From: an uncultured Pseudobdellovibrionaceae bacterium | Lineage (GTDB): Bacteria; Bdellovibrionota; FAC87; UBA2466 | NCBI GenBank assembly: GCA_964616705.1 | Contig: CAZTRP010000001.1 | Location: 314,381-378,380 of the forward strand | DNA length: 64,000 bases | Direction of reading: 5' to 3' | Shown: positions 1 through 64,000 of the stretch, piece by piece | Numbering within the stretch: position 1 is the first letter of the stretch | Layout of the letters: each line of letters begins with the position of its first letter | The notes under the pieces: model-generated | Database searches by the model: none | Told to the model about the DNA's origin: nothing | Seen by the model: only the letters and a program-made list of their open reading frames with translations | Position numbers and translations under genes: made by a program

Positions 1-390
1 GTTCCCCTTCATGAGAATAACCATGAAGTACAAAATAGACAGGAACAGGAAAAGCACACTCCAGGAGTCGGCATCTTCTAAGTCGATTCGTTTAATCCAC
101 TTTCCTGTTTTAAAACCATGGAAAAAGAAGTGAACGAAAAATATCATGGGCCAACCCAAACCTACGAGCAGACGAAGAGAGCCCGTTAAATTGGCAATCA
201 TGAGGTCTCTTTGTTGGTTCCAGGCAATGGTGGCTTCTACGGCAAATTCTGGAAGGGTTTGAAGCCAGGCCAAAATGCTTAAGGCCAGAGCCTTGGGCAT
301 AAACGTCTGCGCCGTTTCAGCGGCCCACCCAATAACGAAGGCCGAAAGAAGGATAACTATAAGGCTCCACGATTCACTTAGATATTCCAC
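1..390 (-). CDS. CaCA-family (Na+/Ca2+ or Ca2+/H+) antiporter, N-terminal part; runs off the window edge
   Basis: Not in the ORF track; hand-translated. GTG at 390 with GGAG upstream gives MEYLSESWSLIVILLSAFVIGWAAETAQ...LQTLPEFAVEATIAW...MIANLTGSLRLLVGLGWP. The TLPEFAV and ANLTGS segments match the alpha-1 repeat of cation/Ca2+ exchangers. Confidence 0.75.
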   Translation of the reverse strand, partial: MEYLSESWSLIVILLSAFVIGWAAETAQTFMPKALALSILAWLQTLPEFAVEATIAWNQQRDLMIANLTGSLRLLVGLGWPMIFFVHFFFHGFKTGKWIKRIDLEDADSWSVLFLFLSILYFMVILMKGN

Positions 391-503
391 TCGCTGCTCC
401 GCTGGTGACGAATAAGGGCACTTAAGTGCCCCAAAAACGGCTAAGGTTAACCGCTATCCCCCCAAATGAATAGGTTTTTTGCCTGTATCCTGCCAGGCAA
501 CAG

Positions 504-519
504 CGGCACCCCTTTTGCA
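504..519 (+). promoter_or_regulatory. Candidate sigma54 (-24/-12) promoter upstream of ftsK
   Basis: CGGCACCCCTTTTGCA has exact GG-N10-GC spacing with GGCAC and TTGCA, about 65 bp upstream of the ATG at 585. Confidence 0.45.
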
Positions 520-584
520 CATTGCCCCACTCGGAACAAGTGTGTCTACCGCCCGTGGACAGACTTCTTGGAGTAGGAATAGCA

Positions 585-2642
585 ATGAAACGCGCAAAGC
601 TGGCCCTAGAGCTGCTTTTTCAAAGGCAGGTCGGTGAAGATGAGGACTCGTCCCTCGCTATGGACCGCATGTCGCGTGAGATTCAGGGCTCGCTCCTTGC
701 CTTGGTGGCCCTTTTCCTATTGGTTTCCCTTACAAGCTATATTCCCCTTGATTCTATTAATATTTCTTATGGCCGCTGGGACCAAGTGAACAACTTCGCT
801 GGTATCGTAGGCGCCCTGGTAGCTCAATGGATTTTGGGCTCAGTGGGAGCTCCCGGTTATTCTATTATTGCCCTAGTTGCAGGACTTTCCGTTGCCGCTT
901 TCCGCAATTCTCCCATCCAAAACCACGCACTAAAAATTATTGGCGTAGTTCTTGGGACTTTCCTCACTGCGTTAGCGGTCCATTTACTCTTTAACGACAA
1001 CTCCCCTGAAGCAAGCCTTTGGCAAGGCGGTTGGGTGGGGCACCACTTGGGTGGATGGCTCTTGCAATATTTTCACGGCGGCGGAGCTTTGCTGGTGGTC
1101 GCGGGTGGCTACCTTGTTACGTTCATACTCACTACGGGCTTTTCCTTCGGCCGACTTGCCCAAAACCTTTTGGAATCAAAAGAAGAGTCCGAAGAAGAAT
1201 TAGAAGATAGCTTCCCCTCCACCTCTTCAAGAAATGAATCAAGTTCTAGCGTACCTGCCGCTGCGCAAACAGTTACATTGGCATCGGTAGTGCCCATTGC
1301 TCCAAAGCGCTCTCGCAAAAAATCGACTCCGACTGCAAGCACCACTGCAACGAGCGAGGGGGAAACAACAGTTTCTTCAGACGACGAAGTCACCGAACTC
1401 GCCGAAGCCCCTGCAGCGCCTTCGATCTATACCTTTCAACCCCTTATTCCATTTTCGGGCGATTACCAATTGCCTTCCTTACGCTTGATGAAAAGCGCTG
1501 AAAACAAAGTAAAGCGCATGACCCGTGGCGAGCTCCGAGAAAAAGGCGAACTGATTTGCCAACACTTGGAATCTTTCCAAATTTCTGGGGAAATTACGGC
1601 AATCACCGAGGGCCCCGTTCTAACAACTTACGAATACAAACCAGCGGCTGGCGTAAAGCTCTCTAAAATAGCTGGCTTGCAGGATGATCTCGGCGTCGTA
1701 CTGGGAACAAACCAGCTTCGAGTCATTGCGCCAATCCCCGGAAAAACAGTGGTGGGAATTGAAGTCCCCCGAGCGCAGTCTGAAACGATCGCATTAAAAG
1801 ATATTTTAGGCGAGGATGCCTTCTTCGATAAGAAGCTCAATCTCCCCGTCGCACTTGGTAAGTCCACCGACGGTCGCCCCATGTTTGCCGACCTCGCGGC
1901 CATGCCTCACCTACTCGTCGCCGGTTCTACGGGAAGTGGTAAATCTGTTTTTATGAATAGCTTGATCATGAGTTTGCTCTATCGGCTCACGCCGCAGCAG
2001 CTACGAATGATTTTGATAGATCCTAAAATGTTAGAGTTTGCAGCGTTTTCGGGGCTGCCGCATTTGGTTACCGACGTCATTACTGACAACAAGATCGCAA
2101 TCAATGCCATGAACTGGGCCGTGACGGAAATGGAACGTCGCTACGCCCTTATGGCTAAGAGCGGATCAAAGAACATTGAGTCGTACAATTCCAAAATGCG
2201 CAGCGCACAGGACAAAATCCCTTTCCTCGTCGTGGTGGTGGACGAACTAGCGGATTTAATGATGTCCGGGGGACAAGACGTAGAAATCGCCATCACCCGG
2301 CTCGCACAAAAAGCTCGTGCGGCCGGGATACACTTAGTTTTGGCTACTCAGCGACCGTCCACCGATGTGGTTACGGGTCTCATTAAGGCCAACATCCCGT
2401 CACGAATTGCCTTTAAAGTAACCTCTGGAATCGACTCCCGAACCATCTTGGATACCTCGGGCGCCGAAGGCCTCATGGGTCGAGGAGATAGCTTAATGGT
2501 AACTCCCTCAGCTCCGCTCCGACGTCTCCACGGAACTTTCGTCACTGAAGACGAACTTGCACGTGTCGTGAAGTTTGTGAAGCAAGGACGAAACCACGCT
2601 AAGAACTACATTAGCTTTGCTGGAAGCCGCGAAGAGGAATAG
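585..2642 (+). CDS. ftsK: DNA translocase FtsK/SpoIIIE (4TM N-domain plus alpha/beta motor; no gamma domain)
   Basis: N-terminal TM helices, Walker A AGSTGSGKS, LIDPKMLE, VVVVDELADLMM, RLAQKARAAGIHLVLATQRPS, DSRTILD. ATG 585 chosen over the TTG at 522. Confidence 0.95.
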   Translation: MKRAKLALELLFQRQVGEDEDSSLAMDRMSREIQGSLLALVALFLLVSLTSYIPLDSINISYGRWDQVNNFAGIVGALVAQWILGSVGAPGYSIIALVAGLSVAAFRNSPIQNHALKIIGVVLGTFLTALAVHLLFNDNSPEASLWQGGWVGHHLGGWLLQYFHGGGALLVVAGGYLVTFILTTGFSFGRLAQNLLESKEESEEELEDSFPSTSSRNESSSSVPAAAQTVTLASVVPIAPKRSRKKSTPTASTTATSEGETTVSSDDEVTELAEAPAAPSIYTFQPLIPFSGDYQLPSLRLMKSAENKVKRMTRGELREKGELICQHLESFQISGEITAITEGPVLTTYEYKPAAGVKLSKIAGLQDDLGVVLGTNQLRVIAPIPGKTVVGIEVPRAQSETIALKDILGEDAFFDKKLNLPVALGKSTDGRPMFADLAAMPHLLVAGSTGSGKSVFMNSLIMSLLYRLTPQQLRMILIDPKMLEFAAFSGLPHLVTDVITDNKIAINAMNWAVTEMERRYALMAKSGSKNIESYNSKMRSAQDKIPFLVVVVDELADLMMSGGQDVEIAITRLAQKARAAGIHLVLATQRPSTDVVTGLIKANIPSRIAFKVTSGIDSRTILDTSGAEGLMGRGDSLMVTPSAPLRRLHGTFVTEDELARVVKFVKQGRNHAKNYISFAGSREEE

Positions 2643-2702
2643 AAGCTCTTCTTGACATACCCACTCCCGGTGTAGAGATTTTGAACGATTGGGAGGGGTA
2701 CT

Positions 2703-3419
2703 GTGCGTTTTTTGTTTGGGCTATTGTTCATTTTTTCTACTCAGCTTCACGCTACCAAATGTTGGAACGACGCCGACATTGATGAAATTCTTACTGACCG
2801 AGTCGTTACGGCTATCCGGGCCTCTCGTGAAATTCTGCCTGTCAATATCGACCCAAGTTTTGCCGCAATGGAGGGGCCTCTCGCGCGTGGTATTGTCGGC
2901 GCTGGCCTAGAAAAACACCTCGAAGAATATTCAGATGCTTGGAATTGCCCAATCTTCGTTCGCTTTCTAAAGAACACCGCGGCTCGTCTTGAAACGTTTG
3001 ATCTTGCCGAAGTTGATCAGGCCGCTGATGAAGTCCAAATCACCCCGGATGATTTAGAGGCCATAAAAAATTCCAGAATAGCGCTAAAAAGAGTGGCGCT
3101 TCTTTTCCCTAAAATTCCGGCTGGCTTCCCAATACCTCAGTCCACCCCATACGATTATCCCAAATTCTCTGCAGATTGGGCGACTTGGTCGCCGTTAGTT
3201 AGGACCTGTGTTCTTTCTAGCATGGCGAACGCAAAACTCTTCACAAGCGAAATCGAAATAATTAACCTCGCATTGCACTCAATAGAATCCCCTGAACTAG
3301 TTGGGCTAGTCTCGAGCCTTTTCGCTGAATTTGCCGAGATGACCGGAAATTCAAAAGTATCGCTTGAGCAGTACGGGAAGGGAGGCCCGCCGCCCGAGCC
3401 CCCGCCTTCCGCACCCTAG
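2703..3419 (+). CDS. Hypothetical secreted protein
   Basis: 238-aa ORF with a purine-rich RBS (GGAGG) and signal-peptide-like N-terminus; no family recognised. Confidence 0.6.
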   Translation: MRFLFGLLFIFSTQLHATKCWNDADIDEILTDRVVTAIRASREILPVNIDPSFAAMEGPLARGIVGAGLEKHLEEYSDAWNCPIFVRFLKNTAARLETFDLAEVDQAADEVQITPDDLEAIKNSRIALKRVALLFPKIPAGFPIPQSTPYDYPKFSADWATWSPLVRTCVLSSMANAKLFTSEIEIINLALHSIESPELVGLVSSLFAEFAEMTGNSKVSLEQYGKGGPPPEPPPSAP

Positions 3420-3880
3420 TACTTATAGCAAGTAAGATTTGCCGCTACAGCAGGGCTCAAGGTGTGCGCCAACACGAGATCTGTATCTTTTGCTGGACGC
3501 CCTTTTCCGCGAGACTCAACCAACACATTGGACAAATTCGGACGAGTTCCAAAAACACCAGCGGCTCGACCGTAACCATACTGCGCACAAATCCAATGGC
3601 TAATAGTAGTAGTATCCATACCTACCCGAAGGTCTGGATAGATCTCCGTTCCGTAACCAAAGTCCGCGCTAAAAACAAAACGCGGGGCAAGAATTTGCGC
3701 CCGATTTAGAGCGCCAATTTCGCTTACCTTATCGGCCACTAGTTCGCCGCGAATAGAATCTGGCGTTACAGGACGCACAGTAACAGGCCCGAGCTCGACT
3801 GCTGGAGTCGACACCACCGGCTGCGCGCCAAAGGAAGCTAAACAGAAATACATACCAACAAACACAGATAATTTTTTCAT
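3416..3880 (-). CDS. Hypothetical secreted protein
   Basis: MKKLSVFVGMYFCLASFGA signal peptide; 154 aa; no family recognised. Confidence 0.6.
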   Translation of the reverse strand: MKKLSVFVGMYFCLASFGAQPVVSTPAVELGPVTVRPVTPDSIRGELVADKVSEIGALNRAQILAPRFVFSADFGYGTEIYPDLRVGMDTTTISHWICAQYGYGRAAGVFGTRPNLSNVLVESRGKGRPAKDTDLVLAHTLSPAVAANLTCYKY

Positions 3881-4004
3881 TGTTACCCCAACCCAATTAA
3901 TTTACTGATGTCTGCGCGGTGAAAATAGCTACCACGAAGTGTGTGGTAAGGCGGGCAAGCCGTCAAACGCGGTACGTTATGAGTCTTGGGGGACGATTCA
4001 GCAC

Positions 4005-5900
4005 TTACTCGAAATACGTGTAACCCAGCATTCCTGCTTCATAGAACTCTAAAAGCTCACGCGCTTGTTGAGGAGTAAGACTTCCCACTCGCATGGCCTT
4101 GTCGGCATCGCGGCGCATACGACTTACTAAGTCTTCTGGAACGTATTGCAGATAAGACAAAACTTCTCGAACCGAGTCGCCATCGATGACTTCATCAATG
4201 CTCGGCTTTCCATTTTCATCCAGACTTACGTGCACCGCATTTGTATCGCCAAACAGGTTGTGCAAATCGCCGAGCGTTTCTTGATACGCCCCAAGCAAGA
4301 ATGCCCCCAAATAATAAGGCTCTCCATTTAGCGCGTGGGTCTCTATTGCCTCTTTTGCTCCTACTGCCGAGGGAAAACTATCGATCTTTCCATCTGAGTC
4401 GCAAGTGAGATCTGCCAATATCGCTCGGCGCGTGGGCACTTCGTTTAACCGATGAATTGGCATGATGGGAAAAAGCTGCTTGATGGCCCAACTATCGGGC
4501 AGAGACTGAAACACTGAAAAATTACAAAACAGCGTATCGGCCACTTGCTTTGAAAGATGGTGCAGGTCTTCTGGAATAAAATCGAGCTTCTGCAAAATCT
4601 CGTAAAGTTGAGAGTGAAATGCACGCGAGAGATTTTCCGCAAGTGCGCGCATTTCTAAAGTGACATGGCCCAGGCTAAAAGCACTTAAGGTTTCCTCAAG
4701 TGCGCGCGTAGCATCGTGGTAAGCCTCCACGACTGTCTGGGGTTTCAGATTGTGAATCGCGTCCATCAGATCAAACAACGGCCTAGGCGCATCCTCTGGA
4801 ATTCCTTTAGGGACTTCGTAGGAGCGCCCCTGAATGGAGCCGATTGCTTCAAAAACCAACACACTGTTATAGGCCATTAGCGCCCGGCCCGACTCCGAAA
4901 CAAGTGTGGGATGGGGCACGCCTGCCTCGTCGCAGTTTCGCATTATTCGGTATACGACGTCGTTCGCATACTCTTGTAGCGTGTAGTTCATCGACGATTC
5001 GAAATTGGACTGCGAACCGTCGTAGTCGATACCAAGCCCGCCGCCCACGTTCATGTAACCCATCGCAGCACCGATGCGATAAAGCTCGGTGTAGACATGA
5101 GAAGCCTCATCCAAGGCTCTTTTGACGTTTTGTATATTGGTAATTTGACTGCCTAAGTGAAAGTGCAGCATCACCAAACTATCAGCGAGGCCCCGCTCTT
5201 TTAGGTAAGCCACTGCTTCAAGCAGTTCGTTGGTAGTGAGTCCAAACTTGGAACCCGCGCCCGCGGAACCCTGCCACCTTCCCGAACCCCGCGCAGCAAG
5301 CTTAGTGCGAACACCGAGAACCGGACGAACACCCAACTCCTCGGCGATTTTCACCAAGGTTTTTAATTCCTGAAACTGCTCAACCACCGGAATCAATTTC
5401 CTGCCGAGCTTCTGCCCGAGCACGACCATTTTCAGAAACTCTTCGTCTTTAAAGCCATTACAAATGATCGGCGTTTCAGGACCAGCCAATGCGAGAACAG
5501 CGAGCAGCTCAGGCTTTGAACCAGCCTCTAGACCAAAGCCCAAGGGCTCCCCGAAACGGACGACTTCCTCCACCAGGTGCCTTTGATGGTTTACCTTGAT
5601 GGGATAGGCGCAAAAGTATCCGGCTTTGTAGCCATGGTCTCGAATGGCTCCATGAAAAGCTCCATGGATTTCATTCATCCGATGTCGGAGGATGTCGCTA
5701 AAACGGACTAATACCGGAGGCTCTACCCCCCTAGCGCGAAGAAGCTGAACCAGCTCGTACAAATCAATCGGTGTTTTATCGTCCTGCTGAGGACGAATTG
5801 CGACGTTTCCCTGGCTATTGATAGTGAAATAGCCACTCCCCCAGCGATCGACATTGTAGGTGGATAGGGCCGACTTGATGTCCCAGTTCTGTTTTTGCAA
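4005..5900 (-). CDS. speA: Biosynthetic arginine decarboxylase
   Basis: PLP-lysine motif AYPIKVN, GLEAGSKPEL, HFHLGSQI, VGGGLGIDYDG, SESGRA, DLTCDSDG, GAYQETLGDLHNLFG. Start set at TTG 5900 (AGGAG upstream), which avoids overlap with fabH. Confidence 0.95.
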   Translation of the reverse strand: MQKQNWDIKSALSTYNVDRWGSGYFTINSQGNVAIRPQQDDKTPIDLYELVQLLRARGVEPPVLVRFSDILRHRMNEIHGAFHGAIRDHGYKAGYFCAYPIKVNHQRHLVEEVVRFGEPLGFGLEAGSKPELLAVLALAGPETPIICNGFKDEEFLKMVVLGQKLGRKLIPVVEQFQELKTLVKIAEELGVRPVLGVRTKLAARGSGRWQGSAGAGSKFGLTTNELLEAVAYLKERGLADSLVMLHFHLGSQITNIQNVKRALDEASHVYTELYRIGAAMGYMNVGGGLGIDYDGSQSNFESSMNYTLQEYANDVVYRIMRNCDEAGVPHPTLVSESGRALMAYNSVLVFEAIGSIQGRSYEVPKGIPEDAPRPLFDLMDAIHNLKPQTVVEAYHDATRALEETLSAFSLGHVTLEMRALAENLSRAFHSQLYEILQKLDFIPEDLHHLSKQVADTLFCNFSVFQSLPDSWAIKQLFPIMPIHRLNEVPTRRAILADLTCDSDGKIDSFPSAVGAKEAIETHALNGEPYYLGAFLLGAYQETLGDLHNLFGDTNAVHVSLDENGKPSIDEVIDGDSVREVLSYLQYVPEDLVSRMRRDADKAMRVGSLTPQQARELLEFYEAGMLGYTYFE

Positions 5901-5940
5901 ATCTTCTCCTAGAGGACGACTTTCGGCTTCGGATACTACA

Positions 5941-6969
5941 TCAATAACGCAACACTGCCGAGGCCCAAGTGTACCCGCTCCCAAACGCCGCCATGGCCAC
6001 TCGCATTCCAGGCTTCAAAACTCCTGCGCCGATGGCATCGTACATTCCAAGCGGAATCGTAGCGGCGGTGGTGTTGCCGTATTTATGTATCGTATTAAAG
6101 ACCTTCTCACGCGGAATCTTAAGCTGCTCAGCCACAGCTTCATTGATTCGAAGATTTGCCTGGTGAAATAGAAACAGGTCAATTTCCTCAAACCCCAATG
6201 AATTTTTCTCTAAGCCTTCCTTAAGTACCTGGCCCATGCGCGTTACAGCCTCGACGAAGACTTTCTTTCCGTCCATTTTGGGGTAGACCAGGCCTTCATC
6301 GATCATGGCGTGAGTAATGCGCTCTTCGCCGTCCATGGCAGGTCCAGGGGCGGGAATCCAGAGGTTCTTGGCCCCACTGCCGTCAGCGTGCAAATGGGTA
6401 GAATAAATATGAGGGTCTTTCTTGTGATCAGCGACCTGGGTAGCACTCATAATCACCGCCCCCGCGCCATCGCCAAAAAGCACTGTGACGTCGCGACCTC
6501 GAGTGGTCTTGTCTAAACCTCGGGAGTGAATTTCTGAGCCTACTACAAGTACGTTTTTGTACATGCCGGTGCGAATGTATTGGTCCGCCACCGACAAAGC
6601 GTAAATAAAACCCGAACACTGCTGGCGAATATCCAAAGCTGGAATGCCTGGAACGCCCATCTTCTCCTGTAGAAACACCCCATTTCCCGGGAAAAAATGG
6701 TCTGGGTTCAAAGTAGCGTAGATAATTAGGTCTATCTCGCCTTTATCTAGGCCCGCGTTTTCCAGCGCTATTTTCGAAGCTTCCAGAGCCAGATCAGCGC
6801 TGGTTTGGGAAGGCAGGGCCCACCGACGTTCACGAATTCCAGAGCGTTGGGAAATCCACTCATCCGACGTGTCGATTAACTTTTCCAAATCGGAATTGGT
6901 CACAACGCGAGGGGGAACATACGCTCCCACCCCAACTATTCTGCTGCGCCGCTCCTGATTCAAAACCAT
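5941..6969 (-). CDS. fabH: 3-oxoacyl-ACP synthase III
   Basis: DTSDEWISQRSGIRERR; Cys-His-Asn catalytic triad in QQCSGF, HQAN and YGNT; C-terminal FGSGYTW. Confidence 0.9.
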   Translation of the reverse strand: MVLNQERRSRIVGVGAYVPPRVVTNSDLEKLIDTSDEWISQRSGIRERRWALPSQTSADLALEASKIALENAGLDKGEIDLIIYATLNPDHFFPGNGVFLQEKMGVPGIPALDIRQQCSGFIYALSVADQYIRTGMYKNVLVVGSEIHSRGLDKTTRGRDVTVLFGDGAGAVIMSATQVADHKKDPHIYSTHLHADGSGAKNLWIPAPGPAMDGEERITHAMIDEGLVYPKMDGKKVFVEAVTRMGQVLKEGLEKNSLGFEEIDLFLFHQANLRINEAVAEQLKIPREKVFNTIHKYGNTTAATIPLGMYDAIGAGVLKPGMRVAMAAFGSGYTWASAVLRY

Positions 6970-7095
6970 TGAGTCTCCCTAATCCACGTTTGTACCGGAT
7001 TTTTTAACATAACCATCCTCGAAGTTCCAATAGGTGGGTCAGACGCAACGATTCCCATTGAATTCTCAAGGCGGATTGTTCATTCTGCCGACCCA

Positions 7096-8148
7096 ATGAA
7101 ATCCAAGTCACCGCACCCATTTCTATTCCCCCTATTTCTAGCCGCGAGCTTTGCTTCATCTTCCCTCCTTCATGGGAACGAAGCCTCACAGAACACCAAA
7201 GCCCCAGAGAACTGCGCTTCTGAAATGGTCCGCTACCAAAAACTGATTCCGAACGTAATCGGAATAGTCCACCCCCTTCCCAAGTCTGGGTTGCGCGGCT
7301 TTGGCAGACGGCTAGGGCAATTCCTAGAGGAATCCATCAATGGGGTTCGTCGTTTCCCCCATGAATTTCCTAGAAAGAATGCTTCGTCCGGTGAATTCGC
7401 CGTCCCCCCTGGATTTCTCCCGTTCCTCGACCGACTGGTCCGCCAGAAGAATACCCCTCAAGAGGATCTCCCCTCGTGGTTGGCTTCCTTGGTGCCGTTG
7501 GATCATGAAGCGGTTTTCTACTTGTTAATGGGCGACGGAAATGCCCGTATCGTCCTTCGACGCGGCAGAAATGATGCCTGGGAATTTTGCCACTCAAAAT
7601 GGTCGAGGGTTCCCTTTCATGAGAGTGCTTGCAGCTTCAATGGCCGACTTACAACCCACAACGAAGTGGCGAATTCCTCCTCAGAAGTACGACCGAGCCC
7701 AGACAGCTCTGCGTTACAAATGTTGGCGCACCAAGTGCAAGTTTTTCACGCTTCGCTTGCGCCAGCATTGGCAAAGATCTACCGAGAACCAGAATATAGA
7801 AACTGGCTCTCGGTGCTAGGGCCTTCGGCTCGTGATGACTGGCAAATTAACGAGCTTTTTGCCAAAAGCGTTGGCACGTATTCCTTTTCAAGTGGCTTCA
7901 TAGAAAACTCGGCGCAGCCACTGAATCACAGCGAAGAAATGGCCATACAAGCGATCAAGAAACTCGCTGAGGACAAGAGGTTTTTTGCTTACTTTCAGAA
8001 CCAAGAAGTTCAGGACAGTCAGCAGCCCGCTCAAAAAGCAGCGCCCCCTCCATTGGTCCGCACTTTCAATTTTGTTCCGTCGCTCATAGGGGCCATGGTG
8101 CGCGCGGACTACCGATATGATCCGAAAGGCTGGATTCGACATCGGTGA
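7096..8148 (+). CDS. Hypothetical secreted protein
   Basis: 350-aa ORF with a signal-peptide-like N-terminus; no family recognised. Confidence 0.6.
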   Translation: MKSKSPHPFLFPLFLAASFASSSLLHGNEASQNTKAPENCASEMVRYQKLIPNVIGIVHPLPKSGLRGFGRRLGQFLEESINGVRRFPHEFPRKNASSGEFAVPPGFLPFLDRLVRQKNTPQEDLPSWLASLVPLDHEAVFYLLMGDGNARIVLRRGRNDAWEFCHSKWSRVPFHESACSFNGRLTTHNEVANSSSEVRPSPDSSALQMLAHQVQVFHASLAPALAKIYREPEYRNWLSVLGPSARDDWQINELFAKSVGTYSFSSGFIENSAQPLNHSEEMAIQAIKKLAEDKRFFAYFQNQEVQDSQQPAQKAAPPPLVRTFNFVPSLIGAMVRADYRYDPKGWIRHR

Positions 8149-8233
8149 TGACTTGTTATGTGCTTGTATTTTCGAGGACTTACACAAAATAAGTTGTCCA
8201 GAGATTCGTTCTGAAGTACACCCTCGCCCACCT

Positions 8234-9142
8234 ATGTTGCGCGTTTTCTTTCTGAGTTTCATTTTCTCGAGCTTGGCTTTTGGATCTGGCCGAATTGATT
8301 CGAGGCTTTGTGCCTCACTTCTTACCGACGCCAACATCCTGTTGGGTTCCTCTACGGGCGCCATCAAAACAGGGCTTGAACTAGTAACCGATCTTTATGA
8401 GTGGGCCGGGCGACCTGTATTGGACGCTAGCAGCACTAAAGCTCCCGACGTATCGAGAACCATTCACTGGACGCACGCAGCGGAAGAAGCAGACTTGCTT
8501 GAAGACTTAGGTTTGTTCCGAGTATTAAGCCTCCCACAGCGACGCGCAATCGGACGCCGCTTGCGATTGGTCGAAGCCGATTTAGCCTCTAAGTCTCCGG
8601 GACCGACGTTTACAGCGACGGGGGACGAAGCTGTTTTGGAAATGACGAATAGACTACTAACCAACGCAGCTCCGTCCCAAGAGACAAAGGATGATTTGGG
8701 ATGGGGCCCGCATTTGCCGCTTACTTTGGCTGCGGGTATCACCGGGATAATTGCCTCGACACTGGGTGCACAATTCTACCTTCTTCCATTGCTGGATGAG
8801 ACAACTACCGCGATAGGCGAAGGAGCCGAATTGTTAAAAGCTTCGTGCGTTGGCGTAACATCGGCTGGCGGTTTAAGCGCCTTGGCCGGCTACTTCTGCT
8901 CTAAGTATCTTGGGAAAAATAATTTTCATACGTTTCTCTCGGACGTGAAAACCGCTACCGAGAATCAGCAATCTGCCATTTTATATTTCGGTGGAAGCAT
9001 TCAAGATCCAAACCCAAATGGGACAGAAGATCTTCGCCTTGATGCGTTTTCGTTTGTACCAGGGGCGACCAGGGAACGTGTTTTGGTAATTCACATTACC
9101 CGCACCGGTGAACACTGGCTCCTCAGGCGGCTGGTTTTTTAA
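8234..9142 (+). CDS. Hypothetical exported/membrane protein
   Basis: Start moved to ATG 8234 (MLRVFFLSFIFSSLAFG signal peptide); two hydrophobic segments in the C-terminal half. Confidence 0.6.
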   Translation: MLRVFFLSFIFSSLAFGSGRIDSRLCASLLTDANILLGSSTGAIKTGLELVTDLYEWAGRPVLDASSTKAPDVSRTIHWTHAAEEADLLEDLGLFRVLSLPQRRAIGRRLRLVEADLASKSPGPTFTATGDEAVLEMTNRLLTNAAPSQETKDDLGWGPHLPLTLAAGITGIIASTLGAQFYLLPLLDETTTAIGEGAELLKASCVGVTSAGGLSALAGYFCSKYLGKNNFHTFLSDVKTATENQQSAILYFGGSIQDPNPNGTEDLRLDAFSFVPGATRERVLVIHITRTGEHWLLRRLVF

Positions 9143-9152
9143 AACGATTCCC

Positions 9153-9773
9153 TTATATTTTCCTCTGCAATCCAACTACCTTTCCCTGCACTTGAAAGCT
9201 CTTATCCGTTACTCGAATGGGTTTCATTTTGCTGTTTTCGGGAACAAGTAACACGCCAGTTTCTGTTTCGACGTATCGCTTTACAGTGGTTTCTCCTGCC
9301 ACTAGGGCGACGATAATGTCTCCACTTCGAACGCGCCTACCTCGTTCAACAATCAGAATATCCCCCTCTAAGATCCCTACCTCGATCATGCTATCGCCCA
9401 CCACTCGCAAGGCGAAGCTCGGGTCTTTCGCAATTTCCTCAGAAATCATAAGAGCCCCAAGTTCAAGCTGGGGGGTTTCTCTTGGGGAGCCGGCCGCGAT
9501 TTCGCCATAAATGGGAATGAGTCTGGTTCTTGTGGGACGATAATTTGCCGGGAACAAGCCTCGGGCCTTGCGCTTTAGGTTCTTATTTTTGGAGTCTTCT
9601 AAGTGTCCCTTGCGGACCAATGCTTTGACGTACCCTTGCACTGACCCCACGGCCTTGAAACCAAAATGCTCCTGGATTTCTCGGTAAGAGGGGGGCGCCC
9701 CGCGGCTAACGCAGGTCTCTTTGATATACGAAAGAACCCGCGCTTGAGCCTGTGTTAACGCTTCTTTCTTCAT
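9153..9773 (-). CDS. lexA: SOS repressor LexA
   Basis: N-terminal wHTH (LTQAQARVL...PPSYREIQEHFGF), Ala-Gly cleavage site (EIAAGSP), catalytic Ser (GDSM) and Lys (TVKR). Confidence 0.95.
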   Translation of the reverse strand: MKKEALTQAQARVLSYIKETCVSRGAPPSYREIQEHFGFKAVGSVQGYVKALVRKGHLEDSKNKNLKRKARGLFPANYRPTRTRLIPIYGEIAAGSPRETPQLELGALMISEEIAKDPSFALRVVGDSMIEVGILEGDILIVERGRRVRSGDIIVALVAGETTVKRYVETETGVLLVPENSKMKPIRVTDKSFQVQGKVVGLQRKI

Positions 9774-9797
9774 TGTTCGCTTCCCACTTGCACCCAC

Positions 9798-9817
9798 ATA
9801 CATACAGATGTATGTAT
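9798..9817. promoter_or_regulatory. Perfect 9-2-9 palindrome, candidate LexA operator
   Basis: ATACATACA-GA-TGTATGTAT lies in the 50-bp gap between the divergent lexA and imuA start codons. Confidence 0.6.
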
Positions 9818-9823
9818 ATATGA

Positions 9824-10348
9824 GTGAGCACTCTATTGTCTAGTAATTCCTACGCTTTCCAGCCCAGGCAAGCAAAAGGCGGCTTAATTCAAGTTCTGCC
9901 CAGCCTTTCTTCACGCATCCGAGTCACGCTACAGCGTGCCATCACCACCGCCAAAACCGAAAAAGACCTCTTTCTGTGGATAGCAGATGAAGGTGTGCTT
10001 TACGCTGAAGCCATTCACCAAATGGGTGCACTTCCCCTGTCTCGACTCCTACTCATTCATGCCCCCAGCGCAGAAGAAGTTTGGCGGACGGGAATGGAAT
10101 CTGCCCAAACTGGCTTGTTTCACTTTCTTTTCTTCAAAGCCTCTCGTCCCTGCTCAACTCCCTACTTAAGAAAACTGCAACTTATTGCCCAGAAGAATCA
10201 GTGCGAAATTTTTCTTCTGACACACACACCACTCCCCCACTGGACGTTAAAAGAAACATTAGGAGATACAGACGGTGCGAACCCTGTACATAAAAAGTCC
10301 TCAGCCCATGCTGGCACTCGCCGAGAGCTGCTTCACTCTTACGCCTAA
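9824..10348 (+). CDS. imuA: ImuA/SulA-like degenerate RecA-fold protein
   Basis: First gene before imuB-dnaE2; LSRLLLIHAP...VWRTGMESAQTGLF...LRKLQLIAQ resembles ImuA; no Walker A motif. Confidence 0.6.
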   Translation: MSTLLSSNSYAFQPRQAKGGLIQVLPSLSSRIRVTLQRAITTAKTEKDLFLWIADEGVLYAEAIHQMGALPLSRLLLIHAPSAEEVWRTGMESAQTGLFHFLFFKASRPCSTPYLRKLQLIAQKNQCEIFLLTHTPLPHWTLKETLGDTDGANPVHKKSSAHAGTRRELLHSYA

Positions 10349-11513
10349 GGTTTCGCTTTGCAGCCCCTTCGAGCTGTATCTTGAAGTTGCTTGCACCAGC
10401 AACGTCTTCGGCGGTGAAGAGGGGCTTTTACAAAAAGCAGAGACACTTTTTGAAACTTTTAATTGTGGCCCCTACCGAAAAGTTCTTACTGATAGGCCGG
10501 AATGGGCAAAAGCACTGGCACAAGAAACCGACGTACTACTTCCGCCTGGCAAAAGCGCCGAATTCTTCCGATGGCTCAACATAGAAAAACTCAGCCTAGT
10601 AGGAGACCCTTTCTCCAACGAAGATGAGGTGAAAGAAAAAACTCGCCTAGTTTCTTTTATGAAAAAGGTGGGAATTCGCACCTGCGGAGATTTTTTAAAC
10701 CTCCCAGTTTCTTCAGTGCACCAACGCTTTGGAAAGCTGGGAGAAACTTTACATGACTGGGCTAGTGGCCGACGCCAGCTTTGCCTACCTATTTTTCAAT
10801 CAGAAGAACCCTTGTGCGAACACCTTGATGCCGACGAGTTGCATTCTTTTGATGCCCTGCTTTTTTCACTAAGACAAACTCTCATTCGACTACAAATCCG
10901 CCTACAAGGCAGGGCAAGAGCAGGCAAAAAAATCCGTCTTACATTCAATTTCGAATCTCATCCGGCAGTCACAAAAATGCTCGATCTGAATGAAGGCACA
11001 CAAGAGGCACAAGTGCTTTTGCGTGTTTTAAAAGAGTTTCTTGCTGGGTTTAAGTGGGAGTCTCCTCTAGTGCGACTAGAAATGGAAATGCTAGACCTGA
11101 TTCCACATCAAGCTGGCCAACTTTCACTATTAGACGATTCGGAAAATCGCTTTGCAGACCTAGCCCAATATGTAGCGCGACTACGTGCTCGATTTGGAGA
11201 AGACCATGCAGGATTTGCCACTCTACAAAACAGCCATCTCCCCGAACACACCAGCAAACTCAAATGGCCCCCCTCCCCCGATCCTAATCCGAGAGAAGAC
11301 TTCCCCCTACGCCCGTTATTTCTTTACAGCGAACCAAAGCCTTTTTCTCCAACTTCCCAATGGGACTTAATTCATTCGGAGAATTTGCACGTCGAGTGGT
11401 GGAATGCTGGCGGCCAACGCGAGTACTTCATCGCAAGAAACCAAACACAGTGCTTATGGGTTTACCGCGATAGCGTAACTAGAAACTGGTTTATCCATGG
11501 CAACTTCAACTAA
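10275..11513 (+). CDS. imuB: ImuB, inactive Y-family polymerase accessory protein
   Basis: VGIRTCGDFLNLP...QRFG thumb/HhH region and the typical ImuB C-terminus REYFIA...LWVYRD...WFIHGNF; overlaps the dnaE2 start. Confidence 0.85.
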   Translation: MRTLYIKSPQPMLALAESCFTLTPKVSLCSPFELYLEVACTSNVFGGEEGLLQKAETLFETFNCGPYRKVLTDRPEWAKALAQETDVLLPPGKSAEFFRWLNIEKLSLVGDPFSNEDEVKEKTRLVSFMKKVGIRTCGDFLNLPVSSVHQRFGKLGETLHDWASGRRQLCLPIFQSEEPLCEHLDADELHSFDALLFSLRQTLIRLQIRLQGRARAGKKIRLTFNFESHPAVTKMLDLNEGTQEAQVLLRVLKEFLAGFKWESPLVRLEMEMLDLIPHQAGQLSLLDDSENRFADLAQYVARLRARFGEDHAGFATLQNSHLPEHTSKLKWPPSPDPNPREDFPLRPLFLYSEPKPFSPTSQWDLIHSENLHVEWWNAGGQREYFIARNQTQCLWVYRDSVTRNWFIHGNFN

Positions 11514-14500
11514 AGTCCCTTTTGCCGAGCTGGCGGCCAAGACTAGCTACTCTTTCTTGGAGGGGGCCTCACACCCTGAGGAAATGGTACTAGCCGCTAG
11601 CACAGCTGGATATGAAGCCATTGCCATTACCGACGCTTTCGGTGTTTACGGCGCTCCCAGAGCACACGTGGCTGCAAAGGCCGGAAACTTTCCACTTGTC
11701 GTCGGGGCGGAAATTCCAATCAATGGAAAACCCTTTAAGCTTCTTGCTAAAAATAGAAATGGTTATGGAAACCTTTGTGAACTGCTCACCATTGCACATG
11801 AAAACAGAGAAAACCCCAGCCTGGACTGGGACAAAGTGCATGAAAAACACAAGGGCCTCTTTCTCCTCATTCCTTCTTCGCTAGAGTTAAGCGAGGAATT
11901 TCGGCCAACTCTTTCAGTATTTGAAAACAATTGCGCCTTATTGGTTAGCACCTCTCAAAATGGCAGCGACTCCAGAAGAATTCTCCAGGCCGAACAGCTC
12001 TCTAAGAAATTCAACCTAAGAGTAGCCGCAAGCAATGAACCTCTGTTTCACACCCCCGAGAGAAAACCTCTTCAAGATGTACTTACCTGCATCCGTCTCA
12101 ATTGTTCTCTTGCAGAAGGGGGGCTTCGACTCCTTCCCAATGCGGAACGCTACATAAAACCTTTACCCGCACTACAAAAGCTCTTTGCCTCTCATTTAAA
12201 CTGGCTTGAAAACAGCGCAGAAATCGCAAGCGATTGTCGTTTTTCGCTCGATGAGATTCGTTATCGATACCCAACCGAATGGATTCCAGCAGGCGAAACT
12301 GGCGACACTTACTTAGAAAAGCTTGTCTACCAAGGAGCCAAGCAGCGCTATGGAGAAAATCTGCCTAATAAGGCAAAGGAAACCATCCAGCATGAGTTGC
12401 AACTCATTCGCGAACTAAAGTATAGCGATTACTTTCTTACAATATGGGACATTGTCACTTTTGCCAGGACACAAGGCATTCTTTGCCAAGGAAGAGGTTC
12501 CGCCGCAAACTCTGTTGTTTGCTACGTGCTCGAAATCACTTCTATCGACCCAGTACATCTGAACTTACTCTTTGAAAGGTTTATCTCTCGAGAACGAAAC
12601 GAGCCACCCGACATCGACATAGACTTCGAACACGAACGAAGAGAAGAAGTTATTCAGTACATATACCGACGCTATGGCCGACACAGAGCAGCTATTACTG
12701 CTGAAGTAATTTGCTTTCGGAAAAAATCTTCCCTACGCGAAGTGGCTAAGGTTTTCGATATCCCCGTCGATAAAGTTGAGAAGATTCAAACCCTCTCCCA
12801 TCGCAGAAAGCTTTCCGAAGTTCCCGATTCAGACTGGAATGAGACTTTCAGCGAACTTCCCGCTCATAAAGTTTCTTTATATCGAGACCTCGTTCAATCC
12901 CTGATTGGCTTTCCCAGGCACCTAGGAACACACGTAGGCGGCTTTGTTTTGTGCCAAGAAGCTCTTACCAGAAACGTCCCCATTGAGAAGGCCGCCATGG
13001 CAGATCGAACCATCGTTCAGTGGGACAAGAACGACTTAGATGCCCTTGGGTTTGTACGAGTAGATATTCTGGGACTCGGAATTCTTACAGCGATTAGAAA
13101 GAGCTTTGACTACATTAAACAAACCGAAGGCATCTCCCTATCGCTTGCAACAATTCCCCAGGAAGACCCCCAAGTGTATGAGCCAATCTGTAGGGCCGAT
13201 ACGGTGGGAGTGTTTCAAATAGAATCTCGCGCCCAAATGAATATGCTTCCAAGGTTAAAGCCGCGAACGTTTTACGACTTGGTCGTAGAGATTTCACTGG
13301 TGCGCCCCGGTCCCATACAGGGCGATATGGTGCATCCGTATTTAAAACGCAGAACAGGCGAGGAATCGGTTGAGTATGCCCACCCATTACTAAAAGGCAT
13401 TCTGGAAAAAACCTACGGCGTCCCACTTTTTCAAGAGCAAATCATGAAAATGGCCATGACGGTTGCCGGCTTTACTGGCGGCGAGGCAGACGAGCTACGT
13501 CGCGCCATGGGATCTTGGAGAAGAGATGGAGCAAACCGACTAGCCCCCATTGGAGAGCGATTTCGAAAGGGACTCGTCAACCGTGGAGTCAACCCTGAAT
13601 ATGCCGAACGAGTCTTTCACCAGATACAAGGGTTTGCTGAGTATGGGTTTCCCGAATCCCATGCGGCTTCTTTTGCAGTACTGGTTTATGCCACAGCCTA
13701 TTTAAAGCGCTATTTTCCCGCCGCCTTCTTAACTGGCCTGTTGAACGCTCAACCCATGGGATTCTACAGCCCACACTCTTTAATTCATGACGGCAAAAGG
13801 CACGGCATTGAAGTGCTTCCCGTCGATATTCAAAACTCCCGCTGGGATAATCTTCTGGTATCAAAACACCAAGTTCGCTTGGGATACAGACAGATTAGAG
13901 GAATGAAAAAGCGCGTTGGAGAGGCCCTCGAAGCCGCTCGAACCCGAGGCGGCCCATTTGTCAGTTTCGAAGACTTTCTCGAACGATTACTCGCAGAGCT
14001 TCCTTTGAATACCCTAACCAAGCGAGATCTTTTTCTCCTAGCTGGTGCAAACGCTTTTGACTGCCTAGGCCTAGAACGCCGAATTGCCTTTTGGAAAATT
14101 CAAGCCCTCTGTCTTACTGATAGCGACCTTTTCTCTGCACCAACTGAAGCGGTAGCTCTTAAGAAAGAAACAAACTGGGAAAAAATTTCGGCAGATCATG
14201 AGGCTCAGGGCGTCTCTCTACACGCACACCCTTTGGCGCTCTTTAGAACTGAACTCACAAAACTTCGAGTTCTAAGTTCCCAAGACTTAGCCGCGCAAGC
14301 TGAAAGGCGCTTAGTGCAGGTGGCAGGCTTAGTGATATGCCGGCAAATGCCCCCCACTGCCTCAGGAGTGCTTTTTATTACACTAGAAGACGAAAATGGT
14401 TTTACGAATTTGGTGGTGTGGAAGAAGGTTTTTGAAGCTTATCGAGAAACTCTACTAACACAGTCTTTTTTGCGTTGCGAAGGCAGGATCCAGAAGTCCA

Positions 14501-14595
14501 AGGGTTCAAAGGTTGTCCACTTAGTAGTGGAAAAAGCTTTTCCTCTTTTGGAACTTTCTCAATCTCCTGCCTTCGCCTCACATGATTTTCACTAG
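11497..14595 (+). CDS. dnaE2: Error-prone DNA polymerase DnaE2 (ImuC)
   Basis: PHP start FAELAAKTSYSFLEGASHPEE, QGRGSAANS, PPDIDIDFEH, FPRHLGTHVGG, GFPESHAASFA, OB fold, and DnaE2-specific C-terminal SHDFH. Confidence 0.95.
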   Translation: MATSTKVPFAELAAKTSYSFLEGASHPEEMVLAASTAGYEAIAITDAFGVYGAPRAHVAAKAGNFPLVVGAEIPINGKPFKLLAKNRNGYGNLCELLTIAHENRENPSLDWDKVHEKHKGLFLLIPSSLELSEEFRPTLSVFENNCALLVSTSQNGSDSRRILQAEQLSKKFNLRVAASNEPLFHTPERKPLQDVLTCIRLNCSLAEGGLRLLPNAERYIKPLPALQKLFASHLNWLENSAEIASDCRFSLDEIRYRYPTEWIPAGETGDTYLEKLVYQGAKQRYGENLPNKAKETIQHELQLIRELKYSDYFLTIWDIVTFARTQGILCQGRGSAANSVVCYVLEITSIDPVHLNLLFERFISRERNEPPDIDIDFEHERREEVIQYIYRRYGRHRAAITAEVICFRKKSSLREVAKVFDIPVDKVEKIQTLSHRRKLSEVPDSDWNETFSELPAHKVSLYRDLVQSLIGFPRHLGTHVGGFVLCQEALTRNVPIEKAAMADRTIVQWDKNDLDALGFVRVDILGLGILTAIRKSFDYIKQTEGISLSLATIPQEDPQVYEPICRADTVGVFQIESRAQMNMLPRLKPRTFYDLVVEISLVRPGPIQGDMVHPYLKRRTGEESVEYAHPLLKGILEKTYGVPLFQEQIMKMAMTVAGFTGGEADELRRAMGSWRRDGANRLAPIGERFRKGLVNRGVNPEYAERVFHQIQGFAEYGFPESHAASFAVLVYATAYLKRYFPAAFLTGLLNAQPMGFYSPHSLIHDGKRHGIEVLPVDIQNSRWDNLLVSKHQVRLGYRQIRGMKKRVGEALEAARTRGGPFVSFEDFLERLLAELPLNTLTKRDLFLLAGANAFDCLGLERRIAFWKIQALCLTDSDLFSAPTEAVALKKETNWEKISADHEAQGVSLHAHPLALFRTELTKLRVLSSQDLAAQAERRLVQVAGLVICRQMPPTASGVLFITLEDENGFTNLVVWKKVFEAYRETLLTQSFLRCEGRIQKSKGSKVVHLVVEKAFPLLELSQSPAFASHDFH

Positions 14596-15350
14596 TCTTT
14601 TTCAGGCAAGTTTTCGGCAAAGCCTGCAAAAACACGAGCCAAAACCTTTTGGCTGTCCGGTGCGGTTGGGAACGGATATTTTTGATCTATCGACTGATTA
14701 GCCCCATCGCCTTTAATGGCTTTGATCACCGAAACAAGTCCGAGCTCTTTTTCTTTCTCAAACTGCTGGGTAGCCGAAAGAGACTTCGTAACAGTCCCAC
14801 CCCAAGCAACTTCTGAACTTTTCAGATCATAAATATGCAAGGAGACGGAGACAGTACGTTCCGCGCGGGTAACCACTTTCTCGCTTCCTGGGATTAACTT
14901 ACCATCCCTATCGGTGCTAGCAGTCTCGTTGCGATCATTGGAAACATCGTCGTTTTCGATGCGAGCAAAAGCAACGTACCGAATCCCAGACGCTTTATTC
15001 TTCAAGTTCTGCAACGATTTTTCACTCAGCTCCCCAGCACTTTGAATTTCAGAAGCGAGAACCGCATACTGACTTCCTAAGCGATTCATCAGGGTGCCTG
15101 CCGGAATAACGTTGTAGTCCTTGCGTTCTTCTAAAATGGCCGTGCGCAAGAGCCCCGCGAGGGAACTTCTGCGTCCTTCGTCCAAAGTAGAATGAGCCGA
15201 GACAACTCCCCCCACAGCAAATTTACCAGACTCAATTGCCGAGTGGGTAAACGTAGGACTCGCTTTGAGCCCCGCAATTTTGGTGGCACAGCCCGTGACC
15301 AAGAGAAAACTACCAAGCAGAAACCAGCGCGAAATAGGATGTTGTGACAT
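14592..15350 (-). CDS. Lipoprotein, possible CsgG/LpoB-like fold
   Basis: Lipobox LVTG-C; VSVSLHIYDLKSSEVAWGG resembles that fold's C-terminal strands (weak). Confidence 0.65.
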   Translation of the reverse strand: MSQHPISRWFLLGSFLLVTGCATKIAGLKASPTFTHSAIESGKFAVGGVVSAHSTLDEGRRSSLAGLLRTAILEERKDYNVIPAGTLMNRLGSQYAVLASEIQSAGELSEKSLQNLKNKASGIRYVAFARIENDDVSNDRNETASTDRDGKLIPGSEKVVTRAERTVSVSLHIYDLKSSEVAWGGTVTKSLSATQQFEKEKELGLVSVIKAIKGDGANQSIDQKYPFPTAPDSQKVLARVFAGFAENLPEKD

Positions 15351-15372
15351 AAAGTTCTTGAAGCTCCCAAAG

Positions 15373-15936
15373 TTAAATCAGGTCGGTAAACCACCCAAAA
15401 TTCAAGTAGGGAAGCCCACCAATCCCCGAACGAATAGAAAGGTTATAGCCGAGTCCCAAGTTAAATCCACCTGGAGTTTGCCAATCCACCCCCAAACTCG
15501 CATACACGTGTGCCCCTGAGGCTTCAAAGCCATTCACCTTGATTGACGCGCCGCTCGAACTGTACACCACCATCGCCGCCGCAAGGCCTACCGTCGGGGA
15601 CAAGCTCCAACCTGGAACCAAAGCGCGAGCCCCAACTCCCAGCGTAGTAGCACTAGCGCTTAGCGAAGAGTCTCCAATGCCTGCAGAAGCACTGACTCGT
15701 CCGATGCCAGCGTGCAAACGAAGAAAATCAAATGCGTTGTAACCAACGTTCACACCCAAGAGGGTCGGAAACGGGTCTCCTAAAATACCAAGGTAGGCGC
15801 CAGCGCGTTTAGACATCCGATCGCTAGGACCATTTGTTCCAAAAAAAGTACTCTGAGAACTCTCGCTGGGTGTCCTTGCACCTAACGCCGAAAAGCCAAC
15901 TAATACTGCCAACAAACAAATACACTTTAACTTCAT
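15373..15936 (-). CDS. Putative outer-membrane beta-barrel protein
   Basis: GGAGG RBS before ATG 15936, signal peptide, alternating Gly/aromatic amphipathic strands, terminal YLNFGWF. Confidence 0.6.
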   Translation of the reverse strand: MKLKCICLLAVLVGFSALGARTPSESSQSTFFGTNGPSDRMSKRAGAYLGILGDPFPTLLGVNVGYNAFDFLRLHAGIGRVSASAGIGDSSLSASATTLGVGARALVPGWSLSPTVGLAAAMVVYSSSGASIKVNGFEASGAHVYASLGVDWQTPGGFNLGLGYNLSIRSGIGGLPYLNFGWFTDLI

Positions 15937-16112
15937 ACAGACCTCCATCCTTACGAACGAAGCTGTCCGGAGAGAACTCACAAGTCAATGTTTATTGTAC
16001 CACGGTATAATTAATTAGATTTCGAGTATCATTACAAGCCCCGGTCACCGTTCCGAAGAACTTCTGATTGCCGTTGTCTTCGGGGTTTGATAATCCCATC
16101 ACTTGTTTTTAG

Positions 16113-16188
16113 GGGCCCGTAGCTCATCTGGGAGAGCGCCACAATGGCATTGTGGAGGTAGCGCGTTCGATCCGCGTCGGGTCCACCA
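16113..16188 (+). tRNA. tRNA-Ala(GGC)
   Basis: Acceptor stem GGGCCCG/CGGGTCC with the G3:U70 Ala identity pair; anticodon stem CCACA/TGTGG with loop AT-GGC-AT; T-loop TTCGATC; CCA encoded. Confidence 0.97.
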
Positions 16189-16232
16189 ATTTTGCCTAAT
16201 TTATAAATAATTCCAATATCTTAATAAAAATT

Positions 16233-16255
16233 TGCGCTACCTCGGAGGTAGCGCA
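16233..16255. repeat. Perfect 11-1-11 palindrome built from the tRNA motif GAGGTAGCGC
   Basis: TGCGCTACCTC-G-GAGGTAGCGCA; 16244-16254 is identical to tRNA positions 16154-16164. Confidence 0.85.
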
Positions 16256-16313
16256 GGTACCCACAACTTCCCATAACTCTTGGGCAGAAGTACGCTGTTT
16301 ACGCACAAATCTT

Positions 16314-16346
16314 GTGGACCAGACACGGATCGAAAGCGCTACCTCC
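16314..16346 (-). repeat. Inverted copy of the tRNA-Ala 3' half
   Basis: Reverse complement GGAGGTAGCGCtTTCGATCCGtGTCtGGTCCAC is 30/33 identical to 16154-16186. Confidence 0.9.
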
Positions 16347-16383
16347 TAAATAGGTGGCCGTTTACATTTTGCAAGGAAGATTA

Positions 16384-17178
16384 ATGGCGAATACAACCTA
16401 CAGCTTCACAGAGGATACCAAAGCAGTCGCCTTTATAGACATTCTTGGTTTTTCTAACATTAGCTTGAAAGCCTCGACAGAACCCCTCGGAGACGCGGGG
16501 CTGGCAATACATCTTTTCGAAAACTGCATCGACCGCAATCGTTCCAAGATGATGCGGTGTTTTCCGCGTGAGGTGCCAATCGGCAAACATGTCGAAGGCC
16601 AGAATTTTAAAGTAGCTAGCGTTTGGCACAAAGAAGTTCCCGAAGGAGCGGTGAATTTTTCCTACATGAGCGATTGTGCTGTCCTGTACAGCAATTCGCT
16701 TACACATCTATTCGAAATAGTTTCAGACATTTTTGGTACGGCTATTACGCGAGGAGTGCCGCTTAGAGGTGCAATCGCGATGGGTGCCTTGTTCCACTCT
16801 GAATCTGGGCAGCGGCCGGGAACCGGCATCTGCCTCTATGGAGATGCCTTAACACGTGCGGCAATTTTAGAGAGAGCGGTTCATGGCGCCGGGATGCGCG
16901 TGTGGCTTGATCCGCCGGTAGTCGAGTTAGCAAAAAATACAAATTTGGGAGCATTTATTCGTGAGGGCAGCTGTCGGAAACCGGCCGAATTGAAATGGTG
17001 GTTACAAGCTTACGAACCCGGGGGACCGAGACAGACGGAAAGCGCAGAAATGGAATGGCAGTTTGGGAGATGGTTCACCGAAAAATTCACCAGAAAATGG
17101 TTCAAAGGATCCAACTGCCGACACACAAAAAAAGTCATAGCTCTAGCAGTGAAAGAGCTGCGGGCTCTCGGTCGCTAG
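16384..17178 (+). CDS. Class III nucleotide cyclase-like (palm fold) protein, uncharacterised family
   Basis: VAFIDILGFS (first metal Asp), YMSDCAV (second Asp), PLRGAIAMG and LYGDALTRAAILE follow the order of adenylate/guanylate cyclase motifs. Confidence 0.7.
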   Translation: MANTTYSFTEDTKAVAFIDILGFSNISLKASTEPLGDAGLAIHLFENCIDRNRSKMMRCFPREVPIGKHVEGQNFKVASVWHKEVPEGAVNFSYMSDCAVLYSNSLTHLFEIVSDIFGTAITRGVPLRGAIAMGALFHSESGQRPGTGICLYGDALTRAAILERAVHGAGMRVWLDPPVVELAKNTNLGAFIREGSCRKPAELKWWLQAYEPGGPRQTESAEMEWQFGRWFTEKFTRKWFKGSNCRHTKKVIALAVKELRALGR

Positions 17179-17225
17179 ACGATTCGAAACTATTGGACTT
17201 CAGTTTCTCGTGAAAGGAATAGGGA

Positions 17226-18053
17226 ATGCGTGCTTGCGTAGCTCTAGTAGACAAGTTTCGGGTAAAGCTGGTGACGCGTAAGGAAATACCGCCACCAGAA
17301 CTATTCCACTTCACCTCAATATCAGCAGCCACCTCGATTTTAACTCATAAGCAACTTCGAGCGACAGGATATGAAGGACTAACTGACCTGGAGGAAATTC
17401 GACACGGCATCCAACTATTCGCCGAAGAATTACAGAGAAACAAATTTTCTTTTTCAACGAGGCCCAATGAAGTGCGTGGCGCATTAATTCGACTACTGCA
17501 TAAAGAGCGAGATGCGTTGCGAATAAATTGCTTCATAACTTCTTTCTCATCAGTTGAATCAGAAAAGCATTGGAAGGATTATGGCCAGGAAGGAAAAGGA
17601 GTATGCCTAAGATTCAAGTCGGAGGTCTTCAAAGAAAATTTGTTGTATAAAGTTGTGTATGATCTCTCCCAGAAACTCTCAGTCGTAGCAGAAACGTTAA
17701 ATAACATACAAATTCTCGCCGATAAAATTTCGAAAACCAGACATTCTTGTCCGAGATGCGTTGATCAGATGGCGAACATAATACTTACTGCTGCAGTCGT
17801 TCAATCAGCTAAGTTCAAAATTGCCTCACATGATCTAGATAGTGAATGGCGTCTGATCCAGTGGATTAAAAGAGACAATAGTGAGAGTAAAAAGGGCCAC
17901 GCACGAGGACGCGACTATGAGTATCTAGACTGTGATCTTCTATTAACGGACGTGGCTGACAACCCAATTTCACTTGAAGCCGGACCCCGTTCTGATCCGA
18001 ATCACATAGAAAACCTGAAACAGTTACTCTTCTCAGCGAAAGAAACCTCTTAA
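17226..18053 (+). CDS. DUF2971-like protein
   Basis: LFHFTS...ILTHKQLRAT...LTDLEEI, CFITSFS...HWKDYG..GKGVCLRF, LYKVVYD, K...DSEWRLI match the DUF2971 pattern. GTG at 17270 is an alternative start. Confidence 0.7.
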   Translation: MRACVALVDKFRVKLVTRKEIPPPELFHFTSISAATSILTHKQLRATGYEGLTDLEEIRHGIQLFAEELQRNKFSFSTRPNEVRGALIRLLHKERDALRINCFITSFSSVESEKHWKDYGQEGKGVCLRFKSEVFKENLLYKVVYDLSQKLSVVAETLNNIQILADKISKTRHSCPRCVDQMANIILTAAVVQSAKFKIASHDLDSEWRLIQWIKRDNSESKKGHARGRDYEYLDCDLLLTDVADNPISLEAGPRSDPNHIENLKQLLFSAKETS

Positions 18054-18118
18054 AGGAGTCGCGCCGAACTATTTGACATATCCTTCTTAACTATTTGAAA
18101 GCGTGGTATTTGTTGCCT

Positions 18119-18151
18119 AGGTAGCGCCTTCGATGGTCGTCGGGTCCACCA
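18119..18151 (+). repeat. attR-like direct copy of the tRNA-Ala 3' end
   Basis: AGGTAGCGCcTTCGATggtCGTCGGGTCCACCA versus the tRNA AGGTAGCGCGTTCGATCCGCGTCGGGTCCACCA. Confidence 0.85.
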
Positions 18152-18175
18152 GCTTAAACCCAAATTTAGAACTTA

Positions 18176-19351
18176 TTGGTCCTTTATTCCCATCATGCTA
18201 TAAGCCCACCCGTGCGAAGACGGTTCATACTTCTGGGACTCGTGGGTCTCGTCTATTCTGTTTCTAGTTTAGCCCATCGTGACCTTTGGGGCGATTGTGA
18301 CCGGGAATACTACTGCTGGCACATTCTGGAGTCCGCATCCCGTGGAAAAATTGATTTGCTGCCTCGCCCTATAGCACCTGAACCGCAGCCAGACACTTTT
18401 TTAAAGAAAGTAGCGCGCTTTCTAGGAATCGATAGTGTGCTCCTTAAAGATCTTCGTTTTGACCTGAAATACCGAGATCAACCCTTGAAGGGGATTGAGG
18501 GTAGGTACGATCCGATTTTGCGTTCGTATCGTTACTATCCTTCTGCAATCCCAACCCGCCCTCGTTTCTCTCTTACGTTGAGCCATGGGATTGGAGCGAA
18601 AACAACAAGTCATTCTGGCACAACCGCAACTTGGCTCCGCACTTTTTTGGGCCTGGATAAAACAGGACGACGACTTCATTCGGAGCGAGAAGCAAAAGGA
18701 TCGCCAGCACTGAATTTGTATGCAGAAACATTCGATCTTCCCGAATCTGGAAATAGCACGGCATTTACGAATGCGCGGCGGTTCGGAGACTTCAGAACGC
18801 TCCAGGACACGCGATTTTTGTTAGCGCAGACCCAAAAACGCCTTCAACTCGAACTTCCCAAATCGAAGCGTGTTTGGCTCGCCCAGAGCGCTTCTTGTGG
18901 CCTCGTCGCCGATGTGAATGCCCACCACCCTGGCTTACTACACGGACAGATTTTCATAGGGTTTTTGCACCCCGAAGTTGGCTTTCAAAATAGTGTGGAT
19001 GCCTTTAATCGTGAAGCCTCACTTCCGACCCATCACCCTGATTATTTTGTCGCCAATTGGCCGGCGTTTAATTGGGTGAACAGGATGTATGGCCAAATGA
19101 CATGGCATCACGGCGAAGGCGACCCCTTCCATGGAACGCCGACGCTCGTATTGATCGGAGAGCACGACTCGGAGGTTTCCGTTGACGCTCGTCGCCATTA
19201 TCGGGACCTTTCTGCAAAATACCCGCACATTTATTACAAAGAAATTTCAGGCGCTGGGCATAACATACTTTCTCCGGTTGCTAGCACCCGGTATCAGCCT
19301 GACAACGCCATCAAAGCGATCTTCGAGTTTCTGGATGCTATAGACAATTAG
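18176..19351 (+). CDS. Secreted alpha/beta hydrolase-fold protein
   Basis: LTLSHGIG oxyanion region, WLAQSASC nucleophile elbow, TLVLIGEHDSEV (Asp), ISGAGHNI (His); N-terminal signal/TM helix. Confidence 0.65.
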   Translation: MVLYSHHAISPPVRRRFILLGLVGLVYSVSSLAHRDLWGDCDREYYCWHILESASRGKIDLLPRPIAPEPQPDTFLKKVARFLGIDSVLLKDLRFDLKYRDQPLKGIEGRYDPILRSYRYYPSAIPTRPRFSLTLSHGIGAKTTSHSGTTATWLRTFLGLDKTGRRLHSEREAKGSPALNLYAETFDLPESGNSTAFTNARRFGDFRTLQDTRFLLAQTQKRLQLELPKSKRVWLAQSASCGLVADVNAHHPGLLHGQIFIGFLHPEVGFQNSVDAFNREASLPTHHPDYFVANWPAFNWVNRMYGQMTWHHGEGDPFHGTPTLVLIGEHDSEVSVDARRHYRDLSAKYPHIYYKEISGAGHNILSPVASTRYQPDNAIKAIFEFLDAIDN

Positions 19352-19352
19352 G

Positions 19353-20858
19353 TTAATCAAGGTCAGGAATTTTGGAAACAGAGGTAATCCAGCGAAATTT
19401 TGAAATTTCCCATTGAAACCGATCTGCCAACCGAGCTTTCGTTGCCTTGTTTATCTCCTTCAACTCAACGGTTAGAAGTTGAAATTGCTGCGCCGTCAAT
19501 TCTCCTCGGTCCAGTTCGTGTTTAAGCCGGTCATATTCTTTAGTGAAACCCATTTCGAATTCCCCCATGATCGACTTCAACATCGGGACAAGCTCTGTTT
19601 TTGCGAATCGGCCAAGTCTTAAATTAAGTTGTTGTTTCGATTCCCGCGTTAACTCTTCAGTTAGTATTACATTCCCAAGACCTCTGTCGAAATCATTGAG
19701 CCTAGCGACGACGGGTTCTAAAATGCTGTCTTCACTGATTTTGACGCGCTTACGAAATTCAACGAAGCGATCGCTGGACTGAGTAGTTTTCACGCCATTG
19801 GCCACCCAGGGAGTTCCCGTTAAGGGACCTGGCGCAAAGTATGGCCACCCCTTAAACAAACTTAGTAAAACCACGGATGGTTTTTCCGTCATTCCCTCGA
19901 AGCTCTGTAGGCACTTGGGAGGCGGCGCCGCTCCGAGAGCGGCGGCAAGAATCTCCAATGGGGTTGTAAACACCGTGCCGTTAGCAATGGCCACATTGCC
20001 ACCCCCATTTGGCACTAACATCACACTGTGGAAAGAGTTACAAAAGTTATCACCCCTCATTCCAGCGCCAAAAGAACAGGATACAAATTCAACTTGTGCA
20101 TCTTTCGCAAAAATTCCTCTCGGATCGATTACGTTATTATCGACGGAAACCGCGCCCGTTTTGGCCAACTCATCGGACCAAATCCCAAAATGCTGCGTAT
20201 AGGCTGTTTCACCTGGCTGCCCATGCGCATAATATTCGAGTTTTGCTATCGGTCCGTGCTCTAACGAAAACTCTTTGAGCTGTTTCAAAAAGTCTCCAGA
20301 GTCAACAGGCCGAATAATGTGGGCATTTGGATATCGCTTGGAGCGTGATTCAACATAATTTGAAACAGAAAAAATGTCTGATGGTCCATAACCGTCTACC
20401 AATAAAACAGGCCCCGGGGGCGGTGGACCAAACGCCGCATCCGAAGCGCTATCAAGTTCGGCGATACTAATGTGAGTGCCTTGGCCGCCAAGCCAAAGGG
20501 CCCCGAAAAGGACAATATGAGGGATGTCTTTCACCAATCGCTCAACGATTGCACGAACGGGACGTTTGGAGTTTTTGTGAAAATATTGATGTCCGACCCG
20601 GGCGGCAATATCGATCGGACCCGCTACAGGATAAAACAGCGCCTTCCCGGCGTGATAGGCGGCTCGAACCGGCAATGCGACGCTATGATAAATTGCCTTC
20701 TTGGCTAACCGAGTGAAATTAGTGTGACAGGACTGTTCTCCAAATAAAGGCGTGCAAAGGAGCAGAAAAGCCCAAATCAGGCTAGAACATCGAACCACTT
20801 GTAGAATACGGTGCGCCAAGTATTGCTCCGGTCCCCATATTTGCAAATCAAGTACCAC
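19353..20858 (-). CDS. Hypothetical exported protein with a DUF4347/caspase-like His-Cys domain
   Basis: IAKLEYYAHGQPG ... VEFVSCSFGAG has clan CD-like HG/SC motifs. The true start may be about 20 codons into the ORF, at the signal peptide. Confidence 0.55.
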   Translation of the reverse strand: MVLDLQIWGPEQYLAHRILQVVRCSSLIWAFLLLCTPLFGEQSCHTNFTRLAKKAIYHSVALPVRAAYHAGKALFYPVAGPIDIAARVGHQYFHKNSKRPVRAIVERLVKDIPHIVLFGALWLGGQGTHISIAELDSASDAAFGPPPPGPVLLVDGYGPSDIFSVSNYVESRSKRYPNAHIIRPVDSGDFLKQLKEFSLEHGPIAKLEYYAHGQPGETAYTQHFGIWSDELAKTGAVSVDNNVIDPRGIFAKDAQVEFVSCSFGAGMRGDNFCNSFHSVMLVPNGGGNVAIANGTVFTTPLEILAAALGAAPPPKCLQSFEGMTEKPSVVLLSLFKGWPYFAPGPLTGTPWVANGVKTTQSSDRFVEFRKRVKISEDSILEPVVARLNDFDRGLGNVILTEELTRESKQQLNLRLGRFAKTELVPMLKSIMGEFEMGFTKEYDRLKHELDRGELTAQQFQLLTVELKEINKATKARLADRFQWEISKFRWITSVSKIPDLD

Positions 20859-20872
20859 TACTTCCCAGGACT

Positions 20873-20889
20873 TTTATACAATCTTTATC
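20873..20889 (+). promoter_or_regulatory. Candidate KdpE binding site
   Basis: TTTATA-caatc-TTTATC direct repeat with 11-bp period, like the E. coli kdpFABC site TTTATA-N5-TTTACA; about 67 bp upstream of kdpF. Confidence 0.5.
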
Positions 20890-20955
20890 ACTCCACCCCA
20901 CCTCTTTGCGCCGTTCTTACCTCCAATAACCGACAATCCAAGGTGGAGAACAGAA

Positions 20956-21039
20956 ATGGATTATATTTTTGTGGGAACTATCGCGATCGCCTTGCTCGGC
21001 TATCTGCTCTACGCACTACTCTACCCTGAAAATTTTTGA
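20956..21039 (+). CDS. kdpF: K+-transporting ATPase subunit F
   Basis: 27-aa MDYIFVGTIAIALLGYLLYALLYPENF with the KdpF YL..AL..PE.F signature, directly before kdpA. Confidence 0.85.
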   Translation: MDYIFVGTIAIALLGYLLYALLYPENF

Positions 21040-21046
21040 GGTACCC

Positions 21047-22732
21047 ATGAGCCAGAATGAAATGCTCGAAATCATCTCCCTGTTGGCGGCGCTTCTCTTA
21101 ATTTCCCCGTTTTTAGGCGAGTGGATAGCCAAGGTATTAGAAGCTGAAAACCACGTTTTGAGTTTTCTAAGGCCGATCGAAACCACACTTTACCGGTGCA
21201 TGGGGGTTACAGAAAATTCCCAAATGCACTGGAAGCAGTACCTGCTTTCAGTACTGGCATTTAGCTTCGCAGGGTTTGTTTTCCTTTTTGTCCTGCAGAT
21301 GGCTCAAGGGGCACTTCCGCTTAATCCCCAAATTCTACCTGGGCTCTCATGGCACCTCGCATTCAATACAGCAGCCAGCTTTGTTACCAACACCAACTGG
21401 CAGTCCTACGGCGGCGAATCGACAATGAGCTACCTAGTTCAAATGATGGGACTGACGGTGCAAAACTTTCTCAGCGCTGCTACCGGAACGGCCGTGCTAG
21501 TCGCTCTAGCTCGAGGGTTACGCAATAGCACATCACAAGAAATAGGAAATTTTTGGACCGACATCACGAGAGTCACTCTTTACGTCCTATTACCTCTCTC
21601 GGTTGTATTTGCGATCGTGCTTGTCGGCGAAGGCGTAGTACAAAGCCTATCGGCATACATTCCCGCAAAAACTCTAGAGGGCGCGATTCAGATCCTTCCT
21701 CAAGGACCAGCAGCCTCTCAAATTGCCATTAAACAACTTGGAACCAACGGCGGAGGGTTCTTCAACACCAACAGCGCTCACCCATTCGAAAACCCAACAC
21801 CGCTGTCCAACTGGTTGCAGACACTCGCGATTCTTCTCATCCCCGCCGCACTCCCCTTTTCCTTTGGACGGTGGATCAAAGCACGGAAACATGGGGCTTT
21901 GCTTTTCTTTACAATGGCATTCTTGCTGATCGCAGGACTTTCGGTGTCGCTTTGGTCGGAGACCTTATCGAATCCCGCCATCCTAGGCGCATCTATGGAG
22001 GGCAAAGAAACGCGATTCGGGGTTATCAATTCAATAGTCTGGTCGGTATTTACTACTGCTGCCTCGAATGGCTCGGTAAATGCCATGCATTCGTCGTTGA
22101 GTCCCATTTCTGGCGGCATTGCCCTGTTCAACATCATGCTGGGAGAAATCATCTTCGGCGGAATTGGCTCGGGCCTATATGGCATGGTGATATTTGCCAT
22201 CATCGCGGTGTTCATCGCGGGCCAAATGATCGGGCGAAGCCCAGAGTACCTAGGAAAGAAAATAGAGGCCAACGAAATCAAAATGGCGATGATAGCGATT
22301 CTTATTCCGAATCTTGCTATCCTGTTTGGCGCCGCTTTTTCGATGGTTCTGCCTATTGCCCTAAGCAGCCTATCTTCGCAAGGGCCCCATGGACTTTCCG
22401 AAATGCTTTACACTTTTACTTCAGCTGCCGGAAACAACGGCAGTGCGTTTGCCGGATTAAATGCCAACACACCGTACTTCAATGTGGTTCTAGGTATCGG
22501 CATGCTTCTTGGTAGGTTTGGGGTGATATTTCCGGTCCTCGCCATTGCGGGGAGTCTAAGCCGGAAGAAAATCTGCCCCCCTTCATCAGGGACGCTTCGT
22601 ACTGACTCAACCACGTTCGCGCTCTTACTCATTGGGATAATACTTATCGTCGGCGGCCTTTCCTTTTTCCCAGCATTGTCGCTTGGGCCAATTATGGAAC
22701 ATTTCTTATGGATGAAGGGGAAGGGGTTCTAA
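21047..22732 (+). CDS. kdpA: K+-transporting ATPase subunit A
   Basis: [54 protein letters not shown]. Confidence 0.97.
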
Positions 22733-22733
22733 A

Positions 22734-24809
22734 ATGAAAAATAGCTTTCTTAATACCGAGATTCTCAAGAATGCAGTCTTAGATGCGTTCCGGAAACTGG
22801 CGCCGGCTTCTCAATATAAAAACCCGGTAATGTTTGTCACACTCATCGGGGCGGTAGTTACAACGCTCCTGCTTTTGCTTGAAACCATCCAGGGGAAGTT
22901 TTCTGCTTTTGAACTTCAGATCTCGGTCTGGCTTTGGTTTACGGTGCTATTTTCAAATTTTTCAGAGAGTTTGGCAGAAGGAAGGGGAAAGGCCCAAGCA
23001 GAGACACTGAGAAAATCAAGAACGGAAACCATAGCCAAGCGTCTCCATGGGCAACAAGTAGAAACGGTGCCTGCGAACCGGTTAAAGAAGGGCGACCGTG
23101 TAGTGTGTGTTGCTGGTGATACCATACCCCTTGACGGTGAAGTAGTTGAGGGAATTGCAACAGTAGACGAATCAGCCATTACGGGTGAATCGGCGCCTGT
23201 AATACGAGAAAGCGGAGGAGATCGAAGCGCTGTCACCGGAGGCACAAAAGTTCTTAGCGATCGCATCGTAGTAGTAATTACCGCTGAACCCGGGCACTCG
23301 TTCGTCGACCGAATGATTTCGCTAGTTGAAGGGGCTAAACGGAAAAAAACGCCCAGCGAAACCGCTTTGAGTATCTTGCTCTCCGGATTAACTATTATTT
23401 TTCTTGCGGTAGTCATGACTTTGAAAGTATTTGCCGACTATTCAGCACTGTCTGCAAACCAGGATATTTCAAACGTTGTCACTATACCCGTATTGGTGGC
23501 TTTGCTCGTGTGCCTTATCCCCACAACCATCGGCGGACTGCTCAGCGCCATTGGCATCAGCGGAATGGATAGGTTAATCCGGAAAAACGTCATTGCTACA
23601 AGCGGCAGAGCAGTCGAAGCAGCCGGAGACATCGATGTACTCCTACTCGATAAAACAGGAACAATCACCCTGGGCAATCGTTTAGCCACCAACTTCGTTC
23701 CCGCTCCTGGGATTGCGGTCGACGAGCTGGCGCGGGTGGCCCAGTTAGCGTCCCTTAGCGATGAAACCCCCGAAGGGAGATCAGTAGTCGTTTTGGCAAA
23801 AGAGCGTTACCAACTTCGAGCATCGTCCTACCAGCCCACTCAACTTCAGTTCGTTCCCTTCTCTGCGGAAACCAGGATGAGCGGCGTGAACATTACCGAA
23901 AGCGGAAAAGTGATCAGCATTCGCAAAGGAGCTCGTGATGCTATCGAAAGACATATCGATTCCTTAGGTGGCACGTTTCCGGCTGCCATAAAGCAAGTTA
24001 CCGATGAAATCGCCAGAAGTGGCGGAACTCCTCTGGTTGTATCGAATGGAAATAGTGCAATGGGAGTGATCCATCTAAAGGACGTAGTAAAGGGAGGCAT
24101 TCGCGACCGATTCTCAGAGTTAAGAAAAATGGGAATCAAAACGGTGATGATAACCGGAGACAATCCGCTTACGGCAGCCGCCATCGCGGCCGAGGCTGGC
24201 GTTGACGATTTCATGGCCGAAGCAACACCTGAAACCAAGCTCCAGCGAATTCGCGATGAGCAAAACAGAGGGCACCTCGTCGCCATGACCGGAGATGGAA
24301 CCAACGATGCTCCCGCCTTGGCACAAGCCGACGTAGGCGTCGCCATGAACACCGGAACTCAGGCCGCTCGAGAAGCCGGCAACATGGTGGATTTGGACAG
24401 CAACCCCACTAAACTCATCGAAATTGTAGAAACGGGAAAACAGCTTTTGATGACTCGGGGTGCGCTTACTACTTTCAGTGTTTCCAATGATATTGCGAAG
24501 TACTTCGCCATAATCCCAGCCATGTTCGCGGGGCTCTATGGAAGTACTGTTCACTCCGGCCCTCTCGCTAACCTCAACCTAATGGGCCTGCACTCGCCTC
24601 AGAGCGCCGTTCTGAGTGCTGTAATATTCAATGCGCTTATCATCGCAGCGCTAATCCCACTGGCCATAAGGGGAGTCAAGTACGAGGCGCTCGGTGCCTC
24701 TGAGGTCCTGCGAAGAAATCTCGTTCGGTATGGTTTGGGAGGCATTATCGCGCCGTTTCTGGGGATTAAGGCGATTGATCTATTTATCGTTTTTGTGGGG
24801 CTTGTATGA
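22734..24809 (+). CDS. kdpB: K+-transporting P-type ATPase subunit B
   Basis: [12 protein letters not shown], phosphorylation motif [19 protein letters not shown]. Confidence 0.98.
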
Positions 24810-25363
24810 ACACCTTTAAAGCAACGTGGATGACCAGTGCTCGAGCAATACTTTGCTTTACTATAGTGACTGGAGTTCTCTACCCGCTACTCATCACACT
24901 CATCGCGAAGTTCTTTTTTCCAGCTAAGGCAACTGGTAGTTTGTTAGCCAATCAACCCCAAGTAATCGGCTCCGAACTTCTTGCGCAGTCCTTTACCCAA
25001 TCCCGCTACTTTTGGCCAAGGCCGTCGGCGAACAATTATGACTCGGCAGCCAGCGCCGCCTCCAATCTAGGCCCCACCTCAGCACAGCTAATCAAACGTA
25101 TTCAACTAGCAGAACAGCAGGGCTTGATTGCAGAAATGAGATACACGTCCGGAAGTGGCCTAGATCCACACATCAGCCCGTTGGCAGCCAAAGCTCAAAT
25201 CGCCCGTGTCGCAAAAGCTAGAAGCCTGAATGCGCAACAGGAAAATATGCTTTTGACACTGGTAGGAAACAATGTAGAGCCTCCTCAGATAGGATTTTTG
25301 GGTGAGCCACGAGTGAACGTCCTTAAATTGAATCTTCAGATGGATGAAACATTTGGAAAATGA
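24806..25363 (+). CDS. kdpC: K+-transporting ATPase subunit C
   Basis: [14 protein letters not shown]...[35 protein letters not shown]. Confidence 0.96.
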
Positions 25364-28041
25364 CTGACGATAAACCCATTGATCCCGACCAACTGCTTCG
25401 CTCAATAGTAAACGAGCAGAAGCGAGAAAAACGTGGTCTGCTGCGAATTTTTTTCGGAATGTGCCCGGGGGTCGGAAAAACTTATGCAATGCTGCAGGCA
25501 GCCCAAGAACACAAACGAAACGGCAGTGAAGTCCTGGTAGGGATAGTCGAAACTCACTCTCGAAAAGAAACTTTGGCTGTTCTAGACGGACTGGAAGTCT
25601 TAAAGCGCAAGCGAATCGACTATCGCGGCAAGGATTTCGACGAGCTAGATGTCGAACTAATTCTAAAACGAAGACCAAAGCTGGTGCTTATTGACGAACT
25701 AGCTCACACCAACGTACCGGGGAGCAGACATAGTAAGCGTTACCATGACGTAAATGAAATTCTAGACGCAGGAATCGACGTATTCACCACCGTTAACGTC
25801 CAGCACGTAGAAAGTCGGGTCGACCTAGTAAAACAAATTACTGGGGTGACGGTTTCGGAAACGGTTCCGGATTCTTTTTTCGAAATGGCCGATCAAATTG
25901 AATTGATAGATCTCCCCCCGACGGAGCTCCTAAAGAGGCTAAAAGAGGGAAAGATCTACCTAGGAGATATGGCTCAGCGAGCCATTGATGGCTTTTTCCA
26001 GCAAGAGCACTTGCTTGCGCTTAGAGAACTCGCTCTGCGCTTCACCGCCGAATTGGTTGAGGGGGAACTCAACGATCAAATGCTCAGAAAGCATATTGTT
26101 GGGCCCTGGAACACTAGGGAAAAATTGCTGGTCGCTATTAGCCACAGCCCCTATTCCCGGCGCCTAATTCGCGCCACAAGGCGAAAGGCTTTCAATTTAG
26201 AAGCGAAATGGATTGCGCTCTATATCGACACAGGCGAGCCGCTTTCCGAGGAAGACCGAACGACTCTAGGCAAGCACTTCGACATGGCAAGAGAGCTTGG
26301 AGCGGAGCTGGTAACTGTCAGAGACACCGACGTTCCTTCTGCCATTCGCCGAATTGCTGAAGAAAAGAACGTAACCCAAATCGTAATGGGAAGGCCGGAC
26401 AGACGATTTTTCAGCGACCTGTTCTCGGGAGGTACAATTCTAGATAAGCTTGTCAGCGAAACGAGCGAAATAGACATCCATGTCCTTCGGCAGGTTCGCA
26501 AACCAAAGCGAAGCGCATTTGGTTTTAAGCTTAAACTTCCCGAACCTCTGCAAGACTTCACTTCGTACTCTAATACACTTCTGGCGATTGCAGTGGTTTC
26601 TACAATTGGGTATGGACTTGAACCAATCATAAAGTACCAAGCGGTTGGATTTATTCTTCTGCTTACAGTAATCGCAGTGGCGGGATTTGTTCGAAGAGGC
26701 CCTACACTGTTTGCCGCACTCGTCAGTGCTCTGACCTGGAACTATTTCTTTATTCCACCGAAGTTCACTTTCGCAATAAAAGAGGTGGCCGATGTCATGA
26801 TGATTGTCGCCTACTTTGCGGTGGCAATTACTGCCAGCTTCTTGACTTCGAAAATCCGCAGACAGGCAGATGAATTAAAAAAGCGTGCGCATCAAACTGC
26901 ACTTCTTTATGAGTTTAGCAGCGAACTGGCTAGTGCAAGTGGAATTGAGTCAATTGGCACCTTAACCACCCAGTTCGTAGAACGCACTCTCGGGGGAATG
27001 TGCCGGCTCACCATACAATCTGGCGACGGGACTCTAAAGGACTGCGGCTATCAAGAATCGGCGTTTAGACCTGACGAGAAGCAACTCGCGGTGGCACATT
27101 GGGTGGTACTAAACTGCAAGAAGGCAGGAATAGGCACTGAAACACTATCTGCAAGCGGCGTATTTTGCTTACCGGTAAAAGGAACAAAAAGTACGCTCGG
27201 TGTATTGCTATTTTACCCTAGCAACACAAAGCGAGTTTTGATGGAAGAAGAGTCAGTTTTACAATCTGCCGCTGCCAGCATAGCCATTTCTCTGGAGCGT
27301 GAACTTTTGCAGAGGCAAACTGAAACTTTAAGAATTGTAGAAGAATCCGAAAAACTCTACCAGACCATCCTAGATTCGGTTTCACACGAACTTAGAACCC
27401 CTATTACTTCAATCCTCGGAGCAGCCACGGCACTTGAGGATCCGATGACGGCGCGCAATGAAAACAATCGCAAACCACTGACCGAAGAGATAGTTCGCGC
27501 CAGCCGCCGACTGAATCACGTAGTGGAAAACCTTCTCGACACGTCTAGAATGAGCATGGGCAAGCTAGATTTAAAAAAAGAGTTGGTGGGGCTCTACGAA
27601 GCCGTTCAAGCCATTGTCAGCGATTGGAAGCAGCTTGAGCAGACTCCATTGAGGGTAACAGTGGAGGGAGAAGAAGTTTATGCTGCCGTCGACACAGGAT
27701 TATTGAGGAGTGCCGTGGAAAACCTGCTCCACAATGCACTAAAGTACTCGTCAGGAAATGAAATTCGAGTTTCTATTCGGCCCGCGGAAGGCGCTATGGC
27801 AAGCATTTCGGTGGCGGACGAAGGAGAAGGAATCCCTGAACATGAACTAACGAAATTGTTTGATAAGTTTTATCGAAGAGCCGGCACCCCTACGGGTGGA
27901 GTGGGACTCGGATTGTCTATAGCAAAGGGAATAGTAGAGGCCCATGGCGGCCAGATCTCCGCTCGACGACGTTCGGACAAGAAGGGAACGGTTTTTGTCA
28001 TAACCCTTCCTGCGTGGCAGGATAAGGTACCCAATATATAA
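25360..28041 (+). CDS. kdpD: Sensor histidine kinase KdpD (full length)
   Basis: KdpD domain (GMCPGVGKTYAML, DELAHTN), USP domain, 4 TM helices, GAF, HisKA (SHELRTP) and HATPase (NALKY, GGVGLGLSI). Confidence 0.96.
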   Translation: MTDDKPIDPDQLLRSIVNEQKREKRGLLRIFFGMCPGVGKTYAMLQAAQEHKRNGSEVLVGIVETHSRKETLAVLDGLEVLKRKRIDYRGKDFDELDVELILKRRPKLVLIDELAHTNVPGSRHSKRYHDVNEILDAGIDVFTTVNVQHVESRVDLVKQITGVTVSETVPDSFFEMADQIELIDLPPTELLKRLKEGKIYLGDMAQRAIDGFFQQEHLLALRELALRFTAELVEGELNDQMLRKHIVGPWNTREKLLVAISHSPYSRRLIRATRRKAFNLEAKWIALYIDTGEPLSEEDRTTLGKHFDMARELGAELVTVRDTDVPSAIRRIAEEKNVTQIVMGRPDRRFFSDLFSGGTILDKLVSETSEIDIHVLRQVRKPKRSAFGFKLKLPEPLQDFTSYSNTLLAIAVVSTIGYGLEPIIKYQAVGFILLLTVIAVAGFVRRGPTLFAALVSALTWNYFFIPPKFTFAIKEVADVMMIVAYFAVAITASFLTSKIRRQADELKKRAHQTALLYEFSSELASASGIESIGTLTTQFVERTLGGMCRLTIQSGDGTLKDCGYQESAFRPDEKQLAVAHWVVLNCKKAGIGTETLSASGVFCLPVKGTKSTLGVLLFYPSNTKRVLMEEESVLQSAAASIAISLERELLQRQTETLRIVEESEKLYQTILDSVSHELRTPITSILGAATALEDPMTARNENNRKPLTEEIVRASRRLNHVVENLLDTSRMSMGKLDLKKELVGLYEAVQAIVSDWKQLEQTPLRVTVEGEEVYAAVDTGLLRSAVENLLHNALKYSSGNEIRVSIRPAEGAMASISVADEGEGIPEHELTKLFDKFYRRAGTPTGGVGLGLSIAKGIVEAHGGQISARRRSDKKGTVFVITLPAWQDKVPNI

Positions 28042-28043
28042 GT

Positions 28044-28742
28044 ATGACTACTACCCGAAGCAAAATCTTGATCATCGACGATGAAGCTTCTATTCGCCGT
28101 TTTCTTAGGGTGAGCCTTGAATCACATGGCTTTGAAGTTTTTGAAAGTGCCGATGGCAAATCGGGAATTGCAGAGGTAATTGCTCGACGTCCTGATGTGG
28201 TTTTACTCGATCTTGGCTTGCCCGATATGGCGGGAATGGAAGTACTCAAGCAGCTTCGAGAATGGTCAAAGACGCCGATTCTTGTTTTGACCGTTAAGGA
28301 TCGTGAAGAACAAAAGGTTCAGGCACTAGACGTAGGAGCCGATGACTACGTCACCAAGCCCTTTAGTGTTCCCGAATTACTTGCCAGGATTCGCGTGGCT
28401 ATCAGGCATTCTAGCTCGCCAACCGCTGAGCCAGTTTTTCGGTCTGGACCTTTGGAGATAGACCGTGGAGCGCACATTGTGCGTGTAAATGGGAAAGAAG
28501 TGAAGCTAAGTGCAACGGAGTACGAGCTACTGAAAGTCCTTGCGGATTATGCCGGTAAAGTTGTCACCCACAGAATGCTACTCCAATTGGTTTGGGGTCC
28601 CAACGCTACAGAACACACGCAATATTTGCGCGTGTATGTGGGCCAGCTGAGAAAGCATTTGCGCACCAACGACGAGAGCCCCGACCTTATTCAAACGGAA
28701 CTTGGTGTGGGATATCGGCTACTACTTCTAGACCGCGATTAA
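28044..28742 (+). CDS. kdpE: Response regulator KdpE
   Basis: IIDDE, LLDLGLPD, GADDYVTKPF, wHTH with HTQYLRVYVGQLRK and TELGVGYR. Confidence 0.95.
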   Translation: MTTTRSKILIIDDEASIRRFLRVSLESHGFEVFESADGKSGIAEVIARRPDVVLLDLGLPDMAGMEVLKQLREWSKTPILVLTVKDREEQKVQALDVGADDYVTKPFSVPELLARIRVAIRHSSSPTAEPVFRSGPLEIDRGAHIVRVNGKEVKLSATEYELLKVLADYAGKVVTHRMLLQLVWGPNATEHTQYLRVYVGQLRKHLRTNDESPDLIQTELGVGYRLLLLDRD

Positions 28743-30229
28743 TACCCCAGGCCGTACCCTAGCAAGAAATAATACGTAGCAAGAACGGTATCCTTTAGAG
28801 TTTTGAGATCGAGACTTTCATTTGGTCCGTGTAACGCACTCTGAGTGTCAAATGCGCCAAATCCGACAACAGGTATTGTGCCCTGCTGGCTTAGGGACCA
28901 AAGTATGGGCACCCCTCCCCCTGCCCCATGCACCACGGCCGTCTGATTGAATTGGCGGCCAAATACATTAGCTGCAAGTTGCAAGGCTGGACCATCAGCG
29001 GGCGTACTCCAAGATGGAGAAGCTTGATGCCAACGAATCGAAGCTGGCACACCGCTCGCCACATTTGTTGTCATTTTTGCTTCAACTATTGCCTTCGCCT
29101 TCTCGGGATCGATTCCAGGCCCCAACCGCAGCACGAAATGCACTTCAGCCCACGGCGCCGTTGCCCACACGCCACTTACGGGCCGGTTCGGTAGGTCGGT
29201 AGTAAGTACAGTAGCCAGAGTAAGAAAGTGTGCGGGCGAGGCAAATCCCCTCGGAAAACTCACCCCAGCAAGTAGGCCAACTTGCTCCGCGTACTTTGTT
29301 GGATCAAAAGACGGCAGCCGGGCCAGACTTCGCTCAAGAATTTCAGAGGGTGGAGGGGGCTGGAGCTCAGGGATTACCACTCCCTCTGGCGCAATTTTTT
29401 CAAGAAGGCGAAAAGCAATCGCCTGTGGGTCCAGCGGATTCGCCTTTAAACCACTGTGGCCCGACTTGCTTGCAACATCTACCCTAAGAGTTCCTTCGAT
29501 AGCACCCTTTGTGGAGTTAGTGATCGATGGAACTCCGGGGATTTCATTGCCCATATCCACAACCACAATCAAGTCCGGACGATGGGTAAGGAACTGTTCC
29601 ATGAATTTCGGAAAACTCTTCGAGCCGCTTTCTTCCTCACCCTCTAGAACAATTTCCAAATTAAATGGCAGCTCAACGCCCGTTTCGATCGACGCACGCA
29701 CAATGGCCAACAACCCCGCAATGGCATACTTATCGTCCGCCACTCCGCGGCCATACACGCGCCCATCACGAATTTGCATTTTGAATGGGTCGCTATTCCA
29801 CTCATCTAACCCGCCGATGGCGACGACATCATAATGACCATAAACCAACACGGTTTTCTTCCCCGGGGTCGCAGCACGGACTGAACCCAAAAGGTATGGC
29901 GCTGATGTTGTTTCTCCATTTTTCACTACTACTTGGTGCGCGTCCGAAATACCGGCCTGCCGCATCTTACTAAGAATGGCATCGGCTGCAGCAGTGAGGG
30001 CTTCTGGATCGCTGGTAACCGATTCTAGGGCGACGAGTTCGCCCAAGGGACCCAGTACCCGCGCCGAAAACTCCTTGTCGAGAAGCGTCCCCACGGGTGA
30101 GCCGACCTTGAATATTTCATCTAAACAGGATGGAAAAGCGGCAGGACAATGGAGTGCTGCGAACAATAGCCCCGCCAAGGCAAATAATTTCATAGGCGGG
30201 GCCCGTATCATAATGGGCATTCGGTGCAC
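28739..30229 (-). CDS. M20/M25/M40 metallopeptidase (dipeptidase/ArgE-DapE-like) with signal peptide
   Basis: YGHYDV, RGVADDK, EGEEESGS, HSG, HGPNE. The true start is probably at MKLFALAGLL. Confidence 0.88.
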   Translation of the reverse strand: MHRMPIMIRAPPMKLFALAGLLFAALHCPAAFPSCLDEIFKVGSPVGTLLDKEFSARVLGPLGELVALESVTSDPEALTAAADAILSKMRQAGISDAHQVVVKNGETTSAPYLLGSVRAATPGKKTVLVYGHYDVVAIGGLDEWNSDPFKMQIRDGRVYGRGVADDKYAIAGLLAIVRASIETGVELPFNLEIVLEGEEESGSKSFPKFMEQFLTHRPDLIVVVDMGNEIPGVPSITNSTKGAIEGTLRVDVASKSGHSGLKANPLDPQAIAFRLLEKIAPEGVVIPELQPPPPSEILERSLARLPSFDPTKYAEQVGLLAGVSFPRGFASPAHFLTLATVLTTDLPNRPVSGVWATAPWAEVHFVLRLGPGIDPEKAKAIVEAKMTTNVASGVPASIRWHQASPSWSTPADGPALQLAANVFGRQFNQTAVVHGAGGGVPILWSLSQQGTIPVVGFGAFDTQSALHGPNESLDLKTLKDTVLATYYFLLGYGLGY

Positions 30230-30261
30230 AAGACCAAACTTAACCCCTCGAAATAGCTTGG

Positions 30262-30301
30262 TTTATACAGCCACTGCCAGAGAAACATAGCGCTGTATAA
30301 A
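30262..30301. repeat. 10-bp inverted repeat with 20-bp spacer in a divergent promoter region
   Basis: TTTATACAGC (30262-30271) ... GCTGTATAAA (30292-30301). Confidence 0.7.
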
Positions 30302-30393
30302 GCTTCTCAGCACACACCTTGTGTTCAGGCCCGTATTCGTGCGTAAAGCGCTGGCCCCAGCGTTGCAGCCCTTTTTTGTCACTGGGGTGAGTT

Positions 30394-31506
30394 ATGGGTA
30401 AACGTATTCCTGTAGTAGTCGCAGCATTGGTTGCGTTGGTGGCTCTGCAGCCCTGCGATGCCTACGCTCGGAGGTTTGGAGACCAACGTGGAGGGCGTGT
30501 GTTTTTGCGGCAGCAGCGCCAACAGGCCCGATTCTCCCGGTTTCAGCCAGTTACCCGACTTCAACCTGTTACCCCAATTCAGCCCCAACCCCAGACGAAC
30601 CAAAGCGTCCCAGCAACGCCTCAAAACCATAGCATGCAGAATGTTTCTGTTTCCATTCCCACTCACACCCCCGCTCGAGTCAGACCCCTTTCGGATACTC
30701 CCGCTCAAAGATCCATTGGATTCGACTATGAATTTGCTCGGCAAAATCCCAGAACCGACAGCATCGTTGCCAAAGTTTCAGTCCCACCCGACCAGTTGGC
30801 TGGATTGAGAAAACCTTGGATTGTGATTTCCTATATCAATACGAACAACGACTCTGACGTTCAGCAACGTCGGGTTCCACTTCAGTTCGACCGACAGGGC
30901 AATGTGTATTTTGAGCTAGATGGCTTGAATCCGGAAACCGTCTACAAAATGAAAGTAGCCATTGCGGACACCAATCCCGCGGGCACGGAAATTACGCCAA
31001 AGATTAACCTAGGTGCGTATTGGGGCATGACTTCTGGAAACACAAAACTAGCTCGGGCCCGTTTTAATTTTGTTTCAACACTTTTGACCGAGGCAAACGG
31101 CTGGCGCACCGGCGGAAGAAACTTAGGGAACGTGCCTTACGCCAATACGCCCGGGGGATGGTGCGGCGAGTTCCCTCATTGGGCGGCAAAACGTTTCTTA
31201 AGACTATCTTCGGAAAATCCCTCGAACGATTACAAAAGATATGGACAGTTTCTCAACGGAAACCAACTCGCTAACGTAGCGTCACAGAGTCCGATTGCAG
31301 GGACTTTCGCATGGTGGAGAAACAACGGGAACTCCCACAAAATGACTGTGCTGGGTTACTCAAAAACTTCGAATGTGGTTTACACCCTAGAAGGAAATTT
31401 AAATGGCAGAGTTGCCATCACAACCCGTAGGCCTTCAGAACTTGGCTACATTGGCGTCATGGCCCCGCAAATGGCCTGGGACAATGACGTGGCCCAAGCA
31501 AGATAG
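30394..31506 (+). CDS. Secreted CHAP-like (Cys/His) peptidoglycan hydrolase with FN3-like domain
   Basis: Signal peptide, Q/P-rich linker, LDGLNPETVYKMKV (FN3-like), GWCGEFPHW, SHKMTV, YTLEGN. Confidence 0.6.
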   Translation: MGKRIPVVVAALVALVALQPCDAYARRFGDQRGGRVFLRQQRQQARFSRFQPVTRLQPVTPIQPQPQTNQSVPATPQNHSMQNVSVSIPTHTPARVRPLSDTPAQRSIGFDYEFARQNPRTDSIVAKVSVPPDQLAGLRKPWIVISYINTNNDSDVQQRRVPLQFDRQGNVYFELDGLNPETVYKMKVAIADTNPAGTEITPKINLGAYWGMTSGNTKLARARFNFVSTLLTEANGWRTGGRNLGNVPYANTPGGWCGEFPHWAAKRFLRLSSENPSNDYKRYGQFLNGNQLANVASQSPIAGTFAWWRNNGNSHKMTVLGYSKTSNVVYTLEGNLNGRVAITTRRPSELGYIGVMAPQMAWDNDVAQAR

Positions 31507-31561
31507 GCAATTGACTTCCTAAACGAACCCCCTTTACCTAGAAGCTGAATTGGGGGAGAGA

Positions 31562-32545
31562 ATGAATTTGTTTCGTATTTTTGGGGCGTCTTTTGCATTA
31601 ATTCCGGTAGTGGCTCAAGCGGCACCGGTGGATTTCGGAAAACTCAATTCGCTTTTTAGCTCCATTGCCGGCGAAGTAATAAAACTGGAGCAGGTGAAAG
31701 ATAAATCAGGCAAAGATCTTATCGATCACCTTGCGTTGAGCTTTGACACCAAAGAATCCGACCTTGACAAGGGAAAGTTGTCCCTCAGTGCAAGCACTGC
31801 CGTTCTGGGATCTCGTTGGGCCCCATCGGGCAGAAGTGACCTCTCTCTCGGCGTAAATGCGCAAATACTGAGTGCCGCAGGCAGCGACGACCAGCTTCGT
31901 CTGAAGTTAGATCTTCGGCTTAAGAGCCAAGTCTTAGAACTCGTCAAGGTCGTCGCGGCAGATCTGATAAAGAAACAAGATCCTTGTTCCGCCAGCGCCA
32001 TAAACTCTGGAGCTTCGAGCGCAATCGAAGAAGCCTTCAATCAAGCCTATTGCGATCAGCTCACAAACCTCAGCCGAGCAAAGGACTTTGATACTGTCCT
32101 AAGTTCAATTCAAACTCTCATCGAGAAACGAACCACTTACGTAGCCGACCAAATTGCTCTCACCACAGCAGCCACCAGCGCTCCGCCTGCAGTAGATAGC
32201 GCTACCGAGCTGAAAGTGCTGGGAGAATTCGCAAATGGTTTCAAAACCAGAACTTCCTCAGGGGACGTTTCGTTTTCCTACGCCGATCCCAAGGGAATTG
32301 ATTTAGCGGCAGAGTTTTTCTTGATGGGATTTTCGGTACAGTTGACCCCTTCTACAATCGCATTTTCGGCCACCATCGATTCAAAAGAAGGAGCAGCCGC
32401 ATTTGCGAATTACAAATCGGACATCGAGTACGGCGCAGCTCTGTTGACCGGAGATCCCACGGACCCGACGACTCAAGCAATCACGGATGTGCTCAAAAAA
32501 ACATTGCGTGACTACATCAAGGACGCAAAGGGTTTTATCTTTTAA
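31562..32545 (+). CDS. Hypothetical secreted protein
   Basis: GGAG RBS and signal peptide ending AQA; no family recognised. Confidence 0.65.
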   Translation: MNLFRIFGASFALIPVVAQAAPVDFGKLNSLFSSIAGEVIKLEQVKDKSGKDLIDHLALSFDTKESDLDKGKLSLSASTAVLGSRWAPSGRSDLSLGVNAQILSAAGSDDQLRLKLDLRLKSQVLELVKVVAADLIKKQDPCSASAINSGASSAIEEAFNQAYCDQLTNLSRAKDFDTVLSSIQTLIEKRTTYVADQIALTTAATSAPPAVDSATELKVLGEFANGFKTRTSSGDVSFSYADPKGIDLAAEFFLMGFSVQLTPSTIAFSATIDSKEGAAAFANYKSDIEYGAALLTGDPTDPTTQAITDVLKKTLRDYIKDAKGFIF

Positions 32546-32551
32546 ACGAAT

Positions 32552-32926
32552 TTACAATTGTATTCCGAAGTAAAAGCTAGCTATCAACACAACTAGAACA
32601 AACGCGGCAATGCTTGCAAAAATCGGCTGCTTTTGCCTAAGAAACAGCACCATTGTTAGCGCAACCCTCAAAGAAGGCAGCGCCACCAACACAAAAAGCC
32701 CGATGTAACAAAGGAGCAGTCCCCATTGCCCCTGTGAGACGGCAGATTGTAGCAAAGAGCGAAGAGGGATTCGTTCGTAGCTTTGAAAACGAACAAACGG
32801 ATCTGCACTATATTGCGCAGATAACACCCAGCCCAAACACAACAAACCACCGGAAACAAGAACTCCGCGGCCCAGCAGCCGACCAATCGCCTGATCCATC
32901 TTCTTAGGCTCCTTCGCTTTTCTCAT
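32552..32926 (-). CDS. DUF1634-family membrane protein
   Basis: IGRLLGRGVLVS...GLFVLVALPSLRVAL; ATGA overlap with the upstream TauE gene, the usual pairing. Confidence 0.8.
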   Translation of the reverse strand: MRKAKEPKKMDQAIGRLLGRGVLVSGGLLCLGWVLSAQYSADPFVRFQSYERIPLRSLLQSAVSQGQWGLLLCYIGLFVLVALPSLRVALTMVLFLRQKQPIFASIAAFVLVVLIASFYFGIQL

Positions 32927-33738
32927 CGAAGCCCCCGGTAAATCATTTGAGCAGATACAACTAAAAGTACGCCCACGAAGAGTAAGCGCATGGGCCTTAA
33001 CGGAATCACGGTCATTGCCCTTGCTCCGAACCATGAACCAATCAAAATTCCCAACGCCACGGGTGCCGCGATTTCGGGGCGAATATCCCCACTTAAGAAA
33101 TAGGCCCCCGCACTGCCAGCAGCAGTAACACCGATCATGAGGTTTGACGTTGCCGAGGACACTTTGAGGGGCAAACGCATGGCGGAATCCATGGCGAGTA
33201 CTTTTAGGACACCACTACCAATCCCAAGTAGCGCTGACAAAATACCCGCAAAAAACATCCAGAAATATCCCATGGGGACATTCTCCACCCCATAGGAGAT
33301 AGCCTTTCCGCTATGGCCCGGATAGCTGCCAGCAAACCCAAGGCGCTTGGACCACGGGTGATCCACTGATGCACGCACTTCATCTCTTCGACGCAGCATC
33401 ATCAGCGCCGAAAAAAGTAGAATTCCACCAAATAAAATAAATAGGCCGCTGTTGGGAACCTTACCCGCCAGAAAGTAACCTACTAACGCGCCCGACACGG
33501 TCGCCGACTCAAGAAAAACGGCTAAGCGAAGATTCGTAAAACCCTGCTTTAAAAAACTCGCGGCCGCACCGGAAGAGGTCGCTATTACTGAAATGAGACT
33601 AGCCGTAATTGCGTAGCGAATATCGACGTTAAAACCCAGGGTCAAAACCGGTACTACGATTAACCCCCCACCTAGCCCCAACAAAGCCCCCAGGGCGCCA
33701 GCTACTATCGAGCAAGCAATCAAGATAATTTGTTCCAT
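32923..33738 (-). CDS. Sulfite exporter TauE/SafE (TSUP) family
   Basis: GALLGLGGGLIVVP, ALLGIGSG, KVSSATS; multiple TM helices. Confidence 0.9.
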   Translation of the reverse strand: MEQIILIACSIVAGALGALLGLGGGLIVVPVLTLGFNVDIRYAITASLISVIATSSGAAASFLKQGFTNLRLAVFLESATVSGALVGYFLAGKVPNSGLFILFGGILLFSALMMLRRRDEVRASVDHPWSKRLGFAGSYPGHSGKAISYGVENVPMGYFWMFFAGILSALLGIGSGVLKVLAMDSAMRLPLKVSSATSNLMIGVTAAGSAGAYFLSGDIRPEIAAPVALGILIGSWFGARAMTVIPLRPMRLLFVGVLLVVSAQMIYRGLR

Positions 33739-33909
33739 CGGCGTTAGTGTATCGAAAAAAGCCTCTCAAGAAACCTTCCAACGCACATGAATTACAGTTT
33801 AAATTCCGAGAATTTAGACACCACTCAAAATTCTCGCTTGCCTTTAATTTGGAATATTGATTACCGTCAGAATGGGGTTGGGGTTACAAGTTTTTGCCTT
33901 TTAACGATA

Positions 33910-33997
33910 GGGGGAGGCGCTCACAACCCACGGGGTCGTGAGTGTCCATTCACAATGAGTGAGGAGCCGGAAGAGAACTTCCGGCTCTTTCTTTTTT
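33910..33997 (+). ncRNA. Candidate small RNA (three stem-loops ending in an intrinsic terminator)
   Basis: Hairpin 33916-33946, small hairpin 33947-33961, and terminator 33964-33997. The terminator U-tract is on the + strand although both flanking genes are on the - strand. Confidence 0.35.
33964..33997 (+). terminator. Rho-independent terminator
   Basis: GAGCCGGAAG-agaa-CTTCCGGCTC followed by TTTCTTTTTT. Confidence 0.8.
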
Positions 33998-34003
33998 CGG
34001 CAC

Positions 34004-35410
34004 TTAGTGCAGCACGTCCGCACGAAGGGCGCCAATGCGATGCCGCTTCAACCGCCGATAGAGCGTTGGTCGAGAAACCTTAAGCTGGCGGGCCATTTCA
34101 TCCAACGTGCCATCGTACTTGTCTAAACACTTCTGAAGAATTCTTCTCTCGTAGGTATCGAGATAAGACTCGAGGCCCAAGCCCATTACTTGCTCAAAAT
34201 CATCCGTAGCAGTTTCCATTTCCTGATCCCAAGCTGCGGAATCTTGCGCTTTGCTAAGGTAATTGGGTGGCAAGTGCTCTATTTCGATCTTCTCGGTCCC
34301 TCTGGCCCGTAAGCAAAGGTATTGGACAGCATCTTGAAACTCGCGAACGTTACCCTCTTCCCACCGCTGTTCGCGAAGCAGAGTAAGCACCTCAGGATCA
34401 TAGCTTTTCGCAAAGCCTGCGTATTTTAGAATAAAGTGCTCCAAGAGGTCTGGTATATCGCCTGCTCGCTCTCTTAATGGCGGAATATTGACGACCACTT
34501 GGGAAATACGCGAGTACAGATCTTTTCGGAACGTTCCTTGCTCTACCATTTTTTTCAAATTGCGATTGGTTGCAGAGAGTATTCGAACATCTGCACGGCG
34601 CTTCACATCATCGCCTAAACGGTAGTATTCCATTGAATCCAGAAACGTGAGAAACATCGCTTGGGTCTGCAAGCACATCTCACCGATTTCGTCCAAGAAG
34701 AGATCTCCCCCTTGCGCTAGCTCAACTAACCCTCGCTTGTCCGAGATAGCGCCCGTAAAGGCTCCTTTTTTGTGACCAAAGAGTTGGTCCTGAAAGCGCT
34801 CCATATCCAAACACGCGCAATTTAGCTGCTCAAATGGACGGACCGTCCCGGTGATTTCATTTAACACTTGGTTGGAATAGCGAGCGAATGGAGTCTTCCC
34901 CACTCCCGTTTCACCGTTAAAGAGAATACGCAGATTCGCAGCGTCGGCTATTGTCTGTTTAGCTTTTAAAAGCGTGGCATCGCGCCCGATGATTTGGTGC
35001 TCGGCGGCCGATTTTTCGAATGCCCTTTGGTAGACACGGCTTTTTTGGGCTCCGGCGAAAAGTTTGTCTATCTTGAGCTCTAGCGTTTCTCGATCGAAGG
35101 GCTTTTCCAGGTAATCGTCCGCTCCCAGCTTCATGCATTTTACAACTGTGGCAATCTCTCGATGTCCCGAAAGCATGAGTGCAGGTTTTTCCGGAAAGCG
35201 CTTTTTAAACAGGCTTAAGAAGTCAATTCCAGTGCGATCCGGCGTTTGGAGATTAATGTCCATCATCGCCCCATCGACGTCTTCAGTGTCTAGAAGGACC
35301 ACCGCTCGCTGAAACGAACTAGCCAAAACTAGGCGGTACTTTGATGCCAACGCCATCTGTACAGATTCAAGAACTAGGGTTTCATCATCCAGAACAAGTA
35401 GGGTCTTCAA
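34004..35410 (-). CDS. Sigma54-dependent response regulator (NtrC family)
   Basis: REC domain (VLDDE, MMDIN), AAA+ domain with GETGVGKT, GAFTGA and LFLDEIG, C-terminal HTH (LKVSRPTLYRRLK). TTG start at 35410. Confidence 0.92.
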   Translation of the reverse strand: MKTLLVLDDETLVLESVQMALASKYRLVLASSFQRAVVLLDTEDVDGAMMDINLQTPDRTGIDFLSLFKKRFPEKPALMLSGHREIATVVKCMKLGADDYLEKPFDRETLELKIDKLFAGAQKSRVYQRAFEKSAAEHQIIGRDATLLKAKQTIADAANLRILFNGETGVGKTPFARYSNQVLNEITGTVRPFEQLNCACLDMERFQDQLFGHKKGAFTGAISDKRGLVELAQGGDLFLDEIGEMCLQTQAMFLTFLDSMEYYRLGDDVKRRADVRILSATNRNLKKMVEQGTFRKDLYSRISQVVVNIPPLRERAGDIPDLLEHFILKYAGFAKSYDPEVLTLLREQRWEEGNVREFQDAVQYLCLRARGTEKIEIEHLPPNYLSKAQDSAAWDQEMETATDDFEQVMGLGLESYLDTYERRILQKCLDKYDGTLDEMARQLKVSRPTLYRRLKRHRIGALRADVLH

Positions 35411-35583
35411 AACAGCACCTCTAACAATGGGAAAAGAAAAGCGGCGGGACCGTATCAAAAATGAAACAAAAAAGGAAGGCGCTTAGAAACCAGCGATGGA
35501 AAAGCGAGCTCGACGATTACGCAGCGCACCTCTTCTTCGCCTGAGGTTCCCTCTAAAATAGGTACAATCCACCAAGGAGCTTG

Positions 35584-36348
35584 ATGCTTCAAAAACCTCG
35601 ACCCATCGTCGTTCTAGCCATTTTCCATTGGATAGAGCCCATTTTAAAAACCGCAGCCCTGGCGGTGTTTTTAGCGGGTTCCGGCTTGGAAATAACGAAT
35701 CATCTTAGAACGATTGGACCAAGCTGGGATCTCGGCGTCTTCTTTCTGGCTTTCCCGCTTTCTGGCTTAGCGATTTTTGCGGTGAAAAACTGGAGCCTTG
35801 CCACTTACGTCTACATCCAACTGGCCAATATAGTAGGGACGACCTACCTAAACACCCGACACCCGAACCTTTACCCATGGTGGTGGATGGCGGCTCAAGT
35901 AGGGGCGGCCGTTGTTACGCTGGCCTATCTTCTTCGACCGACTACTAGAAGAGCCTTCCTGGATCCCAGCATTCGATGGTGGGAATCCAAGCCTCGCTTT
36001 GGCGTGGATTGGGACGCAAACCTGCTACAAGGCAAGCGAACGCTCAAAGTGAAGGTCCAAAATATTTCTGAGGGCGGCGTATTTGTGGAAGTAGCCAAAG
36101 ACGAAGCTTTGGTGATGCACGAGCCTGTCCAGGTGGAGCTAGATACGCCCATCGCATCCCTTTCTCTCGCCGGCAGGGTTTGCTATGGCACGCCGACCAC
36201 TCCCTTACGCTACGGTATTCACTTCACCGAGCTTCCACCGACGATGCGAAGTCAAATTCAGAGCTGTCTGGCGCAGCTTCAAGAGCAAGGCACGACACGC
36301 CTCAGTAGGCCATTGCCCTCCCGACGTCGAAGAAAAAAGCGGGCATAA
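35584..36348 (+). CDS. Membrane protein with C-terminal PilZ domain
   Basis: Four TM helices, then RWWESKPRF (RxxxxxR-like), NISEGG, YGIHF. Confidence 0.8.
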   Translation: MLQKPRPIVVLAIFHWIEPILKTAALAVFLAGSGLEITNHLRTIGPSWDLGVFFLAFPLSGLAIFAVKNWSLATYVYIQLANIVGTTYLNTRHPNLYPWWWMAAQVGAAVVTLAYLLRPTTRRAFLDPSIRWWESKPRFGVDWDANLLQGKRTLKVKVQNISEGGVFVEVAKDEALVMHEPVQVELDTPIASLSLAGRVCYGTPTTPLRYGIHFTELPPTMRSQIQSCLAQLQEQGTTRLSRPLPSRRRRKKRA

Positions 36349-36381
36349 AAAAACGGCCGGTAGTGTTTCCACCACCGGCCG
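36347..36381 (-). terminator. Intrinsic terminator of the RRM-infA transcript
   Basis: CGGCCGGT...ACCGGCCG 8-bp stem with an A7 run at 36347-36353 (U-tract on the - strand). Confidence 0.7.
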
Positions 36382-36408
36382 AAACTAAATAGGATTAGTT
36401 AGCGAGAA

Positions 36409-36651
36409 TTAGGCTCTGTCTGGGGGAGCGCCGAGTCTCTGTCTGCTTACAATGAGTCCATGGGACAAATCGTATGGCGACATACCAATCGTAACCTGAT
36501 CCCCAGCTATGACCCGAATGCGGTGTTTCCGCAGCCGACCCGATAGCTTTGCAGTTACCGTCTTGCCGCCTTTCAAGGTGATGAGAAATACATCACCCGA
36601 AAGGACATCGCTTACTATTCCATCGACTTTGGCTAAGTCGTCGCGGGCCAC
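36409..36651 (-). CDS. infA: Translation initiation factor IF-1 (divergent)
   Basis: LSGRLRKHRIRVIAGDQVTIGMSPYDLSHGLI; S1 fold. Confidence 0.88.
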   Translation of the reverse strand: MARDDLAKVDGIVSDVLSGDVFLITLKGGKTVTAKLSGRLRKHRIRVIAGDQVTIGMSPYDLSHGLIVSRQRLGAPPDRA

Positions 36652-37062
36652 TTAGTAGCCACCGCGCCCGCCGCCGCCGCCACCACGGCCACCGCCGCCG
36701 AAGCCGCCACGGCCACCGCCGCCGCCGCCACCGCGACCGCCGCCACCAAATCCACCACCGCCGCCGCCGCCGCGACCGCCACGGAAGCCACCGCCTCCTC
36801 CACCGGACCGAGGTTCTTGCGGACGTGCTTCATTTACAGTGAGAGCGCGACCTTCGAATTCTTTGCCATTGAGTTCCGAGATGGCTTTTTCAGCATCTTC
36901 ATCAGAAGCCATTTCAACGAAGCCGAATCCTTTAGAACGGCCGCTGTCACGGTCCGTAATCAAACGAACGGAGTCTACTCCGCCAATTTGCGAAAAGAGA
37001 TCGCTTACCGAGCCTTCCGTCGCGGAGAACGGAAGATTTCCTACATACAACTTTTTACCCAT
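36652..37062 (-). CDS. RRM RNA-binding protein with Gly/Arg-rich tail
   Basis: RNP2 LYVGNL, RNP1 KGFGFVEM, RALTVNEARP, then GGGGRGG repeats. Confidence 0.95.
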   Translation of the reverse strand: MGKKLYVGNLPFSATEGSVSDLFSQIGGVDSVRLITDRDSGRSKGFGFVEMASDEDAEKAISELNGKEFEGRALTVNEARPQEPRSGGGGGGFRGGRGGGGGGGFGGGGRGGGGGGGRGGFGGGGRGGGGGGRGGY

Positions 37063-37269
37063 TTTACTTAGACCTCCAAAGAGTCTTTGAGCGCCGAACG
37101 GAACCATTGAGCGCCCTGCTCAGAGGTCAGTATCGACAGAACGGGAACAGTAGCACAAAGGTGGAGTGAAGGCTAAAGAAATACCCTACTTCGCGACGAT
37201 ATTTAATGCGTCGCGATAGTTGCGGGGAGCTTCAGGATTTCAGATACTTAACAGAATTCATTCTGGGTC

Positions 37270-37647
37270 GTGTTACCCTATGTTTCTATTATGGATGTGG
37301 TTGGAATACAAGAAAGAGTCCTGATTTTTGTATTTATTTGGACCTTGGCCATCTTCCTTGCCGGCATTTTCATCAATAACTCGGCAACTCCAGTAGAAAC
37401 CCGAAACCGAGCTCTACCGTTTATAGCTGTCGTATTGGCCGTTCTATTTTTAATGATGACCCTTTATTTGGGCGTCCCCCCACAAGCGCTCTGGGTTCTA
37501 GTTCCGGCAGTAGCGCTGACTTTTTATACAAGCTTAAAGAAGATGTGGGTCTGTCGACGATGCGCAAGCTTCAATGGCTACCACCAGTCCGGCCGACCAA
37601 AGATTTGCAGAAAATGCGGGGCGACCGAGGAAAAAAAACTTTCTTAG
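37270..37647 (+). CDS. Small membrane protein with C-terminal zinc ribbon
   Basis: Three TM helices and CRRC...CRKC. Confidence 0.55.
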   Translation: MLPYVSIMDVVGIQERVLIFVFIWTLAIFLAGIFINNSATPVETRNRALPFIAVVLAVLFLMMTLYLGVPPQALWVLVPAVALTFYTSLKKMWVCRRCASFNGYHQSGRPKICRKCGATEEKKLS

Positions 37648-37680
37648 TACTGCGCGAAGGGTTAATTTCCGTTTTCATTT

Positions 37681-37754
37681 CGGGGTGTAGCGCAGCTGGC
37701 TAGCGCGCTTCGTTCGGGACGAAGAGGCCGTGGGTTCAAATCCCGCCACCCCGA
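37681..37754 (+). tRNA. tRNA-Pro(CGG), CCA not encoded
   Basis: Acceptor stem CGGGGTG/CACCCCG plus A73; anticodon stem CTTCG/CGAAG with loop TT-CGG-GA; T-loop TTCAAAT; followed by TAT instead of CCA. Confidence 0.95.
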
Positions 37755-37755
37755 T

Positions 37756-37787
37756 ATTCATTTCGCCTTCAGCGAAATGAATTCTTC
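37756..37787 (+). terminator. Hairpin immediately after tRNA-Pro (probable terminator)
   Basis: ATTCATTTCGC-cttca-GCGAAATGAAT 11-bp stem; weak U tail. Confidence 0.5.
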
Positions 37788-37871
37788 AGTATTCATATTA
37801 AGATGAATGCTGATTGCCTTCCCTCACCCTTACAAAACGGTAGAGCGATTTCAAGTTTTTCTAATTAAACA

Positions 37872-38228
37872 TCAAAGTGTGAAACTCATAGGACCGCAAG
37901 CAATATGGGTCCCCTCGGACATTAAGCTTACCTTGTGAACTCTGAGGCCAAGCTCTTGTTCAACGACGAACTTTCCCTTGGGCATGCCATTGTCCAAAGT
38001 CTCATATGCAAACTTGTCAGTGAGTGTGCTTACAGACGTGCCGCTGATTTGCCCAAAGCCGCCGACCTCCCAAGAAATATTCAGGGTGCGGGTTGAGATA
38101 GTGTAGTTCACTTTATAGTCGCCGCACTGGGTGCTCCACGCTTTAATCGTTGCAGTGGGAGATGTCGCGAAACCAGAAACCGCCAACAAAAAGCCGAATC
38201 CAAGCGCAAAGGTCGATTTGATATTCAT
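37872..38228 (-). CDS. Hypothetical secreted protein
   Basis: Signal peptide MNIKSTFALGFGFLLAVSGFA; 118 aa. Confidence 0.65.
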   Translation of the reverse strand: MNIKSTFALGFGFLLAVSGFATSPTATIKAWSTQCGDYKVNYTISTRTLNISWEVGGFGQISGTSVSTLTDKFAYETLDNGMPKGKFVVEQELGLRVHKVSLMSEGTHIACGPMSFTL

Positions 38229-38457
38229 AGAAACTCCGTCAGGTTATGCCAATGGCACAAAGTAAACGGCAAAAAGACGATAAGTCATGGTGCATCGCCG
38301 CAACGCACGGTCTCCCTCCCGGACGCTATCCCCAACCTAACAGGTCGCGTCTCCGACACTCTTTAGGTCTTGGATTTTATTTAATAAACATTAAATTTAA
38401 ATTGACTGAGCAAACTTCGTGCGCGATTGGATAACAAACGGAGGCCCGAACTTGCCT

Positions 38458-39846
38458 ATGCACCAATTGCTAATCTTTACAGTTATCCTGGGTTGTTTGC
38501 CGCTAGATTTCTCATTTGGTGCGGATCAGACTCGCCGCAACCTTTTCTGGGGGCAGTGGCGGGAGGTCAATCGTAAACACCGCGACGTATTGATCGATAA
38601 AAATCTAAGACTATTCTACACCCCCTTCGGTGCAGTCTCGCTAAAGTGGCTAAGCGAAGAAAAAGAGTACTTCTGGAAAAACTCCACCCCGAGAACTTGT
38701 TACAACACTGAAATTTGGCTCATCAATGGTCAAATAAAGAAGAGGGACGGCGGAGAAGTTACGGTTTACGCCCACGATCAGGTTCGAGTTTCGCTAGATC
38801 CTTTTGATCAGCTCAAAGTATTTTTTACAGACCGAGAATTGAACGACGCTTGCAGAAGCTACGTCAAAAACAAGTGGGATTTAACCTTTCGAAGATTAAC
38901 TTCTGCCGAAATCGCCGAGGTCGAGAAAAAGAAAGCTGCGGCTCGACTAGCAGCGCGGCTTGCGGCAGAGAAAGAAACTAGAACCCAGTCGTTTATTGCA
39001 AATGCCGGAACCTCCGACGTGGCCAATCTGAAAACATTGGCTACGATGGGGGTACATCCTCGCTGTTTTGAAGCAGGCGTTAAGGCCGCAATTGCATCAA
39101 GGAATCTTCCGGTGATCGAATGGATTTTGGACACCTATTGGAAAGAGGCAAAAGTTTCGGTTGTCGAAGTGTGGCGGACGATGGATCCGGTACTGCTTCA
39201 GCGTTTGATTTCAAAGTATCCTGTACTTGCGTCGGCCCTTAACACAAGGGAGTTTCTCCATACGCTGATCCAGGATCTCGATCAGCGCCAGGCAGCCAAG
39301 GGCACACTAGATGAAAAAGCGATAGATGCAGTCCGCCTCGTACTGGCAAAAGTAAATCTGGATTTCGAAGCAGATCACTTCAGTACTACGACTTTGGGCG
39401 TAAGTTCGCGCCCGGTAGCAGCCGCTTCTGAATCAGAACTTTCAGTGCTTGCCGAAGCGGCACTCCGAGCGACACTAGACTCTCGGGTATTTCAGATGTT
39501 CTTGGAACGATCCAGCCCCGATGCTATCGACAGACTGGACCGTAGCGGAAAAACGGTTTTTGACTACTTTTCTGCCGGCAACAATCTATTCAAGAAATAC
39601 TGCCGAGCGGCGGTAGACCGATCGCAGGATACCAAGGCGATCGACGCTTTCGCCGTTCATGTCGATAACCTGCAACGCAAGCTCGATTTAGTGCAAAAGA
39701 ATACCAAGGGAGTGATGAGGCAGAGAACCGATTACATCTACTATTATGAGGGAACAACCCAATGCACCGTTGGCCCCGACGGCCAGCTAAATTTCCATTT
39801 GGGTTTGCCTGCTTCTAATTTAGTGAGCCCCATAGGTAGAAATTAG
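38458..39846 (+). CDS. Hypothetical secreted protein with degenerate ankyrin-like repeats
   Basis: Signal peptide; VKAAIASRNLPVIEWILD and DRSGKTVFDY resemble ankyrin elements (weak). Confidence 0.55.
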   Translation: MHQLLIFTVILGCLPLDFSFGADQTRRNLFWGQWREVNRKHRDVLIDKNLRLFYTPFGAVSLKWLSEEKEYFWKNSTPRTCYNTEIWLINGQIKKRDGGEVTVYAHDQVRVSLDPFDQLKVFFTDRELNDACRSYVKNKWDLTFRRLTSAEIAEVEKKKAAARLAARLAAEKETRTQSFIANAGTSDVANLKTLATMGVHPRCFEAGVKAAIASRNLPVIEWILDTYWKEAKVSVVEVWRTMDPVLLQRLISKYPVLASALNTREFLHTLIQDLDQRQAAKGTLDEKAIDAVRLVLAKVNLDFEADHFSTTTLGVSSRPVAAASESELSVLAEAALRATLDSRVFQMFLERSSPDAIDRLDRSGKTVFDYFSAGNNLFKKYCRAAVDRSQDTKAIDAFAVHVDNLQRKLDLVQKNTKGVMRQRTDYIYYYEGTTQCTVGPDGQLNFHLGLPASNLVSPIGRN

Positions 39847-39894
39847 TCCACTGCCATCTTGGATGACTCATACCAAAAGGGCCCGAAATGCGAC

Positions 39895-39922
39895 GGGCAC
39901 TTTGAATCGGGCACTTTGAATC
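39895..39922 (+). repeat. Perfect 14-bp tandem duplication
   Basis: GGGCACTTTGAATC x2 in an intergenic region. Confidence 0.85.
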
Positions 39923-39996
39923 GCTAAGGGAGGCCGTACCATTTCGAGTTTGACAGGGAGATTCTGCGCGGCTTTTCTGGCGGTGGAGGTTGGAGT

Positions 39997-41010
39997 ATGT
40001 GGAGTTTGGTTCGCGGGGTTTTGGTACTGGCTGTTCTGACGTGTGGATCGGCAGGGGCAAAGAATAAGCTTGAGGGCTACCAGGGCATTTTGAACGCCAC
40101 TTCTCCTTATTCGGTCGGTAAGCCAGTAGAGCCTGAGAAACCCCGCCAACATATGCGAATTCGGGACGACAGGGCACGGTGGGCGGCGCACGCTACAAAC
40201 GAGCCCATACGCGCTTCCTGGGAAAGGTGGTGCGGTGAAGTCAGGGAATGGGAGCAGGCAACCGACCAGCACCAAACAGCCGAAATCAATAGACTTATTT
40301 CTGCCAATGGATCGTTTGCCCAAATGCTATCTGACCTGGGCCTAAGACAGACGATTTCAGTTCTTTCCCAAAATCGATATTTCTCTCTTAGCCATCCCCA
40401 CCTCCGCTTGAAAATGTCCGACCAAAGAACGGTCTTTGCAGAGGCGGTTCGTGAATTCGCCAGCGAAACTACTAACCTAGGCTCTGCGATCGAGGGCATT
40501 AGTGCCGCGCTCGAAGGGCCACGAGACCCAAAAGTACATTGGCGAGGCCACTACTACACAGAGGACTCCGAACCACTTCTTCTGCGGCCCTTCTTGATTG
40601 GACTACTCAACGGTAAGAATACTTTCTTTGCGAGTCCGTCAGCACGCACGGGTTTTCTGGAGGACTTCTATACGGCGGCACTCAAACTTTCCGGCAGCCC
40701 CCTAAGGTTTGGGCAGCAAGCCCTTCTTTCTGTCAAAGACGCCGGTACTTTCCTTTTCATTGTAAGACTTGAAGAATCGGTATTGGGCCCAAAGTGGGAG
40801 CGCACCGCCGCAGAAACCTACGACCATGGGGCCGTCTTCCGCCGATTTCGTGACATTGGAGCCACGGACCGGGAATGGGGTGAGTTGCTTGAGCTCTGGC
40901 CCAGCCGCCAAGCCAGAATTGCGCTTAAAAATAATCGTATCGGGGTCCCGGGACTTACCCGTTTAGGTGCATACGTTCGCAACTGCGTCCAATCTATTTT
41001 GAGCTACTAG
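39997..41010 (+). CDS. Hypothetical secreted protein
   Basis: GGAG RBS and signal peptide; no family recognised. Confidence 0.6.
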   Translation: MWSLVRGVLVLAVLTCGSAGAKNKLEGYQGILNATSPYSVGKPVEPEKPRQHMRIRDDRARWAAHATNEPIRASWERWCGEVREWEQATDQHQTAEINRLISANGSFAQMLSDLGLRQTISVLSQNRYFSLSHPHLRLKMSDQRTVFAEAVREFASETTNLGSAIEGISAALEGPRDPKVHWRGHYYTEDSEPLLLRPFLIGLLNGKNTFFASPSARTGFLEDFYTAALKLSGSPLRFGQQALLSVKDAGTFLFIVRLEESVLGPKWERTAAETYDHGAVFRRFRDIGATDREWGELLELWPSRQARIALKNNRIGVPGLTRLGAYVRNCVQSILSY

Positions 41011-41046
41011 CACCTAAAAAATATGCTATAAGCCGGCGTTTTCAAG

Positions 41047-41967
41047 GTGTCTTCCTTGGGAGGTTCCGTGCGACGTGTTTTTTGGATTTTTCTTTTCGTA
41101 GTCCTCTCACAAACCCTTTTGGGCCAGGAAGAGGCCAGGGAGACCACCACCGTTAAAATCAAAATGAGTGAAGAAGATCTCCCCCAAAATGAGGCGGACT
41201 TCAGAGAGATGCTCAAATCGGTAAAAACCGATATCTGGCACGACCAAGATGAACCGGCATTGGTCCAGAGCCCCTTGGATGCCTTTCTCATACTCATTCC
41301 AGTCTTCACCACTGCACACCTCCACCCCAAGTGGTGCCCCGAGAAAGTTACCGATTTCCTAACCACCCTATTAGAGATGGCTCGAAAACCCCGCACTGCT
41401 GCCCTTGCGCAAATCGCACACCCTTCCCCCTCGGACCAAGCCGAATTGGAACGCGAGCGACGCCAAGGCTATTTCGGTCGGGCGGCTTTAAAGTTCTATT
41501 TTTTGGATGAGATGCCCCCCTCAGTACGAAATAGGAAAGTACTAACCACTCTCTTCGACGTCGCACTAGCGCAAGCCTGCGATTCGCTTTACCGAGCGGA
41601 CCTTGTGGAGATCGTCTGGATAGACCTGCAAGTGCAGCTTGCGCATATCCTCAAGAATGGGCCCCCTTCTATTTCACTTCTACCTCCCGACTCAGCCCGA
41701 CTCCGAAAGTTCCTCCGAACTTATTACCTTGAAAACCTCCCCACTCTTAACCAGGGAGCGAAAAAGGAACGTACCGCCGCTCAATTGCAAACAAGCTGGG
41801 ATTTATCCTACGTTTTGAGCGCGCCAAAAATTCTGGAAGTCGACATGAATAGCTTCAAGCGTCCCAGCCTTGACGGGAAAACCGTGCAGACAGAAATAAA
41901 AAACTTGTTCATTTCAACACCGGAAAGCGAAACCGGGGCCTTCATTGAAATGAAGAGTTCCCAATGA
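41047..41967 (+). CDS. Hypothetical secreted protein
   Basis: Signal-like N-terminus; ATGA overlap with the next gene. Confidence 0.6.
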   Translation: MSSLGGSVRRVFWIFLFVVLSQTLLGQEEARETTTVKIKMSEEDLPQNEADFREMLKSVKTDIWHDQDEPALVQSPLDAFLILIPVFTTAHLHPKWCPEKVTDFLTTLLEMARKPRTAALAQIAHPSPSDQAELERERRQGYFGRAALKFYFLDEMPPSVRNRKVLTTLFDVALAQACDSLYRADLVEIVWIDLQVQLAHILKNGPPSISLLPPDSARLRKFLRTYYLENLPTLNQGAKKERTAAQLQTSWDLSYVLSAPKILEVDMNSFKRPSLDGKTVQTEIKNLFISTPESETGAFIEMKSSQ

Positions 41968-42932
41968 AAATTCTTATCCTATTTATTGGAATAAGCATTA
42001 CCCAGACCCTCTCGAATTCGGCTTGGGCTGAAACACCGAGCGAAAAGCAGGCGACGGACTCCGAACTCGAATCGCTGTTTGAGGAATTGGGAAGCAGCTC
42101 GTTTAAAAAACGCACTGAAGCGCAGCTTAAACTTTTTTCCTTCGGGCAACGGACAATTGATTTTGCCCCCAAGTACGCAAACGATGCAAACCCAGAACGC
42201 CGGCGCCGCGCTCAAGAACTTGCAAAGCCAAATCTTCGCACGGTTTCACCTTTTGAATTTATTGATTCAGTCCGCGAAAAACTCAGTGCAGCTCCCGAAT
42301 CGAACGACCTCCCTTACCTTCAACACGAAGTCCAAAAAGCTTATTGGAAAGTGCAACCCGCTCTTCATCCTCTAGCACAAAAGATTCGAACGGAACGCAT
42401 TGAGCTGCAAAACGCGTTTTATCCTTCCACCAAAGAAAAATCTGAAGACACTCTGCACGAATACCTGCTGGTACTCGCGAACGAAATTCCCAGCATCCTG
42501 AACGCCCGAGTCGAAGAGGACTTTCTTTTCCTTTCTGTCGAAAATCGTTCTTACCGCTTGAAGTGTTTCGATTATTCTCTCGGAACTGAAAACTACGAGC
42601 TGATAGGAGTTGATGGGCCAAATTACAGTTTTACACTTAAGGACTTGTTGAACATTCAAAGCACCCTAGCAAATGGACTCCCCGTTCAAACAGTTTGGCC
42701 CAGTGGCATAGAGGTTGATCCGACCGTTTCCGTCTCTCTGGTTCCACGGTTACCGTTTTATCCCGCGACCGGCGAAACTTATGGAGAAGGCCTGCGCTAC
42801 CTAGTAAACAGCGGAGTTACGACCACCGGCGATTTAATCGGAGTTGGAGAATGCGCAGGAGAGGAATTCTTTACTTCGGGTGATCTCGACGTAGCATCTG
42901 ACCACCTTCGTGCTTTATTAGAAGTGCGCTAG
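41964..42932 (+). CDS. Hypothetical secreted protein with HEAT-like N-terminal helices
   Basis: Signal peptide; LFEELGSSSFKKRTEAQLKL resembles a HEAT/PBS repeat. Confidence 0.6.
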   Translation: MKILILFIGISITQTLSNSAWAETPSEKQATDSELESLFEELGSSSFKKRTEAQLKLFSFGQRTIDFAPKYANDANPERRRRAQELAKPNLRTVSPFEFIDSVREKLSAAPESNDLPYLQHEVQKAYWKVQPALHPLAQKIRTERIELQNAFYPSTKEKSEDTLHEYLLVLANEIPSILNARVEEDFLFLSVENRSYRLKCFDYSLGTENYELIGVDGPNYSFTLKDLLNIQSTLANGLPVQTVWPSGIEVDPTVSVSLVPRLPFYPATGETYGEGLRYLVNSGVTTTGDLIGVGECAGEEFFTSGDLDVASDHLRALLEVR

Positions 42933-42970
42933 TGTATTCGAGCGGACCACAGCTGTCTTGGGCACACTAA

Positions 42971-44395
42971 TTGCTTCGAAATGGGCCGGGAGTGTCTGTG
43001 CGCTTTTTAGAACCATGGAAAACAGGCTTTAGCTGCATAATTGCCCTACTGACCGTCTCCCCTATTACGGCGAGCGAGGGGCCAGCCCGACGTACCCACG
43101 CTCGTTCTTTTATTAGCTGCATAAAAACGTTCGAGGAGCTCGCCAGCAAGGAGGAGCTTTCCCTCCCCAAAGAATCACCCAGAAACCCTGAGCTGGGTCC
43201 CTCTCAGTTCTACCAATCCCACGGTGCGAGCCTTGCGCTTCATCCAGTTAAAGACCTCGAAATTGATGGTTATCCGGTAGTAAAAGTTCCCTACCAAGAG
43301 TTTCTCGAGCGAAAAGATGCAGAGTCGATTCATCGGATTGTTCACCATCGCTACATGGTTGAGGGCTTCTACGTTTTGTGGTCCCCACCTCCAGGAGTCA
43401 AACTACCCGCCCAATTGGACTATCATTTCGATTCAAGCTTTATCAGTCTCACGCGAGCATATAAACACATCAAGATTTACCTAATTCCGTTGGATCAATA
43501 CCTGAGTCAACGATCGGCGTTTGACCGAAGCAGCCCGCGAGAGTGGATCGTCGGGTTAGCTGCCCCGCATCCCTTAGAGACGAAGCCCGGAAGTATCACC
43601 ACCGGTCTAGGCACCCACTACGTCTTTCAAGAGAACGGCCGCATTGATGTCTTTCCAAAAACGGGAGCACCATTTTCGATTGCAAACGGTGTAAAGGACC
43701 ACAGGGCCTTTGGGAGTCACGCAGAGATTCTGCGTCGTCAAGGCGTCTCAAAATCTTCGTTGGCGGCAACTGATGCCGAGAACTTGCAGATCGGCATTGC
43801 ACGAAATGAATCGCAAATCGTAAACGAAATGCAGAAGAAGGAAATCGATCCGACAATTCGGTCCCTTTACGCCCAAAGACTCAAGGAACTCTCCAATAGC
43901 TATAAAGCCGCGAACCCGAGCGCCCAAGCCGCAATTATTAAAGGCGCACTAGCACTTGCGGCAGATGCCCAGGTGTTTCTTCCAGAGTACTTAAAAATGA
44001 GACCCCTTCACGATAGGGCATTTCGGGTGGCTCCGAAATTCTCGGATGGAACACCGCAAATAAGAATTCTTCGACGGTTCTTACTACTAAGAACGGCCAG
44101 CGCGGGTTTGGAACCGACGCTGTACATTTTTGAACGTCCCACTAACAGCGTCGATGGCATGCACTTACAAGTCCTGCACGGAAATCTTGGAAACTTTGCC
44201 CTAGACTTAGAAGCCGATGGCAAAGTTGCCGGTGGAGTTATAGCCCTTACTTACGACGACACAAGCGAACACTTGGTCGGGATGGCACTAGACAGCAATG
44301 GCATGGTCCCGTTTCACCAAAGCCCACAAAACACGCGACTAACGCCGGAGGAACAGGCGTGGCTTCGTAACCAAATTGACAGATTACTGAATTAA
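42971..44395 (+). CDS. Hypothetical secreted protein
   Basis: 474-aa ORF; hydrophobic signal segment; no family recognised. Confidence 0.6.
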   Translation: MLRNGPGVSVRFLEPWKTGFSCIIALLTVSPITASEGPARRTHARSFISCIKTFEELASKEELSLPKESPRNPELGPSQFYQSHGASLALHPVKDLEIDGYPVVKVPYQEFLERKDAESIHRIVHHRYMVEGFYVLWSPPPGVKLPAQLDYHFDSSFISLTRAYKHIKIYLIPLDQYLSQRSAFDRSSPREWIVGLAAPHPLETKPGSITTGLGTHYVFQENGRIDVFPKTGAPFSIANGVKDHRAFGSHAEILRRQGVSKSSLAATDAENLQIGIARNESQIVNEMQKKEIDPTIRSLYAQRLKELSNSYKAANPSAQAAIIKGALALAADAQVFLPEYLKMRPLHDRAFRVAPKFSDGTPQIRILRRFLLLRTASAGLEPTLYIFERPTNSVDGMHLQVLHGNLGNFALDLEADGKVAGGVIALTYDDTSEHLVGMALDSNGMVPFHQSPQNTRLTPEEQAWLRNQIDRLLN

Positions 44396-45141
44396 CTCTT
44401 TGGAATGTAGGCCAAGGTTGGTTTGGAAGCCAAAACTTTCAGCAGAAAAGCTAATGACTCTTCCGAAAGACTAATAAACTCTATCCCCATGCCTGCTGGC
44501 CCTTCAGAATCGGGAGCTTTTCGAACCCAGCGGCATATTCCTTTTCCCGAAAAACAACTCAGTCCCTCTGTAGGGGACTGAAAAGAGAAGCTAAAATCTG
44601 TTTCCTGATCCAAATGCAGTGCGGGAGCCTCATCCGGTAGAAACATTCCCGAACGACCAAATTTCGCGGAACTCAACCAAGCCGCGCCTAGTCCATCACG
44701 TTTGATTGCCGTCGGTGGACGTTTGTTCTCGCTTATCCAACCGCCACCAGTTTTGAGACGACTGTCGATGGGCAGGAGCAAACGTCCGATTCCAGCAATG
44801 ACGCGATCTAAATCAACCGGTTTGTGGAAAACTGAGTCGGCGCCAATATCGTACAACTCGCTGACGGCACACTCTGAAAAGCCGGTGAGGAGAATAAACG
44901 TGCAGGGAATGCCCCCGGGTTTCCTAATTTCGCGAAGTAGGAACAAGCCATCCCCGTCGGGCATTCGCATGTCACTTACGACGACATCAAAGGACTGGTT
45001 TTGCAACTTCCCCACAGCTTCCCGACCACTGTACGCAACTTCAACGCTAGCCTTTGCAAATTGAAACTCGTCGGCCATCAGGCTACACATTTCGCGCTCG
45101 TCATCGACGACCAAAATTTTCTTTCCCGTCAAACCCGACAT
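44392..45141 (-). CDS. Response regulator receiver plus degenerate PilZ-like domain
   Basis: VVDDE, VSDMRMPDG, HKP; C-terminal KFGRSGMFL...GICRWVR...GMGIEF. Confidence 0.8.
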   Translation of the reverse strand: MSGLTGKKILVVDDEREMCSLMADEFQFAKASVEVAYSGREAVGKLQNQSFDVVVSDMRMPDGDGLFLLREIRKPGGIPCTFILLTGFSECAVSELYDIGADSVFHKPVDLDRVIAGIGRLLLPIDSRLKTGGGWISENKRPPTAIKRDGLGAAWLSSAKFGRSGMFLPDEAPALHLDQETDFSFSFQSPTEGLSCFSGKGICRWVRKAPDSEGPAGMGIEFISLSEESLAFLLKVLASKPTLAYIPKS

Positions 45142-45163
45142 GGGGCTCCCTCAGAACTGATTT

Positions 45164-45418
45164 TCAGGCCGCCTTATTGGTCGGCACTTCTAACTCGCGT
45201 TCGGCCAAAGCGCTTTTGAAGTCCGCATGAAGGGTTTCAATAGAATCAATAGCTGCTGCGGCGCGCTGAAGAAATTCTTTAATACGTTCTTTGTCCGCTT
45301 CCGGGCCAGTGCCCTCTTGTGCCGCCGTTAAACGCTTAATCAAAAGCCTTAAGATTGATACCGGCGTAGCCATATCGTGCAAAAACTTGCGATTTTCCAT
45401 CTGATATTTGTCGCTCAT
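45164..45418 (-). CDS. Stand-alone HisKA/DHp-like protein
   Basis: 84 aa, FLHDMATPVSIL H-box and two helices, no ATPase domain; directly upstream of the response regulator. Confidence 0.6.
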   Translation of the reverse strand: MSDKYQMENRKFLHDMATPVSILRLLIKRLTAAQEGTGPEADKERIKEFLQRAAAAIDSIETLHADFKSALAERELEVPTNKAA

Positions 45419-45607
45419 TCATTTCCTCTTCGAGATTTCTTCAATCTTTCTTCTCGGCGAAAGTTTACGAATAGTTGAGCGCCGGACGGCGCGGAGCGCT
45501 AACGCATCGCGCTGCTTCACAGCGTTAATTGCGACATGATTTCGTCAATTTAACTTCTGTACCTCGCCCTCTTTACCGATAAGTCACGCATAGGAGGAAC
45601 CGTACCC

Positions 45608-47986
45608 TTGCGCCTTCGCCCACCACAAAAATTCGCGAAACTACGCTCCCTGTGGCTCGCGGGCTACGACGCGCTTTCGCGCTTTTTTGACGGACATGCG
45701 CACCGCCGAAGCCACGTCGCCAATCAAAACCCATCGGCTTCTCGCGAATTGCCGCTGTTCCTGCTTAGCCTCGGAGTCGCTTGCGCAACAGCTTGGCTTT
45801 TGGTCTCTCCCTCACCTCGTACGCGCCCACTTCCAGCAGTAACCGTAGGCGATATCGCCGAGAGCACTTTGGTATCCCCGCTCACGATTGAAATCGAACC
45901 CCGAGAAACACAACGCAGAAACCGAGAACAACTCTACAAGAAAACTGCACCCGTATTTGACTATGACGAAACCGCCTTGGCGATCTGGCTCCAGAACTGG
46001 AGCCAGACATTTTCTACGGTTCGCCAGCAGTTTTTTTCCTCCACCGCAAAGACACGCTTGGCTCCCGTGGGGCAGTCGACCGAACGGATTCGGGAAATTA
46101 TACGAAAAGAAACAGGCCAATCGCTCTCCTTACCCGACACCTTGTTCTTAATCAAAAATCGTTTTTCTAAAGAGCTGGAACAAGTCTTTCATGAGACAGC
46201 AAAACCGCTCTTGGGCCACTTGATAGCCGAGACCGATCTTTTCGCCTCTCACTACAGCACTGGAATCATTGTTCGCCAAATTAACTTAGGTCTGCAAGAG
46301 ACGCTCATAAACGACGTTTCACGAATTTGGAGTGCAGAGCAAGCAAGACAACTTATTTCCCAAGCGGCTGGACGCAAAGCAAAGCACAAGAGCCCGTATA
46401 CCAAACAGGTTGCTGAAATTATCCAATCCATCGTGCCCGCCAACTTGAAAATCAACACCGAACTCACTGAGAAACGGCTTAAGCTCGCCATCGGAAGAAA
46501 AGACTCTTTGTTGGTCTCGCTCAAGAAAGGCCAGATTCTGGTTCGCATGGGTGAACGAGTCACCGAAGGCCAAGCAGACATCATCGAATCGCTGCGCTCC
46601 CTGACCTCAACTGCGGCATTGGTAAAACGATTCCTCATTCTCGGTTCGATACTATGCCTATTTTTCCTACTTCTTTTTCACCTGGATCTTTCCCGGCGCA
46701 GCTTCCTAAGACTCAACTTGAAAAACGCGCTCGTCTTTAGCGCGATTGGCTTAATGACTCTAGCGTGCATGAAGTGGACACTTCCCTTCTTGCAGCCGGC
46801 TTTAAACGGCCTCGGTCTAAACATCGGCGCCGAATACCTGCTTCCGGTAACCACCGGAGCTGTTTTAATTCAGCTGCTCATGGGACGAGAGCTCGCGATC
46901 ACGTTCGCTTTACAAGTCGCGGTCTGCGGCGGAATTTTAGTAGAAGGAAATCTATTCTATGGAATTTGGGTTTTTGCTGTCTCCATAGTGGGCATCCAAA
47001 GCCTAGGGCAGTGTAAGACTCGTGGCGATTTGTATCGTTGCGGAACTTGGAGCGGGCTAGCAGGAGCGTTTCTCATTCTGGGGTTTGACCTCTATCAATC
47101 GCTCGGGTTGGTATCGATTGACTGGAAAGCAACAATAGTCCATTTCTCTGGCGGTTTTCTGAGTGGTTTGTTTACCTCGATATTTTCAAGCACTCTCATT
47201 CCAGTTCTGGAATCAGTGTTTGGCTACACCACCAACCTAAAGCTCCTGGAGCTGTCGAACTTCAACCATCCTTTATTGCACAACCTAATGATGAAAGCCC
47301 CAGGCACTTACCACCACTCGATCATGGTAGGAAGCCTTGCAGAGATTGCCGCCGACAGAATAAAAGCGAACTCGCTACTCGCAAGAGTTTCCGCGTACTA
47401 CCACGACATTGGAAAGATGGCGAATCCGCTTTATTTTATTGAGAACCAATCACCTCAGTACAACCCACACGATCATTTATCGCCTTCGATCAGCGCCCGA
47501 ATCCTCTTCTCGCACGTCAAGAATGGAACGAGAATGGGAAAGGAACACGGTCTTGGAGAGCCCATAAACGACATTATCCAACAACATCACGGCACCACCA
47601 TGGCGACCTTCTTCTACAATAAAGCCAAAGAAGAAAAAGGCGGGAATGAATCAGAGGTAAACGAAAGCGATTACAGATATCCGGGGCCTCGACCCCAATC
47701 ACGTGAAGCAGCTATAGTAATGATTGCCGATGCCTGTGAAGCTGCCACTCGCAGCATACCTGGTCCCACCGCGGTAAAGATACAGGCGATGGTACACAAT
47801 ATTATCAACCGCCGTTTTCTAGATCTTCAATTCCATGACTGTGACTTAACCCTAAAAGACCTCCAAACTATTGAAGAATGTATCAGTCGAACTCTGCTCT
47901 CTTTGTACCATCACCGAATAGAGTATCCCGGCCAAACTCAGGCCCTCGGTGAAGCCACTGTGGAAATACAGCGCAAAACACTCTAG
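45608..47986 (+). CDS. 7TM-HD phosphohydrolase (PgpH/YqfF-like, putative c-di-AMP phosphodiesterase)
   Basis: Large extracytoplasmic domain, 7TM region, APGTYHHS, YHDIGK, HVKNG, QHHGT, IADACEA; followed by ybeY. Confidence 0.88.
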   Translation: MRLRPPQKFAKLRSLWLAGYDALSRFFDGHAHRRSHVANQNPSASRELPLFLLSLGVACATAWLLVSPSPRTRPLPAVTVGDIAESTLVSPLTIEIEPRETQRRNREQLYKKTAPVFDYDETALAIWLQNWSQTFSTVRQQFFSSTAKTRLAPVGQSTERIREIIRKETGQSLSLPDTLFLIKNRFSKELEQVFHETAKPLLGHLIAETDLFASHYSTGIIVRQINLGLQETLINDVSRIWSAEQARQLISQAAGRKAKHKSPYTKQVAEIIQSIVPANLKINTELTEKRLKLAIGRKDSLLVSLKKGQILVRMGERVTEGQADIIESLRSLTSTAALVKRFLILGSILCLFFLLLFHLDLSRRSFLRLNLKNALVFSAIGLMTLACMKWTLPFLQPALNGLGLNIGAEYLLPVTTGAVLIQLLMGRELAITFALQVAVCGGILVEGNLFYGIWVFAVSIVGIQSLGQCKTRGDLYRCGTWSGLAGAFLILGFDLYQSLGLVSIDWKATIVHFSGGFLSGLFTSIFSSTLIPVLESVFGYTTNLKLLELSNFNHPLLHNLMMKAPGTYHHSIMVGSLAEIAADRIKANSLLARVSAYYHDIGKMANPLYFIENQSPQYNPHDHLSPSISARILFSHVKNGTRMGKEHGLGEPINDIIQQHHGTTMATFFYNKAKEEKGGNESEVNESDYRYPGPRPQSREAAIVMIADACEAATRSIPGPTAVKIQAMVHNIINRRFLDLQFHDCDLTLKDLQTIEECISRTLLSLYHHRIEYPGQTQALGEATVEIQRKTL

Positions 47987-47995
47987 AGTGTTCCC

Positions 47996-48508
47996 ATGAC
48001 CGTCTCACTTCGCCACCTAAGCGTTGAAGTTCAAATTCGCGCGGCTTTTCCTATAAAGTACCGACCACTGATTAAACGAGCAGTCCAAGCCAGCATTGAA
48101 AAACTCCCAAGCCTCGTATGGAAACAGATTACTCAGAATCGAAAGACTAATTCGGTGTCAGTAAGCATTGTTTCTGCCCCTCAAATTCAAAAACTCAATT
48201 CTGGGTTTCGAAACAAAGACCGACCTACCGACGTGCTATCGTTTCCCTCTTCACCTATGCCGGGCTCCAACTTTATTGGCGATATCTTGATTTGCTGGAA
48301 AGTTGCAAAAAATCAGACAGCAGAATTTCAGACTACCGAGAGCGAGGAAATTCAGCGCTTAGTAGTTCATGGCGTTCTACACCTTTTTGGCTACGACCAC
48401 GAAACATCGCCCAAAGATGAAAGACGCATGTTCCGACTCCAAGACGCTATTCTCGCAACGCTTCGACCGGATCGAGCTTTGAAGCCTTTGAAGAAGGGTA
48501 AACGGTAG
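47996..48508 (+). CDS. ybeY: rRNA maturation endoribonuclease YbeY
   Basis: RNKDRPTDVLSF, IGDILIC, HGVLHLFGYDH. Confidence 0.93.
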   Translation: MTVSLRHLSVEVQIRAAFPIKYRPLIKRAVQASIEKLPSLVWKQITQNRKTNSVSVSIVSAPQIQKLNSGFRNKDRPTDVLSFPSSPMPGSNFIGDILICWKVAKNQTAEFQTTESEEIQRLVVHGVLHLFGYDHETSPKDERRMFRLQDAILATLRPDRALKPLKKGKR

Positions 48509-49649
48509 CTAGAAAAATCAGCGTTACTGCCACGAGGTACACCAAGCCAATAGAGAACGGACGAATTTCGATGGGCACAGTCCGCTGATAGTAGATGTCG
48601 GGGAATTGATAATTGTATTTAACGTAAAGAAGTATCGCCACCGCCAACAAGGTGCCAAACGCTATTCCCACCAAACCGAGAAAAGCTCCCTGCCACATGA
48701 AAATATGGCGAATCTGAGAAGCTGATGCCCCTAAAGCGCGAAGGACACCTATGTTCTTACGCTTGTGACTTACGTGCATCATCAAAGTAATGGCGATATT
48801 CATCACCGCGATAATTACTGCAAAACTCAAAATCAAAAACATCGAGAGTTGTTCGAGCTTCAAAGAATGAAAGAGAGCTTCGTTGAACTGGGTCCAACTC
48901 TGCACTTCCCAACCCTCGGGCAGAAGTGGACGAAGACTTGCGGCTACGACATCCGCCGCGTCCATATCGTCGGTCCAAACTTGCCAACCTGTAATGACGT
49001 CGCCTTTACCGACGAAATCCTGGGCATCGGCAATAGGCAGAAAAAGGTACTGCTTATCAAAGTCATAGTGCCCCGATTCATAGAAGCCCGAGACAGCGAC
49101 AGTATGGGCCATGGGAACAGACCCAAGTGCCCCCTGCCTTCTCAGCGGCGAAATCAGTTGCACTTTATCTTGAAGATCTACTCCCAGATGATTCGCAAGC
49201 TCTGCGCCGAGCACCCCTTGAATTTCGGGACCGTCGGCTTTTGGAATTTTACCCGCCCGGAGTCCACTTTGAATCCTTGGCCAGTCCGAGGGGGCGATTC
49301 CCCAAACCACAATACCCAAGGTTCGGTTAGAGGTTTGAGCGATCATTTCAGTTTCTACAAAGGGTACAGCGCGAACTACCCCGGCTTGCTTCGCGAAGGT
49401 AGTGGTGAGAGTGTCGACGTCGATTTTCCCAGATGCACTGGCAAGCTTGCGTATCAAGATATGCGGATAGGCCCGAAGAACATTATCCCTTAAGGAAGAC
49501 TCCAGACCGTACATAATGGAAAGCAGAGAACACATTGTCCCTACCCCCACGCCGATCGCAATCCACGCAAAAAGAGTCATCGAACTGAAACGGCCTCGTT
49601 CGGTACCTCGAAGCATAAACCGCCAGGCAATTAACCGATCAAAAGCCAT
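48447..49649 (-). CDS. Lipoprotein-releasing ABC transporter permease (LolC/LolE family)
   Basis: IAIGVGVG...SIMYG, MacB-like periplasmic domain, KRKNIGVLRALGAS, YPSSKASKLDPVEALR; no lolD adjacent. Confidence 0.88.
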   Translation of the reverse strand: MAFDRLIAWRFMLRGTERGRFSSMTLFAWIAIGVGVGTMCSLLSIMYGLESSLRDNVLRAYPHILIRKLASASGKIDVDTLTTTFAKQAGVVRAVPFVETEMIAQTSNRTLGIVVWGIAPSDWPRIQSGLRAGKIPKADGPEIQGVLGAELANHLGVDLQDKVQLISPLRRQGALGSVPMAHTVAVSGFYESGHYDFDKQYLFLPIADAQDFVGKGDVITGWQVWTDDMDAADVVAASLRPLLPEGWEVQSWTQFNEALFHSLKLEQLSMFLILSFAVIIAVMNIAITLMMHVSHKRKNIGVLRALGASASQIRHIFMWQGAFLGLVGIAFGTLLAVAILLYVKYNYQFPDIYYQRTVPIEIRPFSIGLVYLVAVTLIFLATVYPSSKASKLDPVEALRE

Positions 49650-49666
49650 TCGAGAAAGCGCTCCTT

Positions 49667-50194
49667 TTAGTAATCTTCCTGGGGTTGCGGGGCATCGGGA
49701 GGTGCAAAACTTTCCGGAGTGCCGTCGAAGGGCTGAGCCTCTTCCTCAAAAGGAACTGGTTCCTGAAACGGAACTGGTTCGGTGTCGAACTGGGGTGGCG
49801 GAGGAGGCGGAGCCACAAAACCCGGATTGTCGATAACAGGAGGGGCGGTGCCTGGATCCATCCCCTGCCCGGCTTGACCGGTGTAGGAATTCGAGGAGCC
49901 AAAAGATTCCAAATTCGACGGCGGACTCTGAAAACCCGGAGGAGGAGCGCTGTCCACGTGCGGGGACCTAGGATCCGCAAAACCACCCCCAGACCGACCG
50001 CTTGGAGGGGTAAGCGTGGGACCAGCGTCCGGAGGGGCTGCCTCAGGGGCTTCAAGCTGTACGGGAGCAGAGGGCGATTCGCTCTCGGTCCCAGGAGCGG
50101 CTGGCGCGGCCGTCCGTGACCCGGACCACCACATATAGGCCCCGACCGCTACGATAGTAAGAAAAACGCCTAACCAAATTCGATTCTTTTCCAT
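49667..50194 (-). CDS. Single-TM Pro-rich hypothetical protein
   Basis: N-terminal anchor and low-complexity P/G/S/E tail. Confidence 0.55.
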   Translation of the reverse strand: MEKNRIWLGVFLTIVAVGAYMWWSGSRTAAPAAPGTESESPSAPVQLEAPEAAPPDAGPTLTPPSGRSGGGFADPRSPHVDSAPPPGFQSPPSNLESFGSSNSYTGQAGQGMDPGTAPPVIDNPGFVAPPPPPPQFDTEPVPFQEPVPFEEEAQPFDGTPESFAPPDAPQPQEDY

Positions 50195-50254
50195 TTGAGC
50201 TTCTTGCGCCCAAAGTAGCGCAAAAGCTCAGATTGGGCGAGCACGAATCGTGTT

Positions 50255-50283
50255 TTGTGAAACCCCTGGCGCAGTGTTATAAG
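50255..50283 (+). promoter_or_regulatory. Candidate sigma70 promoter for lysS
   Basis: TTGTGA-N17-TATAAG with an extended TG. Confidence 0.4.
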
Positions 50284-50294
50284 ACTCCGAAATT

Positions 50295-51917
50295 ATGAGC
50301 ATACAAAACTCCACTCCCGTCGAAGAAATCCCGAGCCGTCACTGGGCCGATCATGCGGCCGATGAACTTATCGCAAGGCACCCCGACAAGGAAACCTTGG
50401 TCTGTGCCTCTGGAATTTCTCCCAGCGGCATGGTTCACATTGGCAACTTTCGGGAAGTAGTAACAGTGGAGTTCGTTGTACGGTCCTTGAGAAACCGAGG
50501 CAGAAAAGTTCGTTTTCTTTATAGCTGGGATGACTACGATGCGTTCCGGAAAGTTCCCGCAAACCTTCCGGAAAAAGATCTGCTAACAAAAAACCTACGA
50601 CTTCCCATCAGCGACGTCCCCGATCCCTTTGGCACCGAGGCAAATTACGCCGCTCACTTTGAAAAACAGTTTGAGTCCGAACTAGCGCCGATGGGCATTG
50701 TGCCCGACTATATCTACCAAAATCAGGCTTACAAAGCTTGCCGCTATGCTGAGGGAATTCGCACGGCGCTCCAGAACCAAGCGTCTATTGTCAAAATTCT
50801 GAATGCAGCACGTACCGAAGACCTTCCTCCCGATTGGTGGTGCATTAGTGTGTACTGCAAAACTTGTGGAAAAGATGCCACCACCATCAAGGCCTATCGC
50901 GCGCCCTATGCAATCGACTACAGTTGTAAGATTTGCAAAAAAGATGAAGTGATAAGTTTCGACAAGGAAGCGGGAATCAAACTGCTCTGGCGCGTCGACT
51001 GGCCAATGCGGTGGGCCTTTGAAGGAGTGGATTTCGAACCAGGGGGAAAAGACCACTCTTCTCAAGGAGGAAGCTTTGATACCGGTAGTGAAATAGCACG
51101 AACCGTATGGAAGCGAGAACCGCCTTTCTACGTTCAGTATGACTTCGTTTTGGCTAAAGGGCTTGGCGCAAAATTATCGTCCTCCTCAGGCCAATTGATT
51201 ACTCTTGCCGAAGCCCAAGAGGTCTACGAGCCAGCGGTAATTCGTTGGATATTTGCGAGCAGAAAACCTAATTTAGACTTCACTATTGCCTTCGATTTAG
51301 ATGTAATTCGCACCTACGACGACTTCGATCGCTGCGAACGTTACGCCTACGGCGTAGAGGCCGGCGAAGAACGAAAAGTAACGTACGAGAAGCGTATTTA
51401 CGAACTGTCTTGCGTTAAAATGCCAGAGACACTTGAAAAAATGCCATCCCAGTTTGGCTTCCGGCATCTATGCAATCTGCTCCAAATCCACGAAGGCAAT
51501 CTGGAAAAAACCAAAGAACAGTACGCAAGTGATATTAAGACAGCTTTGGATGAAACGCGTTTTCGCTCTAGAGCCGAACGCGCTTGGCGATGGATAACCA
51601 CTTTTGCGCCCGAAGAGTTTAAGTTCAAAGTCCGGACGCCGGAAGAAGTCACCGAACAAACCACTCAACCTCAGGCCATTTCCGCAATGGCGGATGTTCT
51701 TTCTCGACCCGGGATCGACAAAATGGATGAGGCGGTTTTGGCCAATGCAATTTACGAAGTCATGAAAGCCCACGGATTAGACGCAAAGCGTTTCTTCCCG
51801 GAGGTTTATCGGATTTTGATCGGCAAACCGAACGGGCCAAAACTCGCGACCTTTGTTCAGGCCATGGGCCCCCTTCGAGCGACGGCACTGCTGCGGGCAA
51901 GCCTTACCAGTAAGTAG
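50295..51917 (+). CDS. lysS: Class I lysyl-tRNA synthetase
   Basis: SGISPSGMVHIGNFRE (HIGH-like), SWDDYD, Zn-like CKTC/CKIC, KLLWRVDWPMRW, EPGGKDH, KLSSSSG (KMSKS-like), GPKL. Confidence 0.93.
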   Translation: MSIQNSTPVEEIPSRHWADHAADELIARHPDKETLVCASGISPSGMVHIGNFREVVTVEFVVRSLRNRGRKVRFLYSWDDYDAFRKVPANLPEKDLLTKNLRLPISDVPDPFGTEANYAAHFEKQFESELAPMGIVPDYIYQNQAYKACRYAEGIRTALQNQASIVKILNAARTEDLPPDWWCISVYCKTCGKDATTIKAYRAPYAIDYSCKICKKDEVISFDKEAGIKLLWRVDWPMRWAFEGVDFEPGGKDHSSQGGSFDTGSEIARTVWKREPPFYVQYDFVLAKGLGAKLSSSSGQLITLAEAQEVYEPAVIRWIFASRKPNLDFTIAFDLDVIRTYDDFDRCERYAYGVEAGEERKVTYEKRIYELSCVKMPETLEKMPSQFGFRHLCNLLQIHEGNLEKTKEQYASDIKTALDETRFRSRAERAWRWITTFAPEEFKFKVRTPEEVTEQTTQPQAISAMADVLSRPGIDKMDEAVLANAIYEVMKAHGLDAKRFFPEVYRILIGKPNGPKLATFVQAMGPLRATALLRASLTSK

Positions 51918-52191
51918 TGGTTACGGTGCAATCGCCCCAGATCGCAGTACAACAACTCACTCGATCTGCCTCCGGGCGTCCTTCGCGCCGCAACAACGAG
52001 CGCTCTTTCTCGGTTTGAGTAGACAGATTCTCGGCGCCGTCCAGCACGGCCATATTGCACTTCCCGCAAACAAACTCCGCCGAGCATGACGACGCAACCG
52101 GCAGACCCGCCTGAAGTGCCGCGTCAAAAAGTGAGCAACCTGGCTTAACCTCCACAGATTTACCCGATGGGACAAAGTTTACTCTTGGCAT
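51904..52191 (-). CDS. 2Fe-2S ferredoxin
   Basis: C-x5-C-x2-C (CSAEFVCGKC) ... RVSCC. Confidence 0.88.
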   Translation of the reverse strand: MPRVNFVPSGKSVEVKPGCSLFDAALQAGLPVASSCSAEFVCGKCNMAVLDGAENLSTQTEKERSLLRREGRPEADRVSCCTAIWGDCTVTTTYW

Positions 52192-52220
52192 CTCAACAAT
52201 TTAGCCCTTTCATAGTGTAG

Positions 52221-53234
52221 ATGGAAGGCAACACCCAAGTTTCCGCAGCACAGCTTGAAAAAGACGCAACCGAACTCAAAGCAATTCTGGACGAAGTCGG
52301 CAAAGTTCTCGTGGGGCAGCAGCCCATGGCCCGCTCACTCCTGATTGGTTTACTTACCGGGGGACACGTTCTACTGGAAGGCCTTCCCGGCCTTGCAAAG
52401 ACGTTAGCGGTAAAAACCCTTGCCCGAACTTTAGATTCCCGTTTTCAACGCGTACAGTTTACCCCCGACTTGCTACCGAGCGACCTCATAGGAACTGTGA
52501 TTTACCGAGAACAAACGGGAGAGTTCGTTCCTAAGAAGGGGCCGATTTTCTGCAATATCCTGCTGGCCGACGAAATCAACCGTGCCCCAGCTAAAGTGCA
52601 AAGTGCTCTTCTCGAGGCGATGGCAGAGAAGCAAGTGACAATAGGAGAAACCACCTACGCACTTGAAGAACCCTTTTTGGTGTTAGCGACCCAGAACCCA
52701 ATTGAACAGGAAGGCACCTACCCGCTTCCTGAAGCCCAACTCGATCGTTTCATGTTTAAACTCCGCGTGGGTTACCCAACACGCGAAGAGGAAAGTCAGA
52801 TACTTGAAAGAATGTCTCTGCAAACCATCCCGGTTGCCTCAACGGTATCGTCGAGTTTACGCATTTTGGATTTGCGAACCAGGGTGCACCAAGTGCACAT
52901 GGATGCTCGAATCAAGGAATATATTCTGCGCTTAGTCCTTGCGACCCGCCAAGACGGCGAGCTGGAAAAAGGGGAAACTAGCGGGAATCGACTGTCGGAG
53001 ATTCGCTCCTCGCTTCGCATTGGAGCCAGCCCACGGGCCACACTCTTTCTCACTTTTGCTGCACGAGCCCACGCGCTCATCGAAGGTCGCGGCTTTGTAA
53101 TTCCCGATGACGTAAAAGCAGTTTGCGCCGATGTGCTTCGCCACCGACTATTGATGACGTTTGATGCTGAAGCCAGGGGGCTCGATACGGATGCACTCAT
53201 CGGGTGGCTACTGGAAACCGTTACCGTTCCGTAA
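52221..53234 (+). CDS. moxR: MoxR-family AAA+ ATPase
   Basis: EGLPGLAKT, RVQFTPDLLPSD, LADEINRAPAKVQSALLEAM, ATQNPIEQEGTYPLPEAQLDRF. Confidence 0.95.
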   Translation: MEGNTQVSAAQLEKDATELKAILDEVGKVLVGQQPMARSLLIGLLTGGHVLLEGLPGLAKTLAVKTLARTLDSRFQRVQFTPDLLPSDLIGTVIYREQTGEFVPKKGPIFCNILLADEINRAPAKVQSALLEAMAEKQVTIGETTYALEEPFLVLATQNPIEQEGTYPLPEAQLDRFMFKLRVGYPTREEESQILERMSLQTIPVASTVSSSLRILDLRTRVHQVHMDARIKEYILRLVLATRQDGELEKGETSGNRLSEIRSSLRIGASPRATLFLTFAARAHALIEGRGFVIPDDVKAVCADVLRHRLLMTFDAEARGLDTDALIGWLLETVTVP

Positions 53235-53242
53235 AAACAAAA

Positions 53243-54124
53243 ATGTTAGTGTTTCGTGAAAAGCTTCTAAAAGCGGTGGCACAGCTTGAGCTTCGCTCAA
53301 GGCGCAATATTGCCTCGTTGCTTACCGGAGACTACCGGAGCGCGTTTCGCGGAAGCGGAATGCAATTTAAAGAATTTCGAAACTACGAACCAGGCGATGA
53401 CATCCGCCACATGAGCTGGCAAGTCACTGCGCGAACCCGGCGTCCAACCGTAAAGGTGTATGAAGAGGAACGAGAGCTCAATGTCCTGATGATGGTGGAT
53501 GTGAGCGGCTCTGCCCTACTTGGGAACCAAGGCCGTCGCAAAATGGACATGTTTGCCGAACTCACTGCGCTGGTGGGTCTTACCGCGGTAAAGTCCGGAG
53601 ATCCGTTTGGAACTCTATTTTTCTCCGACAAAGTGCAGAGGTACTTGCCTTTACGCCGCAGCCAGGACCACGTACGGGCATCACTTGCACAACTGCTTGC
53701 CCAGCCCTATCACGGCGCCCAAAGCGACATTCGCCCCGCTATTGCCTACGCGCAGAAAGTCTTGAATGTGAGATCGTTAGTCGTGATTGTCTCCGACTTT
53801 ATGATGCCGAACTTCAGAACCGAGCTCATTGCTCTAACGCGCCGGCACGATGTCATTCTTCTGCATGGAACGGCGCCACTAGAGTGGGGAGAAAAACTTT
53901 CTGGAATTTACGCCACTTGGGATCCCGAAACGGGCAGTTACGCCCTGATCGATGGAAATTCCCGAGCGTCCCGGCAGAAGTTGAGCGGTTACCAAAACCA
54001 CTTAGCTGATACACTGGGCAAAATGGCTCGCTCTTGCGGGGCAGATTACCTGCCTCTGAATGTGGACAATGACTATTTGCAAACATTGGTCACCTTTTTT
54101 CGTGGCCGCAGCCCTCGTCGTTAG
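53243..54124 (+). CDS. DUF58 protein (MoxR partner)
   Basis: GSGMQFKEFRNYEPGDDIRHMSW, VKVYEEER, VDVSGS. Confidence 0.92.
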   Translation: MLVFREKLLKAVAQLELRSRRNIASLLTGDYRSAFRGSGMQFKEFRNYEPGDDIRHMSWQVTARTRRPTVKVYEEERELNVLMMVDVSGSALLGNQGRRKMDMFAELTALVGLTAVKSGDPFGTLFFSDKVQRYLPLRRSQDHVRASLAQLLAQPYHGAQSDIRPAIAYAQKVLNVRSLVVIVSDFMMPNFRTELIALTRRHDVILLHGTAPLEWGEKLSGIYATWDPETGSYALIDGNSRASRQKLSGYQNHLADTLGKMARSCGADYLPLNVDNDYLQTLVTFFRGRSPRR

Positions 54125-54962
54125 TGCGCTAGCAAAAGGCGACTTCCGCTTTTCACTAGAGCCGCAAATTATCCAACCCGGCCAGCGGGCGGTACTTACT
54201 TTGCGCCTTCCAGAAGCCGATCTCCGTTGGCTCGAGGGAAGCACTCCCGAAGATGTATTTCCCGAAGCAGAAGATGAGTCGTTATTAGAATCGCAGGAAC
54301 TCGAGTTTCTATCGCAAGACTACCGGAAAGAAAAATCTGACTACGTCTGGCGTTACGAATTCACGGCCTATTCTACGGGCGAAATCGTGATCCCGCCCAT
54401 TTCGGTTCGCATGGGCCCCCAAAGTTTTTCAAGCGAGCGTCGCACTTTACAGGTAGTTTCAAATCGCACCGACGGGGAGCTTCGTCCCAATGCAGGCGCA
54501 GTCTACCCTCCCTGGGACTGGAGCTTTTGGCTTGGTGGCTTGCTTCTTCTCGCATTGGCCGCTGCCGTTTACTGGCTCGGCAAACGCTACTGGCCCCGAC
54601 GCACACCACAATCTTCCGACGCAATGCAAACCCTTCACCCGCAGGAACTGCCAAAGGAATGGCTTAAGAAACAATTCCTCATTCTGCGCGCGCGAATGGA
54701 GAGCATGCCCCAAGAACCGAACTGGCCGGACACTTGGTTTGCCATTTTAAAAGAGTTTACCTGTCGTGATGCCAGCGTTCCCGCAAAGGCTTGGACCACT
54801 AGTGAGCTGAGGTCTGCGCTCAAGCAGGACAGTCGCTACAGTGAACTAGCGCAGCTTCTTTCTGACTGTGACCTTTGGAAGTTCTCACCCAGCGCCCATA
54901 AAGTTTCACCCACGCAAATCACGCTGAAATGGATTGAAGAAAGCGAACGGATCTTTTTATGA
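54060..54962 (+). CDS. Bat-operon hypothetical protein (BatD-like N-terminal Ig domain plus TM)
   Basis: Signal peptide, GEIVIPPISV, one TM helix, TTSEL motif; sits between DUF58 and BatA. Exact start uncertain. Confidence 0.65.
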   Translation: MWTMTICKHWSPFFVAAALVVSALAKGDFRFSLEPQIIQPGQRAVLTLRLPEADLRWLEGSTPEDVFPEAEDESLLESQELEFLSQDYRKEKSDYVWRYEFTAYSTGEIVIPPISVRMGPQSFSSERRTLQVVSNRTDGELRPNAGAVYPPWDWSFWLGGLLLLALAAAVYWLGKRYWPRRTPQSSDAMQTLHPQELPKEWLKKQFLILRARMESMPQEPNWPDTWFAILKEFTCRDASVPAKAWTTSELRSALKQDSRYSELAQLLSDCDLWKFSPSAHKVSPTQITLKWIEESERIFL

Positions 54963-55987
54963 ACTGGGAACTTTTAGATCCGAACATGCTTTGGTGGATG
55001 GTAGGTCCCGCCTTGGCAGCTACCTATTTCGTAGCAAGGCGAAAACGCCGCTCTCGAGGACTGCTCTTCTTTTCAGCCCCAAACCAAATCCTGAGCGCTT
55101 CGAGTGCGTGGACCAAGTGGGTTTTCAGAGCATTTTTTCTCATCTTTACAGCAAGCCTTTTAGCATTCGCCTGGATTGCGGCTAGACCCGTTGAACGAGA
55201 AACCTGGACCGAGAGAACTACCGCTGGAATTGACATCGTCATCACACTAGATGTCTCCGAAAGCATGGATGCAGACGACTTCCATCCCACCCGACTTGCA
55301 GTAGCTAAATCTGTGATTTCTGACTTTATTCGTAAACGAAACTATGACCGGATTGGATTTAATATTTTCGCCGGCGAAGCAGTAACGAAAAGTCCTCTTA
55401 CTCGGGACCATGATTTCTTGCTGAACCAGGTTGAATCCGTGCGGCTTCGTGAACTCAAACAAGGAACCGCCATTGGGATGGGGCTGACAAACGCGATTCT
55501 TCGGTTAAAAGACTCTCAAACACGAACCAAGATCATCGTCCTACTTACCGATGGGGACAGCAACGTAGGCGCAATCAACCCAATTACGGCGAGTGAACTA
55601 GCGCGCCAAGAAGGCATCAAAATTTATCCTATTGGGATGGGACAACAAAACCGGGTAATGATCCCCATCTACCAGTACGATGAATCGGGGCAAAGAGGGC
55701 CGTTGGTGGCAAAGATCCCATCGTACATCAATCCCGCCTTGCTTAAAGAAATTGCCCAAATCACCGGCGGAAAAGCCTACATGGCTCGAGATTCGGGAAT
55801 GCTTAATCGAATATTGCAAGAAATCGACACATTAGAAAAAACAAAAATCAAAATGCTGCCCCGACAAAAGCAGGAGGAAAAGTACTGGTATCCAGCATTG
55901 GTAGTATGCCTACTTCTTTGGGTGGTTTTTCTCCTAATGGAAACGCGTTACAGAAAAGGAGCCGTCGGACATGTCGCTGCGACTTGA
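54959..55987 (+). CDS. batA: BatA-like vWA domain protein
   Basis: N-terminal BatA helix, MIDAS DVSES, DRIG, GTAIGMGL, LLTDG, C-terminal TM helix. Confidence 0.85.
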   Translation: MNWELLDPNMLWWMVGPALAATYFVARRKRRSRGLLFFSAPNQILSASSAWTKWVFRAFFLIFTASLLAFAWIAARPVERETWTERTTAGIDIVITLDVSESMDADDFHPTRLAVAKSVISDFIRKRNYDRIGFNIFAGEAVTKSPLTRDHDFLLNQVESVRLRELKQGTAIGMGLTNAILRLKDSQTRTKIIVLLTDGDSNVGAINPITASELARQEGIKIYPIGMGQQNRVMIPIYQYDESGQRGPLVAKIPSYINPALLKEIAQITGGKAYMARDSGMLNRILQEIDTLEKTKIKMLPRQKQEEKYWYPALVVCLLLWVVFLLMETRYRKGAVGHVAAT

Positions 55988-57536
55988 ATGCCCCGAAGCC
56001 CTTTCGGGTATCGTTCCACTACTAGTTTTGCTTTGGGTAATGTGGCGAGGACGAAAACACCGAGGTACGTTCTCCCTGCGGCGTTTTTTCTTGGTCGCGG
56101 TCGGTTTTGTTTCTTGCATTCTAGGACTCGCGCGCCCACAAGGGGGGCACTATGCAACCACTCAGCGTGGCATGCAGGGCGACCTTTATCTGGCAGTAGA
56201 TATCTCCAATAGCATGCGCGCCGAGGACCTGTCTCCTTCCCGACTGGAGTTTGCCAGCGCTTTTTTAAATCGCTTGCTAGGGCAGGTCCCTGGATTGCGC
56301 GTGGCGATTTTTCCATTTGCTGCGGACGGATACTTGCAAATGCCCCTTTCACGCGACCAAGGCGCAGCGAGTGAATTGATTGGTTCACTAACCCCCTCTG
56401 CAACAACCAATCAGGGCACCGACTTTCAAGCTAGCCTTACCACCTTGATTGCCGCAATCGACAAGGCCACGGCTACGCAACAAGGCGAAAACTCCCCAAC
56501 TCGTGTGCTTCTTCTCTCCGATGGAGAATCCCACCAGGAATTGAGCAAATCACTATTAGACAAGTTTCGTGCCCACCACATTCCCATAGACACTGTTGGC
56601 ACGGCCACTGCCGAAGGTGGGTATATTCCAATAGAAGTTTCTGGTGGTTTCGGACATGAAAACCAAAAAGACTCGAACGGAAAACCGGTAGTGTCGCGAC
56701 TTGAAACAAAGCTGCTGCGCCAGATCAGCGAAGGAACTGGAGGCAACTACTATTCCGCTCGGCTAGAAGAAACCGAGCGAATTGCAGATCGGATTCTTCA
56801 GGGCATGGAGTTCGGAAAACTCAGCACTCAATTCAAGCTGGAGCATGAATATTTCCCCACTTTGTTTCTTGTTGCATTAGCAGCATTTGGTTTGGAATTT
56901 TTGTTTGGTCGCTGGCAATTTTTTATCAGGGCCATCGCGGTTGCTTTTCTTTTTCACGCAAGTCCACTTTCCGTCTTTGCGTGGGATGCCGAAATCGAAG
57001 AAAAGCTCAAGGACGCAGGGAAAAATCGCCCCTACACGGCTTACAACGAAGCTCGTCGACTTTTCGATGAAGGCAGACTTAACGATGCTGCCGAGCTATT
57101 TCAAGAAAGTATCTCTTCTTTCGCCGGACCAAACCTGAAAAAGAAAGCTCTGTATGATCTCGGCAATACCTTGATGCGACTTCAGGATCCCGTTCAGGCC
57201 CTAAGCGCCTACCAACGCGCTTACGATACCCAAGTGAATAACGCTGAGGAACAAAAGAGTCTTAACGACGACATCTCCCAAAACATGCTGCTGGCCAAAC
57301 GGCTAAAGCAAAAGCAAGAACAAGAGCAAAAAGATCAGAAAGAGGGCGATGGGGAGGGCGACAAAACCCAACAACCCAAAGACCCGGGAAAATCTAAACA
57401 GTTCAAAGGCCAAAGTTTTGACGAGGCACAGAAGCAAAAAATGTTCGACGCTACCAAGGCAGAGGAACAACAGGCACTTCAGCGCCTTCAAAACAGGAAC
57501 CGGCAGACTACAGATCCAAAGGGAAAACCATGGTGA
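55971..57536 (+). CDS. BatB-like vWA protein fused to a TPR (BatC-like) region
   Basis: MIDAS DISNS, GTDF, LLSDGE, then YNEA...ALYDLGNTL TPR repeats and a Q/K/E-rich tail ending KPW. Confidence 0.8.
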   Translation: MSLRLECPEALSGIVPLLVLLWVMWRGRKHRGTFSLRRFFLVAVGFVSCILGLARPQGGHYATTQRGMQGDLYLAVDISNSMRAEDLSPSRLEFASAFLNRLLGQVPGLRVAIFPFAADGYLQMPLSRDQGAASELIGSLTPSATTNQGTDFQASLTTLIAAIDKATATQQGENSPTRVLLLSDGESHQELSKSLLDKFRAHHIPIDTVGTATAEGGYIPIEVSGGFGHENQKDSNGKPVVSRLETKLLRQISEGTGGNYYSARLEETERIADRILQGMEFGKLSTQFKLEHEYFPTLFLVALAAFGLEFLFGRWQFFIRAIAVAFLFHASPLSVFAWDAEIEEKLKDAGKNRPYTAYNEARRLFDEGRLNDAAELFQESISSFAGPNLKKKALYDLGNTLMRLQDPVQALSAYQRAYDTQVNNAEEQKSLNDDISQNMLLAKRLKQKQEQEQKDQKEGDGEGDKTQQPKDPGKSKQFKGQSFDEAQKQKMFDATKAEEQQALQRLQNRNRQTTDPKGKPW

Positions 57537-58834
57537 GAGGTTTAGCGCTTCTATTTGCCTGTTTGTCGACGCTTGCAATGGCGGGTGAGTCAAGGCTTGT
57601 GACAGAGTGTAACAAGGCGCTTGTTTATCAGGGCGAACTTTTTTCGTGCCAGTTCACTCTCTACTCCCCAGAAGATCGTATAGAGGTGGAGGTTTCAAAG
57701 TTTCCTGAGTTTCGTGGCTATTGGAGTGAAAACACGGCCCTTCGCCAAGGGCCTTTGCTTTTACTCCCAGAACTGCGTTTTCCAGGCCTGCGAAAAGCGC
57801 TGGTTGGGACCTACCAACTCACTGCTATGCGCGGAAACGACTTACCCGTAATTTCCCCTATGCGTATCGTCTTGCGAACGTTCGGCATGACTGGGCCGAA
57901 AGAAGAGGAACTCACTAGCGAAGCTCCCACTCTGGCACTAGCTCCCCTGCCCCCTTTACCGGCTCCGATGAAGCCCACTTTCCATGGTGCGGTTGGTAAC
58001 TTCATCCTTAAGGCTGAGAATACTTTGGCTCGTTTCGTACCCAATGAACCCCTGGTTCTGCGGTATTTTCTGACCGGAACCGGGAATTTTCCCGAAATAA
58101 ACTCCCTAAACCCCCAGTTTCCTCCTCAAATAAAAATACTATCCGAACGGTCCGCGACGGTGGGTTCTGGAGCAGTTCAGGCGAAGGCGTTTGAGCTCAC
58201 GCTTTTGCTCGAAGACAGCCAAGCCGCAGATATTAATCCGCTTGTTCTTACTTTTTTTGATCCCGACCAAAAACGCTACCTTCAAACCCAGTCCGAAGCC
58301 ATCCACCTGAGCCCTCTTCCTCGGCCCCGAGCTGAGTCCGTACTGCAGGATGTGACTTTTCCAACACTTGTTCCCGATTGGCGGCCCGCAATCCCACTCG
58401 GACAGAATAGGGCGTTTTGGATATTACAGGCGCTGCTCGGCTCTCTTTGGCTCGCTCTTGCTACAAGCAGGGGTTTTCGGTGGTGGAAACGAAAGCGAGA
58501 ATCCCACCCCCATTTTATCTTAAAGCAACGTTGGAAGGCCTTGCTGGCAGAGCCGCCCGCCTTAGAAAGAGATGCGTGGCTGGTGGCGGCCGAAACCCTG
58601 GTGCACGACACGGTCTCAGCCCGATCGCGTCGCCCCTTGGTTACTCGCCGCCAGAGCCTGGAATATGCGAGTCGCCACTGGGGCAAAGCAGCGCGGGACT
58701 CAATGGAGGCGCTCATCAGCCACCGCGAAAGCCTATATAGCCTTAGCCCAAAGCCCCCACCCCCCATCGAGGAAGTGCGCCCGAAACTGAAGAGGCTTAA
58801 GGGCGTCCTGCTCCGAAGACCAAAAGCCCCTTGA
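57530..58834 (+). CDS. BatD-like protein
   Basis: Signal peptide; FHGAVGNF, LTGTGNF, FFDP..KRY are BatD-type segments. Confidence 0.7.
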   Translation: MVRGLALLFACLSTLAMAGESRLVTECNKALVYQGELFSCQFTLYSPEDRIEVEVSKFPEFRGYWSENTALRQGPLLLLPELRFPGLRKALVGTYQLTAMRGNDLPVISPMRIVLRTFGMTGPKEEELTSEAPTLALAPLPPLPAPMKPTFHGAVGNFILKAENTLARFVPNEPLVLRYFLTGTGNFPEINSLNPQFPPQIKILSERSATVGSGAVQAKAFELTLLLEDSQAADINPLVLTFFDPDQKRYLQTQSEAIHLSPLPRPRAESVLQDVTFPTLVPDWRPAIPLGQNRAFWILQALLGSLWLALATSRGFRWWKRKRESHPHFILKQRWKALLAEPPALERDAWLVAAETLVHDTVSARSRRPLVTRRQSLEYASRHWGKAARDSMEALISHRESLYSLSPKPPPPIEEVRPKLKRLKGVLLRRPKAP

Positions 58835-58858
58835 CTAAGCCAGTCATTGCCTTAGTAT
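58831..58858 (+). promoter_or_regulatory. Candidate sigma70 promoter for rpoZ
   Basis: TTGACT-N16-TAGTAT. Confidence 0.45.
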
Positions 58859-58897
58859 GTGGGGCTCTCAAGAGATAAGAAGAAGAGGAGTCCCCGA

Positions 58898-59116
58898 GTG
58901 GCAAGAGTAACCGTCGAAGATTGCTTGGAAAAAATTCCTAATCGGTTCGAGCTGATTCATATCGCAGCAAAGCGAGTGAAGCAAATGGCCAAGGGTTCCA
59001 AGCCAATGGTGGGCGGCTTCCAAAACAAACCTGCCGTGATGGCCTTGCGTGAAATCGCGGGCGGTTTCGTGCAAAAGGTTTCCGATAGCGAAAACGGGCA
59101 CGGCGACTCGGCCTGA
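58898..59116 (+). CDS. rpoZ: RNA polymerase omega subunit
   Basis: GAGGAG RBS then GTG; ARVTVEDCLEKIPNRFELIHIAAKR...KPAVMALREIA. Confidence 0.93.
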   Translation: MARVTVEDCLEKIPNRFELIHIAAKRVKQMAKGSKPMVGGFQNKPAVMALREIAGGFVQKVSDSENGHGDSA

Positions 59117-59155
59117 TCGTCTCTTCTTCCCTAATTCAAGCATCCGGGGGAGAAA

Positions 59156-60529
59156 ATGAAAAAAAGTTTTCACAGCACACTCATCTTGCTAGCGGTCTTT
59201 GCTGGGCTGTTAGGGTGGTATTTTCTATACGAACAGAAGATTCGCCCTGAACAGAGCAAGAAAGAGGAAGACGCCAAAGTACTCATGGCGACACCGCGCG
59301 ATGCGGTCCAGGAGCTTCTTCTTTCCCAGCGTGAAGGCGATGAAAGCAGCAAGAATTACCGTATCTTCGAATTCAAAAAATCAGGCAGTGATTGGAATAT
59401 CGTAAAGCCCATTCAAGACACAGGCGAAGCCGCGGCGATTGCAGCGATGGTGACCATCGCGACAACCACTAAACAAGACCGAATCGTAGATGAAAAGCCC
59501 GCCAAACTAGAACCCTACGGCCTCGCCAACCCCAAGATTAAAGTATCTGTAAAGAAAGACAGTCAGTCGCCGGCTGAGGAACTTTGGGTAGGTAACGACA
59601 CCCCCGTGGGATCAAGCGTTTATGTAAAGATCGCCGGAAAAGACACGGTATTCCGTGGCCCGTCCCTACTCCGAACCACCTTCGAGAAAGACCTATCCGA
59701 GTACAGAAACAAAAAGATAATGCCCCTAAGCAGAGCGGATGTGTCAGAGGTCGAAATTCAAAATGCCTCTGGATCTTTTGTCCTGAAGCTTTCGCAAGAA
59801 GGCAAATGGCTTTTATCTCGCGATGGCCTGCCTGCAGCTGACCTTGAGGTGAACAAGACGCTCAATGCCGTTCTGGACATGCAAGCCACCAGCTTTGCCT
59901 CGGAAAAAGGGGACAAAGAGTTAGCGAAATGGGGACTAAACTCCCCTGACGTAACTCTTACCTTCACAAAGAAAGACGCTAAGCACCTCCTTCAGCTATC
60001 TAAAGTTAAAGACAAGTACTACGCAAAACGTGGAGACAAAGCAGTCGTCTACGAAATCGGCAAAGACGTGTTCGAGAAGGCGACTAGAAAATCTAATGAG
60101 TACCAGGATCTCCGGCTTCTTACGTTTAACCGATTTGATATTAAGCGAATTAAAGTGGAGCACGGACCTCAGTCGTATGAGCTAGCCAAGGAAGGCACCC
60201 AGTGGGCCCTCTCTGGCGACAATTCCTCTAAGATCGACAACGAAAAGGTAGAAGACTACCTTTCACGCCTCCAGGACACAAAGCTCAGCGGCTTTCTGTC
60301 TCAGAAAGACAAACCCAAAACAGTCGATCTGATCGTGCGGTTTTTTGAAAAAAAGGACGCCAAGGAAACGGAAATAGCCACACTCAAAATCGCAAAATCC
60401 AACAGCAAGCAGGCGATTGCCGAACGCAACGGACTGGATAGAGCTTTTACGATTGGCGAGACAGAGTTCAAAAAAATAAACGCATTTAAGCAAGAATTTA
60501 TCGCTGTAAGCGAAAAGAAGGAGAAGTAG
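59156..60529 (+). CDS. DUF4340 domain protein
   Basis: N-terminal TM helix; repeated units W.IVKP, LEPYGLANP, L.VGNDTP.G..VYV. Confidence 0.75.
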   Translation: MKKSFHSTLILLAVFAGLLGWYFLYEQKIRPEQSKKEEDAKVLMATPRDAVQELLLSQREGDESSKNYRIFEFKKSGSDWNIVKPIQDTGEAAAIAAMVTIATTTKQDRIVDEKPAKLEPYGLANPKIKVSVKKDSQSPAEELWVGNDTPVGSSVYVKIAGKDTVFRGPSLLRTTFEKDLSEYRNKKIMPLSRADVSEVEIQNASGSFVLKLSQEGKWLLSRDGLPAADLEVNKTLNAVLDMQATSFASEKGDKELAKWGLNSPDVTLTFTKKDAKHLLQLSKVKDKYYAKRGDKAVVYEIGKDVFEKATRKSNEYQDLRLLTFNRFDIKRIKVEHGPQSYELAKEGTQWALSGDNSSKIDNEKVEDYLSRLQDTKLSGFLSQKDKPKTVDLIVRFFEKKDAKETEIATLKIAKSNSKQAIAERNGLDRAFTIGETEFKKINAFKQEFIAVSEKKEK

Positions 60530-60531
60530 CC

Positions 60532-61326
60532 ATGGCATTGTCGAGCGTAAAAGGTCGGTGGGCACTGGTTCTGGGAGCATCAAGTGGATTTGGCGAGGCG
60601 ATTTCACTCAAGCTCGCTGAAGTGGGAATGAACATCGCCGGTGTGCACATGGATCGAAAAGGGACTCTTCCCCACGTTGAAGAAGTGGTTCAGAAAATTA
60701 GGGCAAAGGGTGTCAAAGCAACTTTCTTCAATATGAACGCTGCCGATCGCGAGAAACGCGCAGAAGCGCTTACGGAAATTGCCACCCAGGCGCCAGGCGG
60801 TATTCATTGCCTCGTCCACTCTTTGGCATTTGGCTCGCTAAAGCCATTTATTACACCGGAAGAAAAAGACCGCATCTCTCCCGAGCAAATGAACATGACT
60901 CTCGACGTTATGGCCCACAGCCTGGTGTACTGGACTCAGGATCTCTTCCAAAGAAAAATGCTCCCGCGGGGCGGACGTATTTTTGCCATGACTTCTTCAG
61001 GCAGCACGCGCGTCTGGCCGACTTATGGTGCGGTCTCATCGGCCAAGTCCGCTCTTGAATCACATTGTCGGCAACTAGCGTTGGAACTTGCCTCTCATGG
61101 AATCACGGTAAACGCAGTACGGGCCGGTGTAACCGATACGCCTGCACTGAGAAAAATTCCGGGCAATGAAGAAATGGTAGCCATCGCCAGCAAGCGCAAT
61201 CCAGGCGGCCGCCTTACCACGCCAGAAGATATTGCAAACACTCTCGCACTTTTGGTGCACGAAGAATCAGGCTGGTTGACCGGGAATGTACTGGGCATTG
61301 ACGGTGGAGAAGATATCGTCGGCTAG
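60532..61326 (+). CDS. SDR oxidoreductase, enoyl-ACP reductase (FabL/FabI-like)
   Basis: GASSGFG, YGAVSSAK (Y-x6-K), VNAVRAGVTDTPAL. Confidence 0.8.
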   Translation: MALSSVKGRWALVLGASSGFGEAISLKLAEVGMNIAGVHMDRKGTLPHVEEVVQKIRAKGVKATFFNMNAADREKRAEALTEIATQAPGGIHCLVHSLAFGSLKPFITPEEKDRISPEQMNMTLDVMAHSLVYWTQDLFQRKMLPRGGRIFAMTSSGSTRVWPTYGAVSSAKSALESHCRQLALELASHGITVNAVRAGVTDTPALRKIPGNEEMVAIASKRNPGGRLTTPEDIANTLALLVHEESGWLTGNVLGIDGGEDIVG

Positions 61327-62096
61327 ACGATAGCTTTTACTTCGACCTGTTTCTGTTGGTCAATTCCAGAGAATCTATCAAAACAAAGCTGGTACACTCG
61401 CTTGCTCAGCAGAAGTCCACTGTGGGACAAACCTGGCACTGTTGCGGATTTTACGCTGGCTAGCTTACTCCACGACCGTGGAAGCCTTGCCCGAAATGGG
61501 CGGCAAAGCAAGTCGTGGGGTGAGCTAATCGATAAGTATTCGAAACCTTCTGGGAACGGAGTGCGATTGATGGACCGCACAAATCGCGAGACGGGCAACA
61601 TCTGAAATAAGCACCGAGCCTTCAAAACCAAATGCGTTCCAAAGCCCAAGATCGCCACCCAAGTACCTCGATGAGGGGTACCTAGAGTAATGAGACCATT
61701 GCAGTAGTGAAAACCACCTAGGCGCTGAATATAGTAGCGGGCCACCAAGCCACCAGCCGAATGAGCGAGCAGGTACACCGGCATTGTCGACAAGTCGCTG
61801 CGTTTTCGAAGGCCCAGCACAATGGAGGCGAGATTTTCCGCCATGCGGTAGAAACCCGTAACGCCATCTTCAACGTTCGACCAGTCCAATGCCAACACAA
61901 TCACATTGAAGCCGTCTCGGCAGAATCTGCGGCGCATGACCTTAAGGTTGCGACGGGTAGCCCCAAAACCACAAACCAAAATCACTGTAGGCTTGCCCGG
62001 CTCAAGGCCATCGGTCTCACTCCACTCAGGTGCAGTGCGGCTCGGCAGGACATCGATGAGGTCTTTGAAGAACGCTATTAGGGCCCTTAGTCTCAC
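61323..62096 (-). CDS. Alpha/beta hydrolase (lipase/esterase)
   Basis: AHSAGG nucleophile elbow, LITLGTPHRG, DLL, SHSGLL. Confidence 0.85.
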   Translation of the reverse strand: MRLRALIAFFKDLIDVLPSRTAPEWSETDGLEPGKPTVILVCGFGATRRNLKVMRRRFCRDGFNVIVLALDWSNVEDGVTGFYRMAENLASIVLGLRKRSDLSTMPVYLLAHSAGGLVARYYIQRLGGFHYCNGLITLGTPHRGTWVAILGFGTHLVLKARCLFQMLPVSRFVRSINRTPFPEGFEYLSISSPHDLLCRPFRARLPRSWSKLASVKSATVPGLSHSGLLLSKRVYQLCFDRFSGIDQQKQVEVKAIV

Positions 62097-62102
62097 CCTG
62101 CC

Positions 62103-62525
62103 CTATCGGCGGGAACGCTGCTTTTTCTTACGGGTAGGAATCGTTTTCTTAATAAAGCCAAGTGCAAGTTTGGGATCTTGGCTTGTCCATAGAGTGAGCG
62201 ACTGGCTCGCTACATCGTAGCTATTCTGCGCGCCAGTGTAGATAGTGCGTATTTGCCTGTCTGCGCAATTCGGATCGCGGAAGACGGTATCCAAAAAGGC
62301 CAATACCTCTTCTGTTTCGAACTCCAAACCGATTGCCTCGTATCCCAAGCTTGCCAGGTGGGCTTTAAGTTTCTCAGCCGCAAGCAAAACCGCCGACTCA
62401 ATGGGTGGAAGTGCAGTGGGGGCATCCACTGCTTCTATGGCTGCACTCGGCGCGTCATTTTCCAACTCGGTAGAAGCGCACCCATAAAGCATCGCGGAAA
62501 CTACGAGAATTGTTACTTTTCTCAA
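62103..62525 (-). CDS. Hypothetical lipoprotein
   Basis: Lipobox LYG-C. Confidence 0.65.
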   Translation of the reverse strand: MRKVTILVVSAMLYGCASTELENDAPSAAIEAVDAPTALPPIESAVLLAAEKLKAHLASLGYEAIGLEFETEEVLAFLDTVFRDPNCADRQIRTIYTGAQNSYDVASQSLTLWTSQDPKLALGFIKKTIPTRKKKQRSRR

Positions 62526-62583
62526 AAATGTGCTCCTTGTGGAAAAATCGTAAAGATTCTAACACGAAGACCCGATGTAACCC

Positions 62584-63645
62584 ATGAAGCTAAACACGGG
62601 ATCAACTATGCACCTAAAAAATGAATACCGACTGTGGATTTTGGCCCTTATCGCAATTGTTTCTCCGTCGCTCTTGGCGCAAGGCCACGGTGCAGCGGTT
62701 GAGGAGAGCGATAGTCCGCAGCTAGAGATTAGAAACTACCGTTTTAGTCGCTTCACTAACACCACTGACCGTTTGGTGCTCGAATTTCATCGCAAAGACA
62801 ACTCGGGCAAGAAGCTTAAAGTGAGAGCAGAAAACAAGGGCAATGAATGGACGGTAGACGTTGAAAATGCCGTGCTCTTAGGAGCCATTCCGGAAGTGCT
62901 CATCAATGATGCTTACCGAAAATCAGCTCGCTACTTAGGTGCCTTTTCCGTAAACATGGAAGGGCCGGCCTCGGGATTTTCAATGAAGGTAGGTACCTTG
63001 AAAGATGCCCGCGTAGTGGCTCAATGGCTCGAAAATCCAACTCGCTTAGTAATTGATACTGAAGCGGCAAGCGTTGCAAGCCGCCCGCACCGAGAAACTA
63101 TGTCGTTTGAACGAACTGCCCCAAAGCGTCCAACACTCGATGAAGTCATGTGCTTCCCTGCTACGGCGAAAGTGAATTTGACCGTGAGCTTCCAGCCACG
63201 CACTAGCCAACAAGAAGAAATGCAGAATATTCGCATTAACACCAATGGAACCACGCTAGCAGCTGAAGCCAACCCGCCTGCCGATGCTATTGTTTGCTAT
63301 CCAAAGCGTATGGCGATTGGCGCGATGTTGTCTTTTGAAGAGCGAATTCGTAACCCGTATCTTGGTCAAAAGTCTCAATCGAGTGAAATTTTCACTCCGG
63401 CTGAAACGCCAAAAACTGCCGAAAAGACGGTTGGGCATGAATCGGATCTTGATCCGCTTGCCGCTGCCGATGCTCATCTAGAGGCATCGTTAGCACCAAC
63501 GGCTGGGCACGCAGACGAACACCATGCAGAGAATGCCCATAGAAATCCGGCGGAAGCAACGGCTCACAAAGAAGCGGCTCACCCTGCCCCGGCAAAGCAC
63601 GCAACGCCTTCGCCGCTGAGCCTTTTACCACCCAGCGCTCACTAA
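62584..63645 (+). CDS. Secreted protein with AMIN-like domain and His/Ala-rich tail
   Basis: Signal peptide; TDRLVLEF ... WLENPTRLVID. Confidence 0.55.
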   Translation: MKLNTGSTMHLKNEYRLWILALIAIVSPSLLAQGHGAAVEESDSPQLEIRNYRFSRFTNTTDRLVLEFHRKDNSGKKLKVRAENKGNEWTVDVENAVLLGAIPEVLINDAYRKSARYLGAFSVNMEGPASGFSMKVGTLKDARVVAQWLENPTRLVIDTEAASVASRPHRETMSFERTAPKRPTLDEVMCFPATAKVNLTVSFQPRTSQQEEMQNIRINTNGTTLAAEANPPADAIVCYPKRMAIGAMLSFEERIRNPYLGQKSQSSEIFTPAETPKTAEKTVGHESDLDPLAAADAHLEASLAPTAGHADEHHAENAHRNPAEATAHKEAAHPAPAKHATPSPLSLLPPSAH

Positions 63646-63671
63646 AAGGCACGCCTAGCAGTGCGGCGTTA

Positions 63672-64000
63672 CTAGTTTTTCCATTTAATATTGCAGCCGA
63701 CACTCGGCAGCTGTTCCGGTGATACGGGACGACCGCTGAGTACCGCGTCCATTGCCAATCTTAAGTCATTTCCACTAACAGCCGTTCCATTTCCCGGACG
63801 GCTGTCGTCCATTTGACCTCGGTAAACGAGTTTCTTTGAAGAATCAAAAAGGAAAAAGTCGGGAGTACAAGCAGCCTCATAGGCCTTAGCGACTTCTTGG
63901 GTTTCGTCGTAAAGGTAAGGGAAAACATAGCCGGCGCTGATTTTTTCCTCTTTCATTTTCTCTGGGCTATCCGCGGGATAGTTCTCCACATCATTCGAGC
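63672..64000 (-). CDS. Thioredoxin-family/AhpC-TSA protein, C-terminal part; starts beyond the window
   Basis: SNDVENYPADSPEKM, FPYLYDETQEVAKAYEAACTPDFF, YRGQMDDSRP, PSVGCNIKWK. Confidence 0.85.
   Translation of the reverse strand, partial: SNDVENYPADSPEKMKEEKISAGYVFPYLYDETQEVAKAYEAACTPDFFLFDSSKKLVYRGQMDDSRPGNGTAVSGNDLRLAMDAVLSGRPVSPEQLPSVGCNIKWKN

Follow-up and report, generated by a model that had tools for sequence, protein, structure and literature searches.

How does a tRNA gene come to lie beside direct and inverted copies of its own 3′ half, and do those copies still do anything? We asked these questions of a tRNA-Ala(GGC) gene in a 64,000-nucleotide stretch of DNA from an uncultured Pseudobdellovibrionaceae bacterium; this whole stretch is referred to as the window, and its coordinates are used throughout. 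An earlier reading of the DNA, the original prediction, had offered three options. Recombination between inverted repeats might flip a two-gene cassette relative to read-through from the tRNA, giving phase variation; the repeats might be scars of repeated captures in both orientations; or a read-through transcript might pair with its own tRNA 3′ half, coupling tRNA processing to expression of the cargo. Our analysis supports this prediction in part: the answer is yes for the scars and no for the switch, and the RNA option is unlikely.

The tRNA-Ala(GGC) Gene and the Copies of Its 3′ Half

The tRNA-Ala(GGC) gene itself (16113..16188, plus strand) is intact, with a G3:U70 pair and an encoded CCA; it was called by ARAGORN and matched Rfam RF00005 with 52.9 bits. 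Its 3′ half, comprising the variable loop, the T arm, the 3′ acceptor strand and the CCA, is termed copy A (16154..16188, plus strand; GGAGGTAGCGCGTTCGATCCGCGTCGGGTCCACCA). Copy A is a repeat of attL type and the template for every other copy. Copy B (16306..16351, minus strand) corresponds to the inverted copy reported at the outset, matching at 30 of 33 core positions. It covers the entire 3′ half of the tRNA but has decayed: the T stem contains a T.C mismatch, and the CCA is gone. Together, A and B form an inverted repeat with 46-nt arms (16149-16194 and 16306-16351) that are 83% complementary, copy B having three mismatches in the 33-nt core and eight across the 46-nt arm. Copy C (18119..18151, plus strand) is a direct copy of the 3′ half (29/33) and an attR-type repeat that closes the islet described below. 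Its final 14 nt, CGTCGGGTCCACCA, match the tRNA exactly, all differences being confined upstream of them. B and C also form an inverted repeat (37 nt, 78%). No exact run between the arms exceeds 11 nt in A/B or 9 nt in B/C.

Chance can be ruled out as the origin of these repeats, both by shuffling and by BLAST E-values. Against the 64-kb window, copy B was recovered with an E-value of 6e-8 and copy C with one of 1.5e-6. Four exact occurrences of the 10-mer GAGGTAGCGC were found in the window, at 16155(+), 16234(-), 16245(+) and 16336(-). All four sites lie inside 192 nt; the expectation from shuffles was 0.12, and none of 100 shuffles reached four. A similar fifth site, at 18118-18127, has one mismatch. 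The five whole or partial occurrences originally reported were thus borne out in both their coordinates and their number. For the 33-mer AGGTAG...CCA, the best match in 300 shuffles of the 2-kb flank was 21/33, compared with 29 observed.

The copies also share a boundary. Copy B, both stubs of the palindrome described in the next section, copy C and a repeat in a related genome, L104, all start at the same position of the tRNA, GGAGGTAGCGC, which is the beginning of the variable loop. This shared start would be explained by an att identity block, because such a block yields a common boundary, which random local duplication is not expected to do.

Several other identities for these elements were considered and set aside. 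Copy B does not represent another tRNA gene, or a pseudo-tRNA, encoded on the minus strand: neither ARAGORN nor Rfam called it, its T stem is mismatched and the CCA is absent. Nor is the structure likely to be an integron attC-like site or a MITE, given that an integron integrase is absent, that it is present as a single copy in the window and that its arms are far longer than those of attC. A putative fourth copy with a deleted T arm, to the right of the palindrome (16244-16266, aligned with the L104 repeat), gave a suggestive alignment that did not reach significance.

A Palindrome that Resembles a Terminator

Between the tRNA and copy B lies a perfect 11+1+11 palindrome, TGCGCTACCTC-G-GAGGTAGCGCA (16233..16255, assigned to the minus strand), composed, as the original prediction had it, of two occurrences of the motif; these both reproduce the opening 10-11 nt of copy A, arranged head to head. 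Its predicted RNA fold is worth -19.4 kcal/mol on the plus strand and -16.9 kcal/mol on the minus strand. Read along the minus strand, from 16255 to 16233, a stem of 10-11 bp (10 pairs called, 6 of them GC) is followed by the tail AAATTTTTATT. The palindrome therefore looks like an intrinsic terminator of that strand: like a rho-independent terminator, it has a GC-rich stem of 10-11 bp and then a T-run. This T-run is provided by the 44-nt AT-rich stretch (13.6% GC; 16189..16232) that lies directly 3′ of the tRNA. It differs from a typical rho-independent terminator, however, in that the stem is derived from a tRNA, no minus-strand gene enters it and the plus strand has no U-tract after the stem, leaving no intrinsic terminator in that direction.

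Because the T-run is on the minus strand and no minus-strand gene reads into the palindrome at present, it is probably a relic terminator from a lost leftward gene, classically an integrase. Six-frame translation of 16230-16420, to the right of the minus-strand terminator, yielded no integrase remnant. We predict that the present role of the palindrome is at most that of a hairpin terminator or an insulator or barrier.

The claim that no U-tract terminator follows the tRNA held for the first 150 nt or so. Beyond that point it did not, since a weak plus-strand terminator-like hairpin lies at 16338-16358, just ahead of the ribosome-binding site of the cargo. Its stem is formed by GCTACCT, with which copy B ends, and AGGTGGC, located seven nt farther downstream, an arrangement that may be due to chance. 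We found no sigma-70-like promoter in 15800-17700, and in an Rfam covariance-model search of 15500-18700, RF00005 was the only significant family.

An Islet with Two Unrelated Cargo Genes

The intact tRNA and copy C bound an islet of 1.96 kb (16189-18151) that contains only two ORFs. From left to right it consists of the 44-nt AT-rich stretch, the palindrome, a spacer of ~50 nt, copy B, a leader of 32-33 nt, a 264-aa ORF, a 275-aa ORF, a spacer of 65 nt and copy C.

The 264-aa protein (16384..17178, plus strand) had no match in Pfam, NCBIfam or PADLOC, and its family is rare, with 14 clusters. AlphaFold and Foldseek nevertheless assigned it a class III nucleotidyl-cyclase fold. The AlphaFold model has a pLDDT of 84.5, and its best Foldseek matches in the PDB are all catalytic domains of adenylyl or guanylyl cyclases (E ~3e-7, probability 1.0). 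Within the family, D19, D97 and R128 are conserved, and two Asp plus an Arg are the class III cyclase pattern. We conclude that the protein is, as modeled, a cyclase at the level of its fold. The 275-aa protein (17226..18053, plus strand) is a divergent, DUF2971-like protein whose Pfam match to PF11185 (E 0.0015) is below the cut-off. At E<=1e-3 it is matched by 743 representatives, of which the closest is 31% identical, and its gene has 42.6% GC, compared with 50% in the window.

The islet had been described as a cyclase-DUF2971 cassette. The cyclase stands at the level of the fold and the DUF2971 assignment only weakly, but at other loci the two genes do not occur together as a conserved pair: no cyclase-fold homologue has a DUF2971-like gene alongside it, and we rejected the idea of a conserved two-gene system. 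Indeed, the gene that adjoins the cyclase-fold homologue differs at every homologous locus, so that there is no conserved effector neighbour. Neither protein had a PADLOC match to a Pycsar- or CBASS-type defence system, with which the class III cyclase fold is the only thing in common. There are hints that the rare cyclase-fold family is an accessory gene, and possibly a defence-related one.

These homologues have a patchy distribution and lie in contexts unrelated to one another, of a mobile or defence-like character among others. At L018 (2167-4566), the homologue adjoins a CBASS-like trio of SMODS, E2-CBASS and Sa_NUDIX genes; at L019 (586-2813), it adjoins IS66 genes; and at L014 (5897-6424), it lies beside a recombinase fragment. 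A tRNA-Arg lies ~4 kb from the homologue in L014 and L015, and is the sole tRNA among the ten homologous loci.

We also considered whether the repeats had traveled with the cargo, and rejected this. None of the ten homologous loci has B-like or palindrome-like DNA, or an adjacent tRNA-Ala, and the repeats therefore belong to the tRNA locus and not to the cargo. No donor element or attP was found in IMG/VR, either by exact scans for A, B, C and the palindrome or by protein scans with both cargo genes.

The Locus Is Found in a Single Orientation

The structure is faithfully assembled. Fifteen distinct Logan contigs, from three SRA series (SRR356723xx, SRR285202xx and SRR13208889), are 100% identical to the window wherever they cover it, and because they were assembled independently, they rule out an assembly artefact. 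The islet is carried by all contigs of the same species. At the junction between tRNA and cassette, all four spanning contigs have one orientation, and the same is true of all 14 contigs that span the junction between cassette and right flank; identity is 100% in both cases. A second orientation was seen in none of the 15 assembled contigs, a result at the level of contigs rather than raw reads.

Several Logan contigs end inside the region, at 16128, 16130, 16156 and 16239, within the tRNA or the palindrome. These ends are likely to reflect low coverage, or branching of the k-mer graph caused by other organisms in the samples whose tRNA is the same or similar.

These data bear directly on the first of the original options, here taken in a form in which a recombinase supplied in trans would flip either the 111-bp spacer with its hairpin, by exchange between A and B, or the two-gene cassette, by exchange between B and C, and would thereby vary the relation of these pieces to tRNA read-through. 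Inverted repeats do flank both segments, and in Thermococcus, tRNA-targeting integrases can invert the DNA that lies between two oppositely oriented tRNA att copies, both in vitro and in vivo (PMC5495485). We found no recombinase domain, however, in the islet, in its neighbours or among 36 ORFs tested across the 64-kb window, and there is no sigma-70-like promoter in the spacer or otherwise in or beside the putative invertible pieces, though transcription might enter from the tRNA by read-through. The arms have diverged, to the point at which the longest uninterrupted identity is the 11 nt of A/B and the 9 nt of B/C. Exact identity of 9-11 nt is too little for homologous recombination. The contigs agree on one orientation, and their ends do not sit where A/B or B/C exchange would create a branch, which makes inversion an unlikely cause of them. 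We conclude that the locus is probably not switching today, and we regard an invertible switch as a very improbable account of the repeats.

Related Genomes Carry Different Debris at the Same tRNA

By way of the upstream dnaE2 gene, combined with an exact search for the 5′ part of the tRNA, we reached three related genomes, L103, L104 and L105. Their DnaE2 proteins are 66-68% identical in amino acid sequence to that of the window, and each has the same tRNA-Ala(GGC) close to dnaE2. The tRNA is identical to that of the window at 76/76 nt in L103 and L104, and at 74 nt in L105. L105 keeps the full left-hand synteny of dnaE2, a lipoprotein gene, an outer-membrane protein gene and the tRNA. The cassette, copy B and the palindrome are absent from all three genomes, an absence seen in relatives that are distant and whose right flank is not syntenic with the window. 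No empty site was obtained through the right-flank gene, whose single homologue (43% identity) is not syntenic. Nor did GTDB genomes with the DnaE2 C-terminus provide one, the nearest being 57-58% identical and having no tRNA nearby.

The tRNA gene is not bare in these genomes. In L104 (17919-18124), the identical tRNA-Ala is followed by a 180-bp GC-rich insert, a gene-less mini-islet. A shortened copy of the 3′ half in direct orientation, GGAGGTAGCGCGTT/TG/GGGTCCACC, marks the end of this insert; in it the T loop is deleted, and it has the shared start noted above. In L103 (11725-11817, the same as L102:4517-4610), tRNA-derived copies lie just 5′ of the tRNA, mirroring the 3′-side arrangement of the window. 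One is a direct copy of 20 nt, covering the leader and tRNA positions 1-19; the other is an inverted copy of 28 nt (86%), covering positions 6-33 in the 5′ half. In L105 (12720-12997), there are two 139-nt tandem units, 98.5% identical to each other, which begin in the terminal CCAC of the tRNA. The L105 tRNA has no encoded CCA, and ~1 kb without a called gene follows the tandem units.

The tRNA-derived debris is thus different in each relative, which shows that insertion and rearrangement have recurred at the tRNA-Ala(GGC) gene in this lineage. The inverted fragments, to judge from these comparisons, are among the leftovers of the rearrangement process. Our survey of tRNAs in other genomes covered 1.57 Mb of loci and just 11 tRNAs, too few to give a background rate for inverted self-copies.

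The comparison also raises the possibility that copy B and the palindrome arose by local replication error, through template switching or fold-back synthesis seeded by the stems of the tRNA gene, and that only copy C is a true att repeat. The mirror arrangement in L103, with its direct copy, inverted copy and gene, suggests a recurrent mutational process. Moreover, the likeness between A and B may extend a few nucleotides past both ends of the 33-nt core, and the palindrome is perfect with a 1-nt centre, like the products of fold-back. On the other hand, the common start of B, both stubs, C and the L104 repeat is better suited to an att identity block; the DNA that separates the copies is not duplicated sequence; and a template switch normally takes contiguous flanking DNA as well. 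We think this origin unlikely.

The wider surroundings of the tRNA were also surveyed. On the left (9153-14595) are a LexA gene (9153-9803, minus strand), two ORFs of 174 and 412 aa without a Pfam match and the gene for a 1032-aa error-prone polymerase, DnaE2, a cluster that looks like an SOS 'mutasome' cassette. The order LexA, ~410-aa ORF, DnaE2 beside tRNA-Ala recurs in L103, L104 and L105. On the right (20969-28742) is a Kdp potassium-transport cluster, in which KdpC and the response regulator have Pfam matches and an ORF of the size of KdpA bears that label in matching contigs; this neighbourhood is ordinary chromosomal context and not island DNA. Farther away (36635-36817), ~900 nt upstream of a tRNA-Pro(CGG), is a dense CCGCCG-type repeat whose 66-nt copies overlap, being spaced 9-15 nt apart; it probably encodes a low-complexity, Gly-rich segment on the minus strand.

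Does the Inverted Copy Act as RNA?

The inverted copy could also have a function in RNA. [quoted passage not shown] Between them, we consider these two forms to have little chance of being right.

The arrangement itself is suggestive. No sigma-70-like promoter intervenes between the tRNA and the start of the cargo, no plus-strand U-tract terminator comes right after the tRNA, and copy B ends just 32-33 nt ahead of the start codon of the cargo. RNA folding, proposed at the outset as a check, gave the pairing of A with B that had been anticipated (plus-strand RNA 16113-16360, -103.9 kcal/mol, z = -7.95), and in L103 the inverted self-copy is likewise predicted to pair with the 5′ half of its tRNA (-89.4 kcal/mol, z = -6.26). 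Any inverted repeat folds strongly by its nature, however, and conservation gives the pairing no backing. Copy B has decayed, with its three core and eight arm mismatches, it occurs in none of L103, L104 and L105, and apart from the tRNA the region matches no Rfam family. The leader between copy B and the start codon is no more structured than shuffled sequence (z = -0.3 to -0.6). Sequestering the sole copy of tRNA-Ala(GGC) would be costly, and the strong hairpin at 16233-16255 may block read-through altogether.

Two genomes, that of the window and L103, have an inverted copy of this tRNA next to the gene itself, which could alternatively reflect selection for pairing with the tRNA precursor, and the L103 copy could be either a recurring mutation or a selected feature. 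The most specific proposal is that copy B, being antisense to the tRNA-Ala(GGC) 3′ half, is a functional RNA within the leader that read-through would give the cyclase-like gene; this we see as a long shot. Expression of the cargo would then depend on processing of the tRNA precursor or on free 3′ fragments produced by cleavage under phage attack or stress, a dependence that we hold to be highly doubtful. Equally part of this proposal, the independent inverted self-copy of L103 would reflect selection and not just mutation, which is hard to credit on the present comparison.

A Probable Stack of att Scars

The explanation that we favor, and judge to be probable, is a stack of att scars at a tRNA insertion hot spot, within a decayed, integrase-less, CIME-like islet. 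It corresponds to the second of the original options, scars of repeated captures, which is the best supported: the tRNA and a direct copy of its 3′ half bound an islet that lacks a recombinase, and this islet is missing from three relatives that have the same tRNA and bear other direct and inverted tRNA fragments. That the islet was inserted here is suggested by its repeat structure together with its absence in the relatives. Base composition is in keeping with this, with low GC in the second cargo gene (42.6%) and in the att arm (13.6%), and so are the patchy occurrence of the cargo in mobile or defence contexts elsewhere and the terminator-like signature on the minus strand.

On this explanation, for which we infer the order of events, the tRNA-Ala(GGC) gene of the lineage would be a hot spot for insertion and rearrangement. 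The 1.96-kb islet would lie between the intact tRNA, as attL, and the 29/33 copy C, as attR; it would have lost, or never possessed, its own recombinase, and would carry two unrelated accessory genes. Because copy A is native in the relatives and copy C differs from it only upstream of the last 14 nt, the strand exchange that inserted the islet can be placed, tentatively, within CGTCGGGTCCACCA. In that case the element would be the source of two stretches, the portion of copy C that carries the mismatches and the AT-rich DNA that follows the tRNA; the original trailer of the tRNA would be the DNA beyond 18151. Copy B and the two 11-nt stubs would be dead att fragments in the tRNA-proximal 160 bp, left by an earlier integration, excision or rearrangement. 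Conservative site-specific recombination alone yields neither an inverted att copy nor a head-to-head pair of stubs. Because of this, an extra event would be needed for the inverted copy: an exchange in the wrong orientation, a small inversion or a template switch.

Elements with some of these features are known. CIMEs have been defined, and their tandem accretion described (PMC5704250). The islet resembles a CIME or other tRNA-integrated islet in its sequence organization: it begins at an intact tRNA, ends in a direct copy of the 3′ half and holds small accessory cargo, at a site reused in the lineage. Inside it there is no integrase, excisionase or transfer gene, an absence that distinguishes a CIME from an IME or ICE. 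The islet differs in being very small (1.96 kb, two genes) and in having, in addition, an att-like copy in inverted orientation and a pair of stubs that form a palindrome. In Prochlorococcus, tycheposons and the scattered partial tRNAs left by degenerate elements have been reported (bioRxiv 10.1101/2020.12.28.424599). There, as is proposed for the window, repeated integration at a single tRNA has left partial copies of it together with degenerate elements, and the cargo is of the niche or defence type; the window differs in having no tyrosine-recombinase gene or fragment, and in that one scar is inverted. For the inversion, a mechanistic precedent comes from Thermococcus, in which partial and full tRNA copies are found on opposite strands after post-integration inversion (PMC9897764), so that, as is proposed for the window, an integration-derived tRNA fragment is inverted relative to the gene (PMC9897764, PMC5495485). 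Those cases are archaeal, involve a known integrase and span inversions of kilobases to hundreds of kilobases, whereas the window is bacterial, 117 nt separate the gene from its inverted copy and no integrase was found nearby.

Finally, these results have several implications. The cyclase-fold cargo gene is a candidate accessory or defence gene. Island finders that use only direct tRNA fragments would get the boundary of this islet right and miss the inverted scar inside it. A functional copy B, if it were true, would be a new way of coupling tRNA integrity to gene expression, though the present results do not favor it. Overall, however striking the set of tRNA-derived repeats at this locus, it can be explained without a switch, as the footprint of the repeated use of one tRNA gene for insertion.

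Follow-up and report, generated by a model that had tools for sequence, protein, structure and literature searches.

The window analysed here, a stretch of 64,000 nucleotides, contains a tRNA-Ala gene that is followed by two co-oriented genes and by a diverged direct repeat of the tRNA 3′ end. The features of this islet, in order along the forward strand, are as follows.

16113..16188, plus strand: tRNA-Ala gene (anticodon GGC), identified by ARAGORN and by Rfam model RF00005 (52.9 bits); predicted integration target.
16156-16188, plus strand: attL-like copy, made up of the terminal 33 nt of the tRNA-Ala gene.
16233..16255, no strand assigned: perfect palindrome with 11-bp arms, containing the GGAGGTAGCGC core that it has in common with the tRNA.
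16306..16351, minus strand (33-mer part 16312-16344): inverted, diverged tRNA-Ala 3′ end, 38/46 identical to 16149-16194.
16384..17178, plus strand: gene 1, encoding a stand-alone protein of 264 aa with a predicted class III nucleotidyl-cyclase-like palm (residues ~1-175) and a helical C-terminal region (residues ~177-261).
17179..17225, no strand assigned: 47-bp spacer that includes GAAAGGAA, the ribosome-binding site of gene 2.
17226..18053, plus strand: gene 2, encoding a divergent, Aristaios-like DUF2971 protein of 275 aa, a predicted H-Y-E/DarT-like ADP-ribosyltransferase.
18119..18151, plus strand: attR-like copy of the tRNA-Ala 3′ end in direct orientation (29/33 matches), the distal islet boundary.

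The tRNA-Ala sequence has a readable G3:U70 pair. When both strands of the 64-kb window were searched with the 33-mer at a threshold of ≥22/33 matches, only three sites were recovered, namely the tRNA, the direct copy and the inverted copy, so the direct repeat is not a chance match. Gene 1 and gene 2 are the sole cargo between the tRNA-Ala(GGC) and the 29/33 repeat, with no further ORF that has homologues between the repeats, which confirms the description in an earlier note on this DNA of a co-oriented pair, 47 bp apart, as the whole cargo of an att-bounded islet. The inverted copy was probably left behind by a further integration event or by a rearrangement, and the palindrome, when read on the minus strand, has the score of a terminator-like hairpin. 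No integrase or recombinase Pfam match was observed in the islet or in the ~10 kb on each side, where several neighbours have no Pfam match of any kind, and no empty site was found, as the islet is present on all 13 contigs that contain the flanking 379-aa gene and extend sufficiently far upstream. As neither an integrase nor an empty site was observed, a degenerate remnant of tRNA integration is the best description of the islet. Short AACTATT(T/G)GA repeats follow the stop codons of both genes; as they occur at chance level, they were discarded as possible cassette boundaries. A minus-strand ORF (16381-16707, 108 aa) overlaps gene 1 on the opposite strand.

The 47-bp spacer contains neither a plus-strand terminator-like hairpin nor a sigma-70-like promoter, and given this short gap and the shared orientation the two genes are probably co-transcribed and, in this lineage, might be coupled in function. 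Gene 1 has an alternative in-frame GTG at 16354, upstream of the ATG at 16384; we preferred the ATG because it is preceded by an AAGGAAG ribosome-binding site and agrees with the N-termini of the homologues. The composition of the two genes differs. Gene 2 has a GC content of 0.426 and a GC3 of 0.391, the lowest among the 39 ORFs of at least 250 aa (mean 0.509, s.d. 0.038), and the intergenic pieces of the islet have a GC content of 0.40-0.42, while the GC3 of gene 1 (0.502) lies at the window average. The islet is thus AT-rich in part, as had been noted earlier, and by their GC3 values the two genes have different histories. Both ORFs are intact and identical in 13 metagenomic contigs of this species, and all family-invariant residues are retained in both proteins, neither of which has a signal peptide or a transmembrane segment (the maximum 19-residue Kyte-Doolittle score of gene 2 is 1.22). 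Searches of both proteins against Pfam, NCBIfam, PADLOC and PDB sequences returned nothing except a borderline DUF2971 match, the PHROGs matches were to families of unknown function only, and tblastn against 50,697 phage genomes returned no match.

The gene 1 sequence carries the motifs FIDILGFS (residues 17-24), MSDCAVLYS (95-103) and PLRGAIAMG (126-134), with conserved residues D19, S96-D97, R128, G134, H138, G153, E163 and R172. In a Foldseek comparison of the protein's AlphaFold model (pLDDT 86.3, pTM 0.89) with the PDB, each of the top 50 matches was an adenylyl or guanylyl cyclase domain of class III (E 4e-7 to 1.5e-5); 119 matches reached E≤1e-3, and the target-normalised TM scores rose to 0.69. 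Among viral models, the first-ranked match was a COG4252 sensor-domain phage protein (E 3.1e-7), and phage and giant-virus proteins annotated as containing a guanylate cyclase domain ranked third and fifth (E 1e-4 and 4.9e-3). As modelled, gene 1 is therefore a class III cyclase-like domain in structure, in agreement with the earlier reading of its motifs. Profile comparisons gave no such signal: Pfam returned nothing at E≤1, and hence no PF00211 match at the gathering score; a single match to PF00211 was obtained among 10 family members, at E 0.14; and the gene 1 profile found no cyclase among PDB sequences. The gene 1 family has no match to a curated model in Pfam, NCBIfam or PADLOC. A weak TRIAP1 match to the C-terminus (E 0.8) was dismissed as noise.

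D19 and D97 are invariant in close and distant homologues, including plasmid homologues of 27% identity that were found by the gene 1 family HMM at E 3e-12 and 3.5e-11. By motif and fold, in alignments that do not reach significance, these residues may be equated with the two metal-binding aspartates of cyclases. In a tentative hhalign alignment with the Rv1625c domain (E 0.015, probability 3%), LYGDALTRAAILER pairs with VWGDAVNVASRMES. In this low-confidence alignment the transition-state Asn appears to be replaced by T157 and the Arg by I161, a position that is variable and mostly Glu in the family, and neither a Lys/Asp nor a Glu/Cys specificity pair is evident. The additional ~90 residues at the C-terminus are helical and family-specific, with conserved WW and W-F motifs. 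Judged from these residues and from the model, gene 1 may be catalytically competent.

The relatives of gene 1 were examined in ten independent contexts (L001, L003, L006, L007, L008, L009, L010, L023, L030 and L032), and a homologue of 61% identity is encoded in a Pseudobdellovibrionaceae MAG. A profile search of metagenome and genome collections added one locus (L023), the genome match L024 being the same contig as L009, and the same profile found no relative in 2.9 million viral contigs. All-against-all blastp of the metagenomic contexts L001-L010 revealed no partner in common, and HMM scans detected DUF2971 in none of the ten contexts. In L007 and L032 the homologue lies between a divergent and a convergent neighbour and is thus monocistronic; the downstream gene is convergent in four of the nine contexts where it is visible. 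Neighbours include CBASS genes, a DUF4258/MqsA-like toxin-antitoxin pair, IS66, recombinase fragments and a plasmid with phage-type genes, and in L010 a weak match to Shedu SduA_C is encoded 7 nt downstream of the gene 1 homologue. Two of the relatives are carried by a phage-like contig (L009) and by a Citrobacter plasmid with phage-type genes (L030), one plasmid copy of the family is split in two (L031), and gene 1 matches phrog_23933 at E 4e-7. Together, these sequences describe what appears to be a family of rare, soluble, stand-alone proteins that recur near defence or mobile-element genes without a fixed partner.

Gene 2 contains the motifs HFTS (residues 28-31), TSFS (105-108) and DSEWR (205-209), which, like the cyclase motifs of gene 1, are present as the earlier note had stated, and its key residues are H28-F-T30, D54, E57, W116, Y119, Y145, K198 and D205-S-E207-W-R209. 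The match of gene 2 to PF11185 is borderline and lies below the gathering score (20.3 bits, where the cutoff is 22; E 0.0015), so its DUF2971 membership is secured through its relatives. Exhaustive HMMER searching, which was required because a k-mer-seeded homologue search returned no relative, recovered 743 representatives at E≤1e-3; PF11185 matches 29 of the 30 sequences in the family alignment at E≤1e-3, the exception being gene 2 itself; and the relatives carry precomputed PF11185 annotation, those on plasmids being annotated as DUF2971. The DUF2971 pattern proposed earlier thus holds, and gene 2 is a very divergent member of the family by sequence, its closest relative among 1.84 billion representatives being 31% identical and the ExE motif of the family beginning with Asp rather than Glu in gene 2, uniquely among the 30 sequences. 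Its length and single-domain architecture are those of solitary DUF2971 proteins. No cNMP-binding, SAVED, CARF or other sensor domain was detected in gene 2 by Pfam, which returned only DUF2971 at E≤1.

The DUF2971 family has been predicted to belong to the H-Y-E clade of DarT-like ADP-ribosyltransferases, and has been placed beside DarT and AbiGi (PMC12522546). H28, Y119 or Y145, and E207 of gene 2 are present as candidates for the H, Y and E residues. In Foldseek comparison of the gene 2 model (pLDDT 86.4) with the PDB, the best match had an E of 0.75 and DarT (7omv) ranked fifth at E 1.4, neither of which is significant; the single match of the family profile to the PDB was DarT1, at a non-significant E of 1.3; and hhalign against a DarT alignment aligned motif I only (E 3.2e-4, probability 39%). 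Mainly by virtue of the family literature (PMC12522546, PMC11381338), gene 2 probably has ADP-ribosyltransferase chemistry, which upholds that part of the earlier proposal of an ADP-ribosyltransferase-type protein; our own structural and profile tests lean weakly toward DarT and do not reach significance.

DUF2971 relatives were likewise examined in ten independent contexts (L025, L028, L029 and L033-L039; three metagenomic look-ups and seven annotated plasmids), none of which contains a gene 1-like ORF. Their settings include positions directly 3′ of qatABCD, after a P4-like int-alpA pair, beside a HEPN_Toprim gene and after an ImmA/IrrE-type gene, and one relative on a Prescottella plasmid is annotated as a ‘putative T/A toxin’. 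Defence or mobile-element settings thus recur for both families (CBASS, Qat, Shedu-like, toxin-antitoxin and a P4-like integrase module), and the proximity to defence genes to which the earlier note had looked is borne out for each. The pairing itself has not been described, as that note had suspected, and the reason would seem to be that the two genes came to lie side by side only once, within a single lineage.

With moderate confidence, we favour the view that the locus is a degenerate tRNA-Ala islet of ~1.9 kb with two functionally independent single-gene accessory modules, which would have become adjacent in an islet that has no integrase and whose att copies have diverged. Gene 2 would be an NAD+-dependent ADP-ribosyltransferase of the H-Y-E/DarT-like type, as the family literature suggests, that is inactive before phage infection and then modifies DNA or a transcription-related target, with the result that infection is aborted; it would function without a partner gene. 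Gene 1 would keep the two metal-binding aspartates and a phosphate-binding arginine without the canonical transition-state Asn and Arg, and would most likely be a two-metal nucleotidyl-transfer enzyme acting on an NTP. It would travel alone on mobile elements and in defence islands, where it could provide self-contained defence or counter-defence. For either gene, a defence role is putative.

We consider it unlikely that one or both genes are unrelated to phage defence, with gene 1 having a counter-defence or regulatory function, gene 2 another role, or the genes being decaying cargo. The loss of the integrase and the split plasmid copy of the gene 1 family would fit such a history, but both ORFs are intact, keep their invariant residues and are identical across the 13 metagenomic contigs of the species. 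Similarly, the phage-like contig, the Citrobacter plasmid and the phrog_23933 match could indicate a counter-defence or regulatory enzyme of mobile elements, yet no relative of gene 1 was found in the 2.9 million viral contigs or the 50,697 phage genomes. Effector or stress roles have also been proposed for some DUF2971 proteins (PMC12522546); on the other side, both proteins lack a signal peptide and a transmembrane segment, and the neighbours in other genomes are mostly defence or toxin-antitoxin genes.

The earlier note had proposed a cyclic-nucleotide two-gene system. Gene 1 would then sense infection and its nucleotide signal would activate the gene 2 ADP-ribosyltransferase, in a Pycsar-like arrangement with a new effector, which we now regard as improbable. 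The tight co-orientation of the genes with no terminator between them, their enclosure in a single att-bounded islet, the fact that gene 1 has a cyclase fold and retains the two metal-binding Asp residues, and the nuclease-like gene 7 nt downstream of another gene 1 homologue (L010) are all consistent with signalling. However, homologues of the two genes never occur together in the 20 independent contexts outside this species (0/20), a small sample of ten contexts per family in which some contigs end at the gene. On this point the two-gene claim fails the test that the note had set for it. In signalling systems, Pycsar and CBASS among them, effectors are routinely exchanged, so the missing conserved partner weighs less against signalling than against a toxin-antitoxin pair. 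The organization of the genes elsewhere also argues against signalling, as a monocistronic arrangement is clear for at least two of the gene 1 homologues and the downstream gene is convergent in 4/9 visible contexts, as does gene 2 itself, which has no sensor domain, is built like solitary DUF2971 proteins and belongs to a family of which one protein acts alone (PMC11381338). Moreover, gene 1 is recognized by none of the Pycsar models of PADLOC, the cyclase transition-state residues appear to be replaced, on a low-confidence alignment, and the GC3 values of the two genes differ.

DarT-type toxins normally require an antitoxin, and this, together with the two-gene, co-transcribed layout and the toxin annotation of the Prescottella relative, accords with the toxin-antitoxin-like pair also raised in the earlier note, with gene 2 as a DarT-like toxin and the upstream gene 1 as its antitoxin or immunity protein. 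Such a pair is very improbable, as the ten gene 1 contexts without any DUF2971 indicate that gene 1 is not a dedicated antitoxin, the ten DUF2971 relatives have no gene 1-like neighbour, DarG antitoxins are macrodomain proteins (as in L043, where a macro-domain gene follows DarT) whereas gene 1 is cyclase-like, and Aristaios, the validated DUF2971 system, was cloned by itself on a high-copy vector (PMC11381338).

With the two genes taken as independent modules, the new element of the locus is the gene 1 family, a previously undescribed cyclase-fold protein. A more speculative proposal, which we hold with low confidence, is that this family of ~265 aa proteins constitutes a new nucleotide-based immune or counter-immune enzyme on mobile elements, either self-contained or generating a signal for a downstream effector. 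A self-contained enzyme might convert or deplete an NTP, or might produce a signal that is read by its own C-terminal domain, while a signal generator might feed the DUF2971 ADP-ribosyltransferase at this locus and the Shedu-like nuclease in L010. If the signal-generator reading were true, the locus would be the first signalling pair of a cyclase and an ADP-ribosyltransferase. Of the two genes, gene 1 is the more useful lead, having a confidently predicted cyclase fold, an altered catalytic set and recurrent defence or mobile-element neighbourhoods, and if it is active, class III cyclase-type enzymes in the conflict between phages and bacteria would extend beyond the Pycsar layout of a cyclase and an effector. 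With gene 2, DUF2971, a family with one validated defence representative, gains a very divergent member. The locus also illustrates that close adjacency in a tRNA islet is insufficient for calling a two-gene system.

Compared with known systems, gene 1 has the same predicted fold as class III cyclases (PF00211; M. tuberculosis Rv1625c and soluble guanylate cyclase), and shares with them the F-x-D-I-x-G-F motif of the first Asp, the hairpin Asp at S96-D97 and the R-x5-G motif (R128-x5-G134). It differs from them in that the Asn and Arg of G-D-x-V-N-x-A-x-R appear to be replaced, and in having a private helical C-terminal region and no sensor or membrane domain. Pycsar consists of the PycC cyclase and a TM or TIR effector that is activated by cNMP. 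The locus resembles it in the class III-type cyclase fold of gene 1, in its defence-island-like context and in the position of gene 1 next to a possible cell-killing enzyme; it differs in that gene 2 lacks both a cNMP-binding domain and a TM or TIR module, the pair is not conserved and gene 1 matches no family of PADLOC-DB 2.0.0 at E≤1, PycC included. The likeness of gene 2 to DarT lies in motif I (L-x-H-F/Y-T ... L-x-g-I), which aligns between the DUF2971 and DarT profiles and is not significant alone, and in DarT being the sole ADP-ribosyltransferase among the top Foldseek matches and the sole PDB sequence match of the profile, neither of them significant. DUF2971 has large helical inserts relative to DarT, and, unlike in DarTG, no macrodomain DarG antitoxin adjoins gene 2, whose sole neighbour is the cyclase-like gene 1. 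Aristaios, the Lactococcus plasmid gene pUCCL641_199, encodes a DUF2971/PF11185 protein of 316 aa and is a validated single-gene abortive-infection system (PMC11381338) with an effect on the transcription of the phage (PMC11381338, PMC13064643). Within the family gene 2 stands far apart, with a Pfam score under the curated cutoff and DxE instead of ExE, and no Lactococcus is among the organisms named in the plasmid tblastn matches of gene 2. By family and description, however, the two are alike, as gene 2 has a single DUF2971 domain, is of comparable size (275 versus 316 aa), lies on a mobile islet, keeps the H-x-T, D..E, W..Y and E-W-R residues of the Aristaios family and has relatives in defence islands.

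The two co-oriented genes, gene 1 for a cyclase-fold protein and gene 2 for a DUF2971 protein, are separated by a 47-bp gap and lie between a tRNA gene and a repeat of its 3′ end:

16113-16188, upstream of gene 1: tRNA-Ala(GGC), found by ARAGORN and by a local Rfam scan (52.9 bits)
16384-17178, + strand: gene 1, ORF of 264 aa
17226-18053, + strand: gene 2, ORF of 275 aa
18119-18151: repeat of the final 33 nt of the tRNA (identity 29/33)

A comparison of this 33-mer with the whole window on both strands gave matches of at least 22/33 at three sites only: the tRNA, its direct repeat and, at 16312-16344, a copy in inverted orientation. Genes 1 and 2 are therefore the entire cargo of an att-bounded islet of ~1.9 kb, and the earlier note, which had described them as the sole cargo of such a partly AT-rich islet, proved accurate in every particular. 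The AT-rich parts are gene 2 and the spacers: the GC3 of gene 2 (0.391) is the minimum among 39 long window ORFs (mean 0.509, sd 0.038), and that of gene 1 (0.502) is average for the window. No gene in the islet or within ~10 kb matched integrase or recombinase Pfam families, and several neighbours matched no Pfam family at all. The nameable neighbours are a LexA gene and then an error-prone DnaE2 polymerase gene upstream, and kdpABCD downstream.

Further features of the surroundings were recorded. The LexA gene, two unnamed ORFs and DnaE2 (11497-14595) fill a stretch of about 7200-14595 whose layout suggests an imuA/imuB-dnaE2-type SOS mutagenesis cassette, and the kdpABCD potassium-transport operon lies in the region from 21045 onward. 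The inverted third copy of the tRNA-Ala 3′ end can be extended to 16306-16351 (minus strand, 38/46 identical); placed after the tRNA and before gene 1, it encloses both genes in inverted repeats together with the copy at 18112-18157; a perfect palindrome with 11-bp arms (16233-16255) has the same GGAGGTAGCGC core as these copies. Serial integrations, or a cassette that is invertible or was rearranged, may account for the inverted copy and palindrome. Several metagenomic contigs of this species (among L013, L017-L019 and L022) stop upstream of gene 1 at a distance of 229-257 nt, and one stops 118 nt upstream of a 379-aa flanking gene; since these ends coincide with the tRNA/att copies, the assembly may have broken at repeats, or the population may be heterogeneous at the islet. 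Rfam run over the whole window at the gathering threshold reported tRNA-Pro (37681-37754) alone, and its omission of tRNA-Ala, which scored 52.9 bits locally against a gathering score of 29, probably arose as an artefact of filtering in so large a search.

Gene 1 has no match in Pfam, NCBIfam, PADLOC (Pycsar models included) or PDB sequences, and its sole library match is phrog_23933, a PHROG of unknown function (E 4e-7). The family is rare: a search of 5.8 billion clusters gave 13 homologues (identity 47-61%), drawn from metagenomes and MAGs labelled Pseudobdellovibrionaceae and Verrucomicrobia, and one further homologue from 241 million metagenome records. Distant homologues (~27% identity; E 3e-12 and 3.5e-11 with the family profile, A1 HMM) occur on Citrobacter plasmids with phage-type genes and on one Sporosarcina plasmid. 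The gene is intact on one Citrobacter freundii plasmid (L030, 6007-6870, 287 aa) and broken into ORFs of 180 aa and 84 aa on a second (L031, 6007-6871). The homologue P0007 (L006, 5716-6630) is annotated at 210 aa and looks N-terminally truncated in the MAG; its open frame has the full family length (A1 HMM, 464.8 bits).

The AlphaFold model of gene 1, built from the family alignment, is confident (pLDDT 86.3, pTM 0.89). Its top 50 Foldseek matches in the PDB are all class III adenylyl/guanylyl cyclase catalytic domains (E 4e-7 to 1.5e-5, target-normalised TM 0.5-0.69), with 119 matches at E<=1e-3, and the best matches in a viral model library include proteins annotated as guanylate cyclase domain-containing. 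Motifs in the sequence agree with this fold: F-I-D19-I-L-G-F corresponds to the first metal-binding Asp motif, S96-D97 lies on a hairpin at the place of the second Asp, R128-x5-G134 keeps the R-x5-G spacing of cyclases, and neither D19 nor D97 varies, even among the distant homologues on plasmids. In a weak profile alignment (E 0.015, probability 3%) with the Rv1625c catalytic domain, using a reference sequence identical to the PDB entries, VPLRGAIAMG pairs with VPLRVGLATG and LYGDALTRAAILER with VWGDAVNVASRMES, a pairing that tentatively places the cyclase transition-state Asn and Arg at T157 and I161; the latter position is mostly Glu across the family. Residues ~177-261 are modelled as a helical extension that carries WW and W-F motifs specific to the family, and no transmembrane segment was found in the protein. 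On this model, gene 1 is a stand-alone, divergent cyclase-fold protein that could plausibly carry out two-metal nucleotidyl transfer, whether or not by canonical cyclase chemistry.

Gene 2 scores 20.3 bits against Pfam DUF2971, slightly below the curated cutoff of 22. A k-mer search returned no relatives, and an exhaustive HMMER search returned 743 representatives at E<=1e-3 (best 31% identity, E 6e-35). PF11185 was matched at E<=1e-3 by 29 of 30 aligned sequences, the sole exception being gene 2 itself, and its plasmid relatives are annotated ‘DUF2971 domain-containing protein’. Gene 2 keeps all of the alignment-invariant residues (D54, E57, W116, Y119, Y145, K198, E207, R209 and G253) as well as H28 of the L-x-H-[FY]-T motif, and alone in the alignment has Asp (D205) for the first Glu of the ExE motif. 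These results uphold the DUF2971 assignment and add gene 2 to this known family as a new and very divergent member.

The ADP-ribosyltransferase-type fold proposed for gene 2 agrees with a published prediction that DUF2971 is an H-Y-E clade ADP-ribosyltransferase with large helical inserts, related to the toxin DarT and to AbiGi (PMC12522546). Aristaios, a 316-aa DUF2971 protein encoded on a Lactococcus plasmid, has been validated as an abortive-infection system consisting of one gene; its model is ADP-ribosyltransferase-like, and the system affects phage transcription (PMC11381338, PMC13064643). Both the enzymatic idea and the defence role are therefore already published. Our own tests all point weakly to DarT: the confident gene 2 model (pLDDT 86.4) had no significant Foldseek match, with Thermus DarT at rank 5 (E 1.4); the DUF2971 profile found only E. 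coli DarT1 among 177,635 PDB sequences (E 1.3); and hhalign, run against five aligned DarT proteins annotated on plasmids, paired nothing beyond motif I (E 3.2e-4, probability 39%).

The protein sequence of gene 2 is found unchanged only on contigs of the same species, in the same arrangement (13 contigs). As these give no independent evidence, independent contexts were examined, ten for each family.

Contexts of gene 1 relatives
L001/2: recombinase-like fragment upstream, signal-peptide proteins downstream
L003-5: NUDIX upstream, recombinase fragment downstream
L006: AAA_14 ATPase 636 nt upstream
L007, 2746-5145 and 5580-6407: homologue (60% identity) divergent from a CBASS operon (SMODS cyclase, E2-CBASS, Sa_NUDIX) and convergent with a response regulator
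L008: IS66, resolvase and lipoprotein
L009 (same contig as L024): phage-like run of small ORFs
L010/11 (L010, 298-2836): MqsA-like antitoxin gene upstream, preceded in L011 by a DUF4258 gene (toxin-antitoxin-like pair); in L010, 7 nt downstream, a 388-aa protein with a weak match, below cutoff, to the Shedu SduA C-terminal nuclease (SduA_C, E 2.5e-4)
L023: short contig
L030/31: Citrobacter plasmid with phage-type genes
L032: Sporosarcina plasmid

Contexts of DUF2971 relatives
L025: isolated gene
L028: conjugative element, adjoining a HEPN_Toprim gene
L029: after an ImmA/IrrE-type gene
L033: E. coli plasmid
L034: behind a small regulator
L035, 1-4828, Agrobacterium fabrum C58 plasmid At (pAt): 26 nt downstream of the qatABCD anti-phage system, with an integrase and VapBC near
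L036: after a P4-like int-alpA (integrase-AlpA) pair
L037: annotated ‘putative T/A toxin’
L038, L039: plasmid accessory regions

All-against-all blastp of neighbours in the metagenomic contexts (L001-L010) revealed no common partner of gene 1 relatives, and in L007 and L032 neighbours oppositely oriented on both sides indicate that the relative is monocistronic. A reading in which one or both genes have no defence role is unlikely. The earlier note had suggested that cyclase and DUF2971 protein could form one cyclic-nucleotide system. Two observations speak against full independence of the genes. The spacer is free of terminators and sigma-70-like promoters, which makes co-transcription probable. 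Nucleotide-signalling systems ordinarily exchange their effectors, and the arrangement in L010 gives such a pair a slight opening. Against it, the DUF2971 HMM had no match in the ten gene 1-family loci, no gene 1-like ORF or annotated cyclase occurred in any of the ten DUF2971 contexts, gene 2 has the architecture of solitary family members with no sensor domain (cNMP-binding, SAVED or CARF), gene 1 lacks a Pycsar match and GC3 differs sharply between the two, which makes a signalling pair improbable. A toxin-antitoxin pair, also suggested earlier, is very improbable. The pairing is indeed undescribed, and the evidence says that it is a juxtaposition, not a system.

We therefore favour, as the probable explanation, a decayed tRNA-Ala integration site in which two independent single-gene modules accumulated. 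What is new is the gene 1 family, hitherto undescribed: a cyclase-fold protein that stands alone, has a tentatively altered set of catalytic residues and a C-terminal domain of its own, and recurs in defence and mobile contexts. Gene 1 is most likely a dimeric two-metal nucleotidyl-transfer enzyme using an NTP, which would travel alone in defence islands and on mobile elements, with either defence or counter-defence polarity; a bolder reading, in which gene 1 defines a nucleotide-based immune enzyme of a new type that may supply changing downstream effectors, is unlikely. Gene 2 would be a latent NAD+-dependent ADP-ribosyltransferase that, when triggered by infection, modifies a nucleic acid or transcription-related target and aborts the infection, most likely acting like Aristaios.
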